Source of the DNA: Trueperaceae bacterium
Lineage (GTDB): Bacteria; Deinococcota; Deinococci; Deinococcales; Trueperaceae
Length of the DNA stretch: 64,000 nucleotides
Direction: 5' to 3'
Assembly: GCA_965213705.1 (NCBI GenBank)
Contig: OZ243913.1
Span: forward strand, 2,688,001-2,752,000
Each line of letters begins with the position of its first letter. Within the stretch, counting starts at the first letter, position 1. This document shows positions 1-64,000 of this stretch, one piece after another. Under the pieces are notes generated by a model, which worked only from the letters and a program-made list of their open reading frames with translations, made no database searches and was not told the origin of the DNA. Position numbers and translations under genes: made by a program.

Positions 1-99
1 TCAGAGCCACAAACAGCCACAATGTCCAATTGCTACGGCGTTTCTCACCCTTGGGCCGGGCGCGGGTTTGGACGATGGGTTCGTGGCGGTCGGTCATGC

Positions 100-1329
100 T
101 CAGACGGCTTTCAGGGCCTGCACGATTTGGGTGCGCGCGGCCCGGAGCGCCGGGAAAATACCCAGAACGGTACCTAGCAGGAGCGTCACCCCCACCACCA
201 GCAGCGCCGCCAAGGGTCGCCAGTACAGCTCGACGCTCCAGAAGAGGTCGTCGCCGACCTCTCTAGCCAGCAGCGGAATGACCCCCGCAGCCAGCGCGGC
301 CCCGACGAGCCCGCCCAAACCCGCCAGCAGCGCGGCTTCCAGGGTCATGGCGCGCACCACGCTCCCCTTTGTCGCGCCGAGGGCGCGCACAATGCCGATG
401 TCGCGTTCGCGCTCGAGGGCGTCCACGACCATAATCGAAAAAATCCCGATGGACCCGACGATTAAAGCGACGATGCCGAACAAGCTGAACATGACGATGG
501 TCGGGTCGAGCAGCGCCGGGTTGGCTCCGAACCCACGCTCGCCCTGTTCACGGATGTAAAAGTCTTTGCCGGGCTCGAGGTCGTAGCTGCGCACGGCGTC
601 CCCAAAGACCTGCCGCGCGGCGCTCAAAGTTTGCTCTCGCGCCGCGTCGCCGCGCCCTGGGGCGGCGAGCACGTTGAGGGTGGCGGCTCCGCCTCGAGAG
701 TTGTCGTAAGTCCACAAGGCCAAGTAAACGGCGCTCCGGTCTTCGGCCGTTGCAGGTTGGTCGGCAAAGGTGCCGATGATTCGGTAGGTGACGGGCGCTC
801 CGACCGGCCCGAAGTCCTCGTTGGGCACGAACTTCAAGGTCTGCCCGAGGGGGTCCGCGTCTGGGAAGAGGATGGCGGCAGCCTTGTCGGAAAGAAGTGC
901 GACGGCGTCTTGCGCGGCGGCTTCTTGTTCGGTAAACAGCGAGCCGCGCGTCGGTTGGATGTCGTTCAGCTCGAAGTAGACGTTATCCACGTAGACACCT
1001 TGCCAAAACTGGTAGAGGCGGCCTTCTTTTTCGACGGTCGGTTGCCACTCCTCGGTGTAAAGAGCAACTTTTTCAACGTCCGGGGCAAGTTGCGCCAGCT
1101 CGGCGGCACCTTGTTCGTCCATCATCATATAGGTGCTGCTCGAGCCGTCCTCGTCCCGAAACCCGGCTATCAGGTCGAAGCGCTCGGCCTCGCCCCGGTG
1201 CTGCCGCGCGTAAGCGTCCAGGTAAGCGGACAACGCCAAGGTCATCGCCAACGAGCCGAGCACGACTTGCAACAGCGTGAGGGTCGTCCGCAAGGGTTTC
1301 CGGCGCAAGCGCCGCACCAGGCTGGTCAT
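100..1329 (-). CDS. ABC transporter permease, MacB/FtsX family
   Basis: N-terminal TM helix, periplasmic domain, C-terminal FtsX-like segment 'ERERDIGIVRALGA'; start taken at MTSLVRR. Confidence 0.85.
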   Translation of the reverse strand: MTSLVRRLRRKPLRTTLTLLQVVLGSLAMTLALSAYLDAYARQHRGEAERFDLIAGFRDEDGSSSTYMMMDEQGAAELAQLAPDVEKVALYTEEWQPTVEKEGRLYQFWQGVYVDNVYFELNDIQPTRGSLFTEQEAAAQDAVALLSDKAAAILFPDADPLGQTLKFVPNEDFGPVGAPVTYRIIGTFADQPATAEDRSAVYLALWTYDNSRGGAATLNVLAAPGRGDAAREQTLSAARQVFGDAVRSYDLEPGKDFYIREQGERGFGANPALLDPTIVMFSLFGIVALIVGSIGIFSIMVVDALERERDIGIVRALGATKGSVVRAMTLEAALLAGLGGLVGAALAAGVIPLLAREVGDDLFWSVELYWRPLAALLVVGVTLLLGTVLGIFPALRAARTQIVQALKAV

Positions 1330-1340
1330 CTCAACCCCTC

Positions 1341-2561
1341 TCAAACTTCCCGCAACGCCTCGACCGGGCGCAGCCGCGACGCTTGCCATGCCGGGTAAAA
1401 GCCGAAGATGAGGCTCGTCAGCAGCGCCAAGCCGAAGCCGACCGGCAGCGCCAGCCACGGAAACGACGCGATAAAACTGCTTATGTCTTCCCCGTAGACC
1501 GCTGTCTGGTAGCTGTTGAAGGCCGCGTAGAGCCCGTAGCCCGCCAGCACGCCCAGCGCGCCGCCGACCGCGCCGAGCAGCAAACTCTCGCCCAAAAACT
1601 GCCGCAGGATGGTCGCCCGGCTCGCGCCCAAACTGCGTAAAATACCGATGGTGTGCCGCCGTCTGAGCACCCGCGCCAGCATCAGGTTCATGATGTTGAG
1701 CGCGGCCGCCGCCAGCGCCGTCGAGGCGAAGGCCGCGATGACGACCGCGACGAGCCGAAACTGCCCGTCGGCGTTGAAGTCACCTTGCGAGCTGACCGTC
1801 ACGCGGTCGCCCCACTGCTTTTCGGCGTAGGCTTGCAACTCCGCGCGGGCTTGCGCCAGGTTCGCTTTGTCCTCGACGGCGAAAGTCAAGGTTTGCAGCC
1901 CGTCCGCTCCCCTGGGTGCAAGCTTGTAGGGGGTAAGCGTGGTCGGGCCGCCCATTCCTTGCTCGGAGCCCTCGAGCACGCCTACAACGGTGTAACTCTT
2001 CTCCCCTTGGAAATCCGCCAGCTTGACGCTCTGCCCGACCGGGTCACCCTCCAGCCCCAGTTTGGGCAGTGCGCCCTCGGCGACCAACAGGACGTTGCGC
2101 CCTTCGGCGAAGTCGCCTTCGCTGAACAAGCTACCCTGGATAACTCGGACAGCCGCCGCCGCCAGGTAGTCGGCGGTGACGGGTCTGAGTTCCAGCATGA
2201 GCGAGTCGTCACCCGCAACCGTAAACCTGTCCCAATCCGTAAGGTAAGCGTGGTTCACCGTCGGCGACGCCGCCTTGGCTGCCGCCAAGTCGTCCAGCGT
2301 CAGCGCGACTTTCTCCTCGCCCGACCGCCCGACCTCGCGGACGGGGATGGTCTCGCCGCCGTTATAAAACCCACTCCAGTCGTTGCTTTTTGTTTGCAGG
2401 GTCATCTCTCGTTGCCAGAGTTCGTTGCTGCTCAACTGCCGGTTGTACTGGCTAAACGTGGCGACCACCGCCGTCACCACGGCCACCCCGAGCGCGACCG
2501 CCAGCGCGATGAGCAGTGACTGGAGCGGGTACGCCTTAAATTGGCGAAACGCGCCTAGCAC
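1341..2561 (-). CDS. ABC transporter permease, MacB/FtsX family
   Basis: 'NIMNLMLARVLRRRHTIGILRSLGA...GFYPAWQASRLRPVEALR' FtsX C-terminus; paralogue of the adjacent gene. Confidence 0.85.
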   Translation of the reverse strand: MLGAFRQFKAYPLQSLLIALAVALGVAVVTAVVATFSQYNRQLSSNELWQREMTLQTKSNDWSGFYNGGETIPVREVGRSGEEKVALTLDDLAAAKAASPTVNHAYLTDWDRFTVAGDDSLMLELRPVTADYLAAAAVRVIQGSLFSEGDFAEGRNVLLVAEGALPKLGLEGDPVGQSVKLADFQGEKSYTVVGVLEGSEQGMGGPTTLTPYKLAPRGADGLQTLTFAVEDKANLAQARAELQAYAEKQWGDRVTVSSQGDFNADGQFRLVAVVIAAFASTALAAAALNIMNLMLARVLRRRHTIGILRSLGASRATILRQFLGESLLLGAVGGALGVLAGYGLYAAFNSYQTAVYGEDISSFIASFPWLALPVGFGLALLTSLIFGFYPAWQASRLRPVEALREV

Positions 2562-2946
2562 TGAAAACCTAACACTTGAGTACCCAGCACCGGACTATCG
2601 CAGCACCGCAGACGAGCCCTAGCCATTCCCCCACACGCACCAACTCCTCAAAAGCGCCCGAAACGTCTTAAACGTCGCAGCGTCCATCAAGAAAAGCCTG
2701 TCCAGGCCACGCGCAAAAGCCTCTGTGGGCTCCGCGGAGAAAATAGTGCAAAGAGAAACCCGTTGACTATCAGTTTAAGGAGGTGAAGGTACGTTGTCTA
2801 GCCCTTGATGATTCATCTTCTCGAGCGTTGTCGCACACTTCCAGACCGAGCCGACAAACGCGCTCCAGGTACGGCTTCTCGAGTTCTGAGGTCACCTGCC
2901 GAGACACTTGCAAAAAGGGTGGCGCTGTAATCACGAGCCGAATTCT

Positions 2947-3918
2947 TCAGCCCTTTTCCTCGCTCCGGTCGTGCGCGGGCGGCGGCTCGGGCGACAGGGC
3001 GGACACCTCCGCACGCATCTCCGGGGTCATGTCAAACCCGGCGGCGGCGAGGGAGGGCTCGAGCTGCGCCACGTTCCGCGCGCCGATAATCGGGGCAGTT
3101 ACCGCCGGGTGCGCCGCGACCCAGGCGACAGCGAGCGTGACCGGGTGAACGCCTTTTTCTTCAGCGTAAGCCGTGAACTTCTCGGCCACCTCGAAGTAAA
3201 CGTCTTCGCCGTAGCGCTTGGTGTACATCTTGTTGTCGACGAGTCGCCCCTGCTCGGGCTTGCCTTTGGTGCTGTACTTTCCCGTTAGCAAGCCGCCGCC
3301 CAAGGGGCTGTAGGGGATGACGCCCAACGTTTCCGAACGCGCCAGCGGCAGGATTTCGACCTCGGCTTGGCGTTTGACGAGGTTGTACATCGGCTGGACG
3401 AGTTCGAAGCGGGCGAGCCCTTCTCGAGCCGCAGTCCCGAGCGCTTTGACGATTTGCCAGGCGGCCCAGTTGCTCACGGCCGGATAGAGAATGAGGCCGC
3501 GCTCGACCAGGGTGTCCAGCGCGCGCAGCGTTTCTTCCATAGGCGTGTCCGCGTCGAACTGGTGGACGAAATAAAAGTCCAGCCGGTCGGTTTGCAAACG
3601 CTTCAAACTCGCCTCGACGGCTTGCACGATGTGACGCCGTGAGAGCCCGCGCGCGTTCACGTCCTCGCCCATTTTGCCGAATACCTTGCTGGTGACGACC
3701 AATTCGTCGCGCCGCCCCTTCATGAGCCGACCGAGGATTTCTTCGGAGCGGCCCCGCGCGTAGACGTTCGCTGTGTCGAAAAAGTTGATGCCCGTGTCCA
3801 GGCAGCGTTCGAACATCTTGGCCGACTCGGGCTCGTCGGCGGTGTCGCCGAACGACATCGTGCCGAAGCAGAGGTTTGAAACCTTGACGCCGGTACGGCC
3901 TACGGTGCGGTAGTCCAT
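2947..3918 (-). CDS. Aldo/keto reductase
   Basis: 'GRTGVKVSNLCFGTM', 'FFDTANVY', 'PYSPLGGGLLTGKY' motifs. Confidence 0.9.
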   Translation of the reverse strand: MDYRTVGRTGVKVSNLCFGTMSFGDTADEPESAKMFERCLDTGINFFDTANVYARGRSEEILGRLMKGRRDELVVTSKVFGKMGEDVNARGLSRRHIVQAVEASLKRLQTDRLDFYFVHQFDADTPMEETLRALDTLVERGLILYPAVSNWAAWQIVKALGTAAREGLARFELVQPMYNLVKRQAEVEILPLARSETLGVIPYSPLGGGLLTGKYSTKGKPEQGRLVDNKMYTKRYGEDVYFEVAEKFTAYAEEKGVHPVTLAVAWVAAHPAVTAPIIGARNVAQLEPSLAAAGFDMTPEMRAEVSALSPEPPPAHDRSEEKG

Positions 3919-4123
3919 GTGTGCGCCTCCTGCCCGCACTTTAACAAGCTCGGGAGCTAGACGTTTTTAGGTGTTGGTTTTGAGTTTTCGTCTTTTGCGA
4001 ACAACCGACAACGAATGACGAACGACGTTCTTTGTACTTTCCTCTCTACAACCTAAAAAATAGAGTCGCGTGGCTGTAACGACCTGAGCCCCGTTTGGTA
4101 CGCTCAGCGCACCAGGAGGCTTT

Positions 4124-5092
4124 ATGAAAGCTGTGCAAATAACCGAACAAGGTGGCCGCGAAGTCCTACACCTCACCGACTTGGACACCCCGACGCCGGG
4201 TGAAGGTCAGGTGTTGGTTAAGCTCGAGGCCTCCGGCATCAACTTCATCGACATCTACCAGCGCACCGGGCTGTACAAGGTGGATTTACCTTATGTTTTG
4301 GGGCTCGAGGGCGCGGGCACGGTTCAAGCGGTCGGCGCGGGTGTGAGCACTTTCAAAGAGGGCGACCGCGTCGCCTACACGGGCGTCGCCGGCAGCTACG
4401 CCGAGGCGGCGCTCGTCCCCGCCGACCGGCTCGTCACGGTGCCCGAGTCGGTGGGTTTGGAAACCGCCGCCGCCGTGATGCTGCAGGGCATGACCGCGCA
4501 GTACCTCAGCCACAGCACGTATCCGGTTCAAGAGGGCGATACTTGCCTCGTCCACGCGGTCGCGGGCGGCGTGGGTTTGCTCCTGACCCAACTCGCCAAG
4601 CTGCGCGGCGCGACCGTCATCGGCACCGCCTCGACCGAGGAAAAAGCCGAGCGCGCCCGCAAGGTCGGGGCCGACCACGTGATTCTTTACACCGAAGAGG
4701 ATTTCGAGGCGGAGGTGCAGCGGCTCACCGACGGCCGCGGCGTGCAGGTCGTTTACGATTCGGTCGGCAAGACGACGTTCGAGGGAAGCTTGAACTGCCT
4801 CGCCAGGCGCGGCTACCTGGTGCTTTACGGGCAGTCGTCGGGGCCGGTGGGCGCGTTCGACCCGCAGGTGTTGAACGCCAAAGGCTCGCTCTTTTTGACC
4901 CGCCCGAGCCTGTTTCACTACGTCGCCGAACGCGAAGAGCTGGTCAAACGCGCGGGCGAGCTGTTCGTGCTCATCTCCGAGGGCAACCTGGACGTTCACG
5001 TCGACTCGACATTCTCCTTATCAGAGGTCGCCGAGGCGCACCGCAAGCTCGAGAACCGCGAGACCTCCGGCAAGGTCTTGTTGACGCCTTGA
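4124..5092 (+). CDS. qor: NADPH:quinone oxidoreductase (zeta-crystallin/MDR family)
   Basis: 'GINFIDIYQRTGLY', 'HAVAGGVG', 'KGSLFLTRPSL'; AGGAGG RBS upstream. Confidence 0.9.
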   Translation: MKAVQITEQGGREVLHLTDLDTPTPGEGQVLVKLEASGINFIDIYQRTGLYKVDLPYVLGLEGAGTVQAVGAGVSTFKEGDRVAYTGVAGSYAEAALVPADRLVTVPESVGLETAAAVMLQGMTAQYLSHSTYPVQEGDTCLVHAVAGGVGLLLTQLAKLRGATVIGTASTEEKAERARKVGADHVILYTEEDFEAEVQRLTDGRGVQVVYDSVGKTTFEGSLNCLARRGYLVLYGQSSGPVGAFDPQVLNAKGSLFLTRPSLFHYVAEREELVKRAGELFVLISEGNLDVHVDSTFSLSEVAEAHRKLENRETSGKVLLTP

Positions 5093-5551
5093 AGTTTTGG
5101 TAAGTGCTCCGGCTCCGGTAACCTAAACCATCTCGATGAGGGTTTTGCGCGCGAGATGGGTTTTGTTGACGTTTTCCAGTTTAGGTTGTTTCGGTGTGCC
5201 CACTTAGCATGGAAAAACGGGGCTCGAGAAGAGGTTGGCTGGGCCGAAGGCGGCTGTCGTCCGGCGGTTAAGACACTTGCCCGAATAAGGGTTGCACCCC
5301 TTGTCGGACCTCTTCTCGGTCGAAGAAGTAATGCTCCAACCTCTCCGCCACTTCCTGCGAGTCCGAACTTGACCGGTCCGAGCTGCGCTTTCTCGGAAAA
5401 AAGCTTCACAACCTTAACAGACTGTACGCTGTGCATAAATTCACGGTATAGTCTTTTCAACGACGTCTTGTAACAAGGAGGCAACCTGGAAAAGACTGCG
5501 TCTCGACCCGCCCAAGTCACGAGAAAAACTTTCCCCCCGAACGGAGAACAT

Positions 5552-7255
5552 GTGAAAAAACTCAGTCTGGCTTTGCTTATGCTCGGTCTGCTCGTCGGCA
5601 CCGCCTCGGCGCAGCGCGGCGTCGAGGGCGACCTCGACATCATCTACTGGCAAGCCCCCTCGACGCTCAACCCCTACCTGTCGGGCGGCACCAAGGACAT
5701 CGAGGCGGCTTCGCCCATCCTGGAACCGTTGGCGCGCTACGACGAGGCCGGCAACTTGGTGCCGTGGCTCGTCGACGAAATTCCGACCGTGGAGAACGGC
5801 GGCGTCGCCGAGGACTTGAGGAGCATCACCTGGACGCTTAAAGACGGCATCATGTGGTCGGACGGCACGCCGCTGACCGCTGAAGACGTGGTCTTTACCG
5901 GCAACTACTGCCTCAACGAAGAGATGGGCTGCAACTCGCTCTCGTACTTTACCGACGTCGACAGCTTCGAAGCGGTCGACGACCAGACGGTTCGAATCAA
6001 CTTCTCGGTCGCCAAGCCTTTCCCTTACGGCCCCTTTGCCGGCGCGGAAACGCCCATCCTTCAAAAAGCGCAGTTTGAAAACTGCACGGGTGCGGCGGCG
6101 CAGAACTGCACGGCTGAGAACTTCGGCCCCGTCGGCACCGGCCCCTACAAGGTAGTCGACTTCCGCGCCAACGACGTGGTCGTCTACGAACCCAACGAGA
6201 ACTACCGCGAGGCCGACAAGCCCGCGTTTTCGCGCGTGACCCTCAAAGGCGGCGGCGACGCGGCTTCGGCGGCGCGCGCGGTGCTCGAGACCGGCGAGGC
6301 CGACTACGCCTGGAACTTGCAAGTCGAGCCCGAAATCTTGACCCAGATGGAAGCGGGCGGCCAGGGCGAGGTCGTCAGCTCGTTCGGCACCTCGGTCGAG
6401 CGTCTCGTCATCAACCTCACCAACCCCGACGCCTCGCTGGGCGAAAACCGCTCCGAGTACATGGGTGGCGAAAACCCGCACCCCTTCTTGAGCGACCCGG
6501 TGGTGCGTCAAGCGCTGTCGATGGCGATTGACCGCTCGATACTCACCGAAATCGGTTACGGCGCGGCGGGTCAGCCCGGTTGCAACATTTTGCCCGCCCC
6601 GGAAATCTACGCCTCGACCGCCAACGACGCTTGTCTGCAGCAGGACATGGAAGGCGCGAAGAAGCTCCTCGACGACGCGGGCATCGTCGACACCGACGGC
6701 GACGGCGTGCGTGAAAAAGACGGCGTACCCTTGAGGATTCTTTACCAGACCTCGACCAACTCGGTGCGCCAGGGCACGCAAGCGCTCGTCAAGCAGTGGT
6801 GGGACGAACTCGGCGTCGAGACCGAGCTGCGCAACATCGACGCGGCCGTCTTTTTCGGCAACGACATCTCGAGCCCGGACACCTACGGCAAGTTCTACGC
6901 CGACGTGGAGATGTTCACCAACAACTTCTCGGGCACCGACCCCGAAAACTACATGGCGAACCTGACCTGCAAAGAAATTGCGCAACGCTCAAACCAGTGG
7001 CTCGGCAACAACCAGCCGCGCTGGTGCAACCCCGAATACGACGCGCTCGTGGCGCAACTCGGCGAGACCGCCGGATTGGAAGCTCGAGCCGAAATCGCCA
7101 AGCAACTCAACGACATGATTTCGCAAAACTACGTGCTCATCCCGCTCATTTGGCGCGGCGACGTGTCCGCGCACGCGGACTCGCTTGAGGGCGTCCGCAT
7201 GAACAGCTGGGACTCGGAACTCTGGAACATCGCCGACTGGACCAGGACCAACTAG
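5552..7255 (+). CDS. Peptide ABC transporter substrate-binding protein (family 5)
   Basis: Signal peptide; 'WSDGTPLTAEDV', 'GTGPYKV' motifs. Confidence 0.9.
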   Translation: MKKLSLALLMLGLLVGTASAQRGVEGDLDIIYWQAPSTLNPYLSGGTKDIEAASPILEPLARYDEAGNLVPWLVDEIPTVENGGVAEDLRSITWTLKDGIMWSDGTPLTAEDVVFTGNYCLNEEMGCNSLSYFTDVDSFEAVDDQTVRINFSVAKPFPYGPFAGAETPILQKAQFENCTGAAAQNCTAENFGPVGTGPYKVVDFRANDVVVYEPNENYREADKPAFSRVTLKGGGDAASAARAVLETGEADYAWNLQVEPEILTQMEAGGQGEVVSSFGTSVERLVINLTNPDASLGENRSEYMGGENPHPFLSDPVVRQALSMAIDRSILTEIGYGAAGQPGCNILPAPEIYASTANDACLQQDMEGAKKLLDDAGIVDTDGDGVREKDGVPLRILYQTSTNSVRQGTQALVKQWWDELGVETELRNIDAAVFFGNDISSPDTYGKFYADVEMFTNNFSGTDPENYMANLTCKEIAQRSNQWLGNNQPRWCNPEYDALVAQLGETAGLEARAEIAKQLNDMISQNYVLIPLIWRGDVSAHADSLEGVRMNSWDSELWNIADWTRTN

Positions 7256-7275
7256 GCAAGTCGCCCGTTCCAAAC

Positions 7276-7308
7276 AAAGTGGTTTGCGTGTCAAACGCAA
7301 ACCACTTT
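7276..7308 (+). terminator. Strong hairpin between the substrate-binding gene and the permease (terminator or mRNA stabiliser)
   Basis: AAAGTGGTTTGCGT-N5-ACGCAAACCACTTT, perfect 14-bp stem. Confidence 0.65.
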
Positions 7309-7339
7309 CTCTTAAATTCCTTATTTTAAGGACAGCCAC

Positions 7340-8353
7340 ATGTTTCAATACATCATACGCCGAGTTTTGGTCGCTATACCGACGCTTCTAGTTATCAGCG
7401 TGGTCATTTTTGGCATTTTGGAACTCGCCCCTGGCGACCCGACCGGCACCCTGCCCCTCACCATCCCACCCGAGGTGCGCGAGCAAATCAAAGAAGCGCT
7501 CGGGGCGAACGACAAGTTCCCGGTGAACTATCTCAAGTGGGCGCGCCAATTTTTCGTCTACGAACCGCTGGCGATGTTTCAAGACGCGACGGGCATAGAG
7601 GTCGGCGACAGCAGCCAGCGCACCCGCATCTTGTCCTGGACGACGCGCAGCCCGGTGATGGACCTTATCATCCAGCGTTTGCCGCAAACCTTGTGGGTCG
7701 TAGGTCTGGCCTACGTCGTCGGTATCCTGATAGCGATTCCAGTCGGTATTTTGTCGGCCTACAAGCAGTACTCCATTTTCGACCAGGTCGGCACGTTCGT
7801 GTCGCTCATCGGCTTTTCGGTGCCGACTTTTTTCACCGGGCTCGTCGCCATCATCATTTTCAGCGTCAACCTGAGGTGGTTTCCGTCGATTTACGACACC
7901 ACCCTCGTCGTGAACGACTGGCCCAGCTTCGTCGAGCAAGTCAAACAGATGATCATGCCGGTGATGGTGTTAGCTTTTTTCAACGCTTCGCAGCTCAGCC
8001 GCTTTATGCGCAGTTCGATGCTCGACAACCTCAACCAGGACTATGTTCGCACCGCCCGCTCAAAAGGCCTGAAGGAGCAAATCGTGGTGCTCGGCCACGT
8101 GCTGCGCAACAGTCTCATCCCGGTCGTCACTTTAATCGCGCTGGGCATCCCAGGGATTTTTGGGGGCGCCATCATCACCGAGCAGATTTTTCGCATCAAC
8201 GGCTTGGGCGCGCTGCTGATAGAGGGAATTCAGAGCGCCGACATCCCGCGGGTGCAAACCCTGACTTTCATCTTCGCCATTCTCATCGTCCTGTTCAACA
8301 TCGTCGCGGACGTGGCTTACGGCTTTCTCGACCCACGGATTCGGTACGGGTAG
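7340..8353 (+). CDS. Peptide ABC transporter permease (OppB/DppB-like)
   Basis: 'DYVRTARSKGL', 'LDPRIR' motifs. Confidence 0.9.
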   Translation: MFQYIIRRVLVAIPTLLVISVVIFGILELAPGDPTGTLPLTIPPEVREQIKEALGANDKFPVNYLKWARQFFVYEPLAMFQDATGIEVGDSSQRTRILSWTTRSPVMDLIIQRLPQTLWVVGLAYVVGILIAIPVGILSAYKQYSIFDQVGTFVSLIGFSVPTFFTGLVAIIIFSVNLRWFPSIYDTTLVVNDWPSFVEQVKQMIMPVMVLAFFNASQLSRFMRSSMLDNLNQDYVRTARSKGLKEQIVVLGHVLRNSLIPVVTLIALGIPGIFGGAIITEQIFRINGLGALLIEGIQSADIPRVQTLTFIFAILIVLFNIVADVAYGFLDPRIRYG

Positions 8354-8362
8354 GGGGTCGGT

Positions 8363-9280
8363 GTGAGCGTTGCAACCGCGCCCAAAACCGCCGCCAAGGC
8401 CGACCGTTCGCCGTGGCTGGACGGTTGGCGGCAGTTCGCCAAGCACAAAGGGGCGGTCGTCGGCATGGTCATTTTTTTCGCCATCGTGCTGACCGTTATT
8501 TTCGGGCCGCTGGTCTACCCCGTCGACCCGCAGTACAGCAACTTGTTGGAGCGCAACCAGGGTCCGTCGGGCAAGCACTTTTTCGGCACCGACAACTTGG
8601 GCCGCGACCTGTTCGCCGCCAACTTAGCGGGCGGGCGCATCTCGCTCGCGGTCGGCGTGGCGTCGATGCTCATCAGCATCGTGCTGGGCACGACCATCGG
8701 GCTGTTAGCGGGCTATTTCAGGTGGCTCGACGGCGCACTCATGCGGTTCACCGACCTGTTTTTGGCGCTGCCGCTACTGCCGCTTTTGCTCGTCATCATC
8801 TTGCTGTTCCGGGACAGCCTGCGCGCGGCCTTTGGGCCGGAGCTGGGTATTTTCATCTTAATCGTCACGGTTATCGGGGCGACGAGCTGGATGAACACGG
8901 CGCGGGTCGTCCGGGGCGACGTGTTGGGCGTCAAAGAGCGCGAGTTCGTGTCGGCGGCGGGCGCGTTGGGCTCGGGCAACAACCGAATTATGTGGCTGCA
9001 CATCCTGCCCAACGTGCTGAGCCCGATTCTGGTCTCGGCGACGCTCGGCATGGCGAACGCGATTATCACCGAGTCGGCACTGTCGTTTTTGGGCCTCGGC
9101 TTTCCGCCCGACTTTCCCACCTGGGGCCGGCTGCTGTTCGACGGCAAGGACTTTTTAAGCCTTACCCCGATGCGGGTCGTGTGGCCGGGCTTGGCGATTT
9201 CGCTCGTCGTCTTGAGCGTGAACTTTATGGGCGACGGTCTGCGCGACGCGCTCGACCCGCGGTTGCGGGGGCGGGGCTGA
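8363..9280 (+). CDS. Peptide ABC transporter permease (OppC/DppC-like)
   Basis: 'FGTDNLGRD', 'HILPN', 'GDGLRDALDPR' motifs. Confidence 0.9.
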   Translation: MSVATAPKTAAKADRSPWLDGWRQFAKHKGAVVGMVIFFAIVLTVIFGPLVYPVDPQYSNLLERNQGPSGKHFFGTDNLGRDLFAANLAGGRISLAVGVASMLISIVLGTTIGLLAGYFRWLDGALMRFTDLFLALPLLPLLLVIILLFRDSLRAAFGPELGIFILIVTVIGATSWMNTARVVRGDVLGVKEREFVSAAGALGSGNNRIMWLHILPNVLSPILVSATLGMANAIITESALSFLGLGFPPDFPTWGRLLFDGKDFLSLTPMRVVWPGLAISLVVLSVNFMGDGLRDALDPRLRGRG

Positions 9281-9299
9281 GAGTAGTTCTTTTTTGCTA

Positions 9300-9352
9300 T
9301 CAAGTTTTGCTGGGTCAAGTTTTGTCGGGTCAAGTTTCGTTGGGTCGAATTG
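9300..9352. repeat. 15-bp degenerate tandem repeat (about 3.5 units)
   Basis: TCAAGTTTTGCTGGG / TCAAGTTTTGTCGGG / TCAAGTTTCGTTGGG / TCGAATTG. Confidence 0.75.
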
Positions 9353-9703
9353 AAGAGCGACGATTACAGGTCGTGTAGGTGCTCGGTACTGACGAAGCAC
9401 TCGACTGACGTTTGTCCTGTGGACCCGGCAACATCCAATTTTGCACGAACGGTGTACCACCCCTTTTAGAGAAACTTTTCAACCCTTGTTTCTCGAGACT
9501 TTCCTCAACCGGAAGGTCGACCCCAATCGGCTCAGCGCCGCCCCAGCTCGACCCACCCCCTCTAGTAGGCGCTGAGCCCACAAGCAGGAGACGACCCCAG
9601 CGGCTCGTCTCCTGCTTTCGTGTGATGTCGTGTCACGACGGGGTTTCCAAAGCCGGCTCGAGCCCGGAACTTAGCGGTTGGGGTTCGTGTCATACTTGAC
9701 TCC

Positions 9704-10744
9704 ATGAAGCTACGCCTTACCCTATGGGCGCTGGTCTGTTTGCTGCTCAGCGCCGGCGCCTCGGCCCAATACTACTTGGGCAGCGTGGGTGAGCGGCCGG
9801 CTCAGCTCGAGCTGAACTTGCCGGACACGCCCACAACACCCACCGCCAATTCCCTGACCGGCTCGTTTTACTACGACGCCGTCGGGCTGCCCCTTGACTT
9901 AGAGGGGCGGCTGACGAACACGGGCGAAGTGCGGCTCGAGGCCTACACCCAAGCCGTCACCACCTTGGGGCGGCAGCAAACGGGCGTGCTCGAGGGAACG
10001 CTGGCAGAGGGAACGTTGCCAGAGGGAATATTGCTGGGCGAAGCGAACCCCGGCGAGCGTTTCTCGGGCGTGTGGCGCTCGGCTTCCGGCGCCGCTTTGC
10101 CCTTCAGCTTCGACAAAATAGCGGAGTACGCCGACGTCGTTTTCGAGCAAGGACGAATTACCGCCGCGGCCAGCTACCCGGTTTTCTCTACACCCTTCAA
10201 CACCCTCGACACGCGGCTGCAGAGCGACCTTATCAACTCGCTTTTCGACTTTGTGCAGGAGGGGCAAGAGGTGAGGTCGGCCGGCGAACTGTTCGGCGGC
10301 TGGAGCCTGGAGCGCCGCCAAACCATCACCTACGCGTCGGCGAGCTTAGCGAGTATCGCCGAAACGCTGTACGTGTACACGGGCGGCGCGCACCCGAATA
10401 CCGGCTTAGCGAGTTATGTCCTTTTCACAGAGGCCGGCCGAACGCGCCTTCTCAGTTTGGCCGACTTTTTTTTGCCCGGGGTCGACTACCTGGCGTTGTT
10501 GTCGCCCTACCTCGTAAGCGCCTTGCTCGAGCAGGGTGCCCAGTGGGTGGTGGACGGTTCGGTCGACGGGTTTACCAAGGACGACTTAAGCGTCGTCACG
10601 GTCTCCCCCACCGGCTTGCGCTTCGGCTTCGAGCCCTACGCGGTCGGGCCGTACGCGCAGGGCACGTTTTTCGTCACGGTGCCGTTCGATGTTCTCGAGC
10701 CGGTCATCGACCCGGCGGGGCCGTTGCAGGCGTTTGTGGAGTGA
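9704..10744 (+). CDS. Secreted RsiV/DUF3298-like protein
   Basis: Signal peptide; 'YTGGAHPN' and 'FEPYAVGPYAQG' motifs. Confidence 0.75.
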   Translation: MKLRLTLWALVCLLLSAGASAQYYLGSVGERPAQLELNLPDTPTTPTANSLTGSFYYDAVGLPLDLEGRLTNTGEVRLEAYTQAVTTLGRQQTGVLEGTLAEGTLPEGILLGEANPGERFSGVWRSASGAALPFSFDKIAEYADVVFEQGRITAAASYPVFSTPFNTLDTRLQSDLINSLFDFVQEGQEVRSAGELFGGWSLERRQTITYASASLASIAETLYVYTGGAHPNTGLASYVLFTEAGRTRLLSLADFFLPGVDYLALLSPYLVSALLEQGAQWVVDGSVDGFTKDDLSVVTVSPTGLRFGFEPYAVGPYAQGTFFVTVPFDVLEPVIDPAGPLQAFVE

Positions 10745-10804
10745 AGACGGGCGCCGCTCGGCTTTGAACGGGGCTCGAAAGCTTCTTTAGTGGTTGAGGG
10801 AGCA

Positions 10805-11101
10805 ATGGACCATTTTGAAATTTCTCTGCCGCCCGGTACGGACGCCAAAGTTCTCGAGCGCCTCATCGACGAAACTTTGGAGCAAAGCGGTTTGAACGTC
10901 ACGCTGCGCGACACCCTCAAACAGTACTCGGGCTGCGTTCACTGGCACCTCAAACAGGGGCGGCAGTCGGGAACCCTGGAACTGACGCTGTGGCCCCGAG
11001 AACACCGCCTCTGGTTTTCGGTTCACAGAAACCGTACCGCTCCGTGGCTCGAAGAGGAAAGAAAGCGCCTCCACGCCGTTTTACTGGGCCGTTTGACTTG
11101 A
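10805..11101 (+). CDS. Hypothetical protein
   Basis: GAGGGAG RBS, protein-like composition. Confidence 0.55.
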   Translation: MDHFEISLPPGTDAKVLERLIDETLEQSGLNVTLRDTLKQYSGCVHWHLKQGRQSGTLELTLWPREHRLWFSVHRNRTAPWLEEERKRLHAVLLGRLT

Positions 11102-11229
11102 GTCGAACTGCAGTTTTGAGTCGACAAGTTTTTCAAAGTCTCAGCCGAGCCCTCGGCGTGTGGCAAAATGGCTCGAGTATGAGTTGAAAATTCTTTGAAG
11201 CCGTTACAGCATTTTTAGAGGAGAGTTTG

Positions 11230-11685
11230 ATGAAACTAGCCGAAGCCCTGATGGAGCGTGCGGACAGAAACCGCCGACTTCAGGAACTCCGTGAACGAAT
11301 TGTTCGCAACGCTCAGTACCAAGAAGGCGAAACGCCGGCCGAAGACCCGAACGAACTTCTTGAAGAGCACCAAGCTGCTTCTTTGGACTTCGAGCGTTTG
11401 ATTGTTCGCATCAACACCACCAACAACCAAGTGACTTTAGAAGACGGGAGGTCGATGGTCGAGGCACTTGCCCACCGGGACGTTATGAAGTTGAGACACG
11501 CGTTGTACAAGGCGCTCGCAGCCGCAGCCACGCCCCAACAAGACAGGTACAGCAAAAAAGAAATCAAGTTTATAGGTGCGGTCGACGTGAAAGAAATCCA
11601 GCGAGAGGCAGACCGACTCGCTAAAGAATATCGTGAACTCGATGCTCTCATTCAGCAAGCGAACTGGAACAACGACCTTCTTTAA
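11230..11685 (+). CDS. DIP1984-like (so-called septicolysin-like) helical protein
   Basis: 151 aa; 'MKLAEAL..RAD', 'QEGETPAEDP', 'RINTTN', 'RYSKKEIK', 'LDALIQQANW' pattern recalled for the family; GAGGAG RBS. Confidence 0.8.
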   Translation: MKLAEALMERADRNRRLQELRERIVRNAQYQEGETPAEDPNELLEEHQAASLDFERLIVRINTTNNQVTLEDGRSMVEALAHRDVMKLRHALYKALAAAATPQQDRYSKKEIKFIGAVDVKEIQREADRLAKEYRELDALIQQANWNNDLL

Positions 11686-11893
11686 GTCAGGTTTGGTAGC
11701 TTTCAGCAAGAAGCGAACACAACCCGCCAACTGGGTCAAGTTGGATACTGGTTTGAGTGAAGGGCAGCTCCGTGGGTTCGACTCCCAAAGCCACAGCTTA
11801 GCTCAGTACTGTTACAAGCGTAAAGCGTACCGTGTACGGTTACTACCGTGTGTTGATTTTGTTGAAGGTGAGGGTGGGTAAGGGGAACCTGAC
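11686..11893 (+). ncRNA. Candidate structured RNA directly downstream of the DIP1984-like gene
   Basis: Closing stem 11686-94/11885-93, 13-bp stem 11699-711/11857-69 with G-U pairs, internal hairpins, T-loop GGGTTCGACTCCC. Confidence 0.65.
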
Positions 11894-11941
11894 GATAGCG
11901 CTGAAGGAGTACTGAAAAAGCAGTCTCGAGAGGTGAAAAGT

Positions 11942-13837
11942 ATGCCAACCGAACAAGCCGAACATACCGAATTCAAAGCTGAAATCAAACAAGTTTTGGA
12001 CATCCTCATCCACTCGCTTTACACCGAAAAAGAAATTTTCCTGCGCGAACTCGTCTCGAACGCGTCGGACGCGCTGCACCGGCTCAAGCTCGAGAGCCTG
12101 AAAAGCCAGGACATGGTGAGTCCGGGGGCCGAACTGGGGATTTGGCTGGAGGGTGACCCGCAAACCGGCACCCTCACGGTGCGCGACAGCGGCGTCGGCT
12201 TGTCCCAAGAAGAGATGGGGCGCTACCTGGGCACCATCGCGAGTTCGGGGGCGAAACAGTTTATCGAGACGATGAAAAGTCTCAACCAGGGCGACACCAA
12301 AACGACCGCCGACGTCATCGGGCAGTTCGGGGTGGGTTTTTACTCGGTGTTCATGGTCGCCGACGAAGTCACGGTGACCTCACGCTCTTACAAGCCCGAC
12401 GCCGAGGCGGCCTACTGGCGCTCGACGGGCGAGGGTACTTATCAAACGGGTCCGGCCGACAAGGACGAGCGCGGCACGACTGTCACCCTCAAGCTCAAGG
12501 ACGATGCTAAAGAGTTCGCCGAGGCGTACCGGTTGCGGCAAATCGTCAAGGAGCATTCCAACTTCGTCGCGTTTCCCGTCTACCTAAAAGAAAAGGGCGA
12601 ATGGCAGCAAATTAACGAGCGCACCGCGCTGTGGCGCGAATCCCCGCAGGGGGTCGAGGTGGACAAGTACCGGCGCTTTTACCAGGAACTCACCTTCGAC
12701 CCTCGAGAGCCGTTGCGCACGATTCACTTTACGACCGACATGCCGATTCAGTTTTACGCGCTGCTGTTCGTCCCGTCGCGCCGCGACCACAAGCTGTTTA
12801 CCAACGCCGACGACTACGGCCTCAAGCTGTACGCGCGCAAAGTCCTGATTCAAGACGAGTTCAAGGCGTTGCTGCCGCCCTACCTGCGCTTTTTAGAGGG
12901 CGTCGTGGACTCCGAGGACCTGCCGCTGAACGTCTCGCGCGAAACCGTCCAGGCGACGCCGACGGTGGCGCGGATTCGCAAGGTATTGGTTGGGCGCGTC
13001 GCCAGCGACTTGGAGCGCATGGCCGAGCACGAGCCCGAGCAGTTTGAAACGTTTTACAAAGAGTTCGGCACGTTTCTTAAAGAGGGCGTCGCCAGCGACC
13101 CTGGCAGCGCCGAAAGATTCATCGGCCTGCTGCGTTTTCCCTCGACAAAAACTGAGGGCGACGCGTTGACCTCGCTCGAGGCCTACGTTGAACGCGTGAA
13201 GCCCGAGCAGAAAGAAATCTACTACGTGTTGGGCGACGACCTGGCAACCGTGGCGCGGAGTTCTCACCTAGAGTATTTCCGCAAGCACGACCTGGAAGTC
13301 CTCTACCTCACCGACCCCGTCGACAGCTTTATGCTTGTGGGCTTGAACGAGTACGGCGGCAAGGCGCTCAAAAACATCGACGACGCCGACCTGGACCTGC
13401 CCGCAACCGACGAGAAAAAGCTCGAGCTTCCCAAAGACGAACGCTTTATCGCGCTGAGCGCTTTTGTCAAACAAACTTTGGGCGACCGCGTGGAGGCGGT
13501 ACGGGAGAGCAAAGTCCTGACCGACGCCGCGGCGCGGCTGGTCAACCCCCCGAACGCCGGCCCGACCAGCTTTTACCGCGCCCAGCGCATGATGGGCCGC
13601 GACTTCGAGGTGCCGAAGAAAATTCTCGAGCTCAACCCGAAAAGCCCACTCGTCAAGGCTTTGGGCGAACGCTTGAGGGCAAACGACAAAGACCCGCTGT
13701 TGCCGGTCTTAATCGAGCAAGTATACGAGAACGAACTGCTCATGGAAGGCGGCCACCCCAACCCCGCCGAGATGGTTCCGCGCATCCAAAAGCTCATGGC
13801 GGCGGTTGCCGAACCCGACGGACAAGAGCGAAACTGA
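11942..13837 (+). CDS. htpG: Molecular chaperone HtpG (Hsp90)
   Basis: 'KEIFLRELVSNASDA', 'IGQFGVGFYS', 'DSEDLPLNVSRE'. Confidence 0.97.
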   Translation: MPTEQAEHTEFKAEIKQVLDILIHSLYTEKEIFLRELVSNASDALHRLKLESLKSQDMVSPGAELGIWLEGDPQTGTLTVRDSGVGLSQEEMGRYLGTIASSGAKQFIETMKSLNQGDTKTTADVIGQFGVGFYSVFMVADEVTVTSRSYKPDAEAAYWRSTGEGTYQTGPADKDERGTTVTLKLKDDAKEFAEAYRLRQIVKEHSNFVAFPVYLKEKGEWQQINERTALWRESPQGVEVDKYRRFYQELTFDPREPLRTIHFTTDMPIQFYALLFVPSRRDHKLFTNADDYGLKLYARKVLIQDEFKALLPPYLRFLEGVVDSEDLPLNVSRETVQATPTVARIRKVLVGRVASDLERMAEHEPEQFETFYKEFGTFLKEGVASDPGSAERFIGLLRFPSTKTEGDALTSLEAYVERVKPEQKEIYYVLGDDLATVARSSHLEYFRKHDLEVLYLTDPVDSFMLVGLNEYGGKALKNIDDADLDLPATDEKKLELPKDERFIALSAFVKQTLGDRVEAVRESKVLTDAAARLVNPPNAGPTSFYRAQRMMGRDFEVPKKILELNPKSPLVKALGERLRANDKDPLLPVLIEQVYENELLMEGGHPNPAEMVPRIQKLMAAVAEPDGQERN

Positions 13838-13854
13838 ACGCGCCGATTTTTGGC

Positions 13855-13890
13855 AGCGGGTGAGTTCTCGGGTTGAGACCCCACCCGCTC
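13855..13890. terminator. Hairpin terminator downstream of htpG (pairs better on the minus strand)
   Basis: AGCGGGTGAGTTCTC...GAGACCCCACCCGCT inverted repeat. Confidence 0.55.
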
Positions 13891-14226
13891 TCTGCTTAAA
13901 AGGCCGGGCAAGGCCGGGCGACGTCGCGGATGGGGTTGATTAGCTTTGCGGGCCGCCCGGCAGGACCGGTCTTCAAACGGACGACCAAAGACGGCTCCCG
14001 AGCGAGAGTCCCGACGTGGGAACGACGCCGGGACCTCGAGGGTCAGCTCCAGACAGACGCCCTGCGTGACAGCTGAGCGCGCCTAATACGGATGCCGATA
14101 CTACAGCTCGTCAACCCTTGGAAAAGTTGTTCGCTTTCTTATCGAAATCCGTATTTTTTTCTCGCCCTGCTCGCAGTTTATTCCGAGGGAATTAAACGGA
14201 ATGAGTATGAGGTTGGTAGAAGTGGT

Positions 14227-14619
14227 TTAGTAGCGGTCGCGGCCACCCCCGCCACGGCCACCCCCGCCGCCCCGGCCGCCCTGGTCACCACCACGGTCGC
14301 CACCACCACGGCCACCGCCGCCGTAGCCGCCGTTTCTACCGCCGCCAGTTCCGCCGCCACCGCCACCCCGACCGCCCCCGAAGTCACCACGGCCCCGGTC
14401 GCTTACCGGCGCAGCGTTCGTTACCTTAACGTCGGCGGCTTGCAAGCCCTTCTGGCCCTGCTCGGTACGGTACTCGACTTCGTCGCCTTCGTTCAGGTTT
14501 TTAAAACCGCTGCCTTGGATGGCCGAGAAGTGCACGAACACGTCTGCGCCGCCGTCGTCCTGCTGAATGAAACCAAAACCTTTTTCGCCGTTGAACCACT
14601 TTACTTTGCCTGTCGGCAT
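14227..14619 (-). CDS. Cold-shock domain protein with Gly/Arg-rich (RGG) tail
   Basis: '[15 protein letters not shown]', 'DVFVHFSAI' followed by about 55 aa of Gly/Arg-rich sequence. Confidence 0.93.
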
Positions 14620-14796
14620 GGTGTCTCCCGGTCTCAGCTTGGAATACCAGAGGTCACGACGTCACCTGTAGAAACGTCGTTGTCTGGGGCTGAGCGTTCA
14701 TACCAGTATAAGGCTTAGACGCTTTTTAGGCTACCGTTTAGGCGTCGACTTTCACCGAACCGCTTGTGTTCAAAAAATGCCGCCTCGCACACGCGC

Positions 14797-15279
14797 CTAC
14801 ACCAAACTGCCGTTGCTCGTTATGAGTTCGACGGCCGGGGGTAGCGAGTCCAGAATTACGGCCAACGAGTCTTTTACACCGTTGGGGCCGCCGGGCAGGT
14901 TGACGATGAGGGTTTGCCGCCGCACCCCGCAGACGCCGCGGAACAGTGCCGAGCGCGGGCTGTTGCGCATCCCGGCCAACCGCATGACTTCGGCCAGACC
15001 GGGCACCTCACGCTCGATAACCTCACGGGTGGCGTCGGGCATGCGCTCTTTTTGGGAGAGGTTCGCGCCGCCGGTCGTCAGCACGAGGTCGGCACCGTCT
15101 TTGTCAGACAGGACGCGCAGTTTGGAGCGGATGAGCGCCTGTTCGTCCGGAATGACTGTAAAGTCCACTTCTACAAAGGGGCCTTTGCGCAGCAGTGAGC
15201 GAATCACCTCGAGCGTGGCGACGACGCGCTCGTCGCCCGCGCCTGCGTCGTTTACAGCTAAAATGACGGTCCTTATCAT
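14797..15279 (-). CDS. Molybdenum cofactor biosynthesis protein, MogA/MoaB family
   Basis: 'DLVLTTGG', 'TLIVNLPGGP' motifs. Confidence 0.85.
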   Translation of the reverse strand: MIRTVILAVNDAGAGDERVVATLEVIRSLLRKGPFVEVDFTVIPDEQALIRSKLRVLSDKDGADLVLTTGGANLSQKERMPDATREVIEREVPGLAEVMRLAGMRNSPRSALFRGVCGVRRQTLIVNLPGGPNGVKDSLAVILDSLPPAVELITSNGSLV

Positions 15280-15520
15280 AAGGTTTACAGTAGTTGAACC
15301 CTTGCTTTTTGTCTTTGCGATGCACCACACCTGAGCCCTGAAAAGAGGCAGGTTATTCGTCGTTCGTCTCGACGGCGGCCTCGAGCCGCAAACGAAAACC
15401 TCCGTCCATCCTATAAAGGCGAGCCGCAAGTCCGACCCGCTCTTGTACTCGGTCACCATCTCGAGTTTTGCGCATCGACGCGTCGGCGCGGTAGGCTAAC
15501 GTGACTTCAAAAGGAGGCAC

Positions 15521-16747
15521 ATGAAAATTCACGAGTACCAGGCCAAACAACTCATGAAGGCGCGCGGCATCGCCGTTCCGAAGGGGCAGGTCGTCACCAC
15601 CGTCGACGAAGCGGTGGCGGCGGTGCGCCCGCTCGTTGAAGAAACGAACAACCCCGTCGTCGTGGTCAAGTCCCAAATCCACGCGGGCGGGCGCGGCAAG
15701 GGCCGCTTTAAGGAACACCCGGACTTGGGCGGCGTTACCGTCGTGACCGAAGGGTTGAAGGGCGGCGTCAAGGCGACCGAGGAGCGCGTGCGCGAACTTG
15801 CCAAAACCATGCTCGGCTCGACCCTGGTGACCGTTCAAACCGGCGACGAGGGCAAACAGGTCAACCGCCTCTACATCGAGCAGGGCATCGACATCGACCG
15901 CGAGATGTACGTGTCCGTCGTGCTCGACCGGGCGCAGGGCCGCAACGTAATGATGGTCTCGACCGAGGGCGGCGTGGAAATCGAAGAGGTCGCCGAGCAC
16001 AGTCCCGAGAAAATCCTGCGTGAGGCCATCGACCCAGGCGTCGGCCTGACGGACTTTCAGGCTCGAGCCCTCGCCTTTGGATTGGGCTTGGAGGGCCAAG
16101 CGTTCAAAAACGGCGTCAAGTTTATGAAAGCTCTCGCCCAGGCCGCCGTCGAACTCGATACCGACCTGGTCGAAATCAACCCGCTCGTGGTGACCAAGAG
16201 CGGCGAGGTGATGGCGCTCGACGGCAAGATGAGCCTCGACAACAACGCCCTCATGCGCCACAAGGACGTCGCCCAGATGCGCGACGAGTCCGAGGAAGAC
16301 CCCGCCGAGGTCGAAGCGGCCAAGTACGGCCTGAGTTTTATTAAATTGGACGGCAGCATCGGCTGCCTCGTGAACGGCGCAGGTTTGGCGATGGCGACGA
16401 TGGACACCATCAAACAGGTCGGCGGCGAGCCCGCCAACTTCTTAGACGTGGGCGGCGGCGCGACCACCGAAAACGTCACGGCGGCGTTTAAGATTATTAC
16501 CAGGGACGAAAACGTGCGCGGCATTTTCATCAACATTTTCGGCGGAATTATGCAGTGCGACACCATCGCCAACGGCGTGGTTGAGGCGGTCGGACAAGTC
16601 GGTTTGCAAGTTCCCCTCGTCGTGCGTCTGGAAGGCACCAACGTCGAACTGGGCCGCAAAATCATCGACGAAGCCGGCATCGACGGCGTGGTGAGCGCCG
16701 ACGACATGCTGAGCGGCGCGCAGAAAATCGTGGAGTTGGCCCAATGA
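15521..16747 (+). CDS. sucC: Succinyl-CoA ligase beta subunit
   Basis: 'MKIHEYQAK', 'HAGGRGKG', '[11 protein letters not shown]', 'NIFGGI'. Confidence 0.97.
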
Positions 16748-17682
16748 GCATCCTCGTAAACAAAGACACCAAAGTCATCGTGCAGGGTTTGGGCGAAGCG
16801 GGCACCTTTCACACCGACAAGGCCATCGCCTACGGCACGAACATGGTCGGCGCGGTGCGCCCCGGCAAGGGCGGGCAGAGCGTCCACTTCGAAGGCGAAA
16901 CCGACCACAGCGGCGTGCCCGGCCGCTCCGACACCTACAGCCTCGAGTTGCCGAGTTTCAACACGGTTAAAGACGCGATGGAGGCTACCGGCGCGAACGC
17001 CTCGGTCATCTACGTGCCGCCCGCCTTCGCCGCCGACGCCATCATGGAAGCGGCCGAGGCCGAAATACCGCTCATCATCACCATCACCGAGGGCATCCCG
17101 ATTATGGACATGGTGAAGGTCAAGGCGTACCTGCAAACGCGTTCGTCCCGCCTTATCGGCCCGAACTGCCCCGGCGTCATCACCCCTCACGAGTGCAAAA
17201 TCGGCATTATGCCCGGTTACATTCACAAAGGCGGCAAAATCGGCGTGGTGAGCCGTTCGGGCACGCTGACCTACGAGGCCGTGTTTCAACTTACCAACAA
17301 CGGCCTCGGCCAGACGACCGCGGTCGGAATAGGCGGCGACCCGGTGAACGGCACGAACTTTATCGACGTGCTCGAGCTGTTCAACGACGACCCCGAAACC
17401 GAGGGCGTGATTATGATAGGTGAAATCGGCGGCAGCGCCGAGGAAGAGGCCGCCGCCTGGATTGCAGCCAACATGACCAAGCCCGTCGCCGCCTTTATCG
17501 CCGGGACGACCGCGCCCCCCGGCAAGCGCATGGGCCACGCGGGCGCGATTATCTCGGGCGGCAAAGGCACCGCCGAAGACAAAATTGCCGCGTTGAAAGA
17601 CGCAAATGTGGTTGTCGCGCCGACGCCGACGGATATGGGTGGGGCAATGGTGGAGGCGATGGAAAAAGCAGGCGTAGCCTGA
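16744..17682 (+). CDS. sucD: Succinyl-CoA ligase alpha subunit
   Basis: 'IGPNCPG', 'SRSGTLTYE', 'MGHAGA'. Confidence 0.97.
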
Positions 17683-17689
17683 TGGGAGA

Positions 17690-17728
17690 GTGCGGCATAA
17701 CCCCATTTCTGAGTTTGTTATGCCGCAC
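17690..17728 (+). terminator. Hairpin after sucD at the left edge of the low-GC island
   Basis: GTGCGGCATAAC...GTTATGCCGCAC 12-bp stem. Confidence 0.55.
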
Positions 17729-18299
17729 TATGCTTGCTTGAAAATCAGTAACTCTTGTTGTATCGAGGTTGGTACTGTGGAAATTAAAGTAGACGAAGTT
17801 ATCAGTTGGATAACAGAAATACTGAGGGCTGAAGTCACAAAGGAGGATGAGACATTTATTTTTACAGTCGAGCGTCGAGGTGAAAAAACAATCGAAGTCC
17901 TAGTGAGTGATAAAGAATTGTCTGAAAAAGTGGAAGCTGTAAACTCAAAAAAGGAAATTGATGAAACTGTACTTTTTGATACCAACAATTACGAAGTTTT
18001 AGTAAAAAACCATTCCTTTAGGTCACCATTCTTTCGTCGTGAAGGCATAAATCAAGAAGATAGTGTAAACAACATCAAGTATCATTTATCTGACGCTAGT
18101 GAAGAATACTTAATTTTTTTCCTTTATAAAGTTGCACAGCTTTTACCCGTTGGTAGAAGTTTACGTACTGTGCGAATACCATTTCAACGTCCAATAGAAC
18201 GGCCTAAAGAAGAACTTTCGATTTTTGAGGTTTTGAGATTCTATTTACCGAGAGTAGAAACTTTACTTGTCAAATCAAATCGCAGGTAGTGGCCCACCA

Positions 18300-18780
18300 T
18301 CAACTGACAGCAGCACGCTCAAGATTGTAGCGGACCAAGAACAGATGCAAGCAAATGAGGTGCATGTGTTCGGACTTGGAGAAGGATAAGGTCTTTCTGA
18401 CAAAGCGCGCTAGGCGTTGGCGGATAGTATTGTTAAAGCGCTCGACGTGTGCTGTAAGCCCTGAGTCTTTACCAACAGCTTGATGCTGTTCATCGGGAAC
18501 GACGGCCTGATAAGCTTCCCAGAAGTCACTAAACACCGTGCCTTGTTTATAAGCATCTGGGATGTTACGCCAAAGTTTTTGACAAGTAGCAATGCCACGT
18601 CCACCTACAACACAAGCGACCACCTGGCGTGTCTGCTTACAAAGCGCTATCCAGGCCCACCGTTTGTTACGTCTACATCGAACAAATGACCACATCTCGT
18701 CGAGTTCGAGTTGCACCGCTTCAGGGTTCTCGGGCGTAACCAGTGTGGCGCTAAGCGGCGGTGTCGTCGCGGCTTTTTTT
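18300..18780 (-). CDS. insB: IS1 InsB DDE transposase domain, expressed by -1 frameshift
   Basis: 'ELDEMWSFV', 'SDFWEAY', 'HVERFNNTIRQRLARFVRKTLSFSK'. Confidence 0.9.
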
Positions 18781-19029
18781 GAGCCATTTCGCTATTGTGG
18801 TGCGGGACACGCCGAATGTTCTGGTCAGCCCACGCATACTAGAGCGCTCCTGATACGACTTCAGTATCTCATCTTTCTTCGCTTCGCTGTACCCTTTAGT
18901 GCTCGCGTTCTCGCGACTGGACTTGCCGCACGCTCGACACAGGTACTTTTGCTTGCCGTTTGGTGCATGACCGTTCTTGACAAGCTCTTCGCTCTCGCAG
19001 TGGCAGCAACGTACAACTTTGGTGACCAT
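18751..19029 (-). CDS. insA: IS1 InsA (zinc ribbon plus HTH)
   Basis: 'CCHCES...KNG...GKQKYLCRACG' and HTH; A7G slippery site at 18773-18780. Confidence 0.9.
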   Translation of the reverse strand: MVTKVVRCCHCESEELVKNGHAPNGKQKYLCRACGKSSRENASTKGYSEAKKDEILKSYQERSSMRGLTRTFGVSRTTIAKWLKKSRDDTAA

Positions 19030-19521
19030 TCCTTAGCTTATCAGTCTTTGCTAAACCACTACCCAAATCGCAGTAGAGTAGAAAGTGAATTTAGAAGTTA
19101 CGCTAACAGTTTTCTTTTTCAGCTTTCATACAATTTGGACATTGCCGTCGTACAACAGAGATTTATTGAGGAGATAGTTCGCTCTAACAGAATATCTCGT
19201 AACAGACGGACAAACGTTGCTGAACTAGAGGCACCTAGGCGTCGTTACATTGCCGATTTAGTTTACCACTATCAAATGGGAGTAGCGTCCGATAATCCCT
19301 CGCTAGAGTATTTGTCCTATTATCATGTTTCGGAACATTTTTTTGAATCTATATTCAACGATGATTTGCTAGAAGAAGTAAAGGATATGATTACCCACCC
19401 AGATTTCTCATATCAACGCAAAGGTGACCTTAGAAAACTGGTGCGTGACGTTACTAAACGAGTTCAACTTAGAAACGAGACTATAGTTTTTAATGAAGTT
19501 GAAGCTCTAAAGCTGACACTA

Positions 19522-20375
19522 GAGCGTGTTATGAACTAGCCGGAAGAGTTAAAAAAGGGGCTAAGCGTTTAAGCATGAGCATAGAGAAAGCTAAGAAATG
19601 CAGCCCAGCAAGGGTTTCAGGCAGTCGTTCATAGTCACGGGCTAAGCGCCTGAGTCGGGATGTCCAGGCAAAGGAACGCTCTACGACCCAGCGTCTGGGT
19701 AGCAAAACGAAGCCTTTCTTAGCTTCTTCGTGTTTAACAACGAAGAGCCGAATGCCTTGGCTTTTAGCCGCCTCGGCTGCGTCGTCACCTGTGTAGCCCT
19801 GGTCTACAAACGCAACCTCGACGGATTCTCCAGTTATGGTTTGAACTTGCTCGGCAAGCGCTTCAACCTGATGGCGTTCTTGTTCGTTTGCAGGTGTAAC
19901 GACAAGGGCTAAGAGTAGACCCAAGGTATCGACTGCCAGATGGACTTTAGAGCCTTTCTTACGCTTGTGTCCGTCATAGCCCGCACGTTCGCCACTCTCA
20001 GGCGTACTTTGTAAGGTGCGTCCATCAAACACCGTCGCTGTTGGGTTTTCTCCTCGTCCTTTCAGCCGTCTCAGCAGGCTTCGTAGGTCGTGGGTCATCT
20101 CCTCGAACACGCCTGCTTTTAACCACCTTTGGCTTTGCTGATATACCGCTTCCCAAGGTGGGAAGTCACCAGGTAAATAGCGCCAAGGTGAGCCTGAGCG
20201 AACCATCCATCTCAAAGCATCAAACACCTCTCGTAGGTCATAACTTCGTTGTGGGGCGTCTTCTCTGATTAAGCTCAAGTACGGTGCTACAAAAGCCCAT
20301 TCTTCATCGCCGACATCACTCGGATAACCTTTCCTTGTCATTCTTTAGTTTAGCGATTGAGTTCATAACACCCTC
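19522..20375 (-). mobile_element. IS5-family insertion sequence, about 854 bp
   Basis: 16-bp IRs GAGCGTGTTATGAACT / AGTTCATAACACCCTC (one mismatch), flanked by TA duplication. Confidence 0.92.
19529..20341 (-). CDS. IS5-family transposase
   Basis: '[10 protein letters not shown]', '[21 protein letters not shown]', '[10 protein letters not shown]...RLARDYE'. Confidence 0.95.
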
Positions 20376-20786
20376 TAAACAAATATGTTGACATAGATGA
20401 ACTACGAACAAAGTTAAATGAGTATGATGACTCTTTAGTTTCTTATTATGGCAGCAGTCCAGTTGGCTTCTCAGAAGGTCCGTTAGTCAACTTGAACGAC
20501 AGTGACCATCAGCGTGTAGTAAGTTCTATAGCCTCTAGAATTTACAAAACCAGAAACGCAATAGTTCATAGCAAAGATGGAGAGAAGGTCAGATATATAC
20601 CTTTTCAACATGATCGTGTCTTGGTTAAAGAGGTTCCCTTGATACGCTTTACTGCAGAACTGATCATTGTCAAAACATCTCGTGTCTTTGGTGGTCCAAC
20701 AGCACTATAGAAAGAATAAAGTGAGTGCAAAAATATCAAGACACACCTTGTAAGAAACGCAGTCCGATACCCTCATGGAACCTCGG

Positions 20787-20828
20787 GCCACACAGCCCCT
20801 TTTTCAGTCCTAAGGCTCGGCTCGAGCC
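20787..20828 (+). repeat. TA-cassette repeat copy 1
   Basis: GCCACACAGCCCCTTTTTCAGTCCTAAGGCTCGGCTCGAGCC. Confidence 0.8.
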
Positions 20829-20885
20829 TGAACCGTCAAACCTCTCCATCACACCTAACAAACGAGCAGTCGCTATACTTTCGGT

Positions 20886-21140
20886 ATGACTGAACAAGGC
20901 ATCCTCGAGATACCTTCAGAAAGCCTGTTGAGCCTCAAACTCATGCCCGACGAGATGGCGCAAGAACTGCGCTTGGCTGCGGCTATGAAGCTGTACGAGT
21001 TGGGTAGATTGTCCACGGGAGCGGCGGCCACACTAGCAGGTATTCCCAAACCTCTGTTCTTGACAAAGTTAGCAGACTACGGCATCGACAGTTTCGACCT
21101 GACGGCTGACAGCTTCGGGCTCGAGACGCGGCTTGCCTAA
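20886..21140 (+). CDS. UPF0175-family antitoxin-like protein
   Basis: 'ELRLAAAMKLYELGRLSTGAAATLAGIPKPLFLTKLADYGI'; TATACT just upstream of the ATG. Confidence 0.8.
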   Translation: MTEQGILEIPSESLLSLKLMPDEMAQELRLAAAMKLYELGRLSTGAAATLAGIPKPLFLTKLADYGIDSFDLTADSFGLETRLA

Positions 21141-21230
21141 GTTTGTTTGCAACACCTCGCCTTTGATGCTTCATTTAGCTGGAGAAGCAAAATGGTTTTT
21201 TGGTTCGTCAGGTTTCAAAGAGTGAACTAT
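21133..21230 (+). pseudogene. Truncated DUF3368-like PIN toxin N-terminus
   Basis: Overlapping start gives 'MPKFVCNTSPL', resembling DUF3368 N-termini; the frame then degenerates. Confidence 0.5.
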
Positions 21231-21240
21231 GAAAGCTCAA

Positions 21241-21281
21241 GCCCCTAACCTCTTTTTCAGCCCCAAGGCTTGGCTCGAGCC
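21241..21281 (+). repeat. TA-cassette repeat copy 2
   Basis: GCCCCTAACCTCTTTTTCAGCCCCAAGGCTTGGCTCGAGCC. Confidence 0.85.
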
Positions 21282-21694
21282 TACGCAAACCAGTTTTCCA
21301 CCTCTAACCCCTCAAAAGGTTCAAAGTCTCGGACATTACGCGTGACCAGACTTAGGCCGTTGGTTGCGGCGATGGCGGCGATTTGGCCGTCAACAAAACT
21401 TACCGGCTGCCCGAGGCGCTCGAGTCTGGTGCGCTCCTTAGCCTGCCACCTCGCAGCTTTGTCGTCATAGGCCAGCTTGGGGAAACTCGGGTCGACGCTG
21501 TCAAAAAGGTAGCGCTCCAACGTTCTCTTCTTTTTGCCCTCGTCCATGCGGTAAAAACCGTAAAGAAGTTCGTGCCAGACAGGTGTAGCAATGGCGCACT
21601 CTCTTTCAAACGTCCGGAGTTTATTCTGCACGGCTTCGTTCGGTTGCGGACGCACAAGTTCAGAGAGAACATTGGTGTCTAATAAGTAGGTCAA
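21281..21694 (-). CDS. vapC: VapC PIN-domain toxin
   Basis: 'YLLDTNVLSE', 'DGQIAAIA', 'LVTRNVRDF'. Confidence 0.92.
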   Translation of the reverse strand: MTYLLDTNVLSELVRPQPNEAVQNKLRTFERECAIATPVWHELLYGFYRMDEGKKKRTLERYLFDSVDPSFPKLAYDDKAARWQAKERTRLERLGQPVSFVDGQIAAIAATNGLSLVTRNVRDFEPFEGLEVENWFA

Positions 21695-21957
21695 AAGACA
21701 ACCACTCGACCCGTGCCTTCGTCCCGCAGATGGTCGAAATCGTCTTCTTCCAAAGGCATAAAGTCGGCAGACTCTCGCAAAGCGCGTACTTTGTGCGTGA
21801 AGCCGGGGCGCACAGCCGTGAGGTTTTCATAATCGTCTGCAGCGATAAGCACCGCCACCCTTTTCCCGTGGCGTGTAACCTCGATGGTGTTTCCCTTTTC
21901 GACCTCACGAAGTGCTTGGGTCAAACGGGCTTTCAACTCGGAAACAGCGTATTTCAT
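21691..21957 (-). CDS. Phd/YefM-family antitoxin
   Basis: 'VSELKARLTQALREVEKG..IEVTRHGKRVAVL'; overlaps the vapC start. Confidence 0.9.
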   Translation of the reverse strand: MKYAVSELKARLTQALREVEKGNTIEVTRHGKRVAVLIAADDYENLTAVRPGFTHKVRALRESADFMPLEEDDFDHLRDEGTGRVVVF

Positions 21958-22022
21958 GCTTTAGAGTAGCACAATTATGGTCATTTTTCTAGCTTTGTGA
22001 CTATTTTTGAAAAAGGGCTCGA

Positions 22023-22063
22023 GCCCCCCAGCCTCTTTTTCAGCCCAAATCTCGGCTCGAGCC
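22023..22063 (+). repeat. TA-cassette repeat copy 3
   Basis: GCCCCCCAGCCTCTTTTTCAGCCCAAATCTCGGCTCGAGCC. Confidence 0.85.
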
Positions 22064-22088
22064 CATTCTCGAGCGTGCCAAACTCACC

Positions 22089-22272
22089 ATGAACACATCC
22101 AACTCCGTAGAATTCCTCAACTTTCTAAAGCGCAGCGGCGAAAACTGCTCGCGCAACAAGCCGAAGAGGTTGCTCACTTGTACCAACCTGGTAGCGAACT
22201 GCTCGAGTGGACAGAGAACTACGCGGAGGGTGCGCCGAGGCATGACCCCCTCACCCAAACGAGGGAATAGAC
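22089..22272 (+). pseudogene. Frameshifted antitoxin-like gene plus truncated MazF/PemK-like start
   Basis: MNTSNSVEFL then a one-base shift into LSKAQRRKLLAQQAEEVAHLYQ; overlapping 'MTPSPKRG' is cut off at GCTCGAGC. Confidence 0.5.
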
Positions 22273-22280
22273 GCTCGAGC

Positions 22281-22541
22281 CTACTTAGAAACCAGCGGGT
22301 ACTTTTCCGGCTCGAGAATCATCGCCAAGTTCAGGTCAATATCCAAGTCGGGCCAGTAAAGGTGTTCGGGCGCTTCTTCAACGACGTTCAAAATCTCTTT
22401 GACCTTTGCCTCTTTGAACCAAGGGAAATGTTCGTAGGGTAAAAAATACTCCTGAGCGTTCCAGTCAAGCCACACGCCGTGCTGACTAATATCAAGGATT
22501 TCCAAAGTGTTTTTCCCAAGCGTCGCGGATGACATGTTCAT
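22281..22541 (-). CDS. DUF2442-like antitoxin
   Basis: 'FLPYEHFPWFKEA', 'HLYWPDLDIDL'. Confidence 0.82.
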   Translation of the reverse strand: MNMSSATLGKNTLEILDISQHGVWLDWNAQEYFLPYEHFPWFKEAKVKEILNVVEEAPEHLYWPDLDIDLNLAMILEPEKYPLVSK

Positions 22542-22734
22542 TCCTCCTCACCAGCTCTTGAAGCTCGTTGAGTTGCTTTTTGTTAAGTCCTGTGTAATTC
22601 GCCAAGGCCACGGTCGGCTCGAGCCAAAATTTAGCCTCTCCTTCAGGACTGCGGACGTGAACGTGCAGTCGCGCTTCTTCGCGAAAAAAGAAGAAAAAGC
22701 GGTAGGGACCATGTCGCAAAACGGTGGGGCTCAC
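22492..22734 (-). CDS. DUF4160-like toxin (HicA-like fold)
   Basis: 'PTVLRHGPYRFFFF', 'HVHV', 'EAKFWL', 'AWEKHFG'. Confidence 0.85.
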   Translation of the reverse strand: MSPTVLRHGPYRFFFFFREEARLHVHVRSPEGEAKFWLEPTVALANYTGLNKKQLNELQELVRRNEHVIRDAWEKHFGNP

Positions 22735-22790
22735 GTGAGGCTAGTTTACTACACGTTTTCAGCGGCTGAGGGTCGGTACGGAGGGCTTGC

Positions 22791-22830
22791 GCCCCCAGCC
22801 TCTTTCTCAGCCTCAAGCGCGGCTCGAGCC
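22791..22830 (+). repeat. TA-cassette repeat copy 4
   Basis: GCCCCCAGCCTCTTTCTCAGCCTCAAGCGCGGCTCGAGCC. Confidence 0.85.
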
Positions 22831-22857
22831 CAACCCAGAGCGTGCTAAACTCACACC

Positions 22858-23076
22858 ATGCTCGAGTGGTCAAGCTGCCCCGCCGTCGAACGCAACCCAG
22901 ATAAACTGAGTGGCGCTTGGGTGTTCAAGGGCTCGCGCGTACCGGTCAAAGCTTTGTTCGAAAATCTCGAGGACGGCGCGAGCGTAGAAGATTTTTTGAC
23001 GTGGTTTCCCGGTGTGAGCAAAGCTCAAATAGACGCCGTTCTAGAACATGCCAGCCACAGCCTAGAAGCAGCTTAA
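22858..23076 (+). CDS. DUF433-family antitoxin
   Basis: 'VERNPDKLSGAWVFKGSRVPV..LFENLEDGAS..FL..FPGVS'. Confidence 0.88.
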   Translation: MLEWSSCPAVERNPDKLSGAWVFKGSRVPVKALFENLEDGASVEDFLTWFPGVSKAQIDAVLEHASHSLEAA

Positions 23077-23079
23077 AGG

Positions 23080-23190
23080 ATGAAGTTTTGTTCGACCAGG
23101 GTATGCCTTTACAAAAGCGCTTGCTTCGAGGTTTCTACGGCGTTTGAATTGGGTTGGAACGAACTGAGAAACGGCGAACCTACCGGAGCG
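23080..23190 (+). pseudogene. Degraded DUF5615-like PIN toxin
   Basis: Fragments 'VLFDQG' and 'EVSTAFELGWNELRNGE' in different frames directly after DUF433. Confidence 0.55.
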
Positions 23191-23412
23191 GCTGAGTGCT
23201 ATAAGAGCACAGCCCCGACGTTGACGTTTGGCGAAGCTGGAACACGTTATCGGTTTTCGCATAAGATAGTCCGGTATGCAGCGGTAACGCCCTGGTACAA
23301 GTCGCATGGCTTCTTCAAGAACCAGGCGCTGTTCTAAACTATCTTCCACGACACTTTACGCCGGCACGCTTTTCCTTGCCCACCCAAGTTGCACCTGCAG
23401 GTCCGGGAACCG

Positions 23413-23442
23413 TTGACATGGTTCGTGAAGGACTTGTATACT
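23413..23442 (+). promoter_or_regulatory. Sigma70-type promoter of the tRNA cluster
   Basis: TTGACA-N18-TATACT, 14 nt upstream of tRNA-Ser. Confidence 0.7.
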
Positions 23443-23456
23443 CTGTGAGCTAACCC

Positions 23457-23547
23457 GGAGGGTTGGCAGAGCGGTTGAACGCGGCGGTCTTGAAAACCGT
23501 TATAGGGTTTCGCCCTATCGGGGGTTCGAATCCCTCACCCTCCGCCA
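23457..23547 (+). tRNA. tRNA-Ser(TGA)
   Basis: Cloverleaf with long variable arm, anticodon TGA, GGTTCGAATCC, CCA end. Confidence 0.95.
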
Positions 23548-23606
23548 TCCTGTACAAAAGCGTAGCGGCTACGGGGTCGGAAGGTTTCTGCAAGGCTGTT
23601 TACGTT

Positions 23607-23699
23607 GGAGGGGTGGCCGAGCGGCTGAAGGCGCTCCCCTGCTAAGGGAGTATAGGGCCAAAAGCTCTATCGAGGGTTCGAATCCCTCCTCCTCCGCCA
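23607..23699 (+). tRNA. tRNA-Ser(GCT)
   Basis: Cloverleaf, anticodon GCT, long variable arm, CCA end. Confidence 0.95.
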
Positions 23700-23787
23700 C
23701 ATTACCGGCAGCATCAACGTCGTGTTTGCTGATACCGTTGGTAATATTGAGCTTTGCTTATAGGAAAAGAGGCAACACCCGGTACAC

Positions 23788-23864
<77 letters not shown>

Positions 23865-24400
23865 GAAAAGCAAGACTGGCACGAAGAAACCCCCGCTGTG
23901 AGCTTACGGCCATAGCGGGGATTCACCTTTGGGTTTCCGTTGCGCTTCAAATCGAGAGCATTTTTTCTAAGGACAAACTGTCTCCATGTGAAGCCTCGCG
24001 GAGAATATGAAGGTAGACGGCCTCAGTCGTTCGCATCGCCCCGTGGCCGAGCCAGCGCGACACCCACCTGATTTTCAGCGCCCTGTCGCTGGCGACGGCG
24101 CCCGTTTTGCTGTTCTGTTTCGTGCTTCAGCGGCAGGCCATTGGGGGGGCTGACGGGGGGTTCGCTCGAGAAGCAACGTCTGTGCGAGTCACCCTTTTCA
24201 CCCGAGCCCGTTTTCAGTGTGCGCTTGACGCAGCCGAGCTTTTCAAAGATGATGAACGCTATGCGCCTGAAACTCGTTTGGTTCGCTGCCGTGCTCGAGC
24301 CAGAAAGCCTACAGCTCGGGGCTGCTGTGGGTTCCAACACCACAGTTCGTACCAAAGTGAGACCATGCCGAGGCGGCTCGAGCCGAACAGCGAACGCACC

Positions 24401-25276
24401 GTGAAGACCGACCCCCAAACCTCAGCACCGAACTGGCACCCCGCCTGGTGCGATGTCGGCGGCATTCGCACACGCTACGCCGTCGCGGGCGACCCGCAGC
24501 GTCCGCCCGTCGTGTTGCTGCACGGCATCGGCCGCAGTCTGGAAGACTGGTCGGCGACGGCGGCGCTCGCAGAGCGCTACCGCGTTTACACCTTGGACCT
24601 GGTCGGCTTCGGTTACACCGACAAACCGCGCGGACCTTACTCGTTGGCGAGTTTGGCCGCGTTCGTTGAACGGTTTTTGGATGTTTTGGCGGTCGCGCAA
24701 TCCGTTGTTCTGGTCGGAAACTCGCTGGGGGGCGCGGTGGCGCAAATTTTCGCAGCCACGCAGCCGGAGCGGGTGCGCGGCCTCGTGTTGGTTGCCAGCG
24801 CGGGGTTCGGGTCGGAGGTCACGCTGGCGCTGCGACTTGTTACGGTGCCCGGTTTGGGCGAGTTGCTGCTGCGACCCTCGCGGCACAGCGCTAAAAACAC
24901 GGTCTCGAGCCTGTTCTACGACCCGAGTTTCGTTACCGACGAGCGTGTCGAGCACGCCTTGAGTTTGGCGCGGCAACCCGGCGCGGCGCGGGCTTTTTTG
25001 AGCGTGGCGCGCGCCCTCGGCAACCCGCGCGGCGTTAAAGCGGCGTGGCGTGAGGACCTCAGCCACCGCCTCGCCGCGCACAGGCTGCCCACGCTTCTCA
25101 TGTGGGGCGAGTACGACCGAGTGTTGCCGGCGCTGCACTTAGAGGCGGCTGCCGAACTCTACCCGCACGCGACGACCCACCTGTTTCCAGACACAGGGCA
25201 CGTACCCCAGCTCGAGCAGGCCGCCGACTTCAACGCCCGCACCTTGACTTTTTTAGGCGCGCTGGACCTTCAGTAG
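24401..25276 (+). CDS. Alpha/beta hydrolase
   Basis: 'VVLLHG', 'GNSLGG' nucleophile elbow, 'GHVPQLE'. Confidence 0.88.
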   Translation: MKTDPQTSAPNWHPAWCDVGGIRTRYAVAGDPQRPPVVLLHGIGRSLEDWSATAALAERYRVYTLDLVGFGYTDKPRGPYSLASLAAFVERFLDVLAVAQSVVLVGNSLGGAVAQIFAATQPERVRGLVLVASAGFGSEVTLALRLVTVPGLGELLLRPSRHSAKNTVSSLFYDPSFVTDERVEHALSLARQPGAARAFLSVARALGNPRGVKAAWREDLSHRLAAHRLPTLLMWGEYDRVLPALHLEAAAELYPHATTHLFPDTGHVPQLEQAADFNARTLTFLGALDLQ

Positions 25277-25711
25277 AGGGGATAGGGCTCGAGGTTGGGT
25301 CGTGACGGCGTGATTTGCAAAACTGTTAAAACCGCTCCAGGACGCTCAGCAAGACACAAAAAGGGAGTTGAAACTTTTTATGCAGCGGCCGACCCAAACG
25401 AGCGTCCAAACACTCGTAGCTTGACCTTCCAACTCAACCTTCGTCGATGAGCTGTTGGACAAGCGGTGGGTAGAGGGCCACGTCGGCACTTGTCAGCGGC
25501 TCGCCGGCAACATTTCACACAAGCACCACGCCGAGTTGAGCTGCACTGAGACTGCCCCGGACTTTGGCGGGGTCGCACACAGTAAAGACCTCGTCGGGGT
25601 CGTTGACCTCAAAACTCAGAGGTGAGTTCCGAGGTAGGTCTCCGGTTTCAGGCGTTCACCCCTAAGCAGAGGCTTTCGTCGGCAAGGTCGGTCAGGTGAA
25701 AGCCCGCGGCA

Positions 25712-26749
25712 CTACTCTTCCGGCAACCTGAAAGCAAGCGTTTCGCTGCCCGCCTCAGCACGTTTTCCCCTGAACGAAGCAACTTCTCTGAACTCGTCTT
25801 TGGTGTCTGCGTAAAGAACTCTCACCAACGGATTTCCGAGTTTTGCAGACCATTCGAGCCTCAAGCTGTTCAGCCCCGGCACCACATACGCGGCGACGTC
25901 CAGGTCGGTCGTGCCTGCAAAGTCCCCGACTTTTTGGTCGTTGATAAAAATAGCGATGGTATCGCCCCCCGTCACCACGCTGAGCAAGGTTTGTTTGTCG
26001 ACCGAGCCGTAACTGGGTTTTGGGTCCGCGCTGTCGGGCGTTGTGGACGACAGGTCGGGCAGGGTAAAACTCAGGGTCTTTGACGTTGCTTCTCCCTCAG
26101 CGCCCAGAGCCGCATCAAAGGACAGCAGCTCACGGAACAAGTTAAGCTCTTCGGCGTAGTCGACGCTCAGCACGGCGCGCCCGACCGCGTCGCCCTCGAG
26201 CCTCAACTCGTTCTCGCCGGGCTTGACCAATCGGCTCAGGTCATAATCGAAACCGCCGGTAAACTCGCCGACAAATTGGTCGTTTATGTAAACGGCGAGC
26301 GGCTCCCCATTAATCTGCAAAATGTTGAGTAGAGTTTGCTCATCTCTGGAGCCGGGGCGCGGCATCTTTTCAGGCTCGAACATCCTAAAGCGTATTGTCT
26401 TGCTGTTTGCTCTTTTTAACTCCGCGCTTTTGACGTCGATTTGTGCTATTTCGGCAAAAGCCCCCGCCTCGGCGGCGTGGGACAAGTGCGCCTCGTAGAG
26501 CCTGCCCACGGGCGCGTCCCAGGACAGTTCAAAGGTGTTTTCGCCAGGGGTCAAGAGGTCGCTCACGTCCTGACGAACGTTGTCCTCGAAAGGTCCCAGT
26601 TTCTCACCGTTTAGGGTCACGTAGACCTCACCCCCTCTGGGGGCCATGTTGACGATAAGCAGCGTCTGTCCGTTGAAAGCAGCGTCGCCGGTCTGGGCGA
26701 GTGCCAGACCCACAAGGGCGAGCAAGAGGCAGAAAACGTGCTTGGGCAT
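25712..26749 (-). CDS. Secreted protein with three tandem beta-rich repeats
   Basis: Signal peptide; 'QTLL...N.....G.F...D....PG.N' occurs three times. Confidence 0.65.
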   Translation of the reverse strand: MPKHVFCLLLALVGLALAQTGDAAFNGQTLLIVNMAPRGGEVYVTLNGEKLGPFEDNVRQDVSDLLTPGENTFELSWDAPVGRLYEAHLSHAAEAGAFAEIAQIDVKSAELKRANSKTIRFRMFEPEKMPRPGSRDEQTLLNILQINGEPLAVYINDQFVGEFTGGFDYDLSRLVKPGENELRLEGDAVGRAVLSVDYAEELNLFRELLSFDAALGAEGEATSKTLSFTLPDLSSTTPDSADPKPSYGSVDKQTLLSVVTGGDTIAIFINDQKVGDFAGTTDLDVAAYVVPGLNSLRLEWSAKLGNPLVRVLYADTKDEFREVASFRGKRAEAGSETLAFRLPEE

Positions 26750-27325
26750 GGCGCGAGTTTAGCAAAAAAGTCGACAGCGAAGCTGACGCTCGGCTCTCAG
26801 GTGTCTACCTCAGCCGCGAGCCAGTTGAGATACGGCTGTTTGTCCCGTTCTCGCTTGGCTCGAGCGGCTTCGCCCTCTCCCAAGTCGGGGTGTTCCGTTC
26901 ATCATGTCCCTGAAAAGCCGACATGAAGTCGAAAGTTGTCGCCAAGGTGGCAGGCGAGTTTCGCTGAGCGCGTCTTGGGCGGCTCGAACGCAGGCTCGAG
27001 CCGGAGCGTTTTGCAAGCCAGGCCGGGGGTGGAACAGCAAAAAAACTGCTGGGTGACCGAAGAAAACTCTTTTTCGCGGGTCGCTTTGAACCAAGGTAAA
27101 AAGGCAAAATAGTCTCGAGACGAAGGTGCTCACCTAGAGTGTTGGAGCGAACCGACCCTGTCTTCTTTTTCTGTAAGGGTGTCGACCCTAGCAGCAAGAT
27201 CTTGCTGCTACGGCACCGACACCGTGCCGCGGCACGTGCCGAACAGCACTTACGTCTGTGCCGTCACGCTGCCTATGCTGCCTCTGTGACGCTGTCATCA
27301 ACACGTCACATGAAAGGAGCGTTTT

Positions 27326-28843
27326 ATGTTGAACCCACTGCAGCTAAGGCGTAGACCGCAAGAAGACGTCAAGTTTGAGATGGGTGAAGTTGAAAGGTGG
27401 CTGACGTTGGCTACCGGTTTCGCGTTGCTCACCTTGTCAAACGGACGCTTTGCCGTACCGATAGCTGCTTGGCTCGCCCCTATTTTTCTCCTGCGCTTCA
27501 TGCGTGGCGGCGCAAGGCGGGGTTTGCTTGTCTACGGCGTGCTGTTCGTCAGCTTTATGGTGATGTGGCCCGGCTGGATTCCCGTACCCCCTGCCATGTT
27601 TTTGGTCATGGCAGCCAGCCTCAGTCTTTTTCAACTTTTACCGTTTCTCATAGATAGCTGGCTCAGCCGCAGACTACCTGCTTTTGCCGCCACCCTTGTT
27701 TTGCCGACGGCTACTGTTGCCCTTAACTACACCATGTCTACATTTTCACCCTACGGTACAAACGCAGATATCGCCTATTCGCAGGCGGGTGTGCTCGAGC
27801 TGACCCAACTGCTCTCTGTTACAGGTATTCACGGCGTGACCTTTTTACTGTACTGGTTTGCCGCCACGGTAGCCGGTGTCTGGGCGGACGGCTTGAGCCG
27901 CCCTTGTTACCCCCGCATGCTGACGATGCTCGGGTGTCTCGCCGCCCTTTTTATCGCGGGCGGCTTGCGTAGCGAGCTACCGGCACCGGCTGAAACGGTT
28001 CGTGTCGCGGCTGTCGTGAGCGACCAGGGTGCGCTTTACGAAGCTATCGGCGCAACCGGCTTCGACCTTCACGCGGCTACGCCGACGCCGCCGGAGGTGC
28101 GTTTACTGATCGAGGCGCATCACGACGACCTGTTCGAGCGTAGCGAACGAGAGGCCAGGGCAGGCGCGAAGATCATCGCCTGGGCTGAGGGGGACGCTCT
28201 CGTACGCCGAGGGGAAGAAGCGGCGATGTTTGGGCGTGCCGCCGCACTCTCTAAGCGCTATGAGATTTACTTGATCGTCGCCGCTGCAACCGTCGTTCCC
28301 GGTCAACCGCTGGTCGAAAACAAACTGGTGACGTTTGGTCCTAGCGGCGCGCAAATCGGTGAGTACTTTAAGACGAAGATCGTTCCAGGAGATACGAATG
28401 TGGTAGGCGACGGCAACATGCTCGTGCTAGACACCGCGTACGGCCGTATTGCCCAAGCTATCTGTTTCGACCTGGACTTTCCCGCGTTTGCCCGTCAAGC
28501 AGGGGCTGCGGACGCTGACATAATTATTGCGCCCTCGAGCGATTGGCAGGCCATCAACCCGTACCACAGCTTGATGGCCTCTTTTCGCGGCGTCGAAAAC
28601 GGCGCTTCGGTCGTGAGGCCCACCCACCGTGGCCGCTCGCTCGCCAGCGATTATCAGGGCCGCGTTTTAGCGCAAACCGACTACTTTCAGACCACACCGC
28701 CCACGATGGTCGCGGACGTCCCTATCCAGGGGGTAAAGACCCTTTATGCCCGCTTCGGTGACTGGTTTGCCTGGCTCAGTATAATCGTCTTAGTCGGATT
28801 GACCCTTTGGGCGCGCCAAACACCTGTTGCCATGACAAGGTGA
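27326..28843 (+). CDS. Nitrilase-superfamily membrane protein (apolipoprotein N-acyltransferase-like)
   Basis: Multiple TM helices plus E-K-C triad ('WAEG', 'YFK', 'ICFD'), 'RGVENG'. Confidence 0.8.
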   Translation: MLNPLQLRRRPQEDVKFEMGEVERWLTLATGFALLTLSNGRFAVPIAAWLAPIFLLRFMRGGARRGLLVYGVLFVSFMVMWPGWIPVPPAMFLVMAASLSLFQLLPFLIDSWLSRRLPAFAATLVLPTATVALNYTMSTFSPYGTNADIAYSQAGVLELTQLLSVTGIHGVTFLLYWFAATVAGVWADGLSRPCYPRMLTMLGCLAALFIAGGLRSELPAPAETVRVAAVVSDQGALYEAIGATGFDLHAATPTPPEVRLLIEAHHDDLFERSEREARAGAKIIAWAEGDALVRRGEEAAMFGRAAALSKRYEIYLIVAAATVVPGQPLVENKLVTFGPSGAQIGEYFKTKIVPGDTNVVGDGNMLVLDTAYGRIAQAICFDLDFPAFARQAGAADADIIIAPSSDWQAINPYHSLMASFRGVENGASVVRPTHRGRSLASDYQGRVLAQTDYFQTTPPTMVADVPIQGVKTLYARFGDWFAWLSIIVLVGLTLWARQTPVAMTR

Positions 28844-28923
28844 GGGCTCGAGCCTTCAACCTGAACCGCTAATCGCGGCGTCGCGACAGGTTCACTAGAC
28901 CACTCGGAGAGGCTGACAGTCTG

Positions 28924-30156
28924 ATGATCAAACCACCCTTGCTTGCGCGCGCCGTGCTCAACGCCCGCACGCTGGCCTTTCTGCTCGTCGGCGCAGGGAT
29001 TTTCGGCATTGTGGCGAGTATGGTGCCGACGCTTTTTATGGCGTCACTTGCGCCTGCAACCCTTTACGCAGCGGTTTTGCTGAGCGCCTGCTTGTGCTGG
29101 GCGCTCATACTCGCCGTTTTATCGCAACACCGGGCTCTGCGGCTGCACCTGACGCTTTTAGGGGGCGCGGCTTGCATCGTCGCGATGTTCTGGCTTCAAC
29201 CCGAACAGTTCGGTAACGTGTTCATCTTCTTTTTTATGTTGGGGGGCGTTGCCGCCGTGCTATTGCCGTTACCACAAGCGTTGCCTTGGGAAGTCCTTTT
29301 TTATCTACTGACCCTGCTCAATGCTTGGCTGGCCTTTGGGCTCGGCGGTTTGTCGGGTTGGTACGGAGCAGTTGGGGCGTATATTTTTTTCGGGATTTTT
29401 GGTTTCATCCTTCAGCAAGCGGATAGCAACTTTAGGCGCAATTTGGAACTGTACGACGAATTGCAAGGCGCACATGAGCAGCTGCGGCGCTACGCGCAGC
29501 AAGAGCAGCAGCTCGCCGTCGCCGAGGAACGCAACCGTTTAGCGCGTGAGATGCACGATTCGTTGGGGCACCAGTTGACCGTCGTGATGATGCAACTGGA
29601 GGGGGCGCAGCGCCTCGCACAAAGCGACCCGGCGCACGCGGCCCAGCTCACTACCAGCGTGCGTCGGCAGCTCAAAGAGGCGATGAACGAACTGCGCAAC
29701 CTGCTCAACACCTTGCGCACTTCCCCCGAGGACGACGGGAGTAACACCTCACTACCCAAAAAGGATACAGCAGCGAGTCTCGAGCACCTCATCGACACGT
29801 TCGCCCTGGCGACAGGTTTGAACATCACCCTGCAAGCGGCGGCGTTACCAACCCTACCCCCTGCCGTTGCACAAGCCATCTACCGAACGGTACAAGAAGG
29901 TCTCACCAACGTCCACCGACACGCGTCCGCAGAGCGGGCGTGGGTCACCCTGGAACATTCGGACGATGTGCTTGGGGTGCGCGTAGAGGATGACGGCGTA
30001 GGGTTTGGCTCGAGCGAGAAAGACGGCTCGTTTGGTCTTGTCGGCTTGCAAGAGAGAGCGGCGGTGCTAGGGGGCACCCTGACCCTCGCGGCGCGGGCGG
30101 GAGGCGGAACCATCCTCCGTTTCGACCTCAAAGACGTGCGGGGCAAGCGTGAATAA
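28924..30156 (+). CDS. Sensor histidine kinase (HisKA_3 type)
   Basis: 'ERNRLAREMHDSLGHQL', 'QEGLTNVHRHA', 'DDGVGF'. Confidence 0.92.
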   Translation: MIKPPLLARAVLNARTLAFLLVGAGIFGIVASMVPTLFMASLAPATLYAAVLLSACLCWALILAVLSQHRALRLHLTLLGGAACIVAMFWLQPEQFGNVFIFFFMLGGVAAVLLPLPQALPWEVLFYLLTLLNAWLAFGLGGLSGWYGAVGAYIFFGIFGFILQQADSNFRRNLELYDELQGAHEQLRRYAQQEQQLAVAEERNRLAREMHDSLGHQLTVVMMQLEGAQRLAQSDPAHAAQLTTSVRRQLKEAMNELRNLLNTLRTSPEDDGSNTSLPKKDTAASLEHLIDTFALATGLNITLQAAALPTLPPAVAQAIYRTVQEGLTNVHRHASAERAWVTLEHSDDVLGVRVEDDGVGFGSSEKDGSFGLVGLQERAAVLGGTLTLAARAGGGTILRFDLKDVRGKRE

Positions 30157-30790
30157 AATCCGGGTCATGATTGTCGACGACCAGAGACTAATTCGCCAAG
30201 GTCTCAAGATGCTCCTCGAACTCGAGCCCGACATCACCGTTGTCGCTGAGGCTGAAAACGGCCAGGACGCGCTTAACCTGTTCTCCCGAACCAACCCTGA
30301 TGTCGTTTTGATGGACGTGCAAATGCCTATCTTGGACGGGGTGAAAGCAACGCGCGTACTCACAAAACGCTTCCCCGACACTAACGTTATTGTGCTGACC
30401 ACCTTTAACAAAGACCACTACGTGGTAGAAGCGGTGCAGGCGGGTGCCAAAGGCTTTTTACTCAAAGACAGTTCCGGTGAAGAGATTGCCGCAGCCGTTC
30501 GCGCTGTCAGGCAGGGCCAAGCGATGATCGACCCAGCGGCCGCCAACGCCCTTTTCGAGGCCGTTTCTCACGCCGCGCCACCCTTACAACCGCTGACGGA
30601 AGCTCTTTCAAGCAAAGAGATAGCCGTTTTGCGGCTGGTCGCGGACGGTATGACGAACGCCCAGGTTGCGGCCGAACTCAGACTTGCCGACGGGACGGTG
30701 AAGAATTACGTCAGCGCTATTATTCAAAAAACGGCAAGCCGAGACCGCACCGAAGCCGCCGTCAAAGCGCGTACGCTGGGGTTGATTTGA
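30149..30790 (+). CDS. NarL/LuxR-family response regulator
   Basis: REC domain 'DVVLMDVQMP' plus LuxR HTH 'TVKNYVS'. Confidence 0.93.
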   Translation: MNKIRVMIVDDQRLIRQGLKMLLELEPDITVVAEAENGQDALNLFSRTNPDVVLMDVQMPILDGVKATRVLTKRFPDTNVIVLTTFNKDHYVVEAVQAGAKGFLLKDSSGEEIAAAVRAVRQGQAMIDPAAANALFEAVSHAAPPLQPLTEALSSKEIAVLRLVADGMTNAQVAAELRLADGTVKNYVSAIIQKTASRDRTEAAVKARTLGLI

Positions 30791-31445
30791 CGGGCAAGGA
30801 TTCGAACCGATTCAAAATGAGTATTCTGCCCACCGGCTGCCTTGGTTCCTGTTCGCTACACTCAGCTTGCACCGCTTTTGTAAGCGACTCAACCAAAACA
30901 CATAGCGTACCCTTTCTGTTTGATTTCCTTGGAATTAGGTGTGAGCAGAGCGAAAAGAAAGAATACGGACTAGCGATAAGAAAGCGAACAACTCTTCCAA
31001 GGGGAGCTGTAGTATCGAAATCCGTATCACCCATAGGTTTCCACTGTTTTTGCCTAACTGCCTGTGCTCTGAGAGCTGCTTCAGCGGCTACTGTCTGTGC
31101 GCAGATTGCGCGCAACAACCGCAAAAGATGTGTCTTTGAAATTCACTGTCTTCTCTAGCACTTCCCTGTTGACAGCAAGATGCTTTTGTCGCGCTATAGT
31201 CTAACTTTGGTCTAAGACAGTACGCTCCGCGCAGGTTTATCGACGTCATGACATCTTCTCAACTTCTCGACCACTTATGAGACGATGGTTCGCACACGCT
31301 GCTGCAACCCACCTCTCAGCGCTCGGGGTACTCCGTTACTCGTCCCAACACGCCTTAGAGGACGGTCAAGCCGTATACTGACCCGTAGTACCGAGCTGGC
31401 GATTTTGGGGCGGGGGGTCGGTGGGTGCTCGAGCCGGGGGAAGGT

Positions 31446-31962
31446 TTGAAAGAGAGTATCCGGCCGTCGGGAAGCCGGCTGAGGACGTTGCGCGGGCGAC
31501 TCTCACTGCGGGACGAGTTTGCCCTGGCGTTTCTGCCGACGGTGACGGTTTTGCTGGATTTTTGCGCTGGTCGAGGTACTCAGCCGCCAACGCTTGCTGT
31601 TTGCCTCGCTGGCCTCGTCAGCTTTTTTAATCTACCTCGACCCCGAACACGGCATGAACAGCGCCCGCACCCTCGTGACCGCACAGATGGCCGCGGCGCT
31701 TATCGGACTGGCCGTCCACGCGCTGCTGGGGCCGGGCTACTTGGCCGGGGGCGTGTCGATGCTGCTCACCATCACGCTCATGATTTTGCTCGACGCGGTC
31801 CACCCGCCGGCGGTGTCCACTGCGCTGGCCTTTGCGTTTCGGGCGGGTCAAGACAGCAACTTGCTTGTCTTCGCCCTCGCCGTCGGCGTGACCGTTACAC
31901 TTTTGGGTATAGAGCGGGTGACGGTGTGGCGCTTGGCCGTGCTCAAACGGAGGAAAACGTGA
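31446..31962 (+). pseudogene. HPP-family membrane protein, frameshifted near 31556
   Basis: 'LFASLASSAFLIY', 'HPPAVSTAL'; the N-terminal part (RDEFALAFLPTVTVL) is in another frame. Confidence 0.65.
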
Positions 31963-32450
31963 ACGACGATTCAGGTTCACCGGTCTACGGGTCGTGGCTG
32001 AACATTTTGCTGCCCATCGCCCTTATCTTCGGTCTCGTTTTGCTGCTGACGCTGGACGCGGGTGGTGGCGTCGCCGAGCGCGCCGAGAGCAACCCGCTCG
32101 AGTCGTGGCTCAAAACGAGCGTCGACTACATCGCTACGGGCGCGGAGATTGCCGCGGCGCTCGTCATCGGGTTGGCGGTCGTGCGGGGCATCCTGAGCTA
32201 CGTAGTCAGCCTGTTCAGGGGCGCGCGCGTGTCCAGCACCGAAACGATTCGGCTCAGGCTCGGGCGCGTGCTGACGCTGGGCTTGGAGTTTACCGTTGCC
32301 AGCGATATTTTGCGCACCGCCGTGGCGCCGACGCGCCAAGACATCTTAAACCTGGGGGCCATCGTGCTGCTCCGCACTTTGCTGAACTACTTTCTGGAAC
32401 AAGAAATCCGTCAGGGCGAGCGAAGGCGCGGTAACCCCTCGAGCCTCTGA
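31959..32450 (+). CDS. DUF1622-like membrane protein
   Basis: 'RLRLGRVLTLGLEF..ASDILRTAVAPT...RTLLNYFLEQE'. Confidence 0.8.
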   Translation: MNDDSGSPVYGSWLNILLPIALIFGLVLLLTLDAGGGVAERAESNPLESWLKTSVDYIATGAEIAAALVIGLAVVRGILSYVVSLFRGARVSSTETIRLRLGRVLTLGLEFTVASDILRTAVAPTRQDILNLGAIVLLRTLLNYFLEQEIRQGERRRGNPSSL

Positions 32451-32628
32451 CCGGTACACGTCTCGCTTTTTGTCGGCACGGTCAAACAGCGAGCGGGAGG
32501 CGCGCCCGGACTCGGCCGCTATCACGCCCTTTGGAACCGGGTCGTGTGCAAACGCACACAAACCCCCTACAAAAAGCCGCTAGACTTGCTTTACCATCCC
32601 GCCTAAAAGCGGGCAGAAGGGGCCGCCG

Positions 32629-33573
32629 TTGTTCTTGTCGTCGAAAAAAGTTAATGGGCTCGTCAAACGAGCTTCACCGAGCAACCTTGCCAGTCGTTTT
32701 GAAAAGATGGCCTATGCCTACGGCCTCCGGTCGACGGCGAGCCTGACGTTGCCCGACTTTCTCTGCATAGGCTTTCGTAAGTCGGGAACAACCTGGCTTT
32801 ATGAAAACCTGCACTTTCACCCCGAGATTTACCTTCCCCCGTACAAAAACGTTCGTTACTTCAGCAACGACTACAAGCAGCCCCTGGCGAGCTACGCCGC
32901 ACACTTCAAAGACGGGCGCGGCAAGGTCAAAGGTGACTTCTCCAACGGTTACAGCTTTATCGACAGCCGCCGTATCGACTTTATCGCCAAGGTCATGCCG
33001 CACGTCAAGCTCATCGTGCTGTTGCGCAACCCCGTTGAGCGCGAGTGGTCCGAGTTTATTCACAACGTCACCGAAGCGGGAGAAAAGCTCGAGCACCTGG
33101 GCGAGGCGGAGATTTTGGACCGGCTCGAGAGGAGCGCGCTGCTCAAGGCGGGCGGCTACAACGCCGTGCTCGACAAGTGGCTCAGCTATTTCCCCGAAAA
33201 CCAGGTATATATAGGTTTGCGCGACGAAATCAAACGCGAACCCCAAAAGCTCCTCAGCGAGGTTTTTACCTTTCTGGGGGTGAGCAGTGAGGTGGACTGG
33301 TCGGCTTTTCCTTACGAGGCCGTCATCGTGCCGCCCGTCAACAAAGAGTTTCAGTTAGAGGGCTACGACCCGTGGCGGGGTGTCCGGGTCGAGAACTACC
33401 GGTCGGCGGCCAACGACATTCCGGCGGTGTACCGACAGTTTCTGGCCGAGAAGCTCGCGGCGGAGCTGGCACGCTTGTCGCAGCGTTTTGGGGAGCGGGT
33501 CGCGCACTGGCAGGACGCCCCGGCAAAAGAAATGGTGGACGAGCGCGCCAAAGTCACAAGCGGGGTAGGGTGA
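32629..33573 (+). CDS. Sulfotransferase-family protein
   Basis: PAPS-binding motifs 'IGFRKSGTT' and '[10 protein letters not shown]'. Confidence 0.82.
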
Positions 33574-35251
33574 CTCCCCGCTGACCCTGGTACTTGCCCG
33601 AGCGGTCTCTGTAGGTAGTTTCGGGCCGCTCGCCCTGGAAAAACAGCAGTTGCACGATGCCCTCGTTGGCATAAACTTTCGCGGGCAGCGGCGTGGTGTT
33701 GGACAGCTCGAGGGTGACGTGGCCTTCCCAACCGGGTTCCAAAGGCGTCACGTTGGCAACGATGCCGCAGTTGTGGACGAATACGCCCGCTTCCAGGGCA
33801 AAGTTCCCGGCTCCGGGGACGGTAAGGCAGTAAACGTCGTGGTCGCCTGGGAGCGCTCTAACGGACGCAACTTTGTGGTTGCGTGGTGTGGCTTGGCCTC
33901 TAAACGCTTCGACCACCTCGGAAAAACGCCGAAAGACGGAGCGGTCACAGTTGAGGGCTCGAGCCGCCCCGCGGATGGACCCCGTCAAGTCGAGGGCGGC
34001 CCGAATGGCTTTAGCGTCTATCTCATCCCGCAGCTTGACGCCGCGCGCAACCTCGCGCTGCTTGCTTCGCCGGGCCTCACCACTTTCGGCCCAGACACGC
34101 TGTGAGCGTTCGCCCTGTGCCCGACGCGCTTCATCGTTGTCTGCCCAGAAGTCACGTTGGCGGTCCGCTTGAACCTGACGCGCTTCCGCCGACTGCCAAA
34201 AGGCCCGGTGCTTGCCCGAAAGTTCAGCCCTTGCGTCCGTATAGTCCGCGTCGTGCCAAAAAGCTAGAGCACGTTCTCGCTGCGCCTCATGAAACCGTTC
34301 ACGCCAGACGGGGTCTTGCCCGAGTCTTGCGAGCGCGTCCCGAATCGCCGCGCCGTGGGCCTCAGCGTCGAAACCGTATCCGTACGTGTCGGCGTTGTGA
34401 TACCGAATGTGCTCGCCCGCATCCATCCGCAGGATGTTCCGGGGGTCGTTGTTTTGCCGGTTGTGGTCGAGGTGATGGCGGTGGGTATCGGGAGCATCCT
34501 CGTAGATGCCGTTCGCTAGGTTCCACTCGTCCGCGAGGCGGTGGGTAGGATAGGAGTAACCGGTGAGCGGCTGGTAAACCATTTCGTAGCCCCTGAACAG
34601 GTTTCGGTAGAGCGGCATCAGGGCATCGTTCGGACGCAGTGCGGCGGCTTCAACCATGCGTCCGTCACGGCTTATAAAGAGGTGGTCGGGGGTGCAGTGA
34701 ACACGTTCACCGCTGTCGAGCGTGATTTCCAAGAGGCTGTCACGCCCGATGAAGCGCGGCGCGTCCAGGTGAGTGACGACGACGCGTCCGTGCCTGCCGA
34801 CGCTGTAACCGAAAAACCGTTCGCCCCTTAGGTAACGCTCAGCCATCTGCTCGAGGCTCAGCGAAGTGCCGTCGACGAGGGCGACCCGCGTATCACCCCG
34901 GAAACAGCGCGCGTAGGACGACTTGCCCAGCGCGACGACCATCACGTCTTCAGGCACCCGCATGTACTCGACCGACCTCGTCAGCGCGAACGAGTTCGGC
35001 GGGATGATGCAGGTGTCCCCGTCAACCTCGACGAGGCTGTCGGTGTCGAAGTTTTTGGGGTCGACGACCGTGTTGAAGGCGTTGACGAAGATGCGCCACT
35101 CGGGTGCGGCCCGCAGGTCGTAGCCGAACGAGGACAGGCCGTAGCTGATGACGCCCTTGTTCCCCTCGTTGCGCACCAGACGGTCTTCAAACGGCTCTAT
35201 CATGCCCCGCAGGGCTTGTTCACGTATCCAGCGGTCGGGTTTGATGCTCAT
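33554..35251 (-). CDS. dcd: dCTP deaminase containing an intein
   Basis: '[11 protein letters not shown]', 'GKSSYAR|C', '[16 protein letters not shown]', 'YQGQRG'. Confidence 0.93.
33770..34906 (-). mobile_element. Intein (379 aa) with HNH-type endonuclease
   Basis: Block A 'CFRGDTRV', block B 'CTPDH', blocks F/G 'VYCLTV...GVFVHN|C'; '[17 protein letters not shown]...EHIRYH' HNH motif. Confidence 0.9.
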
Positions 35252-35734
35252 GACGAGACGGTAGCATCTTTTGTGTTCAGAAGGTAGCATTTTTGCGAGG
35301 AGAGGACCGCTTTTGGCGCGCACCGCCCTTTCGGGAGCGAGGTTGCAGACAACGTCGCTTAGACCGGAGGCGTCTACCGAGTCACCGACCTTCACACCAA
35401 CATGCCCCAAAAAACGAAACAAAAACAGTGTAAAAGGGATGAAAGACCGCTATGACCAGTGCCAACGGCTCGAGCCGAACCTTGTCGAGAGAAAGGGTTA
35501 CAACACGGCACGCCCCGGGTCAGACCGCGTCGTCGACCTAGTATTTCAGGTTCCCATAAAGGATTATCCCGAGTGGAATGGGAAAAAGAATTCCAACCAA
35601 GAGCCGAAAGACCTCCACCGGGTTTATTCGACGTGGTGTCGCAACCCGCATTAGAACTGGACATCAAACGAGCAGCCTTTGAGAGCACCGAAAGTCGAGG
35701 AACGCGGGAGTTGTAGGAAAAACCTTCGGATTTG

Positions 35735-36877
35735 CTATTCGCCGAGCACCCGCATCACCACGAACTTCAAATAGCGTCCTTCGGGAAAATTCAGCGGTAC
35801 CGGGTGGTCGAGGGCGTGGCCCGCTTCGTGAATCGTTTGGGCCCGAACGCCCGCTTCGCGCGCCGAACTCGCCAGCATTTCCAAAAAGTCGTTGGGGGCG
35901 ACTTGGGCGGTGCAGCTCGAGCTGACCAGCAACCCCCCCGGCCGCACGCAGCGGAGCGCCAGCGTGTTGAGTTTGCCGTAAGCGCGCAGGGCGGCGAAAC
36001 GGCTTTTTTTGTCCTTCGCCAGCGAGGGCGGGTCGAGCACGACGAGGTCGAAAACTTTTCCTGCGGCAGCGTACTGCTTGACAAGTTCGAACACGTCGGC
36101 GGTCACGGTTTCGTGGCGCCCTGCGTCGAAACCGTTCGCCGCCACGTTGCGCACCCCGTCGCGGTTGGCTGCCTCGGCGATGTCGACGCTTTGCACGTGC
36201 TGCGCACCTCCCGCGAGCGCGTAAACCGAAAAGCCGCCGTTGTAGCTGAACAAGTTGAGCACCGTCCGCCCGGCGGCAAACGTTTGAACCGTTTTGCGGT
36301 TTTCGCGCTGGTCCAAAAACAGGCCGGTTTTTTGGCCTTCGTACAAGTTGGCGATAAACTTCAAGCCGTTTTCGCGCACCGTGACCTCGGGCGGCGGGGG
36401 TTCGCCCCACAGGGGCTCGAGCCCCTGCGCGGTACGCCTCACGACGCCCTTGACGCGTTCTTTGGCGAGTGCGCCCACAACGTCGCCGAGCACAGTCTCG
36501 ACGCTGTGGGCGTAGGTTTTGACGACCACGTAGCGGTCGTAGCGGTCGGCGACGATGCCGGGCAGGCCGTCACCTTCGCCGTAGAGAAGCCGGTAAGCGT
36601 TGGTGTCGTCGGCAACGAAGGCTCGCAGTGCCAGGGCGTCCCGCACGCGCGCGCCCAGCCAGGCCCGGCTCGGCACCTCGGCCCGGCTGAACAAACGCAC
36701 GCCCACAGCGCCTTTTGAGTCGTACAGCCCCACCGCGCTCGCCCGCCCCGCTTCCAAACGCACCCAGTCGCCGCTTTGCAAGCTGTGGTCGGGAAGGTGG
36801 TTGCGGTAAACCCAGGGATGGCCGGAGGCCAAGGCGGGCTCGAGCTTAGGGCCTAAGTTGAGCGTGGTCAAAGTCAC
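35735..36877 (-). CDS. RlmI-like SAM-dependent rRNA methyltransferase
   Basis: 'GHPWVY', 'GEGDGLPG', 'GQKTGLFLDQRENR', 'DPP', 'DHP..FPEGRYLK'. Confidence 0.88.
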   Translation of the reverse strand: MTLTTLNLGPKLEPALASGHPWVYRNHLPDHSLQSGDWVRLEAGRASAVGLYDSKGAVGVRLFSRAEVPSRAWLGARVRDALALRAFVADDTNAYRLLYGEGDGLPGIVADRYDRYVVVKTYAHSVETVLGDVVGALAKERVKGVVRRTAQGLEPLWGEPPPPEVTVRENGLKFIANLYEGQKTGLFLDQRENRKTVQTFAAGRTVLNLFSYNGGFSVYALAGGAQHVQSVDIAEAANRDGVRNVAANGFDAGRHETVTADVFELVKQYAAAGKVFDLVVLDPPSLAKDKKSRFAALRAYGKLNTLALRCVRPGGLLVSSSCTAQVAPNDFLEMLASSAREAGVRAQTIHEAGHALDHPVPLNFPEGRYLKFVVMRVLGE

Positions 36878-36887
36878 GGCTCGAGTC

Positions 36888-37562
36888 CTAAAACGGAAAG
36901 TACGACACCGGCCGCGGCGTCCACAAAGGTTCACCGTAACTCGCGTCGATAAACGTACCCCAGTAGGCGGCGCGGCCCCGGCGGCGGCGGTACACGTCCG
37001 GCGTGACGGTTTCCGAGGCGGCCTCGCCGGTGAACTGGCTCTTGTAACAGCGCACCGCTTCTTCCCACACTTCAATAAAGCTAGAAGTATCGACGATGAG
37101 GGTCGCCGAAAAGGGGCCGTTGCCCATGTAGTAAAAAAAGTTCTGCGGCTTGAACGGCTCGCCCGACAAGGGGCTGTTTTTGAGGCCGGCTAGGTGCAGG
37201 GCGGCGGGCGCGATTGAAGCGGCGGCGACGTGGTCGGGATGGCGGTCGTTGGCGTGGGGCGCGACCACCACGCGGGGCTGCAGTTCGCGGAGCACGCGGG
37301 CGAGTTGCAACCGCTTGTCCTCGCTGTCGAAAATGCGCGAGTCGGGCCAGCCCAAGTTGCGGCGCACGTCTAAGCCTAAGACTTTGCTGGCGGCGGCGGC
37401 TTCCTGGGCTCGGGTCTCCGGCGTGCCCTTGGTCGCCGCCTCGCCGCGGGTCAGGTCGATGATGCCGGTCGTATACCCTTGCGCCTTGGCCCGCGCCAGG
37501 GTGCCACCCATGCCCAGTTCGGCGTCGTCCGGGTGGGGGCTCACCACCAAAAGGTCTATCAC
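36888..37562 (-). CDS. bshB1: Bacillithiol biosynthesis deacetylase
   Basis: 'HPDDAELGMGG', 'DLTRGE', 'RHPDH', 'YKSQF'. Confidence 0.85.
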   Translation of the reverse strand: MIDLLVVSPHPDDAELGMGGTLARAKAQGYTTGIIDLTRGEAATKGTPETRAQEAAAASKVLGLDVRRNLGWPDSRIFDSEDKRLQLARVLRELQPRVVVAPHANDRHPDHVAAASIAPAALHLAGLKNSPLSGEPFKPQNFFYYMGNGPFSATLIVDTSSFIEVWEEAVRCYKSQFTGEAASETVTPDVYRRRRGRAAYWGTFIDASYGEPLWTPRPVSYFPF

Positions 37563-38179
37563 GGTTTCTCCTCCAGCACAACTTTTTCCCCCAAACGCCG
37601 CTCGACGCCCGCCGCAAGCCGCTTGATGTTCTCGCGGTGCCGGTAGATGACGAGCAGCATAATAGCCACCGTGAGAAAAAAGTACGGAAACAAAAAACTG
37701 CCCTTCGCCAGAAAAAACAGCGGCGCGACGATGACGCCCACCAGCGAACCCAAAGAAACGTAGCGGCCGAGTGCGATGGTCGAAACGCCCAGGATGATGA
37801 CGAGGAGCGAGATGAACGGGTCAATGGCGAGCAACACGCCCAAACCCGTGGCGATGCCGCGCCCCCCCTTAAACCTTAAAAAGATGTTGAAGTTGTTACC
37901 CAAAATCGCCGCGAAGCCGGTCAGCGCCACGGTCCAGGCGCTCATCCCGAGAAGCAGCGGGAACAGCGTTGCCAGGTAGCTTTTCAAGGGGTCGAGGAGC
38001 ACCACGACGACGGCCGGCACCACACCCAAAGTCCGCAGGATATTGGTCGCGCCGATGTTGCCCGAGCCGACCTTTTGGATGTCGACGCCGCGCGCTTTAG
38101 CCAGCAAGTACCCTGTGGGTATACTGCCCATCAGGTAGCCGATTGCCATAAAAATGAGGGTAAACAGGATGCTCAACAA
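37559..38179 (-). CDS. plsY: Glycerol-3-phosphate acyltransferase
   Basis: 'GSGNIGATN', 'FKGGRGIAT', 'RHRENIKRL'. Confidence 0.93.
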   Translation of the reverse strand: MLSILFTLIFMAIGYLMGSIPTGYLLAKARGVDIQKVGSGNIGATNILRTLGVVPAVVVVLLDPLKSYLATLFPLLLGMSAWTVALTGFAAILGNNFNIFLRFKGGRGIATGLGVLLAIDPFISLLVIILGVSTIALGRYVSLGSLVGVIVAPLFFLAKGSFLFPYFFLTVAIMLLVIYRHRENIKRLAAGVERRLGEKVVLEEKP

Positions 38180-38467
38180 GATGACTTCTTATAACACGCT
38201 CCCCCGGTCGGACGTGGCGAAAGACCCCGCAAAAGAAACAAAAAGAAAGGCTCGAGAAACTACCCCGCCCGGTGCCGGGTTTCGGCGTGAGCAGGTTTGT
38301 CGCTGACCAGGGACGCAAAAAGCGTGTCGGGCTGTGTGGCCTCGGTCGGCTTCTGCGGTGGCTCTTGCAGTAGCTCCTACAGCAGTTTTCTTATCGCCTT
38401 CTCACAGGAAAGGTACAGTGAGGCGTGACCATACCGTACTGTTCGCTGGGACGTGGGGCTGCGACTT

Positions 38468-39118
38468 GTGGCTAAGGTCGCCGCCCTGCTCCCCGCTGCC
38501 GGCCGGGGCTCGCGCTTGGGGCGCGGGCCGAAGGCGTTTTTGCCCTTCGGCGGCACCTCGCTGTTGAACTTTACCCTGCAAGCTTTCGGCGGACTTGTCG
38601 ACGAAATCCTCGTGGCAGTGTCGCAAGACATGTTGACCGAAGCGGCGCGGCACGTAACTGGGGCGGCCGTCGTCGAAGGGGGCGGCACGCGCCAGGAAAC
38701 GGTGCGGAAGCTGCTCGGGGCCACCCGCGCCGACATCGTCCTGATTCACGACGCGGCGCGCCCTTTCCTGGCACGCTCGCTCGTCACCGAGGTGATAGCG
38801 AGCGTGTCGGCGACCGGCGCGGCCTGCGTCGTCACGCCGGTCGCCGACACGCTCGTGACGTTGCGAGGTGACGCAGTCGACCGGGCGGGGCTGCGCGCGG
38901 TGCAAACGCCGCAGGGTTTTCGGCGCGACCTCGTTTTAAACGCGCACGCGCGCGCGCTGCAAGGCGGCGTGCAGGCGACCGACGACGCCGCCCTGGTGCG
39001 GCGTGCGGGTCACGCGGTGAGTTTTGTCGAGGGAAGCGCTTGGCTCATGAAAATTACCACCCCGGACGACTACAGTCTGGCGCAGGCGTTGGTCGAGGCG
39101 TGGCGTGATAGAGCTTAA
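38468..39118 (+). CDS. ispD: 2-C-methyl-D-erythritol 4-phosphate cytidylyltransferase
   Basis: 'AAGRGSRLG..PK', 'IHDAARP', 'QTPQGF', 'TDDA', 'KITT'. Confidence 0.92.
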   Translation: MAKVAALLPAAGRGSRLGRGPKAFLPFGGTSLLNFTLQAFGGLVDEILVAVSQDMLTEAARHVTGAAVVEGGGTRQETVRKLLGATRADIVLIHDAARPFLARSLVTEVIASVSATGAACVVTPVADTLVTLRGDAVDRAGLRAVQTPQGFRRDLVLNAHARALQGGVQATDDAALVRRAGHAVSFVEGSAWLMKITTPDDYSLAQALVEAWRDRA

Positions 39119-39926
39119 AGCCCACGCCAAGGTCAACCTCGGCTTGAGCGTCCTGGGCAAGCGCGGCGACGGTTTTCACAGCCTCGACACGCTGTTTGTG
39201 CGTCTGGACTTGCACGACACGGTGCAGCTCACACCGACACCTGCGGGCGTCGCACTGCGGGTCGAGAGTCCCGACCTGCCGAGTGACCGGCGCAACCTGG
39301 CGTTCGGGGCGGCCGAACTTTATTTTGAACATGCCGGGGCGGGCGGCGTGCGGCTTAATCTGCACAAACGCGTCCCCGTTGCCGCCGGGCTCGGCGGCGG
39401 TTCGGCGGACGCGGCGGCCGTGCTGCGCGGTCTGGCGCAGCTTTATCCGTCGGGCGTAGGTTTGTTGGAGCTGGCCCAAAAGCTCGGCTCGGACGTACCG
39501 TTTTTTGTTCGTGACTTGCCCGCGGCGCGCGGGCGGGGGCGCGGTGAACGGCTCGAGCCCGTCACCTTGCCCCAGGCTCACCTCGTTTTGGTCAACCCGG
39601 GCGTCGCGGTCAGCGCCAAGGACGCTTACGCCGCGGTGACGAAGTACGACGAGCCCTTGGACGTCGCCGCGCTGCTGGCGAGTTTGCAAACCGGCACGGA
39701 GGTCGACTTACCCAACACCCTGCAGGCCGGGGTCGTGCGGCTGGCGCCCGTCGTCGGAGACGTGCTCACCGCGCTACGAGCGACCCCACTGCGCGGCGTG
39801 GCGATGTCGGGCAGCGGTTCGACCTGTTTTGGCCTGGCTCGAGACGAAGCGGAAGCCACCAAAATCGCCGCAGAGTTGACAGCAGCCCACCCGACTTGGT
39901 GGGTCAGGTCGGCAAAGACGGTGTGA
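39105..39926 (+). CDS. ispE: 4-diphosphocytidyl-2-C-methyl-D-erythritol kinase
   Basis: 'AKVNLGL', 'PVAAGLGGGSAD', 'GSDVPFF', 'MSGSG'. Confidence 0.93.
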   Translation: MIELKAHAKVNLGLSVLGKRGDGFHSLDTLFVRLDLHDTVQLTPTPAGVALRVESPDLPSDRRNLAFGAAELYFEHAGAGGVRLNLHKRVPVAAGLGGGSADAAAVLRGLAQLYPSGVGLLELAQKLGSDVPFFVRDLPAARGRGRGERLEPVTLPQAHLVLVNPGVAVSAKDAYAAVTKYDEPLDVAALLASLQTGTEVDLPNTLQAGVVRLAPVVGDVLTALRATPLRGVAMSGSGSTCFGLARDEAEATKIAAELTAAHPTWWVRSAKTV

Positions 39927-39998
39927 GGTGGGCGCACCTCACGCCGTCTTCGGTGGGGAAAGCGAAGCGGCAAAAAAACGATTCGTTCCCTGCTCGGC

Positions 39999-41039
39999 TC
40001 AGCTCGCCTCTACCGGTACAACTCTTTTGGGCGTGACCGGCCGGTTTTGTTCGGCACTTTCGTAAGAGGCCAGGACCAGACGAACCGCCTCGAGCCCGTC
40101 CTCGCCGGTGCAGATGACTTCACGCTCGCCGCGAACCGCCGCCAAAAAGTTGGCGACGTGGCGGCCGTGGTTCGTCTGAGCGTCGCCCTGGGTCGGAAAG
40201 TTGTACACCGCCACGTCGGTGTCGCCCCAGGTCGTGCCGGGCGAGGTGCGGAAGCGGTGCTTGAGAACCGGGCTGTCCCACCGGTTGGTGTATTCGAGAG
40301 CGCCCAGCGTTCCGTAAATCCAAAAGCCCTCTTCCCAACCCGTCGCCGTCCACGCCGCCTCGACACTGCAGAGCGTGTCCGACGCGAACCTCAGGCTCAC
40401 GACGGCGGTGTCTTCGACCTCGACATCGAACTTCAGCGTGGCGGTGCGGGCGTACAAGTCGACCACCTCGCCGCCAAAGTAACGCGCCAGGTCGAACATG
40501 TGGCAGCCGTTGTCGAGCAGCGTGCCGCCCCCGGCGTTCGCTTTGGTACCGAAGCTCGGCCGCACCGTTTCGGCCCCCGCCCAGTCGTGCGCCTGACGCA
40601 ACTTGACAAAGGTCACCCGGCCCAGCTCGCCCGAATCGACGAGTTTTTTGGCGTGGTAAGCCGCGCCGTTCGAGCGCATGTGGTGACCGATTTGCAGCAC
40701 CACGCCCGAGGCTCGGCAGACGTCTATCATCTCCTGGGCCAGCTCCAGGTTGAGCGAAATCGGCTTCTCGCAGAGCACGTGTTTACCTGCCCGCGCCGCG
40801 GCGACGGTCGCCGGGTGGTGGTACGCGTTGGGGGTGCAGACGGACACGGCTTCGACCTCGGGCAGCGCCAGCAGGTCGTGGTAGTCGGTAAACGTCTGCG
40901 GCACGCCCCACTGTTTTTGCCGCGCCGCCAAAGCCGCGCCGTTGACGTCGGCGATGGCGACCACTTCGGCCCCGGCCGCGACGTAGCTCAGGAAGTGACG
41001 GTCCGATATGCCGCCGGTCCCGATGATGCCCACTTTCAT
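39999..41039 (-). CDS. Gfo/Idh/MocA oxidoreductase
   Basis: 'GIIGTG', 'GKHVLCEKP', 'GGGTLLDNGCH'. Confidence 0.9.
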   Translation of the reverse strand: MKVGIIGTGGISDRHFLSYVAAGAEVVAIADVNGAALAARQKQWGVPQTFTDYHDLLALPEVEAVSVCTPNAYHHPATVAAARAGKHVLCEKPISLNLELAQEMIDVCRASGVVLQIGHHMRSNGAAYHAKKLVDSGELGRVTFVKLRQAHDWAGAETVRPSFGTKANAGGGTLLDNGCHMFDLARYFGGEVVDLYARTATLKFDVEVEDTAVVSLRFASDTLCSVEAAWTATGWEEGFWIYGTLGALEYTNRWDSPVLKHRFRTSPGTTWGDTDVAVYNFPTQGDAQTNHGRHVANFLAAVRGEREVICTGEDGLEAVRLVLASYESAEQNRPVTPKRVVPVEAS

Positions 41040-41827
41040 CAAACGTGCTCCTTACCCGGGTTGGGAACGGGCTCGAGGGCTTGCGGGTTTGGGCACTTGC
41101 TCGAGTCGATTCTGACCCGCGCCGCCGTCCACTTAGCCGCGTTGGCGATGACGCGCAAAACGTGTTCGTTTTTGTAAGTCGGGTAAGTTTCGTGACCCGG
41201 CCGAAAATAGACGACCCGCCCGTGCCCGCGCGTCCAGGTGCAGGCGCTCCTGAAAACCTCACCGCCTTGAAACCACGAAATCATCAACAGTTCGTCCGGC
41301 GTCGGGATGTCGAAACGCTCGCCGTACATCTCCTCTTGCGGCAGCTCGAAATAGTCGGGCACGCCCTGCATGACCGGGTGAGCGGGCGCTAGGTTCCACA
41401 ACCGTTCTTTTTCGTCGGCCTCGCGCCACCTCAAAGAGCCGTGGGTCCCCAACACGCGCTGAAAAATCTTGGAGAAGTGTCCCGAATGCAGCACGACGAG
41501 TCCCATACCGCTCAAAACTTGCTCGTGTACCCGCGCGACGACGTCGTCGCTCACCCGGTCGTGCGCCATGTGGCCCCACCACAAAAGGGTGTCGGTCGCC
41601 GCCAACACCTCTTCGGTAAGGCCGTGTTCGGGGTCCTCCAGCGTGGCGTAACGCAGTTCGAACTCTCCCAGTTCGGCGATGCCCGCGCCGATGGCCGCGT
41701 GAATCCCGTCGGGGTAGATGGCGGCGACGTGCGCGTCTTTTTCGTGCAAGAACTCGTTCCAGATGGTCACCCTGGTCTCGTGCGCCCGGTTGTCACCCGT
41801 TTGGGTCGTGTCTCGTTGGTTTTTCAC
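41039..41827 (-). CDS. thuA: ThuA-like trehalose utilisation protein
   Basis: 'WNEFLHE', 'WWGH', 'LHSGHFSK', 'EEMYGE', 'PGHETYP'. Confidence 0.85.
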   Translation of the reverse strand: MKNQRDTTQTGDNRAHETRVTIWNEFLHEKDAHVAAIYPDGIHAAIGAGIAELGEFELRYATLEDPEHGLTEEVLAATDTLLWWGHMAHDRVSDDVVARVHEQVLSGMGLVVLHSGHFSKIFQRVLGTHGSLRWREADEKERLWNLAPAHPVMQGVPDYFELPQEEMYGERFDIPTPDELLMISWFQGGEVFRSACTWTRGHGRVVYFRPGHETYPTYKNEHVLRVIANAAKWTAARVRIDSSKCPNPQALEPVPNPGKEHV

Positions 41828-42028
41828 CTTGGCTCCCGTCTCGTCCGAGTCCGCTGGGACACCGGCATAAACACCGATTGTAACAAAGCCGACACCGGTC
41901 GCTGTTAGATTTTTAAACGCTTCGACCCGCCACGCAGACTATCTTGGAGTTCCGGTGCAGCCGGAACGTTTGAACCCTTGCAGCTGAATCCTTGCAGCGG
42001 CAGCGTCCGGGTTCAGGTGAGGAGCTGA

Positions 42029-42574
42029 GTGACAAGGCGCGTCTTACCCCTATCACCCACAGAGTTTGTCGCACGTCGGCCTTTGGTAGCGCCGAACGTG
42101 AGCGGTTTCGTCGTGCTCGAGCTACTCGCCACTATTTGTCTGTTGGGGTCGCTGGGCGCCGTAGGCCTGAGCAACCTGCACCGTGACAAACCGCAGGTCG
42201 GCGGCAGCTTACAGTTGCTCGCCGCAGACTTGTTGTGGGCGCGCAGCGAGGCGATTCGCCTCGACACCCCGGTTCGCGTCACGTACAGCGCCACGACCAA
42301 CAGCTACCGGGTCGCTTACGAGGGTGACGACTCGACTTCTTACGTCGCTTTCGAACGCGACTTAAAGCGTGACTTTCCCTTAGCCAGGCTCGTTCCTACC
42401 GCTTCTACAGACGCCGCGACGCAGACCTTCCTTTTCGACGCGCGCGGCGTGCCGCAGGGACTACAAACAGCGGCGAAAGTAGAAATCGCCTCGAGCCTAG
42501 ACCCGACTTTCAAGCGGTGTCTGTTCATCAACCCCAAGGGTTTGATAACCGCGAACGAAACGTGCAGCTTGTAA
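42029..42574 (+). CDS. GspH/FimT-like pseudopilin
   Basis: Class III signal 'G|FVVLELL', 'ARSEAIR', 'FDARG'. Confidence 0.65.
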   Translation: MTRRVLPLSPTEFVARRPLVAPNVSGFVVLELLATICLLGSLGAVGLSNLHRDKPQVGGSLQLLAADLLWARSEAIRLDTPVRVTYSATTNSYRVAYEGDDSTSYVAFERDLKRDFPLARLVPTASTDAATQTFLFDARGVPQGLQTAAKVEIASSLDPTFKRCLFINPKGLITANETCSL

Positions 42575-42614
42575 ACGTGTACCTTGTAAGCGTGTACCTT
42601 ATAAACGTGCATCC
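42559..42614. repeat. 15-bp degenerate tandem repeat at the gene end
   Basis: AACGTGCAGCTTGTA / AACGTGTACCTTGTA / AGCGTGTACCTTATA / AACGTGCATCC. Confidence 0.75.
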
Positions 42615-42637
42615 AACCGGGGCGGGTGCGTGACGAA

Positions 42638-42671
42638 GGGAGGCCGGACGCCTAACGCCGTCCGGCCTCCC
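42638..42671. terminator. Hairpin between convergent genes
   Basis: GGGAGGCCGGACG...CGTCCGGCCTCCC 13-bp stem. Confidence 0.65.
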
Positions 42672-42725
42672 CTGCCCTTTGTCATTCCCGACGCCGTCTG
42701 AACCGCCGGCCCAGCGACCGACGGG

Positions 42726-44888
42726 TCAGCGGATGAACAGCATCTCCTGATAAGTCGGCAGCGACCACAGGTCGTCAGCGACGACGGCCTCGAGCGCGTC
42801 GGCGGCGGCGCGGACGGCCAGCATCGCGGGCAGGACTTCGTCGCGGACGCGCTCCGCTTCGGCCAGGCCCTCACTTTTGTTCTTCTTGAGCGCCTCAAGT
42901 CTGGCGGTGCTGTCTTGAAGGTCTTTGACGAGCGCGGTCACTTTGTCGAGCGTGTCGGTGTCGAACTCGTAGCCGATAGCCTTGAGGTGGGCGCAGGTCT
43001 GCGCGAGTTCGCCCTGGTAGCGCACCGCTGCCGGGAAGATGATGGTTTTCGCCATTTCGACGACCAAGTTCGACTCTAAGTTGACGGTCATGAGGTACTG
43101 CTCGAGCAGCACTTCGTACAGACTTTCCAGTTCATGTTCACTGAGCACGCCGTACGTCTTGAACAGGGTGACCGCTTCGTCGGACGCGAGCGCGGGCAGC
43201 GCGTCGGGCGTCGTTTTGAGGTTCGGCAAACCGCGCCTCGCGGCCTCCTTGTGCCAGGCTTCCGAGTAGCCGTCGCCGTTGAAAATAATGTCGCCGTGCT
43301 CGGTGATGATGTCTTTGAGCAAAGTTTGCACGGCGGCGTTGAAGTCCTCGGCACCTTCCAGTTGGTCGGCGATGTAGTCGAGGGACTCGGCTAGGATGGT
43401 GTTAACGACCGTGACCGGGCGCGAGATGGACTGGCTCGAGCCGACCGCGCGAAACTCGAACTTGTTGCCCGTAAAAGCGAACGGGCTGGTGCGGTTGCGG
43501 TCGCCCGCGTGGCGGGGCAAGGGCGGCAAGGTGTCGACGCCGACGTGAAGCGTTCCTGACGGTTTGGACGTTCTTGCGCCGCCGTTTTGTTTAATCTGCT
43601 CGAACACGTCGGCCAACTGCTCGCCCAAGAAAATCGACATGATGGCGGGCGGCGCTTCGTTGGCGCCCAAGCGGTGGTCGTTGCTCGCCGAGGCGATGGC
43701 CGCGCGCAGCAGCGGCGCGTGGCGGTGGACGGCGCGAATCACGGCCGCACAAAACACCAAGAACTGCGCGTTTTCGTGCGGGGTATCGCCGGGCTCGAGC
43801 AGGTTGCCCTGGGTGGTGTTGCCGAGCGACATGTTGACGTGTTTGCCGTTGCCGTTGATGCCCGCAAACGGTTTTTCGTGGAGCAGACAGGCAAAGCCGT
43901 AGGTCGTCGCCACTTTTTGCAGCACCGTCATGACGACTTGTTGGTGGTCGGCGGCGACGTTGGCGTTTTCGAACACCGGGGCGATTTCGAACTGCGCCGG
44001 AGCGACCTCGTTGTGGCGGGTCTTGACCGGCACGCCGAGCTTGAAAAGTTCACGCTCAAAGGCGTACATGCAGGCCTGAACGCGCTCGTTGATGGCCCCG
44101 AAATAGTGGTCGTCGAACTCTTGGCCTTTGGGCGAAGGTGCGCCGAGCAGGGTTCGGCCCGCCGCCAGCAGGTCGGGGCGCGACAGGAAAAAGTTACGGT
44201 CTATCAAAAAGTATTCCTGTTCGGCTCCGGCCGTCGAACTCACCATGGCAACGTCCACGTGGCCGAACAACCGCAGGACGCGCCGAGCTTGTTTGTCTAA
44301 AGCTTTCATCGAGCGCAGCAGCGGTGTTTTTTGGTCGAGCGCCTCGCCCGTCCAGGACACGAAGGCCGAGGGGATGGTCAAGGTCATGCCGTTCGGGTTT
44401 TCGACCAGGTAAGCGGGACTCGTCACGTCCCAGGCGGTGTACCCACGCGCTTCGTGGGTTTGCCGGATGCCGCCGGTGGGAAAGCTCGAGCCGTCGGGTT
44501 CTTGCTGGATGAGCGTCGCCCCCGAAAACTCCGAGATGACGCCGCCTTCGGCGGTCGGCGAAAAAAAAGAATCGTTTTTCTCAGCGGTGAAGCCGGTCAG
44601 CGGGAAAAAAATGTGCCCGTAGTGCGTGGCCCCCTTTTCGGTCGCCCAAGCCTTCATTGCTGAAGCGATGGCGTCGGCGGTACTGACGTCCAGAGCGCTA
44701 CCCTCTTTGACGGTGCGTTGCAGCGACCTGAAAACGTCGTGGGGCAGCCTCTCTTTCATGACCGTCAGGCTGAAGACGTTGCTGCCGAACAAGCTGCCCG
44801 TCGGCCTGGCTAGGTAGTCGATAGCCTCCGGCAACCGGTAAGAAATAGTATCGCCGACTGACTTGGCACGTACTGCGTTTCCACTCAT
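42726..44888 (-). CDS. Glutamine synthetase type III
   Basis: 720 aa; 'EPDGSSFP', 'EARGYTAWD', 'EQEYFL', 'HNEVAP', '[10 protein letters not shown]', '[17 protein letters not shown]'. Confidence 0.95.
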
Positions 44889-45245
44889 GAAAGGTTCCTT
44901 TCGCTAAGAACTTGGTGACGGGTCCGGCCGCTTTGGCGACTCAAACTCGGGGGCGGTTGGCGTTCGACTGAAAAACGACTCGGTAGCGTCTCCGGGGGCG
45001 TACTGAGAAGCCTGGCGCGCGTTCGGGCCGAAACCAAACGCACAAGACGCGGTGCCGCCTGAGACGCCGTTACCCGGTCGCCGACCTGCTTGGAAAAAAG
45101 CGCGTCAGCGCGGACTCGACCTGTCGGCAAAACCTCGAACATACCAAACGACACAGCCTCATACCTGTTTGCCGGCCTTCCCGGACAGCTTTTGCGGTGA
45201 TTTGAGAGTGACCCAAACGTGCGCTCGAGGCCAGACCCGAGTGAA

Positions 45246-45275
45246 AGTATATAAAACCTGTATTCGAAGTGTCAA
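45246..45275 (-). promoter_or_regulatory. Sigma70-type promoter about 350 nt upstream of GSIII
   Basis: TTGACA-N18-TATACT on the minus strand. Confidence 0.55.
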
Positions 45276-45641
45276 ACCCAAAATTGCCTAGTGCCCTTAT
45301 CAGCGGTTACACCACACCGTCATTCTTTTAGGATAGCTGTTTTCAGCGGCAAAATATATGACAAAATGCACAACACAAAGGACACCAAAAGGACCCCGCT
45401 TCGTCCCTCGCTCGAGCGAGTAGGGACAAGGTCTTCGGCACGAGAGGGCTGGCCCTGGGCTAAGAGGCCGGCGGAGACCGTTTTTTAAGAGCGTTTTTAC
45501 TCGGTAGCGAGACGGCCGAACGGGTCGACCACCTCTTGCGTCCGCTTCTCTGAGTCACGGAGGTTTCGACGGCTCTACGGAAACGCTACAAAATGTTCAC
45601 AGGGTTAATGTTATAGGTTGCTGAAGGGGTGCATAAAAAGA

Positions 45642-45668
45642 AAAGAGGACGTTTTGACACGTCCTCTT
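45642..45668 (-). terminator. Terminator after tRNA-Ser(CGA)
   Basis: AAGAGGACGT...ACGTCCTCTT hairpin followed by a T-tract on the minus strand. Confidence 0.7.
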
Positions 45669-45673
45669 CCAAA

Positions 45674-45764
<91 letters not shown>

Positions 45765-46399
45765 AGGCTTGCAAAGTATAACGCATCTTCTCGCCTGTGC
45801 AAAGGGCGGACAAACGGTTGCCGCGGCACGCCCGTGTTTGCGAACCCCCAGGACCGGTGTCTTCGTTTCGTAATACGAACCGTGGCAACCGTACGCCGCA
45901 GTGCCCGCGAGTTGAAAAATGCACAAAGCCGGGTCGCCGACACGAAAAGCGCTGGCGTCGCAGGTTGCAACCGCCTCCACAGCGCCGACCCTCGGCGCAA
46001 AACACCTCGCGCCGAACGAGTGAAACAAGCGTGGGGCGAACCCAAAAAAGGGTCGTCGCCCCGACCGAGCTTAAGCTTGGGTTCATGTAAACAAATTTTG
46101 GTCAGTTGTGTAAGAAGTTTGTCATAGCTACCCTTTATGATAAGGGTGGATCGAAAGATCCATCTCCTCTCTCGGTCCCTCGCATCCCACCACCAGGCGA
46201 GGGACCCTTTTTTTGCAGTGCTACGCCCCTTACAGCGAAGGGTTCACCCTACATCGTTCTGTCGCCGTATTCTTCTGCCGCGCCAAGACGGGCGCGTTTG
46301 CTACCCCAAACTTTGTTACCCCGTACCAAGCTAGGCAAAACGCGGGGTTGCCGGGTGCCGTTCAGAGCGTTCCGACCAGGGCGGCTTCGCCGGTTTAGA

Positions 46400-46873
46400 A
46401 TGACCGGTATGGTGACGCCAATCGCGCTGCAGTGGCTGCCGGTCGGTATCGGACTCACGGTCGCGCTGCTGGGTTTGGTGGGTTTGGGTGTGGCCGCGCT
46501 GCCCGGCTGGCGCGACCGGCGCAGCTCGTTGATTGTGGACAGCACGCTCTACCTGGCGACCGGGCTTTTGTTGCTGCTCCCCATTTTCGCGTTCGGGGGT
46601 GAGCGGGTCAACGACCCGGACCCCGTCAACGCGGACCTCGTCGGGGTGGGGTTGACAAGCGACCCCACCGGCGCGGAGGTGTACCTGGACGGCGTTTTTG
46701 TCGGTCACACCCCGCTCGTTTTTCTGCGCCCACAGGGTGCGCTCGTACGTTACCAGGTGCAGGCGGGGGAAACTGCACCGGGAGGGTTCGTTTACAACGC
46801 TTACGAAGGTCGGCTGACGGTCGAGGAGGCGGTTACCGTGAGCGTGTGGCTGGACCGTGAACCCCTCCCCTGA
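46400..46873 (+). CDS. Membrane protein with PEGA domain
   Basis: Two TM helices plus 'TSDPTGAEVYLDG..VG.TP'. Confidence 0.7.
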   Translation: MTGMVTPIALQWLPVGIGLTVALLGLVGLGVAALPGWRDRRSSLIVDSTLYLATGLLLLLPIFAFGGERVNDPDPVNADLVGVGLTSDPTGAEVYLDGVFVGHTPLVFLRPQGALVRYQVQAGETAPGGFVYNAYEGRLTVEEAVTVSVWLDREPLP

Positions 46874-46977
46874 CAAACATCCTGAGCCCCGAGCGCCCTT
46901 AGCCCAAGGTGCGGCGCTGTACGCGACATCGCCGGGACAGATGTCTTTGGCGACCCCGGTATCGCCTACAATAGCTC

Positions 46978-47790
46978 ATGACCCGGACCTCCAACAAAAC
47001 CGTCGTCGCCGTGCTGCTGTACCTGGCTCTAGCCCTGGCTACCCAGACTTTTTTTCAACAGTACGGCGCCCGTTACTTAGACAGCGCACTTCTCAAAGCG
47101 ACCGCCTCGTTTGCGCTGGCGCGCGGTTTGAACGGCGTCATTACCGTGGTGCAAGAAAGCAGCGTGTCGGCGGGCGTGATAGTGGAGGGCAGCGTCGCGG
47201 TCGGGCAAATCTTAGACCCCGTCAACGACCTCGTCGAGGGCTTTTCGTGGATTATGCTCGCCAGCATCATTTCGCTAGGTGTCCAGAAACTGCTGCTGGT
47301 CGTCGGGGCGCAAGCGGGCTTCGTCCTGTTCGGGGCGGCGCTGGCAGCGCTGCTGGTCCACTGGGCCGTCAACCGGCGCGTGGTGGACGGAACGGTTTTG
47401 AGCTACCGCCTGCTCGTACTCGCCATCGTCGTGCAGTCGGCGGTGCCCCTGACAAGCAGCGTCGGCGCGGCGGTCTCGAGCAGCTTTTTGGCGCAGCGCT
47501 ACCAAGAGGCGGAAAGCGCCATCACCGCGGTTCAGCAGGACTTGCAGAGCGAATTCGGTTTGACCGACACGCCGCGCCGCCTGTTTGAACGCTTGGACCC
47601 GCGCAACCTCGTTCAGACGGTGACGCAAAAAGCCGCCGAGGTGACGGGTCACGTCGTCGACCTCATGATTATCTTTGTGTTCGAGACGGTGGTGATGCCG
47701 CTGCTGACGCTGCTCGTGGTGCTGCTCGTCTTGGGCGCTTTGCTGCGGACGGGCAGCGAGCCTGCGCCGGCGGCCTTACCGGCTGCGTGA
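46978..47790 (+). CDS. Conserved membrane protein
   Basis: TM helices; 'FALARGLNGVI..VQ', 'GQILDPVNDLVE.FS'. Confidence 0.7.
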   Translation: MTRTSNKTVVAVLLYLALALATQTFFQQYGARYLDSALLKATASFALARGLNGVITVVQESSVSAGVIVEGSVAVGQILDPVNDLVEGFSWIMLASIISLGVQKLLLVVGAQAGFVLFGAALAALLVHWAVNRRVVDGTVLSYRLLVLAIVVQSAVPLTSSVGAAVSSSFLAQRYQEAESAITAVQQDLQSEFGLTDTPRRLFERLDPRNLVQTVTQKAAEVTGHVVDLMIIFVFETVVMPLLTLLVVLLVLGALLRTGSEPAPAALPAA

Positions 47791-47838
47791 GCGAGGGCGT
47801 AGGTACGGAAACTGTGTCCGATGGTCGCTTCGGCTGTT

Positions 47839-48261
47839 CTAACTTACAAACCGTATCGTCAGGGGATAGCGGTACTTTTTACCCTCACTCGCACGCACGG
47901 CTGCGACGACGCTGAAAACGATATGAGCGACAAACAAAACCGGAAAGGCTAGCAGGCCGACCAGAAAAAACAGCAGTACGAACGCGACGACGGTGTAAAG
48001 GGTCAGCGACAGCTGAAAGTTGAGCGCTTCTTTTGCCTGGTCGGCGACAAACGCCGACTCGTCCTTTTTCAGCAGCCACACTAGAAGCGGGCCGACGACG
48101 TTGCCGAAAGGAAGTCCGGTGTAAAGTGCCAAACCGGACAGGTGGGCCACCATCGCCCAGTTGCGTTCACGGCCCTCGAGCCCGTCCGAAAGTGTCACGC
48201 CGGGTTTGGGGGTGGCAGTCGGGGTGGAGGTCGCCGGGGTAGAAGCCAAAGTGTCTTTCAT
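47839..48261 (-). CDS. DUF4870-like membrane protein
   Basis: 'AMVAHLS', 'KEALNFQ', 'YRYPLTIRF'. Confidence 0.82.
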   Translation of the reverse strand: MKDTLASTPATSTPTATPKPGVTLSDGLEGRERNWAMVAHLSGLALYTGLPFGNVVGPLLVWLLKKDESAFVADQAKEALNFQLSLTLYTVVAFVLLFFLVGLLAFPVLFVAHIVFSVVAAVRASEGKKYRYPLTIRFVS

Positions 48262-48467
48262 AGCGCTCAGCTTAGCGGGTCGACCGGTCGGCTTCGTCCT
48301 TCATAAGTAGGATTTTGGCAAAGGCGACCGTTTAGTGATTGACGGCCAAAGCTCGGGCGATTCGCCTTCCAAAACTCGCTTCTCGACCCTTACCTCAAAC
48401 GTGCCGCGCGTTTTGTACACCTGAAAGCGAGCAAAGCTAGAGCCTCACCCACAGCATTCGACCAAAA

Positions 48468-48893
48468 TTACCGCACCTGTGCGTTCAGGGCGCGCTCGAG
48501 CAGTCGCACGTTGCGAACGTTGGCCTTCCAAACGGCGTCGAACAGGTCGCCAATCAGGGGAATAGCGCCGATGATGACTTCCAACGCGACGTTGTAAACC
48601 ATCCGCGCCAGCACGCTTTTAGGTGCGCCGAGCCGCGCCGCCTCGAACACGATGTACCCTGAAAACAGCATTCCGACCGCGTCGCCCAAACCCGGCACCA
48701 GTCCGATAATCGCGTCCCAGCCGACCCGGTAGCCGAGAACTGGAATGCGAAAAGCGCTGTCGAGCAGGTAACTCAGGTGGCGCAGCCGCTCCATAGTCTC
48801 GTCGACCTCTTGTTGAGCAAGGCGGTTTTGAGGCTGGCGGGTGCGCGCCAAAACGTTGCTGTCCGTTGATTCCATGTTGCCCTCCATTAGCAT
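48468..48893 (-). CDS. DUF4112-like protein
   Basis: 'LLDSAFRIP', 'GLVPGLGD', 'GDLFDAVWKAN.RN'. Confidence 0.82.
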   Translation of the reverse strand: MLMEGNMESTDSNVLARTRQPQNRLAQQEVDETMERLRHLSYLLDSAFRIPVLGYRVGWDAIIGLVPGLGDAVGMLFSGYIVFEAARLGAPKSVLARMVYNVALEVIIGAIPLIGDLFDAVWKANVRNVRLLERALNAQVR

Positions 48894-49118
48894 AGCGTAG
48901 TGGCTCGCCGCGCGGCGCGAAAGTCGTTACACGACACTTTGGAGTTTTTTGTTTGCGTCGTTCGCAACTTGGTGGCTCCCTGGCGTTTAACACTGACGAA
49001 AATGTGCTCTCCCGCCTCTCAACAAGTGGGTGCAACCCCGCCTTAAAACGCTGGACCGCGCTCGCTGCCACCCGAAATTTGGGCTCACCTCGAGCCCATT
49101 CACGAGTGACGAACACCT

Positions 49119-49592
49119 CTAAACAAACCTCACGTCCCGCCCGTCCCAGCCGCCGTAGGTATAAAACTTGCCCGGCTGCCGTTCGCGCAGGTAGTGGACG
49201 AGCGGCTCGCGCAGCGGGGCGATGGGGATGATGCGTTCGGCCTCGTCGGCGGGCACGAACCTCGCCTCGACAATGAAGCCGTCGGGGTCGCGGGGATTCA
49301 AAAGCCCATCGTACTCCGCTAAAAACACGAACGAAACCGCCCGGTCGTTGCGGCGCACGTCCTCGACATGGACCGCGTAGGCTAAGTGGTGCACCCTGGT
49401 GATGACGAGGCCGGTTTCCTCCTTGATTTCCCGAGACAACGCCGCCAGGGTGCCTTCACCCCGTTCGACGACGCCCCCCGGCAGCGTGTAGCGCACGTTT
49501 CCAAAACCTTGCCAGTCGTTACCTACCAGGAGAACTCGGCCCATGCGGTCGAGTAAAATTGCGGCGGCAACGACAAACTCACGCCGAGCCAC
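49119..49592 (-). CDS. NUDIX hydrolase
   Basis: 'PGGVVERGE...REIKEETG' Nudix box. Confidence 0.88.
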   Translation of the reverse strand: MARREFVVAAAILLDRMGRVLLVGNDWQGFGNVRYTLPGGVVERGEGTLAALSREIKEETGLVITRVHHLAYAVHVEDVRRNDRAVSFVFLAEYDGLLNPRDPDGFIVEARFVPADEAERIIPIAPLREPLVHYLRERQPGKFYTYGGWDGRDVRFV

Positions 49593-50661
49593 CCTGACCC
49601 ATCTCTTCCAAGCGCTTCACCTGGTCGGCTTCGGCGAGGGCGAGGGTGAGTTCGTCGACGCCGCCCAACATCACGTCGGTGAGGTTGTGGGTGGTGTAGC
49701 CGATGCGGTGGTCGGTCACGCGCGACTGCGGAAAGTTGTAGGTGCGGATTTTCTCCGAGCGCTCGCCCGAGCCGATTTGTACCAGTCGCGCCTCACGCGC
49801 CTCGGCTTGGGCTTTTTCCATCTCGCGCTCTAAGAGGCGTGCCCGCAACACGGTCAAGGCCTTTTCACGGTTTTTGATTTGCGACTTGCCGTCCTGACAG
49901 GTCACCACGATTTCTTCACTCGTGCCCGGTTTGTAGGTGATGCGCACCGCCGAGTCGGTGGTGTTGACCGACTGCCCGCCGGGACCCGACGAGCGGTACA
50001 CGTCCACGCGGTAGTCGTTGGGGCTCAAATTCACGTCGATGTCTTCGGCTTCGGGCATCACCGCCACCGTGACGGTGCTCGTGTGGATGCGGCCTTGGGT
50101 CTCGGTTTCGGGGACGCGCTGGACGCGGTGGACGCCCGACTCGTACTTGAACTTGCTGTACGCGCCGCGCCCGGTGATTTCGAACGAGACCTTGCTGAAA
50201 CCGCCCACCTCGGTCGGGTAAGAATCCAGAATCTCCGGCTTGAAGCCGAGCGTTTCGGCGTAACGGAGGTACATGTTCAGCACCTCGCCCGCGAACAGGC
50301 TCGCCTCGCCCCCGCCCGCCGCCGCGCGAATCTCGATGATGACGTTTTTGTCGTCGAAGGGGTCTTTGGGCAGCAGCAAGCGCTCCAATTCGCTCGTCAG
50401 GGCTTCTCGTTGGGGCTCGAGTTCCGTCAACTCGTCCTTTGCCATCTCCGCCAAGTCGGGGTCGTCTAAAAGTTCGCGCGCCCCAGCGAGCCGCGCACCC
50501 ACCTCTTTGTACTCCCGGTAGACCTTGACGACGCTGCCGAGTTCGCTATAGCGCTGCATCGCCTCGCGGTAGCGCGCCTGGTCGGCCAACACCTCGGGGT
50601 CGGCCAAACTGCGCTCCAACTCGGTAAACTCTTGTTCTAACCTTGCCAGCTTTTCATCCAT
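49579..50661 (-). CDS. prfA: Peptide chain release factor 1
   Basis: 'VPETE' (PxT), 'GGQSVN', 'RSEKIRTYN'. Confidence 0.96.
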   Translation of the reverse strand: MDEKLARLEQEFTELERSLADPEVLADQARYREAMQRYSELGSVVKVYREYKEVGARLAGARELLDDPDLAEMAKDELTELEPQREALTSELERLLLPKDPFDDKNVIIEIRAAAGGGEASLFAGEVLNMYLRYAETLGFKPEILDSYPTEVGGFSKVSFEITGRGAYSKFKYESGVHRVQRVPETETQGRIHTSTVTVAVMPEAEDIDVNLSPNDYRVDVYRSSGPGGQSVNTTDSAVRITYKPGTSEEIVVTCQDGKSQIKNREKALTVLRARLLEREMEKAQAEAREARLVQIGSGERSEKIRTYNFPQSRVTDHRIGYTTHNLTDVMLGGVDELTLALAEADQVKRLEEMGQGGSA

Positions 50662-50946
50662 AATGGGCCAGTGTACCGCGCCGGGACAAGCAGGACGGTG
50701 AGGATTACGGCTTGGACAGTCATTCGCAGCGAGCTTGTCAAAACTTCATCAACAAGGGGCTGGGGGATTTACCTTATAAGAACACTGAAGAGGGCGTCAC
50801 AGAAGCAAACCTCCCCTGACCCCTCCTGTTAGGAGGGGGATGAGACGTTTAACTTACGCTTCCTGCACATGTTGTCTGCCTTCCTTTCGAAGTGTTGACA
50901 GCTCAGGGCCGGACGTTGTCGGGGTAATGTCGTCAGGGCAACGACG

Positions 50947-52086
50947 TTAGGGCAGCGCGAGCCCAGTCGGCGTCAGCCGCGCCAGAACAAGCGAACTCGG
51001 CACCACACCGACGTGGTCGTTTTCCTCGTAGTCGAACACGGCGGTCGCGCCCGTGACCGGTCCCATGCCGACAAAAGCGTCGCGCAGCACGCCGCGCAGG
51101 GCCGTCACGCCATCCAGCGGGACACCGTAGGTGTAAGCGGCTTCATAAGCGGCCTCGAGCAACTCAAGTGCGTCGTAAGCGAACGCGCCCGCGCTCGGTA
51201 TGCGCCCGGCCGGGTAAACAGCGGCCAGGTCACGCCGGTAGGTTTGCAAGCTGCTATAGCTCGGCTGCGTCGGCGGCACAACGGTCAGTTCGGCGGGACT
51301 CACCGGAAACAAGCCGCCGTTAAAACTCGCCGGGCTGACGCGGGACTCGGGCTCGAGCAGCGCCGGGTTCAAGACCACGTCTTTTTCATACCCGCGCACC
51401 CGCAGGCCTGCGTAGGCCAGCGCCGAGTCCTGCGCCAAACCCCAGACGAACACGGTGTCCGGCACGCGCGTCGCGACCCACAGCGCCTCGGGCGTCAACA
51501 CGGTCGCGGCGGGCGAGTACCGCTGCTCGACGACGAGGCTCGTGTTCGCGCCGGGGTCGAACAGACGGGCCAAACTTGCGGCGACCACGTCCCCATAACC
51601 GTTGTCGAGCGTCATGAGTCCGAAGCGCGCGTGGCCCGCTGCGGCCTGCTTCAGGACGGCGCTCTGCAACAACCGCTCGTCGTCCGGCACGACGGTAAAC
51701 AGCCAAAACCCCGGCTCCGGCGGCAACCCGCTCAGCGCCAGCGTGAGCACGCCGGAAGCCTCGACAAAAGGCGCAACGGCCCGCGTCGCGGCGGCGGTCG
51801 TGCAGCAAACGAGCGCGTGGACCTCACCGTTTTCGACTAGGTCGCGCACCTGGCGCAGCGCGGTCGCCGGGTCGCTGGCGTCGTCGCGGACAATGACCTC
51901 TATGTTTTGCGAAAACGTCCCCAAGCGGCGCAGCCGCGTCCCCAGCGCAGTCACTGTGTTGGCCTGCGCCGTCCCGTCCAGCCGCGCGCCCCCCGTCTGC
52001 GACACGACCACCCCGACGCGAAACGGTTGCGCGGGTTGAGCGAAGGCGAAGCTCGAGAAAACCACAAGTAAAAACAGTCGAATCAT
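50947..52086 (-). CDS. Branched-chain amino acid-type ABC substrate-binding protein
   Basis: Signal peptide; 'RDDASDP', 'DNGYG', 'AYDA' periplasmic binding fold pattern. Confidence 0.75.
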   Translation of the reverse strand: MIRLFLLVVFSSFAFAQPAQPFRVGVVVSQTGGARLDGTAQANTVTALGTRLRRLGTFSQNIEVIVRDDASDPATALRQVRDLVENGEVHALVCCTTAAATRAVAPFVEASGVLTLALSGLPPEPGFWLFTVVPDDERLLQSAVLKQAAAGHARFGLMTLDNGYGDVVAASLARLFDPGANTSLVVEQRYSPAATVLTPEALWVATRVPDTVFVWGLAQDSALAYAGLRVRGYEKDVVLNPALLEPESRVSPASFNGGLFPVSPAELTVVPPTQPSYSSLQTYRRDLAAVYPAGRIPSAGAFAYDALELLEAAYEAAYTYGVPLDGVTALRGVLRDAFVGMGPVTGATAVFDYEENDHVGVVPSSLVLARLTPTGLALP

Positions 52087-52200
52087 GCGTTAAGTTTTAC
52101 CAGGGCCGCGCGGCCCCCCGGTGAGAAAGAGTTTACGCCGCAGCGAGCTTCTGCAACACCCTTCACCATGTCACCGCCCACCACAGGTCATACTGAAGCG

Positions 52201-52929
52201 GTGAAACGCTTTAAGCGAACGGTCGGCTGGCTGGTCTTGGTGCTGGGGGTCGTGACGGCGCTCAGTCAAACTTCGGCTTTACAACCTTCAGCCCCGCAAA
52301 ATTTAGTTCCGCAGGATTTGGTCCCGCAGTCGCCGGAAGCTTGGGCCTACGTCGTCGCCGCCGGAAAAACTAAAATCGGCAGCGTCTACACCGTGACCGC
52401 CGACGGCCTGGTGTGCAGCTACCGCCAAGAAAAAGAGGTGCGCGCGAGCATCGAAGCGCTGGCCGCAACCGAGCAGGTTCACCCGGCCTCGGTCGCCGAG
52501 GAACTGACCGCTTACCTGTGGGGCGACTGGACGCTTCTTTATACCGACGGCCCTCCCCTGCGCGCAGCCTTGGACGGGGGCCGGGACACGCTCGAGGTTT
52601 ACCTAGAAACGTTTTACCAGGCTCACCACGTCTGCTTGTTGGGCATCCTCAACACCCTCGTAGACGGCTACGAGGGCGACTACGTGCAGACCGACGAAGG
52701 TTTCGTCTACAGCAAAAGGGGCGGCGGGGCGCGCTACAGGCTGCTCGCCCTCGAGCCCAAGTATTTTCCCGGTACCGGTTTTTTAGAACCTGTGGGCGTC
52801 GTCAAGGCCGTGCGCAACGCCGGTTTGTTGCGCGTCGACACGGTTCGCGCCAGGGTGCTGGACGCGGTTGCGGCGTCCGTCGAGCGCCGCTCGGCCGAGG
52901 GCGGCGACCCCCTCAAAGTAGACCGCTGA
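52201..52929 (+). CDS. Hypothetical secreted protein
   Basis: Signal peptide-like N-terminus and host-like codon usage. Confidence 0.55.
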   Translation: MKRFKRTVGWLVLVLGVVTALSQTSALQPSAPQNLVPQDLVPQSPEAWAYVVAAGKTKIGSVYTVTADGLVCSYRQEKEVRASIEALAATEQVHPASVAEELTAYLWGDWTLLYTDGPPLRAALDGGRDTLEVYLETFYQAHHVCLLGILNTLVDGYEGDYVQTDEGFVYSKRGGGARYRLLALEPKYFPGTGFLEPVGVVKAVRNAGLLRVDTVRARVLDAVAASVERRSAEGGDPLKVDR

Positions 52930-53342
52930 GGCTCCCGCAGCGGTCACAACCTCGTGTGAAATACGTCACAGCCGCGGTTTCACGAATCCAAACCCACGGC
53001 TCGGGTGTATCTCTGTTTGTAACCCGACGTGGTCACGCCTACACGGTTACACCTACGTGGTTACATCTCCCCTCTTCCCAAGACCCCGCAACGCTCTCCC
53101 ACGGTGCGGGGTCAACTTATTTGAGGTTTTCGCAGGCTCGAGCTTAGTGATTTTCGGTGCTGAAATTGGGGACAGTCCTCATTCGGCGGGGTAAACTTGG
53201 AGTTTAGAGAAAGGGCGCGCGTGACAGTCCACCCACAGACCGACCTGAATTCGAGCGAAGTAGGCGAAACGCCGCGCCACGTCGCCTACGACCCGAACGC
53301 CGCGCGAGAGCGCCCCCAGACAGACCCGTGTGTCGGGACAAA

Positions 53343-56300
53343 ATGACGTTCCTACCCGTCCAGCCCCAAAACGCGCTCAACAAAGCGTTCCGCAAGGTCA
53401 AACCGAACCGCGCGGACTTCGAAACCTTCAAAACGCAGCTCGAAAACCTTACAAACAGTGTAAAGCCGCACGAGTCCGAAGAGTTCCACAAAAACCTCAT
53501 CACGGCTTTTCTCAAAAAAACCTACTACGACGGCCACTTTATCAACACCAAAGACCGCAACGACCTCGTCATTCACGAAGGCGTGACCGCCGACACGCCC
53601 GTCGGGGTCATCCTCGAAACTAAAAAACCCGGCAACAAGAGCGAGATGCCGTCGCCGACCGACCTCAACCGCAAAGCTTTACACGAACTCGTCTTGTACT
53701 ACCTGCGCGAGCGCGTCACAAACAAAAACTTAAACCTCAAACACCTCGTCGTGACGGACACTTACCAATGGTTCGTTTTCGACGCGAGCACGTTTGAAAA
53801 GACGTTCGTAGAAAACAGGGCCTTCGTCAAAACCTACGAGGACTTCGCGGCGGGGCGTTTGACGGGTACGAAAACCGAATTTTTCTACAACAACATCACC
53901 AAACCTTTTATCGCTCAGTTGGACGCGCCTTTACCCTTCACTTTTGTAGACCTGCGGGACTACTGGAGCAACTTGACAGACAGCGACTTGACAGGCGAGG
54001 ACGCCGAAAAGCGTCTCATCACCCTGTACAAGCTGTTTTCGCCCGAGCACCTGCTTAAACTTCCCTTCGCCAACGACAGTAACACGCTCGACAAGGCGTT
54101 CTACGCGGAGCTTTTGCACATCGTCGGCTTGACCGAGAAAAAGGTGGGCGGCAAAAAGCTCATCGTTCGGCAGGAAGAGCCGGACGACGCCTCTTTGATT
54201 GAAAACGCGATGATTCAGCTCGAGAACCTCGACAAGCTGAGCCGCTTGGAGCAGCCCGCCCACTACGGCGACAGCCGCGAAACCAGGCTTTTCAACGTGG
54301 CGCTGGAACTCGCCATCACCTGGGTCAACCGCGTGCTGTTCCTGAAGCTGCTCGAGTCCCAACTGCTGAGCTACCACAAAAACCAGAAAAACGTCCGGGA
54401 CGACTACGCTTTTCTCAACAGCAACCGCCTCAAAGACTATGACGAGTTGAACACCCTCTTTTTCGGGGTACTCGCCAAACCCGTAAACGAACGCCACGCG
54501 TCGGTGGCGGCTTTTCGGAACGTCCCGTACCTCAACTCGAGCCTGTTCGAACCCACCGAGTTGGAGCACCGGACCCTGGCCGTCAGCGCGCTCCGTGACG
54601 ACCGCGAACTTGAGCTTTACCCCGGCACGGTCCTAAAAGACGCGGACGGCAAAAAGCGTAGCGGCCGAATGACCACGCTCGCTTACCTGTTCGCGTTTTT
54701 GGACGCTTTTGACTTCAGCAGCGAGGGCTCGGAAGCGGTGCAAGAAGACGGTAAAAGGCTCATCAACGCCTCGGTGCTGGGCCTGATTTTTGAAAAAATC
54801 AACGGCTACAAAGACGGCTCTTTTTTTACGCCCGGTTTTATCACCATGTACATGTGCCGCGAAACGATACGCAGCGCCGTGGTGCAAAAGTTCAACAGCG
54901 ACAAGGGTTGGGACTGTCAGACCATCACCGAACTTTACAACAAAATAGACGACAAACAAGATGCAAACCGCATCGTCGACAGCCTAAAAATCTGCGACCC
55001 GGCGGTCGGCTCGGGGCACTTTCTGGTCAGCGCCCTCAACGAAATCGTCGCGCTGAAAAGCGAACTGAAAATCTTGATGGACGACGAGGGTAAGGTGTTG
55101 CGCGGCTACACCCTGGAAGTCAGCAACGACGAACTCGTCATTACCGACGACAACGGCGAACTGTTCGAGTACAAGCCGCAGAACGCGGAAAGCCAGCGCG
55201 TCCAAAAGACGCTGTTTCACGAAAAGCAGACGTTAATCGAAAACTGTTTGTTCGGCGTCGACATCAACCCGAACAGCGTCAAGATTTGCCGTTTGCGCCT
55301 GTGGATAGAGCTGCTAAAGAACGCCTACTACAAACCGGACGGGGCGCTCGAGACCCTGCCCAACATCGACATCAACATCAAAACGGGCAATTCGCTCATC
55401 AGCCGTTACGCCTTGGACGTAGACCTGAAACAGGCGCTTAAAAAAAGCGGCTTGAGCGTAGAGGCTTACCGCAACGCCGTCAGCACCTACCGCAACGCCG
55501 AAAGTAAAGACGTGAAGCGTAAGATGGAAATGCTCATTTCAGAAATCAAGCGGGCATTCAGAACTGAAATTATGTTTAATGACCGCAAGCTGCTAAGGCT
55601 AAACAAGCTTAAAGCGGACTTGAGTGTTGAACAAGAAGACCTGTTTGCTGACGAAGCGATACGCCAGCAGCGGGCAAAGCAAAGAGAAAAAGACTTAAAA
55701 GAGTTGGCAAAGCTCGAGCAAGAGGTAGCAGATATTCAGAACAACAAGGTCTTCGAGAACGCTTTCGAGTGGCGCTTCGAGTTTCCCGAAGTGTTGAATG
55801 ACAACGGCGATTTTGTCGGGTTTGATGTGATAATTGGCAACCCACCGTATGGCTTGTTGAACAAACGTCAAAACAAAACAACAAGCATAGATATTGCTTC
55901 TGACGAGCTGGACTTTTACAAGAACTTAGAGGAATATGCACCCGCTAAGGGCAATATTCTGAATGTATTTCGTCTATTTGTTGTGAGGAGCGTCAGTATA
56001 CTAAGAGCGCACGGATTTTTCTCGCAGATATTTCCTTTGGCATTTGCTGCAGACTTAACATCCAGCAAGCTGAGAGAACACCTTCTACAGAACACCCAAT
56101 TTATTAAGCTTGAAGCGTTTCCTGAAAGGGATGATGTAAACAACCGTGTGTTCGAAGCTGTTAAGATGTCAGTTTGCATATTGAACTTGACAAAAAGACA
56201 ACCCAACAGTGACCCGTTTCTTCTTCGCATTCATCAAAGTAATTTTGTTGATGACAAAAGTCCTCAAACGTATATATCGAGAGATGACATTCAACTTCTG

Positions 56301-57059
56301 GATACCTCAAACTACACAATTCCGCTGCTCAACGAACAAGACTTATCATTACTCAAAAAGGTCTACGCAAATTCAAAACGTATTTCAGACATCGGGCATT
56401 GCTACACAGGAGAAATAGATATGACTTTGGGTCGTCCGTATATCACAGATGATCCTAACAAAGCCGTAATGATTAAAGGTGCAATTCTGGACCGATACCT
56501 GTTGCGAACTAAAATGAGCCAAGGCGAAATAGAATTTTTGGATTCAAAAAAGTACGTTGAAGAAAACAGCGGAAGCAAATCCTCACACTATAAGCAGCCA
56601 AGAATTGTCATGCAGGGAATCACTGGTGTGAACGAAAAAACTCGTCTGAAAATGACTTACATTGATTCTGGAGTGTTCTGTGCAAACTCTGTCAACTACA
56701 TTGTTTTTGACAAGCCTTCGGTAAGTCCCAAATATGTCTTGGGCTTTTTGAATAGCAACCTATTGAACTTTGTTTTCTCAAAAAGTAGTACCAACAGCAA
56801 CGTCAACGGCTATGAGGTTGACAACTTACCCTTCACCGACAAGTATCCCGCCGACCAAACCGCCCACGACTGCATGACCCAAATGGTCGACGCCATGCTG
56901 GACTTGCACAAACAAAAGACCGCAGCTTCCGGCGACGCGCTCGCCGCTTTGGAAACCCGCATCACCGAGCTGGACGCTTCAATCGACACGCTCGTTTATG
57001 CGCTTTACGGGCTGAGCGAGGAAGAGGTTGAGATTGTAGAGGCGGCGGTGGCGGGGTGA
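53343..57059 (+). CDS. Type IIG restriction-modification enzyme (fused REase-MTase-TRD, Eco57I/TaqI-like)
   Basis: N-terminal D...ETK nuclease, 'PYLNSSLF', 'DPAVGSGHFL' motif I, 'GNPPY' motif IV, C-terminal 'IDTLVYALYGLSEEE'. Confidence 0.9.
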   Translation: MTFLPVQPQNALNKAFRKVKPNRADFETFKTQLENLTNSVKPHESEEFHKNLITAFLKKTYYDGHFINTKDRNDLVIHEGVTADTPVGVILETKKPGNKSEMPSPTDLNRKALHELVLYYLRERVTNKNLNLKHLVVTDTYQWFVFDASTFEKTFVENRAFVKTYEDFAAGRLTGTKTEFFYNNITKPFIAQLDAPLPFTFVDLRDYWSNLTDSDLTGEDAEKRLITLYKLFSPEHLLKLPFANDSNTLDKAFYAELLHIVGLTEKKVGGKKLIVRQEEPDDASLIENAMIQLENLDKLSRLEQPAHYGDSRETRLFNVALELAITWVNRVLFLKLLESQLLSYHKNQKNVRDDYAFLNSNRLKDYDELNTLFFGVLAKPVNERHASVAAFRNVPYLNSSLFEPTELEHRTLAVSALRDDRELELYPGTVLKDADGKKRSGRMTTLAYLFAFLDAFDFSSEGSEAVQEDGKRLINASVLGLIFEKINGYKDGSFFTPGFITMYMCRETIRSAVVQKFNSDKGWDCQTITELYNKIDDKQDANRIVDSLKICDPAVGSGHFLVSALNEIVALKSELKILMDDEGKVLRGYTLEVSNDELVITDDNGELFEYKPQNAESQRVQKTLFHEKQTLIENCLFGVDINPNSVKICRLRLWIELLKNAYYKPDGALETLPNIDINIKTGNSLISRYALDVDLKQALKKSGLSVEAYRNAVSTYRNAESKDVKRKMEMLISEIKRAFRTEIMFNDRKLLRLNKLKADLSVEQEDLFADEAIRQQRAKQREKDLKELAKLEQEVADIQNNKVFENAFEWRFEFPEVLNDNGDFVGFDVIIGNPPYGLLNKRQNKTTSIDIASDELDFYKNLEEYAPAKGNILNVFRLFVVRSVSILRAHGFFSQIFPLAFAADLTSSKLREHLLQNTQFIKLEAFPERDDVNNRVFEAVKMSVCILNLTKRQPNSDPFLLRIHQSNFVDDKSPQTYISRDDIQLLDTSNYTIPLLNEQDLSLLKKVYANSKRISDIGHCYTGEIDMTLGRPYITDDPNKAVMIKGAILDRYLLRTKMSQGEIEFLDSKKYVEENSGSKSSHYKQPRIVMQGITGVNEKTRLKMTYIDSGVFCANSVNYIVFDKPSVSPKYVLGFLNSNLLNFVFSKSSTNSNVNGYEVDNLPFTDKYPADQTAHDCMTQMVDAMLDLHKQKTAASGDALAALETRITELDASIDTLVYALYGLSEEEVEIVEAAVAG

Positions 57060-57304
57060 TTTATGACGTTGGCTTTAAGCCTCGAGCCCGCAAAGACCTG
57101 CAAGCGATTGATAAACGTGAAGCCGGGCGTATCATCGAAAAGATTGAGGCGATGCGCGAGGATTTGACAGGCGACGTAAAGAAGCTGACCGATTTCACGC
57201 CGGATTATCGCCTGCGTGTTGATAACTACCGGGTTTTGTTCGCACTCGAGGATAATAGGATTGTCATCTACCGCGTTCGTCACCGCAAAGACGTTTATAA
57301 ATGA
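57056..57304 (+). CDS. RelE/ParE-family toxin
   Basis: 'ARKDL', 'DVKKL', 'YRLRVDNYRVLF', 'HRKDVY'. Confidence 0.9.
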   Translation: MIYDVGFKPRARKDLQAIDKREAGRIIEKIEAMREDLTGDVKKLTDFTPDYRLRVDNYRVLFALEDNRIVIYRVRHRKDVYK

Positions 57305-57318
57305 GAAAGGATTGCCCC

Positions 57319-57630
57319 GTGGCTGATTTGGCGTTACATCCAGAGTTTTTGGTTAAAAACGGCAAAAGAGAATTTGTCGTGCTGCCTTATGAAGAGTTTG
57401 AGGCGTTGCAAGAGGTTCTTGCCGACGCTTCCGACCTCATCGACTTACGCGACGCCAAAGAGACCGAAGGGGACGCTCCTACTGTGTCATTGGAAGAAGT
57501 CAAGAGGCAGTTGGGTTTGTCTGCTCTGGACTTGGCCGAAGACCTGGTGGGCAGTGTAGAGGACGGAACGAGTGACCTAGCGACGAACCCTGAACACCTG
57601 AATGGTTACGGCAAAGAAGAAACAGTATGA
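57319..57630 (+). CDS. Antitoxin downstream of RelE
   Basis: 'GKREFVVLPYEEFE.LQE.L.D..DL..LR.AK...VSLEEVK'. Confidence 0.75.
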   Translation: MADLALHPEFLVKNGKREFVVLPYEEFEALQEVLADASDLIDLRDAKETEGDAPTVSLEEVKRQLGLSALDLAEDLVGSVEDGTSDLATNPEHLNGYGKEETV

Positions 57631-57848
57631 ATCAACTCAAGGTGATTGTCGAAAAGCACGAGGACGGCTACGTCGCTTACCCGCTCGGGCTCAAAGGTGT
57701 TGTCGTGGGTCAGGGTGACAGCTACGAAGAAGTCATGGCGGATGTGAAGTCGGCGATTGCGTTTCATCTCGAGACGTTTGGTAGCGACATGCTCGAGGAC
57801 TCGCCGGTGTTGGAAGCATTTGTCGCCGAGACGGTGGCGGGCGTGTAG
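57627..57848 (+). CDS. HicB-family antitoxin
   Basis: 'VIVEKHEDGYVAY', 'GQGDSYEE'. Confidence 0.85.
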   Translation: MNQLKVIVEKHEDGYVAYPLGLKGVVVGQGDSYEEVMADVKSAIAFHLETFGSDMLEDSPVLEAFVAETVAGV

Positions 57849-58094
57849 GTGAAAGGGTTGACGCACCCAAAGCGAAGGTCGTGAAGGCGTTACAGCTTCT
57901 TGGCTTTGAGATGGTCCGCGAACGGGAGCATATAGGGGGGGCACACAGCCATGATTCGGCACAATGCGGACGGAACCAAAACACCTCTTACCCTGCCTAA
58001 CCACAAAACTATCAAAGGCTCGACGCTGAGAACGATTTGTACACAAGCAGGTATCGCTCGAGGGGACTTTCTAAAAGCTTATGAGCAAACGTGA
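57849..58094 (+). pseudogene. HicA-family toxin, frameshifted
   Basis: 'VVKALQLLGFEMVREREHI' and 'LTLPNHKTIKGSTLRTICTQAGI' are in different frames around the G-run at 57934-57941. Confidence 0.7.
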
Positions 58095-58160
58095 GGCAAT
58101 TGACGCAGTCACGACGCGAACCGAAGAGGTGATGGCGGTGCTCGAGGCGATGGTGGCGGG

Positions 58161-58406
58161 GTGACTTACAAGCTTGACCTAACCAAGCGTGCCGACAAAG
58201 ACTTGCAAAAATTGCCCGTGGGGGTTCAGGAACGTGTCGCCAAGGGGCTGAGGTTGCTACGAAACGATTTGCAGGGCGACGTGAAGAGGCTGACGAACTT
58301 CACTCCTGAGTACCGCTTGCGCGTGGGAAACTACCGAGTTTTGTTTGAAATTGAGGATAATACAGTGGTAATTCAACGCATCCTGCACCGTAAAGATGCC
58401 TATTAA
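58161..58406 (+). CDS. RelE/ParE-family toxin (second copy)
   Basis: 'ADKDLQKL', 'DVKRL', 'YRLRVGNYRVLF', 'HRKDAY'. Confidence 0.9.
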   Translation: MTYKLDLTKRADKDLQKLPVGVQERVAKGLRLLRNDLQGDVKRLTNFTPEYRLRVGNYRVLFEIEDNTVVIQRILHRKDAY

Positions 58407-58415
58407 GGAGTAATA

Positions 58416-58625
58416 ATGGACGTTTTGGAACTGCACCCCTCATTTATTGAGCGAGAGGGTAAAAAAGAGTATGCGGTCCTGCCGATAGACGAGTTTGAAC
58501 GGCTACAAACCTTTATTGAGGACGCTCGAGACTTGTTCTTGCTTAGACAGGCAAAGGCTGAGGACGACGGTGAAAGAATCTCTTTGGCTGAGGTAGAAGC
58601 GCGTTTAGGACTGACCTCTGACTGA
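58416..58625 (+). CDS. Antitoxin (paralogue of 57319-57630)
   Basis: 'LHP.F..REGKKEYAVLP..EFE.LQ..IEDA.DL..LRQAK'. Confidence 0.75.
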   Translation: MDVLELHPSFIEREGKKEYAVLPIDEFERLQTFIEDARDLFLLRQAKAEDDGERISLAEVEARLGLTSD

Positions 58626-58695
58626 CTGGAGTTTGTGACGCACTTTTCTGTAACTTTGCGGGCGTAGTGCAGAGGTCAAAGTTGTGAAGAACATC

Positions 58696-58850
58696 ATGAA
58701 ACGTCTCAAAGTGATTGTCGAAAAGCGCGAGAACGGCTACGTCGCTTACCCGCTCGCACGCTCCTCAAAATTGCCGCCAAACACCCTGAACTGGTGCTCG
58801 AGGTCAGCAAACAACCCGAAAGAAGCGCGTTTCACCGTCAAACTTTTGAG
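58696..58850 (+). pseudogene. Chimeric remnant: HicB N-terminus joined to an XRE/HigA-like C-terminus
   Basis: First ~60 nt nearly identical to the start of hicB at 57627; then 'TLLKIAAKHPELVLEV' in another frame. Confidence 0.55.
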
Positions 58851-58869
58851 TTTTCCGTGCAGCGAAAAA

Positions 58870-58946
58870 TGGCGCTCCCGACAGGAGTCGAACCTGTGAC
58901 CCACCGCTTAGGAGGCGATTGCTCTATCCAACTGAGCTACGGGAGC
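58870..58946 (-). tRNA. tRNA-Arg(CCT)
   Basis: Reverse complement reads GCTCCCGTAGCTCAG...CTCCTAA...GGTTCGACTCC...CCA. Confidence 0.95.
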
Positions 58947-59008
58947 GCGCTAGCAGCTTTTACAGTTTAGCGAGTTTTTTGGGTGCGGGCAAGGTTGGGT
59001 GCCGAGGA

Positions 59009-59572
59009 TTAGCGTTTGTCCCAGGGCCGCAACACGATTTGGCCGTCTACGAGGTGCGCGACCTCCGGCCCTTTGGCTTCGCCGCCGTCACCGCCGGCCC
59101 GGGCGAGTGCGCCCGCGATGCGCAGTTGCGGGCTCAGGATGCGCTGCGCCCAGATGAGGGCGGCCTCGTTGCCGGCCGCGCCCGCGTGGGCGACGCCCCG
59201 CAGCGTGCCGAGCACGATGATGTCGTCTTCGGCGACGATTTCTGCGCCCGCGTTGACGTCGCCCAGAATGACGGCCGAGCCGGTCGACTCGAGCCGCCCC
59301 CCACTCCGCACCGTGCGCGCGACGATGACGGTTTCGCCCTTGGCCTGCACGACCGCGCTCGTCGGGCGCACCTCGACGAGTTCGCCGCCCGCTTCGGCTA
59401 CTTTTTCTGCGACCGCTGCGACGACACCCCAGGGGACGCGTTCGGTCAGCTCGAGCATCACCTTGTTGCTCAGCAGTTCGCGGTGGTCGGCCCAAACGTC
59501 TGCAAGCGTTTCTACGGTGTCGTCGCGGTCCAAACTCAGCAAAATGCCGCCGCGCGTCCCCCTAGTTTTCAT
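59009..59572 (-). CDS. minC: Septum site-determining protein MinC
   Basis: 'TVRSG', 'GDVNAGAEI', 'G.LRGVAHAG'. Confidence 0.9.
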   Translation of the reverse strand: MKTRGTRGGILLSLDRDDTVETLADVWADHRELLSNKVMLELTERVPWGVVAAVAEKVAEAGGELVEVRPTSAVVQAKGETVIVARTVRSGGRLESTGSAVILGDVNAGAEIVAEDDIIVLGTLRGVAHAGAAGNEAALIWAQRILSPQLRIAGALARAGGDGGEAKGPEVAHLVDGQIVLRPWDKR

Positions 59573-61346
59573 CTTCGACTCCAAAGTACTGCGCTAAAAA
59601 GTCGCGCCCGGCGGGCACGGCCGTGGCGGTGCTCTTGTCGCCGTTTTCTATAAAGACGGTCCACACGATATCAGGGTCCTCCAGGGGCGCGTAGCCCGTA
59701 AACCAGACGTGATCATACCCCAAGCCCCGCGCGTTCTGCGCCGTGCCCGACTTGCCCGCCACGTCGATGGGAAAAGCGCGCGGCCCCAGCACATATTGGG
59801 TGCCGTAGTCGGTAATCATCTTGCGCATTCCGGTCTGGAGCGTGTCCCAGTACCGGCCGGACACTTGCGTTACTTCGGGCGTGCGAATTTCGCCGCCGAC
59901 TTTTTTGACGAGGTGCGGCTGTACCCGGCGGCCGTTCTCGGCGATGGTCTCGACGAGTTGCGCCACCTGCACGGGCGTCGCCAGCAAGTCGCCCTGACCG
60001 ATGACCGAGTTGAGGGTAAAACCCGGCAGCCAGCCGTACTCGTAGTGCTCATTCGCCCAGGCCTCGTCGGGAATGCGGCCCGCCTTTTCTTCGAGCAGCC
60101 CCACACCCACTTGTTCGCCGTAGCCGAGTTCGTGCGCGCGCTTGACGAGCGCGTCCATAAACGGCGACCAGCCCGCCTTGCGCGCGCCGGGTGTGTCGAG
60201 CGCCGCCAGCCAGTAGTACGTGTTGCAACTGTCGGCAAGCGCGCCCGTGACGTCGTAAGAACCGCGCGACGACGGGTACGACCAGTTGTCCCAGCGAATC
60301 CCGCCGAAAGTGATGCTCGCCGCACAGCCGTACTGCTTTGTCGGCGACACGAAGCCGTCTTCGACGAGCGCCGAACTCGTCACGAGTTTGAAGGTCGAAG
60401 CGGGCGGGTAAGTTTCGACCGTCCGGTTGCTCATCGGCAGGTTAGTCGTGTCGCTCAGGACGGCCTTGACTGCGACCGGGTCGCTGGGCCGTTTGGTGAA
60501 CACGTTCTGGTCGAAGGTCGGGCTGCTCGCCATCGCCAAAATTTCGCCCGTGTCGGGGTCCACCGCGACAAGCGCGCCGCGTACCAAGGTCTCCAGCGGC
60601 AGCCCGCGCGCTTCGCGTTGCGCGTTGACGTAACTCAGCGCGCCGGCGAGGGCGTCCTCGGCCATCCGCTGCACTTTGGGGTCGAGGGTCAACACCAGGT
60701 CGCGGCCGGGGCGGACCGGCTTTGTTATTCGGGACTCTAAGACGACGCCGTGGTTGTCGACCTGCACTTCGGTGGTTCCGGCCTCGCCGAACAGTTCGTC
60801 TTGAAAGCTCGCCTCTATCCCCATCACGCCGACGAGGTCGTCCAGGGCGTAGCCGGGAAAGCGGCCCTTGGCCTCGGCCGTGTAGCCCACCACCTGCGCC
60901 GCTAAGTTCGTCGGGTAGGTGCGCTCGACCCGTTCGCGCAAATACAGGTTGTCCTGGCCCGCCACGAGTTCTTCGACCGCCGGAACGAGGTCGTCGGGCA
61001 CGTTGTAGGCGGCGACCGCGCCGAACTGGGCTTGCTCCAAGTCGCTGCGGTCGGGCGGCGCGGGCTCGCCCTGTAAGTTGAGCAAGTAGGCCAGCCGCCG
61101 CCAGTTGCGAACCTCGCCGCCCCAATACATCAGGTCGTAGGCAATGCGGTTGTCGGCCAGCACGGTGCCGTCCCGCGCCAAGATGCGCCCCCGCAGCGGC
61201 GTGGCCCGTTTTTCGACCCGCACGTTCTGGTCGCTCTGCAGACTCAGCGTTTCGGCCATCACCACCTGCAGGTACATAAGGCGAGCCGTAAACAGTACCA
61301 GCACGGTAAAGATGAGCGCGAGCAGCAAGCGTAGCCGCGTTATCAC
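59562..61346 (-). CDS. mrdA: Penicillin-binding protein 2
   Basis: 'RGRILARDG', SxxK 'STFK', SxN 'SCN', 'KSGTAQ'. Confidence 0.9.
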   Translation of the reverse strand: MITRLRLLLALIFTVLVLFTARLMYLQVVMAETLSLQSDQNVRVEKRATPLRGRILARDGTVLADNRIAYDLMYWGGEVRNWRRLAYLLNLQGEPAPPDRSDLEQAQFGAVAAYNVPDDLVPAVEELVAGQDNLYLRERVERTYPTNLAAQVVGYTAEAKGRFPGYALDDLVGVMGIEASFQDELFGEAGTTEVQVDNHGVVLESRITKPVRPGRDLVLTLDPKVQRMAEDALAGALSYVNAQREARGLPLETLVRGALVAVDPDTGEILAMASSPTFDQNVFTKRPSDPVAVKAVLSDTTNLPMSNRTVETYPPASTFKLVTSSALVEDGFVSPTKQYGCAASITFGGIRWDNWSYPSSRGSYDVTGALADSCNTYYWLAALDTPGARKAGWSPFMDALVKRAHELGYGEQVGVGLLEEKAGRIPDEAWANEHYEYGWLPGFTLNSVIGQGDLLATPVQVAQLVETIAENGRRVQPHLVKKVGGEIRTPEVTQVSGRYWDTLQTGMRKMITDYGTQYVLGPRAFPIDVAGKSGTAQNARGLGYDHVWFTGYAPLEDPDIVWTVFIENGDKSTATAVPAGRDFLAQYFGVEDEN

Positions 61347-61831
61347 AGGAGTTCCTTGCGTAAACCGGTTCGGTCCATAAGCGCCTCACCCCAGGGTAAC
61401 AGCCATAGCGCGAACAACAGTGTAAAAAGGGCCTCGAGCGGAAAAATGTCGAGTACGCCGCGCAACGCGTAAAAGGTGCCCGTCTGCCACACCAAGAGCG
61501 GCGCGACGGCCAGCCACTTCCCCACGACCGCCGCCAACACCGCCAACGAACGTTCAAAAAAGCTCGTTTGGCTGAGCTGCGCGCGCACCAGCAACGCCGC
61601 CACCGCGCCGCCTGAGAGCCCGAGCGCGTGCAAGCCTAAGTACGCGCCCCCAAAGGCGTCTTGCAACAACCCTATCCCGTAAGCCAACAGCACGAGTTGC
61701 CACGGCGGCAGCCGCCAGAGCAGCGTCAGCACGGCGACGAGAAACAAGTCCGGCGCGGGGTAAGGCGCGAGCGCCGCACCCCAGAAACTTTGTGCCAACA
61801 GCAGAAACAGGTAATAAAACACGAGCCGCAT
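61343..61831 (-). CDS. mreD: Rod shape-determining protein MreD
   Basis: Hydrophobic, 'PDL', 'GLLQD...LGLHAL'; upstream of PBP2. Confidence 0.8.
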   Translation of the reverse strand: MRLVFYYLFLLLAQSFWGAALAPYPAPDLFLVAVLTLLWRLPPWQLVLLAYGIGLLQDAFGGAYLGLHALGLSGGAVAALLVRAQLSQTSFFERSLAVLAAVVGKWLAVAPLLVWQTGTFYALRGVLDIFPLEALFTLLFALWLLPWGEALMDRTGLRKELL

Positions 61832-61994
61832 CTCGCCCGTAGTGTATCCCGAGTTTGCGTGTTCGGGGTTTCGAGCGGTCGTCTCGAGGCGGCTCTCGCC
61901 AAAAGACCTACGCAACAACCGGAAATACCCTTTTTCACCGTTCGTTTTTGGGGCTGAAAGGCTGCGTGGTTTTGCCGGGTGGTATAAGAGGCTC

Positions 61995-62984
61995 ATGCTT
62001 TTTCGCCCCGAAAAACCCTTCTTAGCGCACCCGCTTCGGTGTTTGCATGTAGGTCTCGTCCTGGCAGCTTGCCAACTCGGTATGACGGCGGCCCAAACCT
62101 TCGGCGTGGCGCTGAGCCGCACGCCCACCCTCGAGCCCGCAGTGACGCTGACCGACCTGGAACTGGGCGACCACAAGGTCGATATAAGACTGGCGGGCGG
62201 CGTGGCGGGGCCGCTCGAGCTGGGCGTCAGCGCCCGCGAAACGACCTCGTTTGGGCCGCTCGGCAACCTGACGGTGAGCAGTGACGCAAAACTGGACAGC
62301 AGCGGGCGGTTCGAGTTCTCTTTAGGCGCGCAGGGCGTCGTCGCTGCGGTAGCGGCGCGGGCGCGGCTGAGTCTCTTCACCGCCGAGGTCGGTCGTTTTG
62401 AAATATCTGAAGTCTATGTGGAAGAAGCGAGGCCGTTTTTGCTCGCCGAACCCCTCGACTTCGGCGCGGCCCTCGACCTGGGCGCGAGTTACCGCTTCAG
62501 CCGCAGGTTCATCGTGACCGCCGAGCCGTCTTTGTACCTGACAGACGTGGGCGGTCTCGGCGGGCGGCTGGCGCTCGAGGGCCGGTTCGTCAAGGTGGTC
62601 GGCCCGGACGACCTGCGCGCTGGGGCGCTTTTCTACTTCGGTCCGGCGGGTAACCCGTTCGGCGCGGTGGGCGCGGAGTACAACCTCAACCGCCGCAGCT
62701 TACCGAGCGCGAGCTTGGCGGTGTGGGCGGGGCTGAACGCCGAGGGTTTGAGCCCGGGTGCGCGTGTGCAACTCAGCCAAACCCTGAAAAGCCTGAACTC
62801 GAGCTACAGCTTGACGTTGGCCACCGAACCCTACCGGACGGACCTGCTGCCTTACCGCGCCGCCGCGACCTACCGCCAGAACCTGGGGGTGGGCGCGTTG
62901 GAGGCGTCCTTTTACGGCACGCTCTCGTCGCGCGCGGGTGTGCCCGCGGTCAGCTTTCTCGTCGGGTATTCTCTGCCCTTCTAA
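61995..62984 (+). CDS. Hypothetical exported, beta-strand-rich protein (possible outer-membrane barrel)
   Basis: Signal-like segment, alternating hydrophobic residues, C-terminal 'GYSLPF'. Confidence 0.6.
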   Translation: MLFRPEKPFLAHPLRCLHVGLVLAACQLGMTAAQTFGVALSRTPTLEPAVTLTDLELGDHKVDIRLAGGVAGPLELGVSARETTSFGPLGNLTVSSDAKLDSSGRFEFSLGAQGVVAAVAARARLSLFTAEVGRFEISEVYVEEARPFLLAEPLDFGAALDLGASYRFSRRFIVTAEPSLYLTDVGGLGGRLALEGRFVKVVGPDDLRAGALFYFGPAGNPFGAVGAEYNLNRRSLPSASLAVWAGLNAEGLSPGARVQLSQTLKSLNSSYSLTLATEPYRTDLLPYRAAATYRQNLGVGALEASFYGTLSSRAGVPAVSFLVGYSLPF

Positions 62985-63429
62985 AACGAGGGCGTTTGAC
63001 GAACGCGTGCGGCCCTTTCTCGAGCCTACGTCTGAACAGTGACCGCCGAAACATCTTTCAGCCTTGACAGAGACCCTTCCGTGATGCCCGAAAAAGCGGA
63101 GCGGTATTGAGGCACGCGCGGGGCGAGGTCAGGGTGTCGGGGGTGTCGTGGCACCGTCTGGCTTCGAACCCGTCGGCGACCTCGCGGGACACGGATATTT
63201 CCTGGTAAGCGGTGGCAATCCCGAGTAACGTTTTCACTCATTGCCTCTTCGAAGCCGCTGTAGCCACCGGGAAAAAGGGTTGCCTTACCAAACGTCAAGA
63301 AAGAGGCTCGTTTGTCGGCACCTCGGCGGGGTGGCCCGGAGCAGACAAAGACAAGTCCCCACAAAGCCGGATGGGGATTTCTGCTTCGGTCCAACGTTCA
63401 CCCGTTTGGTTTGACGCAAACAGTGTAAG

Positions 63430-64000
63430 TCAGCGCTCTCCCAGGGGCACCAAACGCTGCCCGGCCAGGTCGATTTCGAACACGCCCGTCGCGGGTACGT
63501 CCACCGTGAAGGTGACGGTTTGCCCTAACTGCCGCGCCGTGACGCGGTGTGTGCCCGGCACCAAGTTAGCGGCGAAGCCGCCGCTGCGCAGCACGCCGTC
63601 GATGGACACCAAACCGCTTTGCGCAACGTCCCAGACGAGCATACGCTCAAAAATCGGCGTCAGGGCCCGCCCGACTTGGTTGACCCGGAAGTTCTGCACG
63701 GGAACCTGTAGCGTCAGCGTTTCAAAACCGGGACGCTGCAAGCTGAGGTTACGGGTGCCGGGTCTCGCCTGAACCGTCAACGGTGTGGTGCCGACCGCTT
63801 CGCCGTCTAAGTAGACCGTCGCGCTCGGGGTGCTCACGACCTGGATGCTGCCGCCGGTCACGGCCGTCAGCACGACGTTGACGAGTTGGGTTTGACCGCC
63901 GCGCAGGGTCAGGGTACGCATTTCGGGCAAAAAGCCCTCCTTGCGCACCTCGATACGGTAGGTGCCGGGTTGCAACATCAAAACGTCTAAGTTGGAGGTT
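63430..64000 (-). CDS. PEGA-domain protein (runs off the window)
   Basis: 'PGTYRIEVRKEGF', 'VSTPSATVYLDG..VGTTP' repeats. Confidence 0.75.
   Translation of the reverse strand, partial: TSNLDVLMLQPGTYRIEVRKEGFLPEMRTLTLRGGQTQLVNVVLTAVTGGSIQVVSTPSATVYLDGEAVGTTPLTVQARPGTRNLSLQRPGFETLTLQVPVQNFRVNQVGRALTPIFERMLVWDVAQSGLVSIDGVLRSGGFAANLVPGTHRVTARQLGQTVTFTVDVPATGVFEIDLAGQRLVPLGER

Follow-up and report, generated by a model that had tools for sequence, protein, structure and literature searches.

The gene for a DIP1984-family (DUF6847) protein and the structured RNA that follows it form one two-part unit, as is shown by a linkage that is found in both search directions, and this RNA-protein unit is real, widespread (it spans at least ten phyla) and, as far as we have searched, undescribed in print. 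We propose, with a probability of roughly 0.75, that the gene and its RNA make a dedicated RNA-protein particle. The original prediction for this DNA had proposed such a protein-RNA partnership, to which the two-way linkage and a discrete, abundant transcript in a relative now lend support, and in which the physical binding is still something we infer. Few conserved bacterial non-coding RNAs have a dedicated protein of their own, and the unit provides a first lead for a structural-genomics protein (PDB 3kdq) that has been without a function since 2009. In addition, the RNA is abundant in a cultured organism of the Deinococcus family, which makes the proposal directly testable, and the unit rides on hundreds of Acinetobacter plasmids, where its gene is listed only as a hypothetical protein. 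The one paper found to name DIP1984 calls it a hypothetical plasmid protein (PMC10889530).

The window, that is, the whole 64,000-nucleotide stretch of Trueperaceae DNA that was analysed, contains the following features of the unit.

11220 to 11223, plus strand: GGAG, ribosome site of the DIP1984-family gene, from the sequence
11230 to 11685, plus strand: DIP1984-family (DUF6847) gene; 151-aa, all-helical product that matches NF038048, PF20935 and 3kdq
11686 to 11893, plus strand: conserved structured RNA of the tailed class, 208 nt, beginning at the base after the stop codon
11686 to 11694, plus strand: 5' strand of P1; its pairing with 11885-11893 brings both ends of the RNA close to each other
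11695 to 11698, plus strand: GGUA, 5' half of the terminal module; UA lies opposite GA 11870-71, and GG is a candidate fourth G-tract
11699 to 11711, plus strand: 5' strand of P2, pairs with 11857-11869; closed by the internal loop AGCG 11712-15 / GA 11855-56
11716 to 11720, plus strand: 5' strand of P3, pairs with 11850-11854 and closes the core
11722 to 11744, plus strand: pseudoknot 1 (H-type), ACCC 11722-25 / GGGU 11733-36 crossed by CCAACU 11727-32 / AGUUGG 11739-44
11755 to 11770, plus strand: P5 hairpin GAGU/GCUC, whose loop GGGC 11762-65 pairs with GCUC 11801-04 to make pseudoknot 2
11773 to 11787, plus strand: optional tRNA-type T-arm with UUCGACU loop, present in 82 of 168 RNAs
11792 to 11847, plus strand: eight YA(Y) motifs about 7 nt apart (11792, 11799, 11807, 11813, 11821, 11828, 11835, 11841), candidate protein-binding track
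11845 to 11847, plus strand: near-invariant ACC that ends the YA(Y) tract, from RNA comparison
11870 to 11885, plus strand: G-tract tail GAGGGUGGG-UAA-GGGG, 3' half of the terminal module, candidate G-quadruplex

The product of the 11230-11685 ORF is a plain member of the DIP1984/DUF6847 family, as the original prediction had called it. It scores above the curated cut-offs of NF038048 (E 5.5e-57, 192 bits against a cut-off of 70) and PF20935 (DUF6847; E 3.6e-54, 183 against 27), and has the fold of 3kdq, which it matches both in sequence search (E 2.9e-32) and in fold comparison (Z 15.5, rmsd 2.2 over 151 residues, TM-score 0.91). The literature that we found describes neither a function nor an RNA for this family, and none of the papers listed by one of the literature searches contains DUF6847, PF20935 or 3KDQ. 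In fold searches 3kdq, itself of unknown function, was the sole clear structural relative; helical matches at Z 8-9.5 (ESCRT-III, PspA, IS110 and TasH coiled coils) were set aside as generic. These searches found no nuclease or other toxin fold, such generic matches being unable to exclude a family, and neither PADLOC nor Pfam gave a toxin match. Among 136 cluster representatives, R10, R23, Q31, N62, N65, R83, R106, E111, R135, Q142, N145 and W146 are kept in 91-100%, and these near-invariant residues include no conserved histidine. Residues 101-120 have the lowest model confidence in the predicted structure. A search of the ESM Atlas returned unnamed clusters only, the 16 longer homologues that were scanned contained no informative fusion, and one DHFR-domain fusion occurred among 8000 candidates scored. 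Protein search found no DIP1984 relatives in viral contigs, and the RNA pattern was present in one viral locus.

Evidence for structure in the RNA rests on its homologues, because the single-sequence fold of the 208-nt RNA is no better than chance (z -0.19, equalled by 82 of 200 shuffles); the other strand also gives no signal (z -0.68). The same element lies behind 30 Deinococcota DIP1984 homologues and behind 80 homologues from other phyla (Pseudomonadota, Bacillota, Actinomycetota, Acidobacteriota, Chloroflexota, Planctomycetota, Cyanobacteriota, Bacteroidota and others), and conserved, strongly covarying structure was found there, a check that the original prediction had set for itself. 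When 51 hand-picked full-length RNAs were aligned, 80.7% of cells were paired, compared with 66.4% in shuffles, and two-sided changes occurred at 29 of 31 pairs. A further 78 RNAs, found independently by pattern scan and aligned to the model, so that their alignment leans towards it, were 86.8% paired, a value reached by 0 of 500 shuffles. Model R1, whose training set included the RNA of the window, scores it at 150 bits (11685-11895) and finds no other strong copy in this Trueperaceae genome.

This RNA matches no described family in Rfam 15: no match was seen at E<=10 in the window, at gathering score in 20 loci or at E<=1 in 14 loci. ARAGORN calls no tRNA or tmRNA at the locus, in agreement with the original view that it is not a tRNA; the alternative suggestion of a tRNA mimic retains the T-arm seen in about half of the RNAs and loses any tRNA call here. 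A separate T-box-like leader (63 bits, E 2e-11, below gathering score) lies upstream of the gene, on the other strand, in one locus (L085, 522-751, minus strand). We found no paper on the RNA, which may stand as an unnamed entry in the supplements of motif catalogues; part of the supplementary data of PMC8632094 holds no match to it. Two published candidates could not be tied to the RNA: dsr11, which adjoins a TetR gene (PMC7022480), and an Actinobacillus sRNA list, to which no link was found (PMC4986893).

From the outside in, the RNA consists of P1, an asymmetric GGUA / GAGGGYGGG-N3-GGGG loop, P2, a four-by-two loop (RGCG/GA) and P3, which encloses the core. P1 was found in 106 of 129 RNAs, compared with 31-51 when partners were mismatched. 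P2 is 97-98% paired with two-sided changes at all 6 counted pairs of the 51-RNA alignment, P3 is 98% paired with such changes at 5 of 5 pairs (and 98.7% paired in the 78-RNA set), and the top mutual-information pairs fall in P2, P3, P4 and pseudoknot 2. The original prediction had drawn P1, P2 with its four G-U pairs, AACAC/GTGTT (here P3), a CCAACT/AGTTGG hairpin and the T-arm; all lie where it placed them in the sequence and MFE fold, and homologues support the first four, the CCAACT hairpin being 86% paired in the 78 RNAs, while the T-arm proved real and optional. Three other elements did not survive comparison. A proposed pseudoknot, ACCCGCC/GGTGGGT, shows no covariation and its score is reached by 275 of 500 shuffles, its CYC/GGG core being able to pair in about 90% of sequences; and both a long arm (11746-58/11796-808) and an ACCG-TGTA-CGGT hairpin overlap the repeat tract, in which no consistent fold was found (median z -0.13 against shuffled sequence, 168 RNAs).

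Three features went unnoticed in that reading: two local pseudoknots, a set of motifs with a 7-nt period, and a G-tract module. Pseudoknot 1 can form in 134 of 168 RNAs, compared with 45-52 in shuffles, and its pairs exchange between CCC/GGG (36 times) and CTC/GAG (33 times). Pseudoknot 2 was found by strict search in 113 of 168 RNAs, compared with 12-17 in shuffles, with the exchanges GGGC/GCCC (85), GAGC/GCTC (18) and GGAC/GTCC (3), and its P5 element is 94% paired in the 78-RNA set. The YA(Y) motifs, aligned on the first peak over 157 RNAs, recur at 0, 6-7, 13-14, 19-21, 27-29, 34-35, 42-44 and 48-51 nt. In a subfamily of four loci (L066, L071, L073 and L074) the model did not find the P5/pseudoknot-2 region in its usual form, and the core is different and longer.

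The linkage between gene and RNA holds whichever of the two is used as the starting point. Starting from the protein, model R1 found the RNA in 76 of 79 loci (L032-L110), and in 31 of the 34 that had not been used to train it. It missed L032, L048 (a weak match, E 0.0014) and L065, in which the gene is followed by a run of N. Of three more loci, all actinobacterial, two have the RNA and one, L252, is without a clear one. Within the family of the window, 8 of 128 genomes carry the RNA, and these are the 8 in which a protein search that covered part of the 128 showed an intact DIP1984 gene. Starting from the RNA, 71 of 80 metagenome loci carry a DIP1984 gene directly upstream on the same strand, a count based on 80 of 120 motif loci that leaves out the 40 (L197-L236) with 300-nt flanks; the other 9 comprise 5 that are too short, 2 orphan RNAs, 1 fragment and 1 chance match. 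The orphans (L133, 1190-1405, minus strand, and L119, 1190-1397, minus strand) have no DIP1984 gene within 1.2 kb upstream; both RNAs are complete or almost so, and that of L133 looks intact. Two other arrangements were seen: a viral contig (L111) carries two diverged full RNA copies in tandem (1279-1550 and 1555-1769) behind one DIP1984 gene, and in L078 the first copy is followed, 1.3 kb downstream, by a second, hollow one (5785-5920) that keeps P2, P3 and a portion of the G-tail and has no core.

The terminal module divides the RNAs into two classes. A G-tail is present in 154 of 168 distinct RNAs, a set of which about half was selected on this tail; among the 154, exact GGTA occurs in 129 and GG is kept in about 145 (read by eye), so that in some 9 the tail stands without a 5' GG. 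Both GGUA and the tail are missing from 11 RNAs, and because they are lost together we regard them as one module. Leaving aside promoter and terminator look-alikes, three more RNAs of the Deinococcus family belong to the tail-less class, whose members come from Deinococcaceae, Bacteroidales, an acidimicrobium and Bipolaricaulota, as well as from Acinetobacter and Enterococcus plasmids. A DIP1984 protein tree made by a quick method spreads the losses over several branches. One tail-less locus (L112, 2501-3180, Acinetobacter plasmid NZ_CP026708) has the gene after a TonB receptor gene, followed by a tail-less, A/U-rich RNA that matches the model weakly (E 0.003) and in which P2, P3, pseudoknot 1 and ACC are visible. 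Judging by UniRef labels, the DIP1984 gene of the Acinetobacter plasmids is probably the one often labelled 'septicolysin'.

The GGUA / GAGGGYGGG-N3-GGGG module could be a G-quadruplex with one short tract, a reading from sequence to which we give even odds. It is suggested by G columns that are invariant or nearly so wherever the tail exists, by free loops (1-2, mostly 3 nt, variable in sequence and length), by tolerance of bulged tracts, by a middle Y without a covarying partner, and by two RNAs with four GGG tracts; tail conservation was taken from the protein-first alignment only, the other alignment having been selected on the tail. The two RNAs are sisters (L103 and L109) with a variant terminal module of four full GGG tracts and 1-nt loops. 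Quadruplexes of one G2 and three G3 tracts are known as G-vacancy structures in DNA, and quadruplexes embedded in aptamers are described in the same source (PMC7736831). Like Spinach, Mango and G-vacancy quadruplexes, the candidate module would combine one G2 with three G3 tracts, here between two helices; those are selected aptamers or DNA motifs, whereas the module would belong to a conserved natural RNA. Against the quadruplex stand the roughly 9 RNAs that have the tail but lack a 5' GG. If the module folds as read, it would be a phylogenetically conserved G-quadruplex inside a natural bacterial RNA.

In one Deinococcus-family relative, of the tail-less class, the RNA is shown to be a discrete, abundant, linear, sense-strand species. 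Three raw RNA-seq runs from one study covered a locus of the sister family (L237, genome G037), in which mean depth over the RNA was 1819, 2898 and 2039 and mean depth over the ORF was 29, 58 and 50, so that the RNA was covered 63, 50 and 41 times as deeply. The RNA reads lie on the same strand as the ORF and have sharp ends at 1486-87 and 1636-39, positions that are approximate in a random-primed library. This tail-less RNA looks linear: among 6535-10381 reads per run none joins the 3' end to the 5' end, and there is only an 8-read, 27-nt step back inside repeats. The stop codon is overlapped by a TTGACA, which a weak -10-like hexamer follows at a distance of 17 nt, and a terminator lies after the RNA; this arrangement suggests that the RNA has a separate promoter. 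The original prediction had named RNA-seq as a way to look for a discrete species, and for this one relative of the tail-less class that species was found.

We propose the following route to the particle. Much as HutP or TRAP does, an oligomer of the helical DIP1984 protein would bind the eight single-stranded YA(Y) motifs, each subunit taking roughly one, with contacts probably made by the invariant Arg/Gln/Asn residues and the flexible R106-E111 loop. In tailed RNAs, such as that of the window, the RNA may be cut out of the 3' UTR of the gene, and P1 with the G-tract module, probably a helix-embedded G-quadruplex, would protect or present the RNA ends; tail-less RNAs would instead start from a promoter located after the stop codon and end at a terminator. 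Both pseudoknots, and the T-arm where there is one, would stay exposed as a docking surface, and the particle would most likely act in RNA repair or quality control, as does Ro60 with Y RNA. That the RNA is a scaffold in the particle rather than an antitoxin is a reading that we favour slightly, and, given the particle, a role in RNA repair or quality control seems evenly balanced between right and wrong. Against the particle, the expression data come from one study of one organism with a tail-less RNA, most loci are without a repair gene, the RNAs of L133 and L119 lack a nearby gene, and the genes of L032, L048, L065 and L252 gave no clear RNA.

The comparison with trinucleotide-binding regulators is instructive. 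TRAP is an oligomeric protein that binds short, evenly spaced trinucleotide motifs. Likewise, HutP binds such motifs in the hut terminator RNA (PMC2425495), and the YA(Y) track is a likely site for an oligomeric protein of this kind. Unlike the HutP sites, the YA(Y) motifs sit within a closed RNA that follows the gene, no operon downstream is under their control, and the protein fold is unrelated. An attenuator of the HutP/TRAP type was rejected, the repeats lying inside P3 behind the gene and downstream genes not being conserved.

A role in repair is suggested by RNA-repair genes, which flank the unit in some eight groups of loci that are unrelated to one another; of 314 neighbour ORFs, 15 encode an RNA ligase, Hen1 or a TROVE-like protein, and most loci have no repair gene alongside. 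By our own estimate, made with no matched background, such genes amount to about 1 in 1000 genes or fewer. By tblastn, RtcB stands beside the unit in 9 loci of four groups, and a PF09414 RNA ligase right behind the RNA in 9 loci of one clade; Rnl1, Hen1 and a weak TROVE-like gene were each seen once, a group of DSP-type phosphatases was also present, and nearly all of these neighbours are on the same strand. These associations appear to be separate, because identity is only 21-29% among three of the RtcBs and, between groups, mostly 30-56% among the DIP1984 proteins that adjoin repair genes; the TROVE-like and PF09414 loci belong to one DIP1984 protein clade (78%). In L164 (1190-1424, minus strand), L143, L151, L173, L178, L182, L209, L224 and L233 the RNA is immediately followed by the ligase gene, in the same orientation, and the related L125 has a weak TROVE/Rsr-like gene (E 1e-6) in its place. 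No RtcB, Ro60 or tblastn match to the ligase queries occurs in the closed genome of the window (98% complete), and because RtcB and Ro60 are absent there, no repair enzyme is an obligatory part of the unit.

In its most specific and speculative form, which we think improbable, the proposal is a new bacterial RNA-repair particle: an octamer-like protein assembly would be wound by the eight YA(Y) motifs of the double-pseudoknot RNA, whose ends would be capped by a natural, helix-embedded G-quadruplex with one guanine vacancy. A guanine nucleotide or damaged guanine could fill this vacancy and so be sensed by the particle, which would pass broken RNA to whichever ligase of the RtcB, Rnl1 or Rnl2 type is present in the cell, and the tailed RNA may itself be closed into a circle.

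The strongest rival to the particle is an RNA antitoxin, as in a type III-like toxin-antitoxin or defence system, in which a harmful or abortive-infection protein would be held inactive by the abundant pseudoknotted RNA until that RNA decays and neighbouring ligases would repair the damage; we consider it unlikely. ToxIN, a type III toxin-antitoxin system, and AbiF with its RNA likewise pair one protein with one pseudoknotted RNA in excess and are patchy and plasmid-borne. In favour of this alternative, the RNA is in large excess over mRNA at the locus with expression data, intact genes nearly always keep it, orphan RNAs exist, and three gene fragments are without it. Distribution also points this way: the unit is patchy, occurring in 68 of 301 Deinococcota genomes and in 4 of 201 and 1 of 201 genomes of two other phyla (each of the latter two counts including the centre genome), and the gene is on 371 plasmid records, 342 of them from Acinetobacter. 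One plasmid copy lies among several toxin-antitoxin pairs, and PemK, MazE, PIN, Fic or restriction-modification genes are neighbours at single loci. However, the protein has no PADLOC match, no nuclease or toxin fold and only 3kdq as a clear relative, its near-invariant residues lack a histidine, and the RNA is one complex molecule behind the gene rather than an upstream array of short repeats; the lack of a recognised RNase fold and the single RNA set the unit apart from ToxIN and AbiF. In addition, the gene is found in 57 of 112 genomes of the sister family, which looks more like a kept function.

Another alternative to the particle, which we judge distinctly improbable, is that the RNA is a cis-acting 3' UTR element, decoy or sponge through which the protein sets only its own level while its real job lies elsewhere. 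The RNA is probably co-transcribed with the gene, as in 67 of 78 tailed loci the stop codon is followed by GGUA at a distance of 2-31 nt; the window region showed no sigma-70 promoter-like site. Against this, the RNA accumulates separately at 41-63 times the ORF in the relative, a TATACT/CACACT-like hexamer lies between stop codon and RNA in many Deinococcus-family copies, and two pseudoknots, a T-arm and a G-tract module exceed the needs of a simple binding site. Insertions of 80-460 nt between gene and RNA are also tolerated; those seen in L038, L039, L040, L057, L062, L063, L094 and L106, of roughly 100-460 nt, hold inverted repeats, with an ORF in L106. A terminator follows 24 of 151 tailed RNAs, compared with 4 of 139 control windows, in a scan that missed several tail-less terminators visible by eye and does not separate the classes cleanly.

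It is far less probable that the RNA is a divergent Y RNA working with Ro60. The Ro60 (Rsr)-Y RNA/YrlA system (PMC4201824) is likewise a non-coding RNA beside a dedicated same-strand protein gene, with a T-arm and RNA-repair genes nearby. The resemblance extends to the T-arm in 82 of 168 RNAs, to RtcB and one TROVE-like neighbour, to a GGCGAR loop resembling the YrlA motif, and to the presence of Ro60 in 5 of 8 RNA-bearing Trueperaceae genomes as against 7 of 120 others, a difference confounded by kinship and genome size. However, the motif GNCGAAN0-1G stands at the similar-looking loop in only 25 of 168 RNAs (the window has AGCGAA), Ro60 is missing from this genome and from 4 of 5 other carriers, and Rfam gives no Y RNA match. 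Y RNA and YrlA are recognised by a Ro60 gene within 4 kb on the same strand and a tRNA-like domain; this genome has no TROVE gene, a weak one (L125) is the only such neighbour among 314 ORFs, the P5 loop is engaged in pseudoknot 2, and no D-arm or acceptor domain is evident. The Y RNA partner is a TROVE ring, in contrast to a 151-aa helical protein, and the RNA has instead two pseudoknots, a repeat track and G-tracts.

Regulation of htpG or of whatever gene follows, by a thermometer or riboswitch, is refuted as a general function: the htpG start codon does lie at 11942, 48 nt after the RNA as the original prediction had measured, but only 3 of 236 loci have htpG next to the RNA, and these three belong to this genome or its genus; therefore the RNA is not an htpG regulator. 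The upstream and downstream neighbours of the unit are otherwise unrelated among loci, and downstream genes are often on the opposite strand. Two ORFs on the plus strand of the window are of note here. A 98-103-aa ORF upstream of the gene (10790-11101) has no Pfam, NCBIfam or PADLOC match and occurs, among the loci, only in this genome and genus. Further downstream, the ORF at 14227-14619 falls into no Pfam or NCBIfam family; it presumably resembles a cold-shock domain with a long Gly/Arg-rich tail.

Follow-up and report, generated by a model that had tools for sequence, protein, structure and literature searches.

Toxin-antitoxin cassettes after sucD in Trueperaceae are separated by CTCGAG-bounded repeats that align to the start of an antitoxin gene

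Introduction

How do toxin-antitoxin (TA) pairs of unrelated families come to lie side by side between copies of one direct repeat, and does such an arrangement call for a recombination site with its own recombinase? This question is raised by a locus downstream of sucD in a Trueperaceae bacterium (contig OZ243913.1; genome G000), of which a stretch of 64,000 nucleotides, hereafter called the window, was analysed. A preliminary description had proposed an integron-like cassette platform using a new site. Close TA pairs of mixed classes, including DUF433-PIN and COG2886(UPF0175)-PIN, are known as TA islands (Makarova et al. 2009, PMC2701414); the passages of that paper on such islands state that tandem duplication cannot account for them, suggest preferred integration regions or cassette transfer, and leave open how they are assembled from unrelated pairs.

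Results

The four direct repeats of the preliminary description were recovered as a 47-nt unit in the same orientation, starting at 20782, 21235, 22017, and 22785 (spacing 453/782/768). A genome-wide search, as had been proposed there, using a four-copy profile against the 4.25-Mb genome resulted in exactly these four copies at E<1e-9, the next match having an E value of 0.39. All of them lie at this single locus, on which basis a dispersed repeat of the REP or MITE type was rejected. An Rfam scan revealed tRNAs and chance matches and nothing else, and a terminator scan found no terminators. The further stretch of about 30 bp common to copies 3 and 4 was confirmed and turned out to be the leader of pair C. 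The terminal sequence GGCTCGAGCC is by no means confined to the repeat, since it occurs 475 times in the genome and CTCGAG, two of which bound the repeat, 8,868 times.

Pfam matches in the array comprised UPF0175, PIN, Phd, DUF2442, DUF4160, and DUF433, while the DUF3368, MazF, and DUF5615 remnants were identified by their match to intact genes in relatives. Of the earlier reading of one distinct TA pair per interval, the families stood but not the count: there are five pairs (A to E), since the third interval contains two, with the bare half-site GCTCGAGCC between them, which is likely the remnant of a deletion. Only Phd/VapC (B) and DUF4160/DUF2442 (D) are intact, and the toxins are broken in three of the five pairs. 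About 426 bp of the DUF3368 gene of pair A are gone at 21165 relative to the related genome G001, and pair C is intact in the relative G004. The stop codon of the VapC/PIN toxin of pair B overlaps the end of the repeat. Since its neighboring TA pairs belong to more than one family, the array represents a TA island.

Directly upstream of the array, IS1 (c. 18285–19067) and IS5 (c. 19520–20372) with their transposases interrupt a low-GC gene, the slot of which is occupied by other single genes in relatives. As stated in the preliminary description, the window harbors no recombinase gene, neither of the tyrosine nor of the serine type. The tRNA genes adjoin the array in this genome only; in relatives, the array is again preceded by sucD but has purS or some other gene on its far side and is remote from the tRNA cluster, so that its tRNA-Ser neighbor is incidental. 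A tRNA-targeted tandem island was rejected on the same grounds and because the repeat is unrelated in sequence to the tRNAs.

Table 1. Features of the array and its flanks (positions in the window)
Feature	Position	Strand	Remarks
sucC-sucD	15521..17682	+	left anchor, conserved in relatives; names from sequence, not library scan
low-GC gene, weakly ApeA/HEPN-like	17690..20710	+	HEPN_Apea E 0.028; DzbB E 7e-5
repeat copy 1	20775..20828	+	left flank ATG-led, decayed
pair A	20886..21200	+	UPF0175 antitoxin intact (20886-21140); DUF3368 toxin remnant
repeat copy 2	21229..21281	+	one frame still resembles start of AbrB/MazE-like antitoxin X
pair B	21281..21957	-	intact; Phd antitoxin 21691-21957, VapC/PIN toxin 21281-21694
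repeat copy 3	22017..22063	+	both ends exact CTCGAG
pair C	22068..22270	+	leader, frameshifted antitoxin (from 22089), 9-codon MazF stub
bare right half-site GCTCGAGCC	22273..22281	+	C/D joint
pair D	22281..22734	-	intact; DUF4160 22492-22734, DUF2442 22281-22541
repeat copy 4	22785..22830	+	
pair C leader copy	22838..22866	+	joined to DUF433 at DUF433's own ATG/CTCGAG
pair E	22858..23196	+	DUF433 intact (22858-23076); DUF5615 toxin remnant frameshifted and truncated
tRNA-Ser, tRNA-Ser, tRNA-Arg	23457..23864	+	adjoin array in this genome only

The same repeat was found after sucD in three related genomes, namely G001, G004, and G062. Comparison of cassette content and order, likewise proposed beforehand, revealed that both vary: A-B-C-D-E in the window, (X leader)-A-B-C-D' in G001, D-E-C-X-B in G004, and X-F-E-D' in G062. 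Since the breaks in order and content among the four genomes coincide with the repeats, it is supported that the units behave like cassettes which were shuffled between relatives. All four orders are compatible with a single ancestral order present twice in tandem, and pair A and the F antitoxin sit in different arrays in different genomes. Divergence of the cassettes is similar to that of sucCD (75–84% vs. 80%, G000–G004), which suggests slow cassette turnover. Elsewhere, the repeat profile gave a weak match in G032 (E 4.7e-5), three g24 genomes carry TA clusters with few or no repeats after sucD. Deinococcota comprise palindrome-rich as well as palindrome-poor genomes, and there are some among the former, e.g., G035, without this array. 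In two runs of one sample the stretch was represented by contigs, while run X3 contained almost nothing; contigs of lower identity gave rise to the variant joints seen at the repeats or close to them, and no excision joint of the strain itself was present among the contigs, which cannot show circles. An IS200 tnpA beside the G001 array was dismissed, being one of many IS copies and absent at other arrays.

The repeat aligns to the first c. 54 nt of the gene for an AbrB/MazE-like antitoxin (X). Against this 5' end, 17 repeat copies reached local scores of 23–52, with 16 of them exceeding the maximum of their own shuffles and copy 2 of the window scoring 52, while 205 genomic control segments with two CTCGAG 34–46 nt apart scored 20.7±3.5 (maximum 35). 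Since seven further X homologs (61–74% identity) retain the same N-terminus, the X gene appears to be the ancestor of the repeat, and the 47-bp separator probably represents a decayed antitoxin gene start that was excised between two CTCGAG palindromes. In a multiple alignment, the inner core of the repeat matches X at only 43–60%. The cores are more alike within genera than between genera; the copies of genus g1 are no closer within (0.73 among themselves, 0.72 to g4).

Besides this locus, these genomes contain at least three further TA arrays, and two more were found in another family; each has an unrelated repeat of its own, in most cases traceable to the end of a TA gene and terminating at CTCGAG. 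The repeat of the second array, after livF, corresponds to the 5' end of a gene intact in G073, and in the third and fourth arrays of G000 the founder antitoxins are still there. Array 3, the order of which is changed in G001, contains relics of duplicated pairs and a chimeric antitoxin that switches at an internal CTCGAG. In G062, new pair F is flanked by a 115-bp duplication (114/115 identical) reaching from CTCGAG to CTC(A/G)AG. In G052, which belongs to another family, about 140 bp are duplicated with CTCGAG at both limits, and TA pairs are separated by a CTCGAG repeat present in seven copies. Clear palindrome-bounded TA repeats were seen in two of eight outgroup stretches, the other six having few or unclear ones.

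CTCGAG is the second commonest hexamer of the genome, with GCTCGAGC as top octamer and GGCTCGAGCC as top decamer, and reaches 3.5–9.3 times expectation in the relatives' stretches; being a short palindrome far over expectation genome-wide, it has the abundance of a highly iterated palindrome. Ends of duplicated segments lay at CTCGAG in 116 of 192 cases in arrays (32 expected), whereas control repeats gave 7 of 98 against an expectation of 7.5; at CTCGAG were also 34 of 132 ends of between-array alignments (null 11.4), most of these ends thus lying elsewhere. The events behind 116/192, 7/98, and 34/132, and behind the alignment ends outside arrays given below, are not independent, and the arrays were chosen after the pattern had been noticed. 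Outside arrays, about 0.4 Mb of G001 displayed no enrichment, neither for clean indel ends (2/32, background 4.6%) nor for alignment ends (11/188, null 7.6). Nor is there a CTCGAG at the DUF3368 and DUF5615 breaks of the window or at the majority of the left edges found for the array-2 repeat. Its density amounted to 2.8–6.7 per kb in arrays vs. 1.5 per kb in low-GC windows generally.

Discussion

Of the integron-like platform, the cassette-like shuffling is supported, whereas a dedicated new site with its own recombinase is not. Given the homology of the repeat to an antitoxin 5' end, the different repeat in each array, a common element that is the genome-wide CTCGAG, and no co-occurring recombinase found, the repeat is less likely a dedicated recombination site. 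We consider it fairly probable that CTCGAG joints are the entry points of new TA pairs, whereby a palindrome-bounded segment is duplicated, and that host recombination between the scars shuffles or deletes units. A foreign TA pair, probably on DNA taken up, would join at CTCGAG via microhomology, either by way of a circle closed at the palindrome or when copies of the chromosome cross over unequally, so that the segment from palindrome to palindrome gets copied; ComEC was found in all five genomes searched. Later, host recombination between scars would duplicate, delete, reorder, and homogenise units, and TA addiction would retain new ones until the toxin decays, as in the three broken pairs here. 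A dedicated integrase would be unnecessary. This model is supported by the variable order and content, the X homology, the locus-specific repeats, and the duplications starting and ending at CTCGAG, and weakened by the fact that CTCGAG is no breakpoint hotspot outside arrays and that most between-array ends lie elsewhere. Further points against it are the breaks and left edges away from CTCGAG, the non-independent counts and the choice of the arrays, the low match of the inner core to X, the g1 copies being as close to g4 as to each other, the palindrome-rich genomes devoid of this array, the g24 clusters with few or no repeats, and, as far as contigs can tell, the absence of excised circles.

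An unlinked but dedicated host or mobile enzyme that actively moves TA cassettes by cleavage or recombination at CTCGAG sites, which would probably be methylated, i.e., an integrase-free counterpart of an integron, seems unlikely to us. It would fit the restriction of joint enrichment to TA arrays, the palindrome-to-palindrome precision of the duplications, and a c. 560-aa Eco57I-type methyltransferase of putative specificity, a candidate for CTCGAG methylation, which is kept in five of five genomes; cTcgAg m6A is on record for Marinithermus and two Meiothermus species, other Deinococcota, and PMC4390886 gives a second-hand report of cyanobacterial HIP1 serving as a site of specific recombination. 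However, the search for a recombinase co-occurring with the repeat, suggested in the preliminary description, yielded no IntI, resolvase, or shared tyrosine recombinase with arrays: no tyrosine recombinase ortholog (>38% identity) is common to G000, G001, and G004, and no resolvase was found in G004, G062, and G073. The XhoI endonuclease family gave no match in five genomes, in a search whose controls were silent too and which thus had no positive control. The sucCD-like divergence of the cassettes speaks against an unlinked enzyme as well. Even less credit is given to passive debris of tandem duplication and decay, with CTCGAG marking the edges only because, compared with the remaining intergenic DNA, it is retained or more quickly restored. 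One duplication with losses accounts for all orders, the arrays are CTCGAG-richer than low-GC windows, and array 3 holds relics of duplicated pairs, but the 99% identical G062 duplication is too young to have decayed and yet ends at both palindromes, the chimeric antitoxin switches at an internal CTCGAG, control repeats are without enrichment, and unrelated pairs cannot arrive by duplication alone.

It is very improbable that the array is an orphan cluster of integron cassettes (CALIN) whose IntI was lost, with the repeat as a degenerate attC. TA pairs do lie in both orientations, pair F of G062 ends attC-like by eye, IntI exceeded the cut-off in 7 of 121 family genomes, and some copies form a long imperfect hairpin from the two palindromes (z about -4.7 in 2 of 12); the hairpin of an attC bottom strand would have extrahelical bases and a central spacer that is unpaired. 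Most copies, however, fold no better than shuffles (z near 0), IntI remained under the cut-off in all four carriers (G000, G001, G004, and G062), and the repeat originates from a protein-coding start. As the preliminary description had held, it is not an attC site: AAC/GTT boxes are in position in none of 17 copies, the single RYYYAAC match lies outside copy 4, and 47 bp is below the 57–141 bp given for attC in PMC5371416. Our own attC scan gave no matches in the two IntI loci intended as positive controls and thus carries no weight here. A non-canonical attC with AAG/CTT boxes was dropped, as the repeat aligns to the antitoxin start and spacing and folding are inconsistent with it.

Compared to known systems, the Trueperaceae arrays share with the TA islands described in PMC2701414 the tight TA pairs of differing classes, but their joints are resolved, with locus-specific repeats from TA gene ends that are palindrome-bounded and reordered between genomes. 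They resemble integron arrays and CALINs as portrayed in PMC4889954 and PMC5371416 in that gene units are set between direct repeats and vary in order, TA genes are among the cargo, and, as in CALINs, no integrase is nearby; unlike these, the repeats are shorter, array-specific, of coding origin, and without attC boxes, and the carriers lack IntI. For the likewise hyper-abundant cyanobacterial palindrome HIP1 (GCGATCGC), accounts in PMC4390886, PMC13756078, and 10.1101/2024.09.10.611283 report that DNA was excised between two sites, that a repeat was inserted precisely into the site, and that transformation increased in a methylation-dependent manner. Here the core is CTCGAG, the phylum another one, and the sites join whole TA operons, while the reports on methylation and uptake are cyanobacterial. 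In Streptococcus pneumoniae, transformation triggers unequal crossing-over at repeats and thereby tandem duplications (PMC3784515), i.e., host recombination at repeats duplicates DNA without a dedicated recombinase; that account concerns IS-remnant repeats and duplications of 100–900 kb, in contrast to scars of 47–150 bp and units below 1 kb in Trueperaceae.

Through base-precise joints in natural genomes, the arrays link the assembly of TA islands with highly iterated palindromes, the function of which is debated (as outlined in PMC4390886 and PMC13756078), and this link can be tested in transformable Deinococcota. Gene scars can also give rise to an array that looks like an integron with a 'new site', which calls for caution with other non-attC arrays. 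Doubtful as we hold it to be, palindrome-rich Deinococcota may possess a cassette system that works without an integrase: crossover would take place at methylated CTCGAG, some host activity would capture and shuffle TA operons, and each array would breed a repeat of its own from the end of a founder antitoxin. If true, this would extend a gene-capture role of highly iterated palindromes beyond cyanobacteria and would show a de novo origin of cassette boundaries.

The array downstream of sucD

The four same-orientation direct repeats of the preliminary description were borne out as 47-nt copies (starts 20782, 21235, 22017, and 22785), and a profile search of the 4.25-Mb genome (G000) revealed no further full copy. 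The repeat ends are not peculiar to it, since CTCGAG (8,868 copies, second among hexamers) and GGCTCGAGCC (475 copies, the most frequent decamer) are abundant across the genome, the latter also in many, not all, Deinococcales lineages. A dispersed MITE/REP-like family of about 125 bp (L017 5710–5845 and about 25 sites in G000) is unrelated to the array repeat, and G000 carries two CRISPR-like arrays (C1:2187380 and about 4138500–4140000; repeats of 29–30 and 36–37 bp). Pfam verified the toxin-antitoxin (TA) families, but instead of one unrelated pair per interval, five pairs (A–E) are present, and three toxins (those of pairs A, C, and E) show a deletion or frameshift relative to the versions in related genomes.

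Strong matches to a repeat model (E<1e-10) comprised 16 copies in 4 of 128 family genomes, every one directly downstream of sucD; the model was trained on copies from G000 and its relatives G001 and G004, so that only the four matches in G062 are independent. Comparison of these carriers, as had been suggested, revealed different pair contents and orders, with breaks in between-genome alignments coinciding with the repeats. Here, X consists of a PIN toxin and its AbrB/MazE-like antitoxin, and F is a further PIN pair. Since the identity of pairs between G000 and G004 (75–84%) is comparable to that of sucCD (80%), the array is old (sucCD, purS, livF, and polA are what we take these genes to be from recognising their translations, not from library matches). 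TA clusters after sucD were also found in three genomes of genus g24, with E homologs and, in G073, a D homolog; the array repeat is absent there, and seven other relatives examined had no such cluster. In one sample sequenced in two runs, contigs of relatives with lower identity displayed additional joint variants lying at the repeats or close to them; for the window's own strain, the contigs gave no joint indicative of excision.

The slot directly after sucD held a different low-GC gene per genome (HEPN-like, DUF3644/PDC-S19, DUF6756, and others), frequently IS-hit. G001 has two sucCD regions, on C6 (L017) and C7 (L016); judged from its identity to the window (about 96%, versus 89% for the G001 chromosome), its 20.8-kb contig may be DNA of a second strain.

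Location and composition of arrays, TA pairs, and associated genes
Feature	Location	Content
Pair A	Window array	UPF0175/DUF3368 (Pfam, relatives)
Pair B	Window array	Phd/VapC (Pfam)
Pair C	Window array	Antitoxin/MazF (comparison with relatives)
Pair D	Window array	DUF4160/DUF2442 (Pfam)
Pair E	Window array	DUF433/DUF5615 (Pfam, relatives)
sucD array, G000	Window	A-B-C-D-E
sucD array, G001		X leader-A-B-C-D', then purS
sucD array, G004		D-E-C-X-B, then purS
sucD array, G062		X-F-E-D'
Small G001 contig		Shortened repeat and E
Post-sucD slot genes	Window 17690–20710; L016 7876–8727; L019 11939–14050; L084 10428–10931	
Relic of livF-linked array	G000 C1:1096635–1098100 (L122 4635–6100)	
Array 3	G000 C1:683100–687600 (L123 3100–7600)	About seven TA pairs; spacers are mosaics of CTCGAG-bounded bricks; order and location changed in G001 (L143)
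Array after polA	G000 C1:3620300–3624200 (L124 2300–6200)	Intact founder antitoxin and copies of its promoter/start
Eco57I-type methyltransferase, about 560 aa	L175 (G000 C1:1137004), L172, L173, L165, L170	Candidate for CTCGAG methylation

Origin of the repeat

Extended by its left flank, the repeat can be aligned to the initial 54 nt of antitoxin X (scores 23–52); 16 of 17 copies exceed their own shuffle maximum, while 205 genomic control segments with two similarly spaced CTCGAG reached at most 35 (mean 20.7). Window copy 2 keeps a single X-like reading frame (43% identity, E of 0.22 alone). The N-terminus of X is retained in seven additional homologs (61–74% identity), and therefore the gene predates the repeat. 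However, the ten central bases differ and identity of the inner core to X is only 43–60%, so that the repeat may instead stem from a paralog.

Other arrays and joints at CTCGAG

In a livF-linked array, TA pairs are separated by a repeat of 75 bp that has GGCTCGAGCC at its end (six copies in G062, three in G004) and corresponds to the 5' start of a gene intact in G073; relics survive in G001 and G000. Pair A lies in the sucD array of G000 and G001 and in the livF-linked array of G004, the F antitoxin in the sucD array of G062 and in the livF-linked array of G001 and G000. A whole-genome scan of G000 revealed 33 low-GC local repeat clusters, including array 3 and the array after polA, in both of which an antitoxin is still intact and its promoter and start form part of the repeat; a second repeat after polA resembles a MazF 3' end. 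G052, which belongs to a different family, has a PIN pair inserted between two copies of an antitoxin's promoter and start, the duplicated segment running from CTCGAG to CTCGAG, and a second array there contains a CTCGAG-led repeat seven times; six of eight outgroup stretches gave no clear picture. G052 also harbors a tandem 24-bp unit with one CTCGAG per unit (L211 18–196). A second TA cluster of the window (57056–58760; ParE/Phd, HicB-like pair, ParE/Phd) follows a large Eco57I-type gene, and a duplicated HicB-like 5' end is located right before tRNA-Arg.

Several joints fall on the palindrome. On either side of pair F in G062 lie the copies of a 115-bp duplication, which match at 114/115 positions, begin with CTCGAG, and end with CTC(A/G)AG within the first codons of DUF433; two antitoxins of array 3 share a 5' part extending to an internal CTCGAG, and in the window the C leader is fused to DUF433 at ATG|CTCGAG. 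Over 18 array stretches, 116 of 192 duplicated-segment ends lay at most 6 nt from CTCGAG (32 expected), with an excess in all 14 stretches containing duplicates. Of the between-array alignment ends, 34 of 132 fell at CTCGAG (null 11.4, maximum 23), both counts being pairwise, non-independent events in arrays selected after the pattern was noticed. Control repeats gave 7 of 98 ends (7.5 expected) in 23 of the 33 G000 clusters, four TA clusters and six with a best repeat <30 bp, three of them holding the palindrome, having been excluded. Elsewhere in G001 (about 0.4 of 4.4 Mb), alignment ends (11/188) and clean indel ends (2/32) at CTCGAG were at background level, which speaks against a general hotspot; since several indels resemble IS insertions, the indel test is weak for foreign-gene capture.

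Assembly of the arrays

Polyploidy and natural transformation occur among Deinococcota. ComEC was found in all five genomes searched. The integron-like shuffling platform proposed earlier stands as regards shuffling, but the sucD array is not an integron. IntI above cut-off occurred in 7 of 121 family genomes (a tally with the unpublished G033, which enters no other result) and in none of the four carriers. A degenerate CALIN, i.e., an attC cassette cluster without IntI, is the reading to which we give hardly any credence. Full IntI-family integrases exist in some Trueperaceae (G026 C1:597310, L098; G090, L099), near which a crude scan revealed no attC; by eye, the ends of pair F (L084 8760–8790 and 9470–9500) resemble canonical attC halves, hinting that it may once have been an integron cassette. 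The search for a recombinase co-occurring with the repeat came out negative, the tyrosine recombinases of G000, G001, and G004 being distant from the sucD arrays with none common to the three at >38% identity; resolvases occurred in two of five genomes and were absent from G004, G062, and G073. A dedicated activity directed at CTCGAG seems unlikely to us. The methyltransferase is kept in 5/5 genomes, and m6A at cTcgAg is recorded for Marinithermus and two Meiothermus species, with Truepera not among the rows of supplement S3 (PMC4752239).

That the repeats are passive debris appears improbable, less so than a CALIN. All four gene orders can be derived from two tandem copies of a single ancestral order, and therefore repeat-by-repeat unequal crossover is sufficient; repeat-core similarity is 0.84 within genus g4, 0.73 within g1, and 0.72 between genera. 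We lean towards an assembly in which an incoming TA pair would join at CTCGAG close to the start of a resident antitoxin, the segment between two palindromes being copied during entry, either through a palindrome-closed circle reinserted via homology or through unequal crossover, which the data fit alike. Recombination from scar to scar would reorder, trim, and homogenise the array, and addiction would retain each unit until its toxin decays.

No published account of CTCGAG palindromes in Trueperaceae, or of TA arrays jointed by palindromes, was found in a search that covered subscription papers and bioRxiv supplements little, so that absence is unproven. Altogether, the array is genuine and shuffled and behaves as a slow cassette array, a variant of the TA island with a resolvable assembly rule.
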